Position numbers and translations under genes: made by a program. The notes below the pieces were generated by a model. The model was not told the origin of the DNA. It searched no databases and saw nothing but the letters and a program-made list of their open reading frames with translations. From assembly GCF_001194135.2 (NCBI RefSeq), contig NC_068995.1, positions 57,357,591 to 57,421,590 on the forward strand: a stretch of DNA of 64,000 bases. Reading direction: 5' to 3'. Shown here in pieces: positions 1 through 64,000 of this stretch (the first letter of the stretch is position 1; the number at the start of each line of letters is the position of its first letter). Origin of the DNA: Octopus bimaculoides. Taxonomy: Eukaryota.

Positions 1-39
<39 letters not shown>

Positions 40-494
40 AATTTATATATATATAAATTTACATGTGTGTGTGTGTCTCTCTCTCTCTCTCTCTGTCATC
101 GTCACTGTGACATTGATCAGGCTGGAAACTAAGGGAAGTAACTCTAATAGAAAATACCAAATAGATTTTCCTTCTCTCTCTCTCTCTCTTTTGTCATTCT
201 AATTTTTAAAAAATTCTATATATTTGTGACCTAGTAGAATATTATAATAAAAATTAAAATAAGTAACAAACAAGTATATTCTCATTATAGATTGTTTCTC
301 CGAAAATAAAAAATAATTTTTGGTATTAAATTCATTTATTTTGTTCTGTTTTATTTGCACTAAAATACATGACAGCCTGTTATATTCTTTAGTTAACGCA
401 TGTTGTGATGGATTAAATATATTGTCTTATTACTTGATCATAATCATTACTGTAATAAGAACGGTGTAGAGCCAGTTATTAGAGCTGCAGGTGA

Positions 495-625
495 AATAAA
501 ATACCTTCTTGCTAATTAATTATCTTGTTTTATGTTCCGAGTCGAAATCTAGCTGAAGGCGACTTTCTCTTTTTTTCCCTTTGGGATTGATAAAATTAAG
601 TACCAGTCATGTACTGTGGATGATT
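495..625 (+). mobile_element. SINE family B, degenerate
   Basis: B-box-like gtcgaaatc followed by ...ccctttgggattgataaaattaagtaccag, as in other family B copies. Confidence 0.65.
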
Positions 626-684
626 TTTTTTTTTTTAATTAATTGTTCATCCGTTTTCGAAGAGTGTATGTGTATATGTATATA

Positions 685-865
685 TCATCATCGTCATTTA
701 ACGTCCGCTTTCCATGCTGGCATGGATTAGACGGTTTGACTGGAACTAGTAAGCCAGAGAACTGCACCAGGTTCCAGTCTGGTTTGGCATGGCTTCTACG
801 GCTGGATGCCCTTCCAAATGCCCACCACTCCAAGAGCGTAATGAGTGCTTTTTACGTGCCACTGG

Positions 866-868
<3 letters not shown>
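685..868 (-). mobile_element. SINE family C 3' part ((GAT)n tail; GGAAGGGCATCCAGC-GTAGAA motif)
   Basis: tcatttaacgtccgctttccatgctggcatgg...ctggatgcccttcc; reverse-complement match to 21700-21892. Confidence 0.85.
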
Positions 869-909
<41 letters not shown>

Positions 910-949
910 CATACATATGATGGTGAGATGGATGGTGTATGTATATATT

Positions 950-1080
950 TTTCTTTTACTTGCTTCAATCATTGAGCTGCGGCCATGCTGGGGCACTGTC
1001 TTGAAAGGTTTAGTCGAAAGAATCGATCCCGGTCCCAGAACTTGCTTTTAAATCTGGGACTTTATCCTAACTGTTTCTTT
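950..1080 (-). mobile_element. SINE family A, 3' fragment
   Basis: cttttacttgcttcaatcatt...gcggccatgctggggcac matches the family A tails at 40759 and 32780. Confidence 0.75.
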
Positions 1081-1199
1081 TGCTTAATGATGCTGACCCT
1101 CTGACCGCAAGATCCAGTCGGTCATACACCTCTTTATGAATATTTTGTTTGAAACATACGGTGTTATCCACCTCCAAATAAATTCAGACACTTCCCACA

Positions 1200-1507
1200 C
1201 TATGGAAGCATTGGGTCCCTGAAGAATCTTACTGTCATGTGATGAAGTTACATGGCAAAGAAATGCACTTGGCTGTGGAGCTTGTCTTGCTAGTGACTTG
1301 GTGACCTCACTAGTGCTGTGCCGTGTAACAGGCATCCTTTACACTCAGTAAAATGGTTGATGTAAGTAAGGGACGGCAGCGATAGAAACCATCCCAAAGC
1401 TGACATTAGGGCTTGAGGTAGGCCTACAGCTCACCAGACTCTGTCAAACCATCCATCCCATGGCCACATGAAAAGAGAACATCAAATATTGATGAGGATG
1501 ATGATGT
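1200..1507 (+). mobile_element. SINE family C, degenerate
   Basis: gacttggtgacctcactagtgctg...gtcaaaccatccatcccatgg...(gat)n tail. Confidence 0.75.
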
Positions 1508-1672
1508 GAGACTGTGGCTGAGTATAAATCTTTCCAACAACCTGAAGTATTTCTAGCAGGACCCTCTACAACACTACATTCTTATACATTATAAAGGTAA
1601 ATGAAGCCCTAACAATACAATGCATTATGGGAGACATTCACTTATTTCTATATTGGCTTCATATTATTGGCT

Positions 1673-1904
1673 TTAACTCTTTAGCATTCAAGTTATTCTG
1701 TAAAACATAAATGCTTATTTATTCATATTGTATTGAATTAATCGTGGCTTAGTTCACAGCTTTAAGATTTCAATGATGTGTTTGTTTATTTTTAGAATGA
1801 CATTGTAGGTTAAGTGTAAGAGGCTGGATCTGGCCAGTTTGAACATAAAACATGTAGAATATTTAAGCTGGATACATGGTTGCTTTAAATGTTTGAAGGG
1901 TTAA
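1673..1904. mobile_element. piggyBac-like MITE (non-autonomous)
   Basis: TTAA at 1673-1676 and 1901-1904, with degenerate TIRs CTCTTTAGCATT... and ...AATGTTTGAAGGG. Confidence 0.6.
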
Positions 1905-2168
1905 AGGGTTCTTCATTGTAATATTTCCCGTTTGTACTACTTCATTCTTCAATATCTTCTTCTTTCACTTCAAATTAGCTTCCAACTTTCTACAGATCTC
2001 ACTGCTCCTTCCTATTGTTCCATCAGCGCTAACATATAGAAAGTTTGTTTAGAAGAATGATTATATATACATGTATGAAAATTAAAAATTATAGATTATT
2101 AGTTTTGTAATATAACCATCAGGGTGAATAAACAAACAAACAAAAAAAGAATGAAGTTGCTATTTGTT

Positions 2169-2203
<35 letters not shown>

Positions 2204-3329
2204 TGTACCTTCTCTTACAAATATCTAATTTGATATTTCCAACTTATTTTCATTGGGGTAGGACTTCATTCCTCTACCCACCACCATCTCGGCCTCTCTG
2301 ATATAAATGAATAATAAAATAAAATAGTTCAGACTAATGAAGTGGTTTTAACATAGTTAATACTTTATTGTGTTGGTAGGCAGTATCTTCTGATCAATGA
2401 CTTTTAATCTAACAGTGAGACTTTCTTTCTTTCTGTCTTTTCTTTGTCTATTGATTTTTTATTGTATCCTAAATTGTGAATATATTATAATAGAATGTGT
2501 TTGATCAGCAAGTTTTGGTGCCACAATGTCCGTCTGTAGTTGGGATAGCTGGAGATTTTTGTAAAAGTATTAAAATGGTGTACTGGAAAAGAAAGGAAGT
2601 ATACAGGAAAATAAAACAAACAAACAAACAACAAAACAAATCTTAAGTTAACTGAGCAATATTTGATTAATTTACTTTCTTTCTTTCCTTCCTCTCATTC
2701 TCTCCTTCTTTTTATTTCATTCCCTATCTATATTATACCGAGTCATTTTCTTTGTCTTATATATATATATATATATATAGATAGATAGATAGATAGATAC
2801 ATACATACATACATACATGTGTGTGTCTTTGTTTCTAATATCATTCTTGGAATTTGAAAGAAAACTCCTTGGACAAGAAAGAATTTTTCACTTCCATATA
2901 AACTCCTTGAGTCTTTGTTCTCTTCAAAGTTATGGTTATTTAAAATTTTTCATGGAAAAATATTTGTTTAATTTATTCAAAATATTAGAAATGAAGTGTG
3001 TGTGTGTGTGTGTGCGCATGTATTTTATAACTAGTTTTATCTTGAGAAATCATCCAAACAATTTTACAGATCTCTAAATAAAATCAACTTCCTAATTAAT
3101 CACTTCAAAATTTAAAGATCAGAGAAGTTTTTTTTTTTTATTTTTCAAATATTTTTAAGAAACAAGCAATGAAATTAAGTCTTGGTGCTTTTTAATTTAA
3201 TGGAATTGAAACAGGAAGAAAAAATTCCAAATTTTGGAATGAATTTTAATTTTTTTTTGTTTTATTTAGTTTTGTTTTGATAGCTTACTAATTAAACTAA
3301 GTTTTGTACCTTCATTATTATTATTATTA

Positions 3330-3525
3330 AGGGGGCTGGCGGAATCCTTAGCACACTGGGTAAAATACACAGCTGTGTTTCATCTGCCTTAACGTTCTGA
3401 GTTCATATTCTATCAAGGTCAACTTTGCTTTTCATCCTTTGAGGGTCAATAAATTAGTACGATATAGTCAACTAGTCCCTTCCCCAAAATTTCAAGCCTT
3501 GTGCCTATAGTGGAAAGGATTATTG
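3330..3525 (+). mobile_element. SINE family B (tRNA head, central TTTCATCCTTT..GGGTC.ATAA domain, (ATT)n tail)
   Basis: gctggcggaatccttagcac...gttctgagttcatattc...ggtcaactttgcttttcatcctttgagggtcaataaatt. The central domain resembles the Meta/MESC SINE domain from memory. Confidence 0.85.
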
Positions 3526-4059
3526 TTGTTGTTGTTGGGATTAACTCCTTCGATTATTTGTCATTTCCACTGGATTTTAAAATACAGTTTATATCAAATT
3601 AAAGAGAATGTGCTCACAAACACACACACACACACACACAAACTTTCACTTTCCAGCACTTTGCATGCTTTTGCTTGTACCCAGGGGGTTTGTGTCGAGT
3701 CAAATTAATGTTTTTTTTTTAATTTAGTGTTTTTGAAACATTTTTTTTTTTTTGTTGGTGTTGAAAGTAATTCCCATGACAGATACTTTTTCTTCAAGCT
3801 TATTATGCGTGTCTTCTCATTCTAAATATTCTTTTAAGAATCATAAATCTAGTAGTACCCCAATCCACCTAATTCTGGCTAATATTATCAAACATTTACA
3901 CAGAGGATACCCCATTCACAATAGGGTACCGTGTGTAACATGTGACACACTCTACAAGTATCTCCTAGACACGTATTCCAATAATCCAAATATCCCAAAG
4001 TCTATTTGGTATTGATGACTGAAGATGGTTTCCAAGCTTTGTTGTTGTTGTTGTTGTTG

Positions 4060-4099
<40 letters not shown>

Positions 4100-4266
4100 A
4101 AGTATTATTTTGCCTATTTGACATTGCCTTTTTTTTTTTGTTTTTTGCATATTCTCTTTATGTTCCATCATGTGTTGTCCTGATTTTTTGCTTTATCCAT
4201 ATTTTGCTCACCATTCAGCCTTTCTCATCTTCAGTCTAACTTAGTGTTGTGTCCCCTACTCCACAG

Positions 4267-4344
4267 GGCTGGACAAATCCACTGGTGGGATGCCTAGGAC
4301 TGCCCTAAAGGACCAGGGTGAACTTTCATTTTATAGTAGCTCAG
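4267..4344 (+). CDS. Candidate cassette exon, copy 1 of a duplicated pair; phase 1 to 1, xLDKSTGGMPRTALKDQGELSFYSSS(G)
   Basis: Branch-like CTAAC at 4236, acceptor tcccctactccacag, 78 nt, donor CAG|gttagt. Only phase 1 is stop-free. Paralogous to 13039-13131. Confidence 0.55.
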
Positions 4345-4456
4345 GTTAGTGGCCAACGATTTCTAATCCCACTTCTCACTGTTTCCCACCCAATTCGTAG
4401 TACGTTCTTACTACATTGGTTGCTTAACAGCTGCACAGTTTATATATATATGTATA

Positions 4457-4506
<50 letters not shown>

Positions 4507-5219
4507 CTTTTTTTTTTAATGTTTGATCTAGGTTTTTTTTTACATATCTACATGCAAAAACACATGCACTTATAAAATTATATACATATAAATGTGTGTG
4601 TGTGTGTGTATACACACACACACATGTACATACAAACAGATTTTGTTCAACTGCGACTGTTCTCAACTGAATTCAACATGCCTGCGAATTTACTTTCATA
4701 CTATTACAAATATTTATATATTGTGCTTATAAATACTTGCATGTATCCCAATGTACATGCGTCACACACACACAAACGCACACATACAATGCAAACATTG
4801 AACATTTCAGAAAAAAGAAAGAATAATGTTGGTTGTAAGCTTTGCTTTGTTTGTGTGACTTTATATCTGTTTTATGTTTGTTCTGTTTGTTTTTTTTTCA
4901 TTTTTTTTTTTTGTGCGTGTGTGTTTTTATTTTTCATTTTACTGTTGATTGCCTTTTTTTTGTTTCTTTTGCTTCAGAGTTTTATGATTACCTTTATTAT
5001 TGCTATTGTTGTTGTTGTTTCTCAATCCTGTCTCTCCTGTAAAGCATGTAATCTAAACTGAAGAATCAATATGAAGTCTGGAGGACGTCGAGCAGGGAAG
5101 GGAGGGCTGGGAGTGGGAGCAGAAGACGGTTTAACGTTTTTTGTTTTTTTTTGCTTTTTGTCTTTTTTTTTGTTCCGGTTCTGTTTGACTTTCGATGATG
5201 GACAGATGTACGTTTTCAG

Positions 5220-5309
5220 ATATATTTGAAGGCAGATCCTCTTTGCTGTTGTCTTCACTCTTTATACGCAACAAAATGCCCGAGACCAAACTTGAAATAA
5301 TGCAGATGT
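5220..5309 (+). CDS. Candidate exon, (D)[29 protein letters not shown]
   Basis: Acceptor gttttcag and an open phase-1 frame; the donor (gtgtct or gtgtgt) is weak. Confidence 0.2.
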
Positions 5310-5410
5310 GTGTCTTTCTCAGTCATATGTGCTCTATATGTTTGAGATGTGTGCGTGTGCATGTGCGTGTGTGAGTGCATATGTATATATATGTATGTAT
5401 GTATACATGC

Positions 5411-5442
<32 letters not shown>

Positions 5443-5455
5443 ACATGCATATATT

Positions 5456-5498
<43 letters not shown>

Positions 5499-5529
5499 AT
5501 GAAAATATACATGTGTACATATATATATA

Positions 5530-5586
<57 letters not shown>

Positions 5587-5880
5587 TGGACCACATCCTA
5601 AATAAATACCATCCAGCCTATATGTGAAGACTTGTTCTCCAAATGCTACAAACACTGGTGCTGCTGTTGCTGCAGCTACTACTACTACTACTACTACTAC
5701 TACACAATCAAATCTGCTGAAACCCACTTGTGGTAGTTGTATCTGCCTCTCTCTTTTCCTCATTTCCATCCCACCCTCTCCTAACTTCTGCAGAAAACAC
5801 CTTACCTCTTACCCATCAATAGCTTTTTCCACCTTGAGGACTCTCTCTCTCTCTCTTCGTTATCCGTGTTTTTCCTACAG

Positions 5881-5960
5881 GCATCAATCTACCAAAGTTC
5901 AAGCTGTGCACTGACCACATCAACTTCAAAACAGTGGGACTGGACAGGGTTTGGGCTTGA
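5881..5960 (+). CDS. Candidate terminal exon, (G)INLPKFKLCTDHINFKTVGLDRVWA* in phase 1; protein not identified
   Basis: Strong acceptor ctcttcgttatccgtgtttttcctacag, non-repetitive sequence, then T-rich UTR-like DNA. The frame is ambiguous: phase 0 is also open and phase 2 stops after 10 codons. Confidence 0.35.
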
Positions 5961-6738
5961 AGCATTGGGACCTCCTCAAAAACGAAGAAGAAAAATACTT
6001 TTATCACACATTTTTTTGCTTTTTACCAATTTTTGTATTTCAGACATATATAGATATTTATTCCTGAAGGTGTGTTTTTTTAGAAATCTGAGTGAATTTG
6101 GGTTTTTTTTTCTTACCTTGTTGTTGCTTCTCATATCCGTACATGTATTATTTAATCTGTGTGTGCTGATGTAATTTGTATATATATTTTATATCTATTT
6201 ATATATCCTGCCATTTTAATCCTCTCCTGTTTTATTTATTTGTTTGTCGGGTTGTTTTTGTTTTTTTTTTTTAATGGTTATATGGTCACCTGCAAAAGTT
6301 AATTAGCGAGGAGCATTATTGCCAATCTGTTGTAGTTCCTTCTTCTTTTACCTGTCTATTGTGTCATGACTGGATCACATGTCTTTCGTTGCATTATCAT
6401 CTACCATCATCTACAAACACTTGCACCAAGCAGTATCATGTTAATACTAACCCAAACAATTTACTGCCCCCTCCCCCAAGCAATACATCTTTGCTACATT
6501 TTTTTTTTCAGTCCTTATTTGATCATTAGCCATTAGTGGTGTGGTGTGTATTCATACTTAATTTCTCTGATACAATCTCTATGATCTAATCAGATATTCC
6601 GAGAATTTCTATATCAAATTTTTACCTTTAATTCGAAAGACATCTTTTCTCATCTAAAGGTTAAAATAAAGGAATGGAATTCTGAAATAAGATGCGAAAC
6701 TTAATGAAAATTATATTTATACTGACATTCAATGTTCA

Positions 6739-6773
<35 letters not shown>

Positions 6774-6999
6774 NNNNNNNNNNNNNNNNNNNNNNNNNNN
6801 NNNNNNNNNNNNNNNNNNNNNNNNNNNNNNNNNNNNNNNNNNNNNNNNNNNNNNNNNNNNNNNNNNNNNNNNNNNNNNNNNNNNNNNNNNNNNNNNNNNN
6901 NNNNNNNNNNNNNNNNNNNNNNNNNNNNNNNNNNNNNNNNNNNNNNNNNNNNNNNNNNNNNNNNNNNNNNNNNNNNNNNNNNNNNNNNNNNNNNNNNNN

Positions 7000-7215
7000 T
7001 ATATATATAGGAAGAATTCACAAAAAAACAAACGATGAAGACAGGTGGTGTAGAAAACAAACAGATGTATTAGTTTAATGCTTGGGAAGTGAAAAAGTCT
7101 TTTAACATTTCGAGCCTACGCTCTTCCACAGAAAGGAACACAAAAAGAAACAAGGAGAGAAAAAAAAAAGAATGTGTAGTGGCTAGTGATCTATCATGGC
7201 CAATGCCGGACAGAA
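7000..7215 (-). mobile_element. Penelope-like element terminal fragment with hammerhead-like motif
   Basis: The minus strand reads CTGTGGAAGAGCGTAGGCTCGAAATGTTAAAAGAC...ACTAATACATCTGTTTGTT; homologous to 21935-22070. Confidence 0.5.
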
Positions 7216-7227
7216 GGGTCATACAGG

Positions 7228-7542
7228 AGAACTAAGCTGCTAAGCTATGGAGACGTAAACAAGCCAGCACTGGTGATCAAGCAATGGTGGGATAACAAGA
7301 AACACACAGACGCATTCACATACACACACACTTCGTGCCACAATGAACAACGGACATTAAATGAGGAGGATACACACAGGCATACATACACACATACATA
7401 CATATACACAGACAACTGTCTTCTACAAAGCAATGGTCAGCTCAGGGCTATAGTAGAAGACACTTGCCCAAGGTGCTGCACAGTGGGACTGAACCTGAAG
7501 CCATGTGGCTGCAAGGCAAGCTTCTTAACCACGCAGCCATGC
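7228..7542 (-). mobile_element. SINE family A (CORE-like)
   Basis: tagtagaagacacttgcccaaggtg...gactgaacc...gcagccatgc. Confidence 0.85.
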
Positions 7543-8754
7543 TGAAAAGGCGGAATGGTAAGGGCAAGCCACATAGACGAGCCGTGTCCTCTCCATCTCT
7601 TCCTGCCACATATCCTGCAGCATTGTCGATGTTCGAATTGATTCAGAGTGTGTGTGTTACTGGGTTCAGTGGAGTGGCCACCTAATATTTTAGTGTTTTG
7701 TCATCTTTGGTAATTAATGGTGGGACCTTAATGAATTAGCTGGAAGATATGTTATTGAACGTCTTAGAGTGACACTTCTCTTATATACACAAGTGTATAC
7801 ATATATATGTGTATATTTACATATGTATATTTGTATATGTGTATGTATATATATATATATATATATTTTTATTTATACATATATACACACACACGTATAC
7901 TCAGATCTTTGTTTATATGTATGTGTGTGTGTGTGTGTGTATATAAAGTATATGTTTATTTATATGTGTGTATATATATACCTATATATATATATATATC
8001 AACAGAACAAAATCAATATAATTAAATTTATTATTCATAGATTTCAAGTTATTAAATAGTATTTTGGACATTAATTGTAAATAGATAAATTCAAAATGAT
8101 AATCGTATGAGTTTACTGTTGTGCTTTTCTTTTGGTTGGGCTTGTGTCATTGTTGTTACTGTTGTTGGTGTTTTTTTTTAATTCTAAATATTTTAGACCA
8201 ATGTCTCTGGAATTAGGGGTTGTTCTGAATTGTTTTGGTGTGTGAAGTTACACATACACACACACTATCTCTCTCTCTCTCTTTCTCTCTCCTTTGCACC
8301 CCCCCCTACACACACAAACAATGAATCTTTTAATTCAATAAACAAGTGGTTCTCCTTTATTGACACAATAATTGAGAATGTATTGACAGAGTTGGGACAT
8401 AAATGGAGCAAGCATTAATCTATACAACTTCTATAATTACAATCTATGCATTTCATTCTCCTTTTCCCCCTACCTCACTACTCATAACTCCCACTTCACC
8501 TCCCTTCTGTGTGTGTGTGTGCGCACGTGTGTGTGTATTGGTTAGTGCCTGTCAATGAGCTGATTTCAGTTTGTAATTATAGACATAAAACCTAGATTAA
8601 TCACACTTGAAGAAAGAGTTGTCCAGGCTAAAATTTTCATTCTCTACTTGTAGAACTTATATTGCTGATGACATTGATGATGATGATAATAGGCCTTTCT
8701 GCTATAGAGATTTTGAGGAAGGGGGTTGGTTGCTTACATCAACTGTGATGCTCA

Positions 8755-8898
8755 ACCAGTTATTTAATATATTGATCCCAAAGGGATGAATGGCAAAGTT
8801 GACCTCAGTGGAATTTGAACTCAGAATGTAAAAAGGCAGACAAAATACCACTAAGCATTTTGTCCAGTCGCCTAATCAATCTGCCAGTTCACCACCTC
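8755..8898 (-). mobile_element. SINE family B
   Basis: gggatgaatggcaaagttgacctcagtggaatttgaactcagaatg...ctgccagttcaccacc. Confidence 0.85.
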
Positions 8899-8920
8899 AA
8901 TAATAATAATAATAATAATA

Positions 8921-9128
8921 ATCCTTTCTACTATAGGCACAAGTCCTGAAATTTTGGGGGAAGGGACGAGTCGTTTAGATCAACCCCAGTATGCAACTCG
9001 TACTTAATTTATTAACCCCAAAAGGATGAAAGGCAAAGCTGACCTCGGTGGCATGTGAACCCTGAATGTAAAGATGGACAAAATGCCACCAAGCATTTTG
9101 CCCAACGTGCTAACAATTCTGCCAGCTT
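8921..9128 (-). mobile_element. SINE family B, near full length
   Basis: atcctttctactataggcacaag...ggatgaaaggcaaagctgacctc...tgctaacaattctgccagct. Confidence 0.85.
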
Positions 9129-9169
9129 TGTTGCTTTGATCTAGTGACTCATTAATCGCTGCTGTTGAT

Positions 9170-9380
9170 TGGGTTGTTTTATTTGCCCTTGGAAGAACAA
9201 CAAGGCAGAGCTGACCTCAGCAGGATTCAAACTCAGAATGCAAAAAGGTAATAACTAAAAACTACATGGTATTTTTATTGAATTGAGCCCCAATATATGA
9301 CTGGTACTCATTGTTTTGATCCTAAAAGAGTTGGATGAAAAGCAAAGACTAAAGCTTACCAGAGTGAGGTTTGAACTTAG
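9170..9380 (-). mobile_element. SINE family B fragments
   Basis: ggcagagctgacctcagcaggattcaaactcagaatg and actggtactcatt...ggatgaaaagcaaag. Confidence 0.6.
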
Positions 9381-9469
9381 AGAAAGAGAGAGATGGAAGT
9401 AAATATAATAAAAAGCATTTAGTCTCGTTGTGTGCCATTCCTGTCCCATCAGCATCCCTAAAAATGATT

Positions 9470-9630
9470 AGAGGAGACATCTTTGGTATTAGGAAGGGCA
9501 TCCAGCTGTGGAAGAGGTCAAAAGTGGACACTGGAGATTGATGCAGCCCCCTTCTTCTTTGGATCCTCTCAAACCATCAAACACTTACCAACATGGAACT
9601 GGATATTAAATGATGTTAACAAAGGTTATG
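9470..9630 (+). mobile_element. SINE family C 3' part
   Basis: ttaggaagggcatccagctgt...tcaaaccatcaaacac...attaaatgatg. Confidence 0.75.
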
Positions 9631-10063
9631 ATGAGTTTACTGCATTAAAAAATTTAGAGAGAAGTTCCCTGGACTGAACCACTCATACCACTGGTATTTA
9701 TTGGCCCCTGGAGGACTGAAAGGTGAAGTCAAGTTTTATATGATACGAAACCCTCCACCACCATAGGGAATAGTCAGTGAGGTCCTTCTTTGTAGATAGA
9801 TACATTAATGTATTTAAGCATCGGCGTGTATCTGCACACATCCTTTTATGTGGTTATGTGTGTGATGGAAGTGGCTGGGGTCCTTAGAAGGACAACATTC
9901 CTCTATTTCTTGGTTCTGTGGTGAAGAGAGATGCTTCATAACAGCTAATTCCCCCCCTACCTCCCCAATCCTCACTTCACACACCTTGGCATACATGCCC
10001 CTTGTTCCTGAAACACATTTCAATCATCGTTATGTTTGCATCTCTCTCTCTCTCTCTCTCTCC

Positions 10064-10100
<37 letters not shown>

Positions 10101-10583
10101 CAAAAATAAGAGGAATGACCAGCAAAAGTGGACTCCCATATGCTAGAAATAGATGCCGAATCATCTAACCACGAAGAAATATGTTCTCAGTAAAAAATTA
10201 GCGACACAACAGACTGTAAAAGAGCAAGACAAATGAAAAAAATACTAAAAAAAGCATATTTACCGAGATGCAATTCGAAATTCCCGCCACTTACATAGGG
10301 AAATAGCGATGAACAGTTTTCTATAGACTATATTGGATACACGATGTTCGTTTGGTATGTTGATTCTCTGTTTACTGCTATTTTTCTTGACCATATTATA
10401 CTGACGAGTAGAGGTTGTATAATACTACAATAACTACAAAATCATGATCTATAATTTAATCTGTTTTTAAGGGGTTGGCTTTGAGAGTTGCATTTCCTCG
10501 CGTTCGGTAAAAATGTACTTTTTATGGTAGTCTGACCTTAGAGTCCCTCATAGCATGAGGCATTATCGTATAGTAATGCCCTA

Positions 10584-10634
<51 letters not shown>

Positions 10635-11260
10635 TACACACACATACCTTTTTATATCTTTATATAAATGTATGGAGGTGCAATGTATGCACACATACAC
10701 ATGCAGTTGTTTCCATAAGAAGACAAAATACTAAGACGCACATACTCCATTGCTTCACTGTATTTCTTGAAGCCTGAAGCCTGTCCACCAATATTCCTTC
10801 TCCATTTATTGTGCTGGCCATTTCTACTCTGTGACTTGCCCTTTCTGCTAGAAGCAAAAATGGCTTTCCTTATATTTAGCAATCTACTGGCTTCCACCCA
10901 AGAGAAGTGCCTCTCCTCCTCCTCCTGCTTTTTCTTTCAGCAATCCACCCATACCATCTCCACCTTTAGTAACATTCTCAGTGACAGCTGTAGTTTTCTT
11001 TCAACAAACAGCTATTGCATTGCTTTGCTGCAGTTGAGTAGCTTTCAAAATGAGCATTAGTTCATCTTTTTAGATGTTCCACTTGTGTCTGTTTTACTTC
11101 TGCAAGGTTGTATGTTATGGTTTTATGTTTAATGTTTGCAGTTCTAATGTGTAAGTAAAATGGAAATAGCTGCATGTGTGTGTGTGTGGTGTATGCATTA
11201 AAAAGTGTGCTTACATGTATGTGTATGGTGTATATATATATATATATGTGTGTGTATATA

Positions 11261-11302
<42 letters not shown>

Positions 11303-11322
11303 CATATGTATGTGCATGTTTA

Positions 11323-11388
<66 letters not shown>

Positions 11389-11519
11389 CTCAAACGGACA
11401 CATGTAGATACATTCACACATATATGTATGTTTATGCAAATGCTAAAGTTCTATAGATTACTTATGTTTTGGCACATGTTTTATTGCAAGACTTGATATT
11501 AACTCTGCTAGAAACTTAC

Positions 11520-11556
<37 letters not shown>

Positions 11557-12566
11557 ATATGGACTTGATAGCCGTACACCCAGGAGAGAGCTTACCTGAG
11601 TTCTATTTGATTCGTTGAATCCCTATTCCTGTTATATATAAATATAAAGATACATACACACATACTTGCATACACAAGGGGAGGGGTGTTTTATAAATAT
11701 TTGTATTTAGTTGTATGAATATATATGTATATGTGTGTGTGTATATATATATGTATATATATATATGCTAAACCATTGTGTGTGTGTTTGTAGTGAAAAT
11801 AGCTCAATTTTGTTGATTCTTCAATTTTTGAATCTTTAGATATCACTTTGAGGATAATGGATTCTTGTCTGAAAACATTTGCCATAATCTTTTCTTTTTA
11901 GATTCTTGCTTTGAATAATTCTTAGACGAATAATAATGCGAACCTATATTATTAGAACCAACTACATTGGCAATAAAGGCTTCACTCTCCTTTCCAGTAT
12001 TCGCTTGCAAAACTTTGTTCCACTTCTTTTTTACATAAAGCTGATACTGAGATCATTTAGAAATTAATAATAATAATAATATTTACAACAGAAGCAGCAA
12101 CATCAGCAGCATGAACACCACCGGCACCACTCCCACCATCACTATCAGCATTGATTAATCAGTTGTTTCCACTGTGTTTGTTTGTTTGTTTCTTCGTTTA
12201 TCTAAGTTTTTTTTTCTTTTCTTCTCTTCTTTTTTTCTTTCTTTTGTGATCTCCAATTGACTCTCTGAATAACTGGCTGTTTATGCTGACAGTGGGTCTT
12301 GAAGTGCTTGTCATCCTGTGTTAAGTGTGTTCAAATGTGTGTGTGTGTGTATGTGTAGTCTTGTGAGTGTTTGTGTGTATGTCATGTTTCCTCTATGTAG
12401 GTCCTGTTCTTATCTTTTCTTATTATGATGTATATATAATAGTTATTTAATAGTATTTAGTCTGAAGAATCCAAGATCATTTTGGCTCAACTTATTTTAG
12501 ACTACAGAAAGAGTTTTCGCCATAAAATGAGTATTATTATTTGTTATGCTTTTGTTATCATTACTG

Positions 12567-12598
<32 letters not shown>

Positions 12599-13038
12599 CA
12601 TTTTTTATTACCTTTTCATTTTACCTTCTTACCTTTTTATTTTACTTTATTACTATAATTATTATTATTATTATTATTTGCTATCATTATTTATTTAATT
12701 ATTTATTATCATTATTGTTGATGTTTACAATCATTTTCTTCAATAAAAACTGTAGAAACACTACTGATAAGATCTGAAGATAAATATACATATATACATA
12801 TATATACATATATATATATATANNNNNNNNNNNNNNNNNNNNNNNNNNNNNNNNNNNNNNNNNNNNNNNNNNNNNNNNNNNNNNNNNNNNNNNNNNNNTA
12901 TACTAATTGTTAAAGTTAAGTCTCTGTTAATTGCTGTTTGCCATTATTTTCCCATTTTAATTGAGAGGTTTAGTCATATTATTTTAGTGTCTTTAGTTTT
13001 TCCATTGTCCAATTGATGTTATGTCCCCTACTCCACAG

Positions 13039-13131
13039 GGTTGGACAATTCCACTGGCGAGGTGCTTGGGACTACCATTATGGAGCATCAGCTTGGGGGT
13101 GACATTTCATTTAATACTAATAGCCTTGCAG
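13039..13131 (+). CDS. Candidate cassette exon, copy 2; phase 1 to 1, xLDNSTGEVLGTTIMEHQLGGDISFNTNSLA(G)
   Basis: Same acceptor tcccctactccacag, 93 nt, donor CAG|gttagt. Open in phase 1 (also phase 0). 13018-13057 matches 4246-4285 at 37 of 40 nt. Confidence 0.55.
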
Positions 13132-13561
13132 GTTAGTAATTATTTATGATCCCAATTTCATCATTTTATCTCTGGTTCTTTTAAGGACGTTCTAGTTTCA
13201 TGTCATTATTATTATTATTATTAAAATTCTACAATTTATATATATACATACGTATATATATATATATATATATATATAATTTCTTTGTTTTCTATAATTT
13301 TTAAACATTGTTTTTATTTTTTTTATTTTTTTACACGTTCTATTTTCTGCAAATATTTACATATGTACATGTGTGTGTGTGTGTGTATATATATGTATAT
13401 ATACATATACATATATGCATACATGTACACATATATATATATACAAATACATATATGCATACATACATGTATACACATATATATATATGCACACATGTTT
13501 GTTTGTGTGTGTATATATATATATGTATATGTATATGTATATATATCTATATCTGTATATA

Positions 13562-13599
<38 letters not shown>

Positions 13600-13609
13600 T
13601 GTATGTATG

Positions 13610-13669
<60 letters not shown>

Positions 13670-14127
13670 TTAAGAGATGTCCCATTTATGTTGAAGTTTA
13701 AAGCCAGATCTGTTTTGCTTTTTTTTCACCCACACCCAGTATATTTTTAGTTGTTTCTTTTCAAAAATTTTAGTATTTACAAACAAAAAAAGAAAAAAAA
13801 AAGAGAAAAAAAGAAATTCTCAGAGAAAAATGAAAATGTTAGTTTTAATTTCTGCATTGATTCTTCTGCCAATTTGTCTTTCGGTTTGTTAGAATATTAT
13901 GAGTCTTACTGCTTTCTCTCACTTTAGCTCTTTACATTATTTTGGAAGACAGTTCATAATTTATCTTTTTCTTCTCTATTCCCCTCATTCCCCACTTGAA
14001 GTCTACATTAGGCAGTAGTTATCTTATTGGTCTGTGGATAATCTCAGGAGGATATAATCTATTGATTAACTCTGATATTTTATTCCTAGTCCATTTTTAT
14101 CAGCTTTATATATATATATATATATAT

Positions 14128-14196
<69 letters not shown>

Positions 14197-16483
14197 NNNN
14201 NNNNNNNNNNNNNNNNNNNNNNNNNNNNNNNNNNNNNNNNNNNNNNNNNNNNNNNNNNNNNNNNNNNNNNNNNNNNNNNNNNNNNNNNNNNNNNNNNNNN
14301 NNNNNNNNNNNNNNNNNNNNNNNNNNNNNNNNNNNNNNNNNNNNNNNNNNNNNNNNNNNNNNNNNNNNNNNNNNNNNNNNNNNNNNNNNNNNNNNNNNNN
14401 NNNNNNNNNNNNNNNNNNNNNNNNNNNNNNNNNNNNNNNNNNNNNNNNNNNNNNNNNNNNNNNNNNNNNNNNNNNNNNNNNNNNNNNNNNNNNNNNNNNN
14501 NNNNNNNNNNNNNNNNNNNNNNNNNNNNNNNNNNNNNNNNNNNNNNNNNNNNNNNNNNNNNNNNNNNNNNNNNNNNNNNNNNNNNNNNNNNNNNNNNNNN
14601 NNNNNNNNNNNNNNNNNNNNNNNNNNNNNNNNNNNNNNNNNNNNNNNNNNNNNNNNNNNNNNNNNNNNNNNNNNNNNNNNNNNNNNNNNNNNNNNNNNNN
14701 NNNNNNNNNNNNNNNNNNNNNNNNNNNNNNNNNNNNNNNNNNNNNNNNNNNNNTATATATAGTGACTGACTAAATTATATGCTATGTAAAACTATTGTTG
14801 TATATTATTGGCAAAATATTCTGTTGTTTGATCTGAACAGAAGTTGTTATAATCTATTGTATTAAAGCAAAAATGTAAAATATATGAAAAGAAAAGTTTG
14901 TTTATAAGATACTTTTATACCATTGGTTAGTTTGCCTTTAAGAAAATATCAGGATACCATCCAAGAAGATCAAAATTTAATATCCGACCACATGACTCTA
15001 TTCTTAGTAAAATTGGAAATCTTCATCTTCAATTTCATCATTTGTTCTAACGGTAAACGTGTATCATCCAAAAGTACGACACATTTTCGGAGCATCAAGT
15101 TCATTGTAAAAATTATCAAATGTTTTGTTGGTTTACTTTGATTTCAAATTCTCCCACGATTATTATATCTTGAAGTGGAATCCATCAGGTTAATATATTA
15201 TCTCTTGAAGAATTCATTTTGATGTGCAAACAACCCGAAAATGATGTCTTCAAAAGACACTTCACTGATCCATTGGGTTTTTATTCCAAACATGTCATTC
15301 AGTAAAGTACTAAAGGAACTTTAATTTGAAAACAAATTCAAATGTATCTGTTTGATTATTCTGAAAAATACGTAAAAGTTTTGAGTGAAGTTCCAAGTGC
15401 TTCGAATAATTTAATAATTCTAAACTTTGGGGAGGCAAAAGGCTTGTATATTTGGGTGATGTTTCTATTTTATTCCTGTGTTTGATGGGTTGATGGCATC
15501 AACATGCTTATTATGTATGATTAAATGATTGCATCTTCATCTTCACTGTATTTATTCTTCACACTGGTCTCAATCTTAAAAGAAAATTGATGGGTAACAA
15601 AACAATAATAATAAAAGGACAGTGCTTAATTGAACTTGAAGAAAATTAATCAGAATATCTTACTGTTTTTAAAAATTATGACCATAGAGTAAACATAAAC
15701 ATAACCTCTCCCCCACCCTTCCCCACCCCAGCTCAATTACTTTTGCAGTCGTGTTTAAAATTTTGTGTAATCACTATAAGCAAATGATGTAAATAACTTG
15801 AATCTTGAAGTATATCTGTAATCATTTCTTGGGAGATGGGACTAAGCAAAAAGATGTGATAGGTACAAGGCACTAATTGAGATTATGGAGGTAATTATTA
15901 AAGAACTGTCTACCTTATTTTCAGTAAAGTGGTCTTATTTATAGATTGTGTGAGTTCTGTAACAGCTGGTCACTTGAGATCTATAAAGAAAAATTTATAT
16001 ATTTTTCTGAAATAACTTCTAAAAAAAAATCATCTTCTTGAAAAACAATGATTTAACTATTTTCCTCGTTATTTCCAAAACAATTTGATGCCATATATAT
16101 ATTCTGCTAGTATTTATATCTTTCAGTTTTTTTCTTTTTTAAAGAGCCATTAACATTTCGAACATTTTGAGTGAGTGAGTGCTCAGCACAAGTGAGCAAA
16201 TGTGCTTGCCTGCAAGTGTAGTACATTTATACATAATTATTATAATTACATCTCTTTACACACACACACACACAAACTGATATATACAATCACACACACA
16301 CATTCATAAGCATATAATCTTGTGTTTATCAGTACAAGTAAATGCAAATAAGTGAACATCAGTAAATAAATATATGAAAGTCACAACTTCCCTCTCCTCA
16401 GAGACTATGAAATCAGTCAAGCATTGGTAGATATAACAATACAAAATGCCAATTGTCTTTATTCGTTTATTACAATTCCAAAT

Positions 16484-16524
<41 letters not shown>

Positions 16525-16762
16525 TTTGTGTATTTGGACACAACAACCTGCACCAGATTTTGTTGTTGTTGCCAAAACTATGACATAATGTCTTGCTGAT
16601 TGCTGCATCCAAATGGCTGGCAGATAGTGTGGAAAGAACCAGGGTAATTAAATCTTGATGCGATTTTCTGCAAGTGCTTCTTGAGCACTTCAGTGTTTCC
16701 CATGGAAAACAAAAACAAAACAAGCACAGCAGTCTCTAACCACGTTGATTCCAACACAGATA

Positions 16763-16872
16763 CATGTCTACACTCACACACACACATGCACACACACACA
16801 CATGTCTACACTCACACACACACATGCACACACACACACATGTCTACACTCACACACACACACATGCACACA
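16763..16872. repeat. Higher-order repeat of a compound microsatellite, 38-bp unit x about 3
   Basis: CATGTCTACACTCACACACACACATGCACACACACACA starts at 16763, 16801 and 16839. Confidence 0.9.
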
Positions 16873-17194
16873 AGACCAGAACAGGAGGAACATTTTGCAG
16901 GTTCTCTTAGACTGGCAAGATTGATGAAATGTCAATGGGTGGGGGATGGGGGAAAGGCTCAGCTCTGAATGTTTGTAATATTGTGAACTCTGCGGAAAGC
17001 CTCCATGGAACCAATGGCAGACACTGTTACACCGGATGTGCATGTGTCTGTGCATCTATATATATGATGCTGCACCATAGGATGTTTTCTGTTTTTTTTC
17101 CTTTCTGTAAAGTTAACTGAAGTGATTGTTGTTTATTTGTCAGTGATTAAAACCTGAAGAGGGCAATGGAGAAGACTTGCTGTCTTGTATTATT

Positions 17195-17522
<328 letters not shown>

Positions 17523-17923
17523 TCTTGTCTCCATTGTTGTTGTTGTTTCTTTCACCCATACGTAAAAGACTTAAAGCTCTGTCGCTGTGTGCTTGTAGTG
17601 TTATTGTGTGTGTGGATGTGTTGATGTTGGCTGTGTCGCTGTCTACTGATATGGTGGCCCATTTTTATGTGAGAATCCAGTTAAATAATTGAGAATTGAT
17701 ATTAACTTGACTCTCTAAGGTTTTTCTATTCAAATAACATGCATTGTACTGACAACTGCTTTCTCAACACAACTCTCTACCTATCTACCTCTATTTCTCC
17801 CTCCCCCCTCTCTCTCTCTCTCTTTCTCTCTGTGGGCTATTTACACTGTAAAGAAAAGTTCTCTTTTATCCCACTGTGAAATACATTATTCTGATTAAAT
17901 CACATAAGTGTGCATGCACGATA

Positions 17924-17975
<52 letters not shown>

Positions 17976-18552
17976 NNNNNNNNNNNNNNNNNNNNNNNNN
18001 NNNNNNNNNNNNNNNNNNNNNNNNNNNNNNNNNNNNNNNNNNNNNNNNNNNNNNNNNNNNNNNNNNNNNNNNNNNNNNNNNNNNNNNNNNNNNNNNNNNN
18101 NNNNNNNNNNNNNNNNNNNNNNNNNNNNNNNNNNNNNNNNNNNNNNNNNNNNNNNNNNNNNNNNNNNNNNNNNNNNNNNNNNNNNNNNNNNNNNNNNNNN
18201 NNNNNNNNNNNNNNNNNNNNNNNNNNNNNNNNNNNNNNNNNNNNNNNNNNNNNNNNNNNNNNNNNNNNNNNNNNNNNNNNNNNNNNNNNNNNNNNNNNNN
18301 NNNNNNNNNNNNNNNNNNNNNNNNNNNNNNNNNNNNNNNNNNNNNNNNNNNNNNNNNNNNNNNNNNNNNNNNNNNNNNNNNNNNNNNNNNNNNNNNNNNN
18401 NNNNNNNNNNNNNNNNNNNNNNNNNNNNNNNNNNNNNNNNTTATTATTATTATTATTAATCTTTTCTACCCTTTGCATCACTTTGCAAATAATTTCTCAT
18501 ATCTGATATTTTTTCCTTTTTCATACACACGCACACCCGTGTACATATATAG

Positions 18553-18599
<47 letters not shown>

Positions 18600-19022
18600 A
18601 CATATATATATGTGTGTTTATATATATATGTAAACATCATCATTTTATTCTGTCTGTTAATGCATCGATAGATCTTTTATTCATTAGTTGTTAGTATTTA
18701 ACATTGCCATGAAGTTAGCACTAACCAAAATTCTTCAGAAACCTTTTTGTTATTTTCCCCACCCTCTCAACCCCACCCTCAACTGTTCATGCAACATAGT
18801 TCAGGACCAAACTAGTAACTTCTCACCTGACCTACTAAACATTTCTGCTGGTTCTCTATGGTCACAACTCTCTGCGTTATTAGAAATATGTTTTACTGGT
18901 AAAACACAAAAAACATTTAGAATTCTGATAGTATTGAGGCAAAGGATTTTGAGCCTCAAGATTCAAACTTTGCTGTGAACATTGAAATGTTTCTCTTCTC
19001 TCTGTTGTCCTTCAATTTAAAG

Positions 19023-19058
19023 AGATGGTGGAAAGAAGAAGAACCTGTCAGTATTTAG
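19023..19058 (+). CDS. Candidate 36-nt exon (phase 1 EMVERRRTCQYL; phase 2 DGGKKKNLSVF)
   Basis: Long polypyrimidine tract ending aag; donor TAG|gttagt; length divisible by 3. Confidence 0.3.
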   Translation, partial: RWWKEEEPVSI

Positions 19059-20162
19059 GTTAGTTCTGGAACCATGGACTTAGCCCAGCCACAATTGTGT
19101 AGAAATGGTTGTAAGATCAGAGTGAAAACAACTTCAGCTTAATAATGTATTGAAGTACCTAGTACTCTAAACCAGTGTCTGCATATTCCACTGTTTAGAA
19201 GTTAAATTGACCATGTCCAGCTTAAATATTCTTGGCTGGATATTCTGTTTCTGTGCTTTGTTTTCTGCTAAACATGGGTGATAACACTGAACATGTTTCT
19301 CCCTTTTTGAATGTCATCAGTGGAAATATAGACAAGCTCTAAACTGGCTGAAGTGGTTGCAAGTGGATTATGAAGTAGAAATGAACGGAAATGAATGCTT
19401 GTTGGCCGAGAATGGAAGAGGTAATAAATTTAAAAAATAAAGAGTTGGAATAGAAATGAAATAATTCTGAGATGCTACCTACATGGTAAATATTGAATGT
19501 GAACCTGGTTTAGCATCTTTTGTCCTTGCAGATGGATGGCTGTGCGGGTGTCAGTGGGCGGGCACTCTTCCTCATGCTCTCTCTTATTTCCAATCTTTCC
19601 ATGCACCATTGAAATTAGAACTCATTGCCATCAATAACTCTAGTCATACACACCTCAAACGTGCAAATGTGTGTGTGTGTATGTTTGTGTGTGTGTGTGT
19701 GGAGGAGATGTGTTGGGTAAATAACTGATTAGATAAAGAGTTCATCTATTAGCCTTCGTAGTCTCGTGGACTCTGATCCTATCATCCTTTCAGGGTTGAT
19801 AACATAAGTATTAGCTAAACATTGGGGTCAATATAATTAACTGGCCCCATGAATTTCATGTCTTGCAGTTGCCTGAGATCAGTCATTATCCAACACACCA
19901 GTAATTGGGCAGTAATGTTTATAATAAACACCTTGACCGTATCTATTATGAAGAGGCAACTTTACACTTTATCCTGAAGATGAGACTGTGAAAGTCTAAG
20001 CATGTTGGTGATAGAGTTAGGAACTTTACTGTTCCAAACAAATTCAAGGAATTCACAATATAAAAGTCCTTTGATTAAAATGGTAAAACCTATGTCATGT
20101 TCCCAATACATATCTAACAGAAGAGCTGCTGTTCCCTAAATACGTGTGTGAGTGTACATACA

Positions 20163-20244
<82 letters not shown>

Positions 20245-20299
20245 TTCATTGCAGTTGGGGTATTATTGTTATGCTTTCATTTGCATATTTATCTATCCT

Positions 20300-20830
20300 A
20301 CCACCACCACCACCACAAACCTCTCACCTCCACCCCAGCCCCACCATCTAGTTAACGTTGCTTTAAGTTTTATTGATTAATTAACACCATCTGGTATGTA
20401 CTGTATAGCTACCAGACATTGACGATATTTTGGCATTCTCTGGTTACGCACTAACATCACCACCACCACCACCACCACTATCATGACCATGGCTATCACC
20501 AACAACAACGACATCGTCATCATCATCATCATCATCATTACTTCTTACTAGCACTATCATCACAACAACCATGGCTGTGGCCACTCTCTCTTTTGACAGC
20601 TTTATATAGCCTTGCCGCCTTACTACTGCTGTTTCTTTTAATACTGCTCTGACATCACCACCACCACCACAAACGATCACTACAAGAATAATCACCACTA
20701 ACACTGCTACTCCGTACCTGGTCCTCTTCTTTTCAATTCTGAATTCTTCCTCTGTCTTCTCCATCGCCACCACCACCACCACCACCACCACCACCACCAC
20801 CACCACCATCATCATCATCATATCATCACC
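20300..20830. repeat. (CAC)n/(CAT)n low-complexity region
   Basis: Multiple interrupted trinucleotide runs. Confidence 0.9.
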
Positions 20831-21231
20831 TTCACTGCTCTTTACCAATGCTACTTAGCTTTACAACTGTGCCATTGTATGCAACTATAACAGCATTCAT
20901 TGTAGCTACTTTTAAGTAGCACTGCTTCACACTGCTGCTAATGAAATCAATCATTCAGGGTAGGCCTGTGTCAGAAAGCTTACCAAACAACTAAACTTGA
21001 TGATGATAATGATGATGATGGCTGTGGCAGTAATAATAATAATAATAATAATAATGATAATAATACTGGCTGGTTGCATTCTTTTCTTTTTTCACTCCCC
21101 TACACCTAAAAGGGCTACAACTATCCCCCACCTATTTTTCATGAAGTATAAATTGTCTCTTTTTATTCTGCAATTTCTAGTAAAATAGGATCATTCAAGT
21201 AAAACATTGCATGCTGCTGCTGATGATGATG

Positions 21232-21263
<32 letters not shown>

Positions 21264-21326
21264 AACAATGATGAGAGCAGGGAAGGAAAAAATGCTAAAA
21301 TTTCTTTACCCCTGTTGTTTATTAAG

Positions 21327-21359
21327 GGTTTGGTAATGTCCCCTCCTCCTGGACAGTTA
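21327..21359 (+). CDS. Candidate 33-nt exon (GLVMSPPPGQL or xFGNVPSSWTV)
   Basis: Acceptor tttctttacccctgttgtttattaag; donor gtgagt. Confidence 0.25.
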
Positions 21360-21582
21360 GTGAGTTCCCTCATTTCTATAATGCATGATGGGTGATGTAG
21401 GGGGGAGAGCAAAGTGGATTTTGTTTCCATCCCCCTCTTACAATCATTTTGCTTCATTTCACTGAAATAGTTTTGTCTCTGGGCAATGCATTCTTATTCC
21501 TTACAACTTCCTCTCTTTCTCTCTCACTCTCACCTAAATATTTCAATATAAGCCAAGATATATATATATATATATATATATG

Positions 21583-21892
21583 TGTGCCAGTGGCATGTAA
21601 AAAGCACCATTCGAGCATGATCATTGCCAGCGCTGCCTTACTGGCACATGAAAAACAACATTCAAGCATGGTTGTTGCCAGTGCCACCGGACTGGCTCTT
21701 GTGCCAGTGGCACGTAAAAGCACTCACTACACTCTTGGAGTTGTTGGCGTTAGGAAGGGCATTCAGTTGTAGAAACTCTGCCAAATCAGATTGGAGCTTG
21801 GTGCAACCTTCTAGCTCACCAGTCCTCGGTCAAACCATCCAACCCATGCCAACATGGAAAGCGGATGTTAAATGACGATGATGATGATGATG
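21583..21892 (+). mobile_element. SINE family C with internal tandem subrepeats
   Basis: Three tggcac/atg..aaaa.ca blocks, then ggcgttaggaagggcatt...aaccatccaacccatgccaacatgg...(gat)n. Confidence 0.85.
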
Positions 21893-21934
21893 TATTTATA
21901 TACATATCTAATTCTTTTCCTCATTCTTTCTTTT

Positions 21935-22070
21935 CTTTCTTCTGATGAAGGGCTAGCATCTGATACATCAAAGACTCTTTCCTTTCCTTTTATACTAATA
22001 ACATCTTTGTTAAAATTTGTTCCCCTTGTTTTGTTTTCTGTTTTTGCTCTCATTACTGTATATATATATA
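21935..22070 (+). mobile_element. Penelope-like element terminal fragment, second copy
   Basis: CTGATGAAGGGCTAGC...CAAAGACTCTTTCC...ACTAATAACATCTTTGTT aligns with the 7.1 kb copy; both end in (TA)n. Confidence 0.45.
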
Positions 22071-22424
22071 TATGTATATATATGGTACTCGCTTTATGTT
22101 AATTCTCAGGTAATTTCTTCTTCTGGATACATTCCAAACTATTGTTGAATTAACCCTTGTTGGTTTTACAGTGCTACTGTGGTTGTTAGTTCTCTAGTTG
22201 CTGTGGAACCCATATTCAACCAGAGAAACTTGGGCATTTCAGAGTTGAATGTGTTAGTCAATAGACACAGTATGTTGGTCAGTAATGATATAACACCTGC
22301 CAGCCTCTTGGGTGATGGTTTCCTTTCTTCTTCTGATGATGGCCTTGTGATGCATACTCTGTCAGTTTTGAGCCTTCCATAGTTTGATCAACTGAACTAT
22401 CTGTTTGTTTAAATTAATATATAA

Positions 22425-22692
22425 GTGGCTGAGTACTCCTCAGAGTTGGTTGGGACAAAATCTGCATGACACAGCATGTGACAAGGTTTGACCTTTGAAT
22501 TGCAGGTACAATCTATCTAAAGGACTGCCACCCCACCCCACCCCCACCCCCGTCCACTCAGTTTCATTCACAACACCTGAATCCACCTGATGCTGTAGGA
22601 AAAGTCATTTTGCTTCCGATGTTATACATTAGGATTGAAACTTGAATCTTACAATTACAAAGTGAACTTCTTAACCACTCGGCCATCTGCCT
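22425..22692 (-). mobile_element. tRNA-headed SINE family G
   Basis: The minus-strand head GGCAGATGGCCGAGTGGTTAAGAAG...GTTTCAATCC has A-box and B-box-like motifs. Confidence 0.65.
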
Positions 22693-23026
22693 GCATTCAT
22701 TCCTTACTGGCCAAATTACACCCCTNNNNNNNNNNNNNNNNNNNNNNNNNNNNNNNNNNNNNNNNNNNNNNNNNNNNNNNNNNNNNNNNNNNNNNNNNNN
22801 NNNNNNNNNNNNNNNNNNNNNNNNNNNNNNNNNNNNNNNNNNNNNNNNNNNNNNNNNNNNNNNNNNNNNNNNNNNNNNNNNNNNNNNNNNNNNNNNNNNN
22901 NNNNNNNNNNNNNNNNNNNNNNNNNNNNNNNNNNNNNNNNNNNNNNNNNNNNNNNNNNNNNNNNNNNNNNNNNNNNNNNNNNNNNNNNNNNNNNNNNNNN
23001 NNNNNNNNNNNNNNNNNNNNNNNNNN

Positions 23027-23080
<54 letters not shown>

Positions 23081-23874
23081 ATTCATTTTATGTCAATCTA
23101 TTGTTTCTTCTCTTTCAACAACAATAAACAATTTAATATTCTCTACCCTCTTTCCTCACACGCTCTCTCTCTCTCTCTTGTCTTTGGTACATTCTCACAT
23201 TATCTTCTGTAACACATCTCCACCATTTTGTCTTCTTAATGTCCAAAGTTGCTGCTGTTGCTGCAATTGTTGTTATTGCATTGCCATAGTAATAGTTAAT
23301 TAATAGTTAATGTTGTTGTTGTTATTACTATTATTATTATTATTGTCATAGTAATAGTTCATTATTGAATAGTTAACTATTTTAATGGCTTATTTAGACT
23401 TGTCTTTTGGATAATAATTTTACAAGTTCTTTATTTCTCTTCTTAATTCTTTTTGTGTGTGTGTGTGTATGTGTGGGGGTGTCTGTGAGTCTGTCTGTGT
23501 GTCTGTCTACATTCCTTAGATTAAGAAATTATTTCCAGTAGTTTTTTTTAAATTTTAATTATCAACATTTAAAAAAAATAAAATAAATGAACGACGAAGG
23601 AAATTCTAACCTAGAGATTATTATTAAGTTTTATGTCTAGCAGGTAAACTAGGAAAGGTTGTGAAAGTTTATATTCTGAATATATACATAACAATTTAGT
23701 CTTGCTCAGATAATTAAAAACCTTAGAATACATTTAGCTTGTCAATGTTTCTCTCTCTCTCTCTGTCTCTTTCACTTCCTCTCTTTCTCTAACTCACTCA
23801 CCTCACCTCTCATGAATTATTCATTATGTGTGAAAAGTTTTGGTAGCCACTTCTTACCCTCCTCCTATAGACAC

Positions 23875-23917
<43 letters not shown>

Positions 23918-24861
23918 AATGAAATGCATTGAAACATGAAACGGTCAAAGACAAAATAATTTTTGGAGATAATAAACTTCTTTCAAAGGATCCATGTTTG
24001 AATATTTTCATAATTATTCATGAAATCAGTTATGAATTATTATTATTATTATTTATTATTTTTTTTAATGTTTTATTGTTATCATCATCATCATCGTCGT
24101 CATCACCATCATCGTCATCATTATCATTGTTATTTTGGCTGATAGTCTTTTGATTCATCTTGGGCTACTTTTCATTGCAAGTGGTTGTTGATTATTACCA
24201 AAATATGTGCTTATCACATGAGGTAACAATGAAAAATTCCTAAATATGCAAATAAATAATTATGAAAAAAAAAAAAATTAAAACACACACCAATACAGAC
24301 AAACAAAACTACAAAATTTATTGTTTTGATTTTCTTTTATATTTTTGCTTAATTTAAAAGTTATATATTACAAAAAAAAAGAAAAGGAAAAAATCTCTGG
24401 TCATCTTTTATATAGTAAATCATTAAAGATTGGTTGTGTTGTAGAGTTCTGGCCATCTGTGATACTATTAACCTCCACCAAGTCTTTGGATGTTTTAAAT
24501 AGTTTTAGTTGTTGATGTGTGTATGGGTGGGTGGGAGTGTTCATTGGTTAGTATCTATTGTACTTAGTCATCTATAAAATTTAGTAATGATGGACTTGTT
24601 TATATATTGGTATACATTTCTTGCTGGTAAGAAGTTTCTAAAGTGAATGGAATAATTTGAAGATTGTTTTTGGTACAATGGTAGAACGTCTGTCATGTCT
24701 ACAGAAAATATGGGTTCAAATCAAACAATCAGCCTTCACTTTTTCCATCCAAGGCTGTTTTTTCAACCTAATATTATTTAATAGCTTGATCTACTTCAAG
24801 CTCACCAGTAAAAGGACCTATATTATGTCTCTTGCAGTTTCTAAATTCTTATGATATGTGC

Positions 24862-24924
<63 letters not shown>

Positions 24925-25524
24925 CACATATACATACATGTATACATATATATATGTGTGTGTATTTAAGTGTTTTTCTTTTTGTTGAGTTATAAACAAA
25001 AGCAGTTTAGGCTTAAATGAAAGGAGTACTCAATACTTTCCATTTGAAGCATATTTTGTTATGTTTTTACAAGAAGGGTAACAGCTAAGTTCAAAAGATA
25101 GCAGACCAAAACTTCGAAGTCACTGTCATTCCTCTTCTTTTAAACATGATATATATGTGCATGCATGTGTGTGTGTGTGTGTGTGTAGTAGGCTCTTGGA
25201 GTTTTTTGTTTTTTTTGCCTCTAAAGAAAATTCATTTGATCCTAATGTATGAAGAAAGAAAAATGCTGGTGTCACAAATAACATGATATTCTTCGATTAA
25301 TGAACAACAACAAAAAACAGAAAGCAAATTATCGTGAAATGTTGGAAACATTCTTCACACCCACCTACCAGTGTTCCTCCATAACCACTTTCTCCCTTGC
25401 ACTTTCTTCTTTCCATCATTTTCTAACTGTGTCTCTCTATGTGTCTGTCTGTTTGTCTCTCTTTCTAACTTAAACTCTCTTGTTTGGTAGTTCGAAATAC
25501 CAGTTTTAACTAAGAAACCTGTAA

Positions 25525-25578
<54 letters not shown>

Positions 25579-26169
25579 TCATACATTTATATATGTTTAT
25601 GTGTGTCTGTTGATTGAGTATGTTTCAAAAACATAACCCCCTCCCTCACACACACACACACACACAAAAAAAGAAAATGCTGTTAGATTCTTTCAAGAAA
25701 AGGAAGGAAAAAAGTTTAGAGAGTTAGTGGTGGTGGTGGTCGTCGTGGTGATGGTGTGACTTTTTTTTTTAATTTTAATATATTTATTCCATCAAGTTCA
25801 AGATGTGATTTTTAGCTAGTAGAGGTTTCTTTTTTTTTCTTTTAAAAAACAAATTATTTATATTTTTAAAAATTTATTTCTTCTTGTTTTTGGTTAAATT
25901 TATTTCTTATTTTCTTGATATACTCAAGTGGACTATCTTCCAGTGAGCTCAACTAAAAGTTTTAATCCTATTTTCAAACTGCAATCTTTATGGTGTTGAA
26001 TAAATTGATTTTTCTCTCCTCTTCCTAATTATCCAAGTCATTTTAAGTTGTTTTAGCTTCATTTAGATCCCCTATCGGTGTGCAATACAAACATTTATAG
26101 AAATAACTGATTGCAAACACATTTCATTTCCAAGCGCTTCTTTTTTTCTTCTTCTCCTCCTCCTTCTTC

Positions 26170-26270
26170 ATCTTGTTTCTTCTTCTTCTTCTTCTTCTTC
26201 TTCTTCTTCTTCTTCTTCTNNNNNNNNNNTCTTCTTCTTCTTCTTCTTCTTCTTCTTCTTCTTCTTCTTC
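26170..26270. repeat. (CTT)n tract interrupted by a small gap
   Basis: Directly visible. Confidence 0.95.
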
Positions 26271-26513
26271 TTCCAATCTTTACATTATTGTTGTTGTTGT
26301 TTTTTCCTTCCTTTCTTTTATTTCATTCATCCCTCATTTCTTTCTGTTAATCTAATGATTCAAGTATCAAACTCAAACCCAAACTATTTTCTATATTTGT
26401 CCCCCTTCTCGCTCTCCTTTCTCACACTTTTTTTAAATGATCATATCAGCTAGTTTCATCATTACAATTATTATTATCATTATTGTTACTATTATATAAA
26501 TAACGACTGCAAA

Positions 26514-26566
<53 letters not shown>

Positions 26567-26747
26567 GCAGTAGTTCTAGCAGTTTTAGTAGTAAATCTGT
26601 TTTGTTTTTTTTTTCCTGGTTAATTGAAGATGTTTCCTCCAAATCTAATTAGCATTCCTTTTAATCTACAAATTTTTTATTTTTGTTTTAGAGGGCTGGT
26701 GCTATTTCAGTTTTTTATGCACTTTTTTTTATCATTTNNNNNNNNNN

Positions 26748-26781
<34 letters not shown>

Positions 26782-27234
26782 TTTCTTTCCTTATTGCTAC
26801 TTTGAGAAATCTTTCTGAATCTTCATCTGTAAAATAAATTTTATTTGTTGATTATAAACTGGTTCCAGGGACAGTCACTCATGAAATATTAACAACGTTT
26901 GTTTCACTCAAAAGATTTGGTTGTTGTAATTATTTTAAAACAGTTCTTGTTACTGTTTGGACCCTGGTTTAGAAACCTGATAAAGCAGACATACAACCAA
27001 AAGTATTTCAGCTGTGAGTCCCCTTTTGTTTTGGAGGGAGGAGGAGGGGTATCTTTTCATGTGTGTCTAGGACTAAATTATGCAGTATTTCATTTCTGTC
27101 TGTGTGTCTCTCTTTCTGTGAGACGGCCATGTGAGAGTTACCAAAGATTTCATTGTTATTTCTAATAGGTCGAGTGACCATAGTAACCGTGCAGAAGTTC
27201 CCTTGATGGTTCAATACCATGCACTGTTAAATAC

Positions 27235-27420
27235 ATAGTAAAGTGTGGTTTTGATTCGTGGATCAGGCAGTGTATTGTGTTCTTCAGCAAAACACATCAT
27301 TGCACGTTGCTTCCCTCCACTCAACTGTAACCTGGTGACCCTGCTATGGATTGGTGTTCAGGGGTAAATATTGGGAGCTGGGTAACTGGTCCTATTAGTC
27401 CTCAGACCTGGGGCAGCAAT
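27235..27420 (+). mobile_element. Degenerate SINE with CORE-like and V-domain-like blocks
   Basis: ttgtgttcttcagcaaaacac...tccactcaactgta...ccctgctatggattgg...caggg; domain names are from recalled SINE consensus sequences. Confidence 0.5.
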
Positions 27421-27831
27421 ATCCATGGGTTGTTGATGATGATGATGATGATGATGACTGCAGAGAGGCAGGAACATAGGCTGTTGCTGTAGTTGTGCTT
27501 TGAAGAAAGCTTCTTTCATTGTACAATTCCTTGCAAGACTGTTATACATTGGAGTAAAGGAGCAACTCCCTTTTCACTCACACTCGAATCGCCTCCCAAT
27601 TGCAGTTGAATCATCTTCAAATGTTTAAGCCTGTCTTAACAAAAATAAAAAAGGGAAGACACATCAGTTAAGTAGTCCTAGATACACAGTGTGGGAAAAG
27701 AAGGCAGGAGTGATGGTCATGCTAAGAAGCCCTTTGGTCACATGTCTGCTTGGTTAGATCCGACCTGCAACTAAACAACTGGTAGACCATTTCTCATTTT
27801 TATTTTGTGGTGAAATGCTCACTGGTATATG

Positions 27832-27877
<46 letters not shown>

Positions 27878-27913
27878 GTATATAAGTATATAATATGCTG
27901 TACTTGGTTATAG

Positions 27914-27991
<78 letters not shown>

Positions 27992-28157
27992 GATTTAATC
28001 ATTCAGAAGACCAGGGCTTGTGGTTGGTTCCATGGGAACAATACTTTCAAGCTGATCGCCCAACTTACTTTCTCATATTCATATGATTACGTATGAACAT
28101 GCATGTATATGTGTATATGCATGTATTTAAACACATACAAACACACACACATATATA

Positions 28158-28191
<34 letters not shown>

Positions 28192-29322
28192 TATATGCAT
28201 AGTTCTTTAGATTGCTAACATATTTCACTAGTGCACTTGCTACGTACTTTATATGTGCGTATGTACTTCACCTCTGACTCTGTCTTAGAAATATACATGC
28301 ATATACATATAAACATATATACATACATAGAACATATATACATTACATTATATTCACAAAGATATAATATGTATCTGTATATCTACATATACACGTGTGT
28401 GTGTGTGTATATAGATATATATACATATAGATATAGAGAGATAGGTACACACACACATACATAGGTACATACATGTATGTATGTATGTATGTATGTATGT
28501 ATATATATATACACACGTTATGCCTGTCTGTATAATAAGGAGAAACTTAGCCTGGTCTCCTTAACACCTCTCCGTTACTGTGCCTGCTGCTGGTCCTTGA
28601 TATTAACTTCAAAGCAACCATATTCTTTTATGCTGATTTATGTGCAATCTAATCCAAGATTTATTTGTTTGTTTGTCTTTCTATTTTATCTTCTATTCTA
28701 TATAATTTATTTTGGTAGCGGTGGTCAGGGATGGGTGGGCTGGTTTCGGCTTTTCACACACACACACACACATACAGCTTCTTACACATAAACACTTGAT
28801 ACATACATACTCATTCACTCTATTACACACACTCCACCCGTTCATTCATTTACACACACACACACACTTAATTTCTCTACAAGGTGAATTATGATAACAT
28901 TTAGTAATGCAAGTGGTTTCAATGGTAATGTGTGTGTGTGTGTGTGTGTATAAGTGTGTCTATGAGACTATATTAGCATTTAAACAGGTAATAGTAGTAG
29001 TAGTGCTAGTAATAGATTGTGTGTGTGTGTAACCTTCCCCCCACTTCTCTCTCTCTCTCTCTTTTTCTCTCCCTTAACAAATTACAGCTAACATTAATGC
29101 GGTTACTCAGATTTCACTCCTGTAACATACTCCTGTACACCTTAATTATTCATAAACAACATATCGCTATGGCAACCTTTGTTCCATAAATCAGACACTT
29201 AACCAAGCCCAACAATGGGGATATGTCAGTTTTTAACATCCTCACTTGATTGCCTGGCAATTCCTACCCACCTCACCACTATCACTGCATCTCTCTCTTT
29301 CTCTCATTATTCACCCACCTGT

Positions 29323-29355
<33 letters not shown>

Positions 29356-29785
29356 GGCAGTGGCTGCACCCATTAGTCATCTGTTTTAGTAAACACTACA
29401 TTTATCCTTAGAATTAATAACACAGCAACAAGAACAAAACAGTATTTTTCCTTCCCTTTTTTTCCTTTCTCTTTTCTTTTTTTTTTTCAATGCTGTCAGT
29501 TCTCTTACCACCACCACCACCACCACTACTACTGCTACTACTACTACTATGGTTGAGGCTTAATTTCTGAGAAATGAAATTTCCAAACACCTCCAACCTA
29601 ACCCCTCCAGCCTCCATCCACTCCATCCCACCCTCAACCAACTCCCCCACCATCTGGCATTTCAAGCTCTGTGGTGGTGGGGGGGGGGAGTATAGTTGCA
29701 TGGAATTTTTCTTTTTTTCTTTTTCCTATTGTCCAAGACAATTAAAATAGAGAAATACCAGTAATATATATTATATACACATAGT

Positions 29786-29823
<38 letters not shown>

Positions 29824-29952
29824 ACTGGTGTATCCTTTCTTGACTACGTAAATACCTCAAAGACCAAGGGGTACTTCACTCTGAGCTTTGTATTGTTAAA
29901 ACTAAGCAAATCCAAGACTCCCCTCCTTACACACACATCTTCGTCTCTTTAG

Positions 29953-29967
29953 ATCTGCTGGAATATT
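29953..29967 (+). CDS. Candidate 15-nt microexon ATCTGCTGGAATATT (DLLEY or ICWNI)
   Basis: catcttcgtctctttag | 15 nt | gtaagt; open in all phases. Confidence 0.35.
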
Positions 29968-30804
29968 GTAAGTAGTTTTTCTTGCTACCAGCACAAAAGA
30001 TATTTGAACTCAGAAGTGAAGTCCCCCAACCCCCACCGATCACCTACCCGGAGGTTGTCCCTTCATAGAACGTGATGGGAATATCCATAGATGTAACAAT
30101 AACAGTCCCTGCTTGATTGTTTTCTTCTTTCTCTTTTGGTTCTTCCATTCCTGTTTTTTCTCAGAAAAATCTGATGCTTTTGGTTTAGACTGAGCGAATG
30201 AGAAGAAGCTTGACCTGCAAGAAAAACATCCTAAAAGAAAAAACAAAACTTTGAATAATATGATGATGCTCTAGCATGGCTACAACCTTTAGGCTGGAAC
30301 ATATAAAGAAACATAAAAGAAATATGGTCCTAGATATGTTGTGACGTCATTTTTCTCTACGTTGACCTTAACTGGACAGACCTTTATATCTAAAGATATT
30401 CACTAACAACTCTGACCATCCGACCATTTTTTTCTTTCATGCAATCTGTTATTCCATTATTTATTTCCCTTTTTTTTTTTAAAAAAAAAGGAGGGTGTAA
30501 TTTCTGTAAGATTTGGCTGCTATTTCAAGTAGGTTGTATGACCATGCTGGTGGCTCCCACAGGAAACTTTGTATGTTTGATATGCCACAACCGATTCTGT
30601 TTTAAACTCATTACACATAAGGTTCTGATTCCACCACTGTAACAGGGGTTGTCTTCTGCAACTTTACTACACAGCTGTGTGCATGTTCTTCTTTCACCTC
30701 TTCTTGTATTCGTTTTAGTCATTGGATGGCAGCCATGCAGAGGCTCGGCTTTCAAGGCTTTTTTAGTTGCACAAATCAATGCCAGGACTCATTTTCACTG
30801 AATC

Positions 30805-31067
30805 GCAAAGTTACAGGGACATAAACAAACCAATACCAGTTGCCAAGTGGTGGTGGTAGTGGTGGTGACAAACATACATAAAGACACACACATGCACATG
30901 CGTATATACACATACACAATGGGCTTCCACACAGTTTCCACCTGCCAAATTCACTCACAAGGCATTGATTGGCTCAGGGTTATAATGGAAGATGCCAGCC
31001 TAAGGTGGCATGCTGTGGGACTGAACCTGAAACCACTTGGTTGGCAAGCAAACTACAAAGCCATACC
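30805..31067 (-). mobile_element. SINE family A, degenerate
   Basis: gttacagggacataaac...caaattcactcacaaggc...gtgggactgaacctgaaacc. Confidence 0.8.
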
Positions 31068-31098
31068 TTATATGTATATGTATCTATGTCTGCATGCA

Positions 31099-31129
<31 letters not shown>

Positions 31130-31844
31130 ATGCATACCTGTATGTATGTATGTATGCTATTTTTCTGTTGAAATGGTAACAAAAACACAAAGGAAACGGT
31201 TGGTGTAAACCTTTTGTTCACTTTTCTTGTTTGAAGACTACTAAATCATCTTTATTAAAATTTCATTTTTTTTGACAAGTATGAGATTTTGTATTTTGGG
31301 TGGTGGTGGTGAGGAGGAGGAGGGGGGGAGAGTAGCAGAAGTTGTGCTTGTTGATATTTGATGGCATCTTCTTGGTGTTTTGGGGGTGTTGTTTTTTTTT
31401 GCTGCTGTTATTGTTTTTTTTTTTGGCTAAATAAAAAGAAGACATTCGGTGCTTCTTATTGACTTTTCAAACATATATTGCATTGTGGCAGCGGTGGTGG
31501 TGTGGCTGCATGCAAATGAGTGTGGTTTTGTGTTTGCTTAGGAAAACACAATGTCCCTACATACATACATTTGTAGATACGCATACATATAACACATACA
31601 CACACACATATACAATTATATATATATATATACACACACACATATATTCATGCAGTTACCTTATCTTCTTTCTTTATATTCTATTCATACCCCACCACCC
31701 TCTATATCCATCCTCAGTTGACATCTTTGACTCCTATTCTAATGATGTGAATACCTTTTACTTCTCTTTTCATGAACTTATCACTCATTATTATTGTTAT
31801 CCTTGGTTAACTCCGTGTGAGAGGGTGGAGGAGGGTGTTATTTG

Positions 31845-31885
<41 letters not shown>

Positions 31886-32779
31886 CTCTCTTTTTTCAAC
31901 TTTTATATATTTATTTCTTTATCCCACACTTACTTAGTGAAGCTAATGATGGGGAAAAGTTCTTCATTGTACAACGTTTTTTTTCTTCTCTGTTTGTTTT
32001 AGTTTTTCCCTCTCTTTTTCTTTCTTTCTTTTTTTCGCATTGAAACATTGGGCACTTATTCTTCGGCTATTGGCATTTAGTACTATTGATCTGTTTGGTT
32101 AGCGATGCTTGGAACTGTATATTAATCTTTTAGTTCCTGATCATTGGATCTGTAACATCGATCTATTGGTTATAGATATTCGGAGTTTCTCACCTACTGA
32201 CCCCCCACTCTCTCTTCTCTCTCTCTTTCTCTTCTCTCTCTCTCTCTCTCTCTCTCCTCAGGCTCAGGAAAAAAAAAGTAAACAAACTCATAACCCCTTA
32301 GAGGGCCCACATATTGAACAGTGACTCAAAGTCAGAAGTCTAGATTCTGACTCATTAATTAAATAGGATGTTTTTAGTTGTGCTCCGCTAGCTCACACCA
32401 TGAGAATGTGTGTTTTGTGTGTTTGTATCTGAGGAGGTGTACTGGACAAGTGACTAAGATGTCAAAACGCTTGCTCCATTCAGCTAAGAGGGTTCCATAT
32501 CTTAGTTAAAACCACTTTTTCCATTGTGGTTAACTTTATAAACATTTTGGTGGTATATTTTTCCTTTTTCTTTTTTGTCTCTTTTATTTATTTTTTTCTT
32601 CCTAAATTTTTATGAATACCTTCGTCTTTCTGGTGGAAAATTAGATTACAAGTCTTGTCATTAAAAGGAACAGCAGGTCTCAGAAGAGTTTTGTTACCAG
32701 TGAACAACTCTTTTCGTCTTGTTTCTTTTTCATTTTTCTCTTTATTTTGCAAATGTTTTCAGCCGTGTCTCATATATCT

Positions 32780-33146
32780 TTTATCTTTATTTTGTTTCAG
32801 TCATTTGACTGTGGCCATACTGGGGCACCAATCTGAAGAATTTTAGTTGGTCAAATTACCCCCAGTACTTATTTCTTTCTGTTTTTGTTGTTGCTGTGTA
32901 AGCCTGGTATTTATTCTATTAGTCTCTTTTGCCAAACCACTAAGTTACAGAGTTGTAAACACATCAGCTCCGATTGTCAAGTGCGATGCACTTCTTTCAG
33001 TTTCTGTCTACCAAATCCATTCACAAGGTTTTGTTCAGGCCAAGAGTATAGTAGAAGATACTTGCCCAAGTTGTCATGCAGTGGGACTGAACCTGGAGCC
33101 ATGTGATTGAGAAGAAAACTTCTTACCACACAGCCATGCCTGTGCC
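32780..33146 (-). mobile_element. SINE family A, near full length
   Basis: tgtttcagtcatttgactgtggccat...gatacttgcccaag...cacagccatgcc. Confidence 0.9.
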
Positions 33147-33889
33147 TATATATACATTATATATATATATATATATATNNNNNNNNNNNNNNNNNNNNNN
33201 NNNNNNNNNNNNNNNNNNNNNNNNNNNNNNNNNNNNNNNNNNNNNNNNNNNNNNNNNNNNNNNNNNNNNNNNNNNNNNNNNNNNNNNNNNNNNNNNNNNN
33301 NNNNNNNNNNNNNNNNNNNNNNNNNNNNNNNNNNNNNNNNNNNNNNNNNNNNNNNNNNNNNNNNNNNNNNNNNNNNNNNNNNNNNNNNNNNNNNNNNNNN
33401 NNNNNNNNNNNNNNNNNNNNNNNNNNNNNNNNNNNNNNNNNNNNNNNNNNNNNNNNNNNNNNNNNNNNNNNNNNNNNNNNNNNNNNNNNNNNNNNNNNNN
33501 NNNNNNNNNNNNNNNNNNNNNNNNNNNNNNNNNNNNNNNNNNNNNNNNNNNNNNNNNNNNNNNNNNNNNNNNNNNNNNNNNNNNNNNNNNNNNNNNNNNN
33601 NNNNNNNNNNNNNNNNNNNNNNNNNNNNNNNNNNNNNNNNNNNNNNNNNNNNNNNNNNNNNNNNNNNNNNNNNNNNNNNNNNNNNNNNNNNNNNNNNNNN
33701 NNNNNNNNNNNNNNNNNNNNNNNNNNNNNNNNNNNNNNNNNNNNNNNNNNNNNNNNNNNNNNNNNNNNNNNNNNNNNNNNNNNNNNNNNNNNNNNNNNNN
33801 NNNNNNNNNNNNNNNNNNNNNNNNNNNNNNNNNNNNNNNNNNNNNNNNNNNNNNNNNNNNNNNNNNNNNNNNNNNNNNNNNNNNNNNNN

Positions 33890-34010
33890 CATTCCACCTG
33901 GCTTTAGTTGACATAGGGCCATAATAGAAGACACTTGCCCAAGGTGGCACACAGTGAGACTGAACCCGAAGCCATGTGAGTGGAAAACAAGCTTCTCAAA
34001 TAAAGCCACT
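33890..34010 (-). mobile_element. SINE family A, 5' part
   Basis: agaagacacttgcccaaggtggcacacagtgagactgaacccg. Confidence 0.85.
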
Positions 34011-34540
34011 CTTGTGCTGAAACCATTAAAAATTTAAAAAAAAAAAAAAACACTTGTCATAATATTTCTTATTTCTTGAAAGAATTAAAAAGTAAACCAA
34101 ATTGAAGGACCTTGAAGTAAGTAACATTAAGGCTGTTCTTACAAGATGTGAGGTCAAACTGGGGTTAACTGGGGGGTTTTTTTTGGGGGGGGGGTTGTGT
34201 AAGAGAATTTGCAACTGGTACTTTTGTTGTCTAAATTATTCTTGATCGAGTAGATTTATGGCTAAAGGCTTTTCACCTTTGATAATCCTATTCCTCTAGC
34301 TTTTTTCACTGTTTGTGACTATATTGTCCATGGTGTAACTTTTTATTAAAATAGTAGGATGTGATTTGAGTGAAATTTAGCTGCTATTTCTAACAGGTAG
34401 AGACTATCTGGCTGGTTTGTGAGTTCAACATTGGCTTTGTCTAGTACTTAGAATTACTTTTCCCAACACAACCTTCATTTATAAAGAGACTAGACTGTTG
34501 TTTGAGGGACATTTGAAAGATGGTCCTCCAAACAGCCTGC

Positions 34541-34604
34541 TCTGGTCTTGTTGGCTGGTCAATGCTGTGTGTGTTCTGGTCTTGTTGGCTGGTCAAAGCT
34601 GTGT
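34541..34604. repeat. Tandem duplication, 30-bp unit, period 34
   Basis: TCTGGTCTTGTTGGCTGGTCAA(T/A)GCTGTGT twice, 29 of 30 identical. Confidence 0.95.
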
Positions 34605-34659
34605 CTACATAGTTTTTTTTACCTCTTTTACTTGTTTGCATATGGACAGCAGAAACTGT

Positions 34660-35100
34660 TGGTTATAACATTGGAACCTTGAAACTGATACAGCCAGTCA
34701 TTGGTAGCCAATATTTATAATCTAAAGGTTAGTAACATTTGAACTAGTGTCTATCGATTTTATCATTGGATAATATTTGAACTGTCATGTATTGATGTAC
34801 CTAGAAATGATAATAATAATAATAATAATATTTGAATTACCATGTATCGATCTATTGGTTACAAATATTTTAAAGTGATAGATTATTGATATGTTAAACT
34901 ATGTTTAAATTACCAGCAGCCAAGGTTGGATTGGATTTTGTATTGATTTTATTGGTTATTGATAGGTTTGTGTATTATCAGTTGATAGGCTATTTATAGT
35001 TAGTATTGATTATCGATTTATTAGTTATTGATGGTTGGAACTGGGTATCGATTTATTGGTCATTCCTCTATGACACTCGGTATTGATTCCATTTACCATG
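34660..35100. repeat. Degenerate ATCGAT/ATTGAT-rich repeat, related to 32040-32190
   Basis: Four ATCGAT and about seven ATTGAT; ATCGATCTATTGGTT is shared with the 32 kb segment. Confidence 0.6.
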
Positions 35101-36954
35101 TAGCTTTACGTATTTTGTATTAACAATAATACCCGCCAATCCAAGATTTTTTTTGTTTCTTTTTGTTGTTGTTTTTTTTTAATATCTAGAATTATTAATA
35201 TCTTGCTCCTTTGACCTGTTTTCCTTATGATTCCCATAAAAATATATTAAAAAAGAAAAGTAAACTCTGTAGCTGTATGTAATAAGGCTTGTAAATTATT
35301 GCTTCATGTCTGCGAACAAGCTGCTGGGATAACGAAGAAGGAAATCAAATATCCATCCCTATTAAGAGATTGCTTTGGTTGTTGGTGTTAACTGCTTTGC
35401 GGCAGATCTGTACTTTCCCCTGCTGCCCCCCACCCCGTTGCCATGTTCCTAAGGAGAATGCTTGCGTTGTATTAACGTCATCTATTTCTAGAGTCATATT
35501 CGAACTGGTTGATACTATTCCCACTGCATTCAAAGAATTTAATAACTTGCTCTCACATGTTTAGATTTAGGTAAACAGGTGTTTTGGAGTTTCGATAACA
35601 CATGGATTTTCTTTTTGGTACAAACCTAGACACACACATGCACACACACTCTGGGCTTGTGACCTCACATATTAACCACATGGCATAAATATATCCACAA
35701 TTTGAAGAAAGTGCTGAATATTTGTAAAGAATTATTTCTGGTATTAATGTCATTTTCAGTTGACTTTTCCTTGTTTTTCGTTAATGCTTTTTGTAATAAT
35801 TACTCATTTTCTCTTCGCAATGCAATTAGATATATTAATTACTGTAATTATTATACATGTTGCTATGTGGTTAAATAAAAGTGAATCTGACATAAAAGGA
35901 GATCAAATTTAAAATTGCATTCAAATCAAAGTTTCTCGTTTTGTTTTTTTAGGGGTTTTTTCTTGTTTTTTTTTTTTTTTACTCTCCTTCCAAACTATTA
36001 AACTTTATTAATGTAACCTATTTTCTTCAAGAGTCTGCTCCAATTTGGTGGAGTGTGCAGGTGGAGTAGGGGAAGAAATAAAAAAAAAATTACTATTAGA
36101 TTTTATTTCTTTACTCCAAGTTGTTGCATTGAAATCTGTTAACTTTGTTAAACTGATAAACCTGACTCTTAAACTGTTAATTTATGGCAAGAATCTTTGC
36201 AGAATCACTTGTTTATTGTTTTTGATTATCTATTTCCGTCAGTGCTCACATCATAAATCTGTTTAGCATGCATTTTCTTTATTAGTNNNNNNNNNNNNNN
36301 NNNNNNNNNNNNNNNNNNNNNNNNNNNNNNNNNNNNNNNNNNNNNNNNNNNNNNNNNNNNNNNNNNNNNNNNNNNNNNNNNNNNNNNNNNNNNNNNNNNN
36401 NNNNNNNNNNNNNNNNNNNNNNNNNNNNNNNNNNNNNNNNNNNNNNNNNNNNNNNNNNNNNNNNNNNNNNNNNNNNNNNNNNNNNNNNATATATACTGTA
36501 TATAAGTATGCACACATAGTCACACATGCATGTGCTTGTATGCAAATAGTTATTCTTAGCTGATTCAGTTACAAGATCTAAACTCTGAGGAGATATTCAA
36601 CATGTATCATGTAGAATCACATGCAATAAATTTGGGTTTCTGGTTTCAAAGAATTCTTTTAGAAGTTTTTTTGGTTAATGCTTCCTTTCTTTTTTTTTTT
36701 TTTGCTGTTTGTTCTCTTATGAGCATATTTTTAATGAGATGAAATAGAGAACTTCTTAATAATTGTTATCTAACATTGGACGAGTGGTGTAAAGAAAGCT
36801 ATGAAAAGAAGTCAGAATTGGTTCAAGAAGGAAATATTATGAATTCAACCCTAGTCTTAGTCTAAGGATATTCTTCAACAAAAATTCAAGTATGGAATTA
36901 AACGTTGTTTTACCTTGAGGTTAGACCTGATGAAATGCATGCCATTAGTGTTCT

Positions 36955-37185
36955 TCTATTTGACATCATCCCCATCATCATCTCTTTTATCCGTGCTGAC
37001 ATAGGTTGGAGAGTTTGACAGGAAATGAAGAGCCAGAATGCTGTGCCAAGCTTCGATGTCTGCTTTGGTAAAGTTTCTAAAGGTGGCTGTCCTTCCTAAC
37101 CACTCTGTGTACTGCTTGCTTTCTTTTCATGGCATCAGCATAGGTGAGGTCACCAAATACTTGCAGGACTGAGGGATAGTGAAAA
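36955..37185 (-). mobile_element. SINE family C, degenerate
   Basis: catcatc...gctgacataggttggagagtttgacagg...ccttcctaac...taggtgaggtcaccaa. Confidence 0.75.
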
Positions 37186-38081
37186 TCTGAAAGAGGGATG
37201 GGAGCAGGTGTCTTGCTGAAGAAGAGGTGAATACATGGCTTGACCACCTGGAAAGAGGAAGATGTAAGGTTACATATTTCTTTTCTTTCCTTTTTCTTTC
37301 AAACCTTGTGTATTTTGGACTTCTTTTTCCAATGCAGCCTTCAATTGTCGACAATAAATTTGAGAAAAAATTTGGATACTTTTTCTAGAAAGTTGAGCAG
37401 CCACATAGAAATGCTGATGGTGGCATATAAGGATCAGAAATATATTTAATATTACAGAGATGTCATTTGGGTTAAGAATCTTCTCTGAATACTTGGCATC
37501 AACATTCTTGGTGGTTTTGCTTCTTTTTTGCATAAATTTCTTATCCCTTTGAACTGAAAAATTGAAGAGGCTTCTTAGATTTAGATGGAATATTGTTCTA
37601 GCATTCATTTACTGGTTTCAGCCATTTGGTGGCAGCCGTGCAATGGTATCAGTTTTTTGTTCTTTATATTTTATAAAGTCTAATACACACATTCATGGAA
37701 CTATTAGACTTCCTTTGATTTACAAGTCTCCCCCCCCACACACACACACACATACACACACATACATACCACCACCACCACCACCACTCTTAGTGGCAAA
37801 TTATCTCCTGCTGAAAAATATTCGAGAATGACACAACTTGCTTCACTCATTGGTTTCTGTGCGTGTGTGTGTGTGTGTGTGTGTGTTCTTTGTTTGTGGA
37901 CTTACAATACTACCATTGGTTTTGTGGGTAAACATCACAATTAGCAAGCGTTCCAATGGAAACTGTTGGCAATCCCTCTCCATTTTGGATAAGCTGTGGT
38001 CGCATTGTAAATGTGCAAATCAAGAATGTTTACCCACCAGATGTGGTGTTGGGCACTCATTCTCACCGTTCTCACCACTAC

Positions 38082-38116
<35 letters not shown>

Positions 38117-38217
38117 AGAGAGATAGAGAAGATTATTGAATCTAAAAAGATTTCAATACTTATTTGCCTGTTAGTATTTTGTTCAATGTACATGGTTCAT
38201 ACACATGCACATGCACG

Positions 38218-38252
<35 letters not shown>

Positions 38253-64000: not shown

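Follow-up and report, generated by a model that had tools for sequence, protein, structure and literature searches.

Two similar short segments, each framed by splice signals, lie about 8.8 kb apart on one strand of the window (the whole 64-kb stretch of Octopus bimaculoides DNA that was analysed), and the question raised by this locus is whether they are exons, of which gene, and whether the second copy is used as the first is. In the first-pass annotation they had been read as a diverged pair of alternative exons in an unidentified gene, arisen by duplication, rather than as a transposon fragment.

The repeated segments and their splice sites

Bases 4246-4285 and 13018-13057 were recounted and are identical at 37 of 40 positions, as had been claimed. 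Using blastn, 4245-4338 was aligned with 13017-13119 at 74.8% identity over 103 columns (E 1.2e-15), and the local alignment score of the pair was 186, compared with 36 ± 4.5 for shuffles; no third copy of the segment was found by blastn within the 64-kb window, leaving two copies. The first-pass annotation had extended a weaker similarity over about 130 nt, but robust similarity stops at the donor; the matches 3' of it are weak and consist mostly of (TA)n microsatellite. Homology reaching into the downstream intron was accordingly rejected, being mostly gone after masking of simple repeats. A (TA)n tract lies within about 110 nt downstream of both copies, and such tracts occur once per 1.7 kb in the window.

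The first segment, exon A (4267..4344, + strand), has 78 nt and 26 codons, (G/W)LDKSTGGMPRTALKDQGELSFYSSS, and is preceded by a 3' splice-site block (GTTGTGTCCCCTACTCCACAG, 4246..4266, + strand) ending in the acceptor AG and followed by the donor GTTAGT (4345..4350, + strand). Exon B (13039..13131, + strand; 93 nt, 31 codons, (G/W)LDNSTGEVLGTTIMEHQLGGDISFNTNSLA) is preceded by a block conserved with that of exon A (GTTATGTCCCCTACTCCACAG, 13018..13038, + strand) and followed by GTTAGT at 13132..13137 (+ strand). Both copies keep the acceptor ...TGTCCCCTACTCCACAG|GG and the donor CAG|GTTAGT, the sole frame open in both exons is that from exon base 3 (phase 1), and the CTG/TTG difference at Leu2 is synonymous, all as first described. 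Because of the 1-1 phase of both exons, inclusion or skipping of either one by itself leaves the frame unchanged. Retention of the intron after exon A would stop translation immediately, because GTTAGT reads GGT TAG in frame; the same in-frame GGT TAG after exon B is the C-terminus of isoform X10 (...NSLAG*).

Two assembly gaps lie in the A-B intron, namely an N run at 6774..6999, 2.4 kb downstream of the exon A donor, and a gap at 12823..12898, which is flanked by TA microsatellite and ends 140 nt upstream of the exon B acceptor. Owing to these gaps the spacing of 8.8 kb is an estimate; the exon frames are unaffected, as neither gap touches an exon or splice site. The order and orientation, A then B, match RefSeq proteins in which B follows A immediately, and an extra exon copy, possibly hidden by a gap, is in no annotated isoform.

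The host gene and the position of the exons in its protein

The host gene is the single-copy Onecut gene of O. bimaculoides, encoding a CUT and homeodomain factor of the HNF6/ONECUT class (named "one cut domain family member 2 / HNF6" in RefSeq, where 14 or more isoforms are predicted). It was therefore not an unidentified gene, the exons being already in public annotation. Both peptides occur verbatim in the CUT-homeodomain linker of XP_052829331.1 and sibling RefSeq isoforms, and neither was found outside Onecut among 5.8 billion protein clusters or 1.84 billion representatives. By tblastn, residues of isoform X4 were mapped to 4266-4346 and 13032-13133, and no other exon of the annotated isoform X4 was found in the 64-kb window. 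Listing of ORFs, ranking by amino-acid composition and Pfam searches of + strand ORFs returned no host-gene exons, the blank scan being explained by the fact that only exons A and B of the gene lie there. A 1897-aa match (P0135) was rejected as a bacterial-type repeat protein with summed chance similarity, not a relative.

In isoform X4, Pfam placed the CUT domain at residues 217-292 (E 3e-34) and the homeodomain at 372-425 (E 2e-11). The HNF6 structure PDB 2D5V (E 7e-79) was aligned to residues 216-295 and 351-433, and A and B insert exactly between these two blocks, at the SALRLA|ACKRKE junction. AlphaFold gave the insert (residues 294-368) pLDDT values below 50 and no secondary structure. 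Exons A and B encode part of the linker that joins the CUT domain to the homeodomain, and this insert is predicted to be disordered.

Origin, constraint and use of exons A and B

In isoforms X1 and X4 exon B is the next exon after A; the two share one strand, and they show the significant similarity, the common phase 1-1 and the kept frame of tandem-duplicate exons. Exon B would be a tandem duplicate of a unit that comprised exon A with its donor and some 40 nt of the intron before it. Between the copies the acceptor block is identical at 20 of 21 positions, the donor region at 11 of 12 and the exon body at 39 of 53; the intron farther upstream of the acceptor blocks is identical at 14 of 21. 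A resemblance of the 3' end of exon E2, described below, to the intron sequence preceding A and B (CCCCTAC in common) was rejected as not significant: the P values were 0.18 and 0.045, and an equal score was reached by 7% of AG sites.

Exon A is ancient, being present in other cephalopods. Logan transcript contigs (SRR8281681, SRR8281683) read E2|A|HD with the exon A boundaries as in octopus, and exon A is identical to the decapodiform transcripts L001 and L002 at 75 of 78 nt (96%), the source contigs of both clustering with Sepia pharaonis ONECUT2. The junction in L002, ...AGCTCAG|CATGCAAG, places the exon A end at 4344. An orthologue in Argonauta is identical at 24 of 25 amino acids; the Argonauta Onecut gene is about 499 kb long. 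No cassette exons were found in cuttlefish-type loci with 10-kb flanks. For the linker of Nucella lapillus (LDTKNGGMPNSA) the score with exon A was 40 (null 95th percentile 37, maximum 47), and homology is not claimed.

Octopus exon A differs from the decapodiform exon at three sites, at all three of which exon B has the decapodiform base, and two of the three octopus changes are also found in Argonauta. From the polarity at these sites, the duplication would be older than the split between Octopus and Argonauta. No orthologue of exon B was found in the proteins of any other species.

The first-pass annotation had described the peptide differences between the copies as conservative changes, which was not borne out: 10 of 25 residues are identical, substitutions are spread flatly over the codon positions (8/6/8) with no codon-structured signal, and dN/dS is about 1.08. 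With dN/dS about 1 and flat codon positions, the comparison of A and B gives no evidence of purifying selection on the exon B peptide. Exon A is nearly completely conserved between octopus and cuttlefish at the nucleotide level, synonymous sites included, and constraint may act on its sequence through the RNA as well as through the peptide. Splicing control or an editing structure would be possible RNA-level roles. Exon B may serve as a spacer whose sequence would count for less than its frame, length and splice signals.

The same figures would also fit exon B as a decaying pseudo-exon, whose low-level splicing noise was caught by gene predictors, with A alone functional. Such a history agrees with the lack of codon structure, with the presence of exon B in O. 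bimaculoides models only, and with an exon body no better conserved than the proximal intron (39/53 vs 14/21). It is nevertheless unlikely: the duplication predates the Octopus/Argonauta split, yet all 31 codons are still open, the gaps between A and B (9, 3 and 3 nt) are each a multiple of three, the acceptor block is nearly intact and the donor perfect, and the join of A to B was made in two independent annotation efforts.

In the RefSeq isoform table, exon A is present in isoforms X1, X3, X4, X9, X10, X12, X13 and X14, and exon B in X1, X2, X4, X5, X9, X10, X13 and X14 and also in the 2015 model A0A0L8GFN9. A without B is found in X3 and X12, B without A in X2 and X5, both in X1, X4, X9, X10, X13, X14 and the 2015 model, and neither in X6, X8 and X11; the full-length combinations are Gnomon predictions and not individually validated. 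Support for exon B consists of gene models computed for a single species (those of RefSeq Gnomon and the one from 2015), and each exon is skippable in that models with and without it exist, exon A being present in decapodiform transcripts as well. According to these gene models, A and B are independent combinatorial cassettes, adding 26 (A), 31 (B) or 57 (A and B) residues.

The first-pass annotation had left the choice between mutually exclusive and combinatorial use; the gene models show the latter. Strict exclusivity, with exactly one exon chosen, is a common outcome for tandem exon duplicates (PMC6071210), and an acceptor box common to A and B with a single inverted copy downstream would suit it. 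Eight annotated products with both exons and three with neither speak against it, as do the kept frame of the A-B join and the 15-nt difference in length, so that it is very improbable.

That the repeat is a transposon or SINE fragment with splice-like motifs by chance is barely credible: dispersed repeats abound in the window and both copies have a nearby (TA)n tract, but such tracts are frequent in the window anyway, two copies compare with at least seven for the window's SINE-like family, tRNA and Rfam searches were without match, the peptides occur in no protein but Onecut, and exon A is almost identical to cuttlefish-like mRNA. The earlier reading as a duplicated pair of alternative exons thus stood, on the peptides in RefSeq Onecut and the use of the exon A sites in cuttlefish-like transcripts.

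A probable modular linker and its known counterparts

A and B are very probably paralogous Onecut cassettes, B being the tandem duplicate of A, in a modular CUT-homeodomain linker. Two further cassettes, E1 and E2, lie upstream, outside the window, and are unrelated to A and B; E1, E2, A and B together would assemble this linker. Variation of the linker would alter binding-site arrangements and affinities, as reported for rat HNF6 alpha and beta, the effect of linker length on function being an extrapolation from vertebrate work. A further alternative 3' exon, …NSLA|VGTCWLGHVLVS*, was mapped to 40099..40136 (+ strand) from the 2015 gene model (sequence P0138), in which it is joined to exon B; its acceptor is TTTTTTCAG|TT, it contains a TGA in frame, and TTG|GTGAGT lies within it. 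Products without the homeodomain would result where A or B is followed by read-through or by an alternative 3' exon.

As a candidate for competing pairing of the docking/selector type, the acceptors of A and B share the 13-nt box TCCCCTACTCCAC, and the window contains a single exact reverse complement of it, GTGGAGTAGGGGA at 36061..36073 (+ strand), within the long intron that follows exon B and in flanking sequence that is unique in the window. Against an expectation of 0.03 matches to the box, 3 were present, including the two paralogous acceptor boxes. Duplexes of the inverted copy with the acceptor boxes were predicted at -32 and -30 kcal/mol. The empirical background for such inverted partners was 1-9% of AG sites in the k-mer control, and since about 9% of AG sites have a comparable partner, the significance of the inverted copy is weak. 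It is doubtful that a long-range duplex of this kind masks either one 3' splice site or the other and so biases the choice between A and B.

The closest counterpart is rat HNF6 (ONECUT1), in which the alpha and beta forms differ by an exon of 26 residues at the same linker position (PMC11800625). In rat as in octopus, an optional small exon lies in a long intron between the exons for the CUT domain and the homeodomain, the inserts fall at one junction (RLA|ACKRKE), and the 26 residues of the rat exon equal the codon count of exon A. The single cassette of rat contrasts with four in octopus, of which two are paralogues, and octopus has truncating 3' exons besides. No similarity of A or B to vertebrate linker inserts was detectable (best score 26, null 95th percentile 37), and homology with the vertebrate HNF6 beta exon was rejected, because no vertebrate linker scored above the shuffle null and only position and the length of 26 codons coincide.

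In little skate Onecut1 (LSOC1X2) the CUT domain and homeodomain are likewise separated by a spacer that is disordered and subject to alternative splicing; it is encoded by a developmentally regulated exon of 48 residues, and both isoforms activated the tested reporter (bioRxiv 10.1101/2025.07.30.667746). Unlike the octopus cassettes, this spacer is a single exon with no internal duplication reported, and its sequence is unrelated to octopus. For ONECUT2, the linker is invisible in crystals and nanomolar affinity requires covalent tethering (PMC11490551). With tandem exon duplicates such as the mutually exclusive clusters of Dscam, the octopus pair shares adjacent exons of the same phase and similar exon and upstream-intron sequence (PMC6071210); it differs from Dscam-type clusters in being combinatorial, of unequal length and in a disordered linker instead of encoding folded-domain alternatives.

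The exons, being in RefSeq, and the theme of a variable linker were already known, and this is not a new kind of system. No description of the paralogy of A and B was found in the literature searched. Added here are the identity of the gene, the recognition of A and B as paralogues, an age for their duplication, and the distinction between a frozen exon A and a freely drifting exon B. Onecut is a marker of most neurons during octopus brain development (83% of the brain cells of paralarvae; PMC9712504). With four optional cassettes, two of them paralogous, one gene could in principle give many tether lengths, plus versions without one domain, and the natural series of 0, 26, 31 or 57 extra residues is suited to tests of tether length against binding-site preference. 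The variable CUT-homeodomain linker, known from rat liver and skate retina, is now extended to cephalopods.

Host gene and position of the exon pair

The two look-alike exons at 4267-4344 (exon A, 78 nt) and 13039-13131 (exon B, 93 nt) were assigned to Octopus bimaculoides Onecut. A protein search with six frames of both copies, with repeat-derived ORFs as control, retrieved 'one cut domain family member 2 isoform X4 [Octopus bimaculoides]', which reads ...FQRMSALRLA-GLDKSTGGMPRTALKDQGELSFYSSS-GLDNSTGEVLGTTIMEHQLGGDISFNTNSLA-ACKRKEQDQQ.... This match to an annotated Onecut protein overturned a non-coding reading, to which even substitutions (codon-position spread 8/6/8, dN/dS ~1.08, 10/25 residues identical between A and B), a joined-peptide search without match and the absence of a protein-like ORF from the window had once pointed. 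Pfam detected no domain in the plus-strand ORFs of the window. The joined 58-residue A+B peptide had given no match in a word-index search despite being an exact substring of X4 over 57/58 residues; as it is contained in X4, that empty result was a false negative. Word-index negatives for short queries are untrustworthy; a longer query with the same peptides retrieved X4.

In X4, Pfam located the CUT domain at residues 217-292 and the homeodomain at residues 372-425, and PDB 2D5V, the crystallised HNF6 DNA-binding region, aligned with residues 216-295 and 351-433, so that the A+B insert lies precisely at the SALRLA/ACKRKE junction, where HNF6 alpha is uninterrupted. Of the Onecut exons, only A and B fall inside the window. 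Two further linker cassettes (E1, E2) and the exon of the CUT domain precede base 1; that of the homeodomain lies >50 kb downstream or inside a gap. The orthologous Argonauta gene spans ~499 kb.

A recount reproduced the 37/40 match between 4246-4285 and 13018-13057 claimed in the first-pass annotation. With blastn, 4245-4338 aligned to 13017-13119 (74.8% identity, 103 columns, E 1.2e-15) and no third copy was found in the 64-kb window; local alignment scored 186, versus 36 ± 4.5 in shuffled sequence. Both copies also possess, as described there, the acceptor ...TGTCCCCTACTCCACAG/GG, the donor CAG/GTTAGT and segments of 78 and 93 nt open in phase 1. The acceptor closes a pyrimidine-rich stretch in each copy, and no second frame is open in both. 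The assembly gaps at 6774-6999 and 12823-12898 (the latter ending 140 nt upstream of the exon B acceptor) are intron sequence and interrupt no exon or splice site, so the frame argument is independent of them; the 8.8-kb spacing of the exons is approximate owing to the gaps. The window holds sixteen N runs of 10-825 nt each (~9% of its length), several adjoining microsatellites. Simple repeat makes up a further ~8%, and (TA)n tracts of at least 16 nt recur about every 1.7 kb.

Divergence of the two copies and age of the duplication

Identity between A and B was 14/21 at intron positions -45 to -22, 20/21 at -21 to -1, 17/19 over exon bases 1-19, 39/53 over exon bases 20-72, 11/12 over the last 6 exon and first 6 intron bases, and 1/6 at intron +7 to +12. 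The splice-signal blocks are nearly frozen and the body of exon B has diverged to roughly the same extent as proximal intron, yet exon B is still open, its three gaps against A measuring 9, 3 and 3 nt. We read exon B as selected for spliceability, frame and a given length, not exact sequence, and exon A, unlike B, as constrained in sequence. That exon B is a pseudo-exon, as its dN/dS of ~1 and its support from one species only would allow, seems unlikely.

In Argonauta hians, E2 and exon A are present, the latter 24/25 identical. Logan transcript contigs from SRR8281681 and SRR8281683, in the same cluster as Sepia pharaonis ONECUT2, contain the junctions ...CCCCTACATAT/GGCTGGACAAATCC... and ...AGCTCAG/CATGCAAGCGG..., so exon A of a decapodiform is spliced at the exact octopus acceptor (4267) and donor (4344). 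Octopus and decapodiform lineages have been separated for a few hundred million years, and the 75/78 identity of their exon A DNA (1 synonymous and 2 replacement differences) appears strikingly high for lineages so long apart. Exon B has the decapodiform base at all 3/3 sites where octopus A differs, and the two replacement changes in octopus exon A (Thr>Ala, Ile>Leu) are common to Argonauta. A copy made from A after those changes would have had to revert at exactly these three sites, roughly (0.22 x 1/3)^3 ~4e-4; judged from these substitutions, so improbable a triple reversion indicates that the A-to-B duplication took place before Octopus and Argonauta diverged.

An exon B orthologue from another species was found neither among 128 retrieved Onecut proteins nor in an exhaustive HMMER search over 1.84 billion representatives, whose sole real match was octopus X14. 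The other match, P0135, was rejected, being a bacterial-type repeat protein with summed chance similarity. In the Onecut linker of the gastropod Nucella lapillus (P0018), RLDTKNGGMPNSA resembles exon A WLDKSTGGMPRTA. This likeness (score 40; shuffle 95th percentile 37, maximum 47) is a hint that exon A may predate the cephalopods.

Cassette usage and neighbouring repeats

RefSeq isoforms X1-X6 and X8-X14 were recovered by cluster look-up. In these gene models the linker is assembled from four phase 1-1 cassettes, E1 (VGFSGYNQTDQGETTTHCEDTVSLL), E2 (AKQCESVDLPSGVSYRPSVSPYI), A and B, combined as E2+A+B (X1), E1+E2+B (X2), E1+E2+A (X3), A+B (X4), E2+B (X5), E1+E2 (X6) and E2 (X8). E1+E2+A+B is followed in X9 by a short terminal exon, without homeodomain, and in X10 by read-through of the exon B donor (GGT TAG); X11 runs from E1+E2 into another terminal exon, and X12 from E1+E2+A into the short one of X9. 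X13 and X14 are without CUT domain and place E1+E2+A+B and E2+A+B, respectively, ahead of the homeodomain. Their 41-residue leader (MERFHRAGRNE…VKYM), joined directly to E1+E2 (X13) or E2 (X14), also begins the Sepia pharaonis ONECUT2 model.

The A-to-B join recurs in the independent 2015 model A0A0L8GFN9, which, like the isoform set, is a gene model, and continues into an exon at 40099-40136 (+; acceptor TTTTTTCAG/TT) encoding VGTCWLGHVLVS then TGA. This exon holds a strong internal donor-like TTG/GTGAGT at 40127/40128, which would give a 29-nt frame-shifting cassette. Since all four A/B combinations are annotated among the gene models, A and B are independent cassettes, and the same models contradict mutually exclusive splicing. 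Past both donors (4342-4350, 13129-13137; ...CAG/GTTAGT) the frame reads GGT TAG, so that retention of either intron gives a stop after one extra glycine (cf. X10).

A transposon fragment, already discounted in the first-pass annotation, is excluded for practical purposes by the presence of only two copies in the window, the lack of an RNA-gene signature, the restriction of the A/B peptides to Onecut and the 96% identity of exon A to a cuttlefish-like mRNA. The window also contains at least 7 copies (74-85% identity) of a SINE-like dispersed repeat, at 7425-7543, 30919-31054, 32985-33142, 33914-33999, 40991-41152, 53116-53222 (-) and 58537-58691, with translated motifs (…HLGQVSSTIAL…, …AVGLNLEP…) that we take to be typical of an abundant octopus SINE; ARAGORN and Rfam detected no tRNA head in this family. 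The X11 terminal exon (…NQSQYITGTYFIDSQNDEKQKSTPSGFELRT…, outside the window) is similar (tblastn E down to 8e-6) to a second family of dispersed repeats, with copies at 533-625 (-), 56921-57010 (-), 8939-9016 (+), 9178-9237 (+) and 3387-3431 (-), and homeodomain-less X11 probably ends in an exonised repeat.

Both acceptors share the 13-mer TCCCCTACTCCAC, whose one exact inverted copy lies in the same intron, at 36061-36073 (shuffle expectation for 13-mer matches 0.03; predicted duplexes -32 and -30 kcal/mol). This copy is set in sequence that occurs nowhere else in the window, beside a partial tandem repeat (GGTGGAGTGTGCA GGTGGAGTAGGGGA). In this repeat-rich window such partners also exist for 9% of AG sites and for 1.2% of 13-mers that are GC-rich; with statistics this weak, 36061-36073 is a lead only, as a candidate long-range pairing partner of the A and B acceptors. 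A selector/docking layout has been proposed as a product of tandem exon duplication (PMC6071210), and the arrangement of the acceptor box and its one inverted copy resembles that layout.

Linker disorder and proposed function

AlphaFold2 (46-sequence alignment) predicted folded CUT and homeodomain helices; residues 294-368 received pLDDT <50 and were modelled without secondary structure. The linker cannot be seen in crystals of ONECUT2, and affinity falls from 7 nM to about 1.4 μM when the two domains are separated (PMC11490551). In rat HNF6, a 26-residue exon at the same junction, a spliced CUT-homeodomain insert like that of octopus Onecut, distinguishes the alpha and beta isoforms (PMC11800625); in skate, a 48-residue spacer exon is developmentally regulated, and earlier rat work, as summarised in the skate study, found promoter responsiveness to be isoform-specific (bioRxiv 10.1101/2025.07.30.667746). 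By analogy, A and B may tune tether length and composition, and with them the half-site spacings and affinities achieved, and the in-frame TAG at both donors together with alternative 3' exons would yield products without homeodomain.

The proposal of a diverged alternative-exon pair arisen by duplication was right and the finding is real; both exons were already annotated in Onecut, and splicing of the Onecut linker is familiar from earlier work. The literature searched for Onecut and octopus does not describe the paralogous cassette pair. New are the gene assignment, the recognition that the two cassettes are paralogues, a minimum age for their duplication, and the asymmetry of a frozen exon A beside a drifting exon B.
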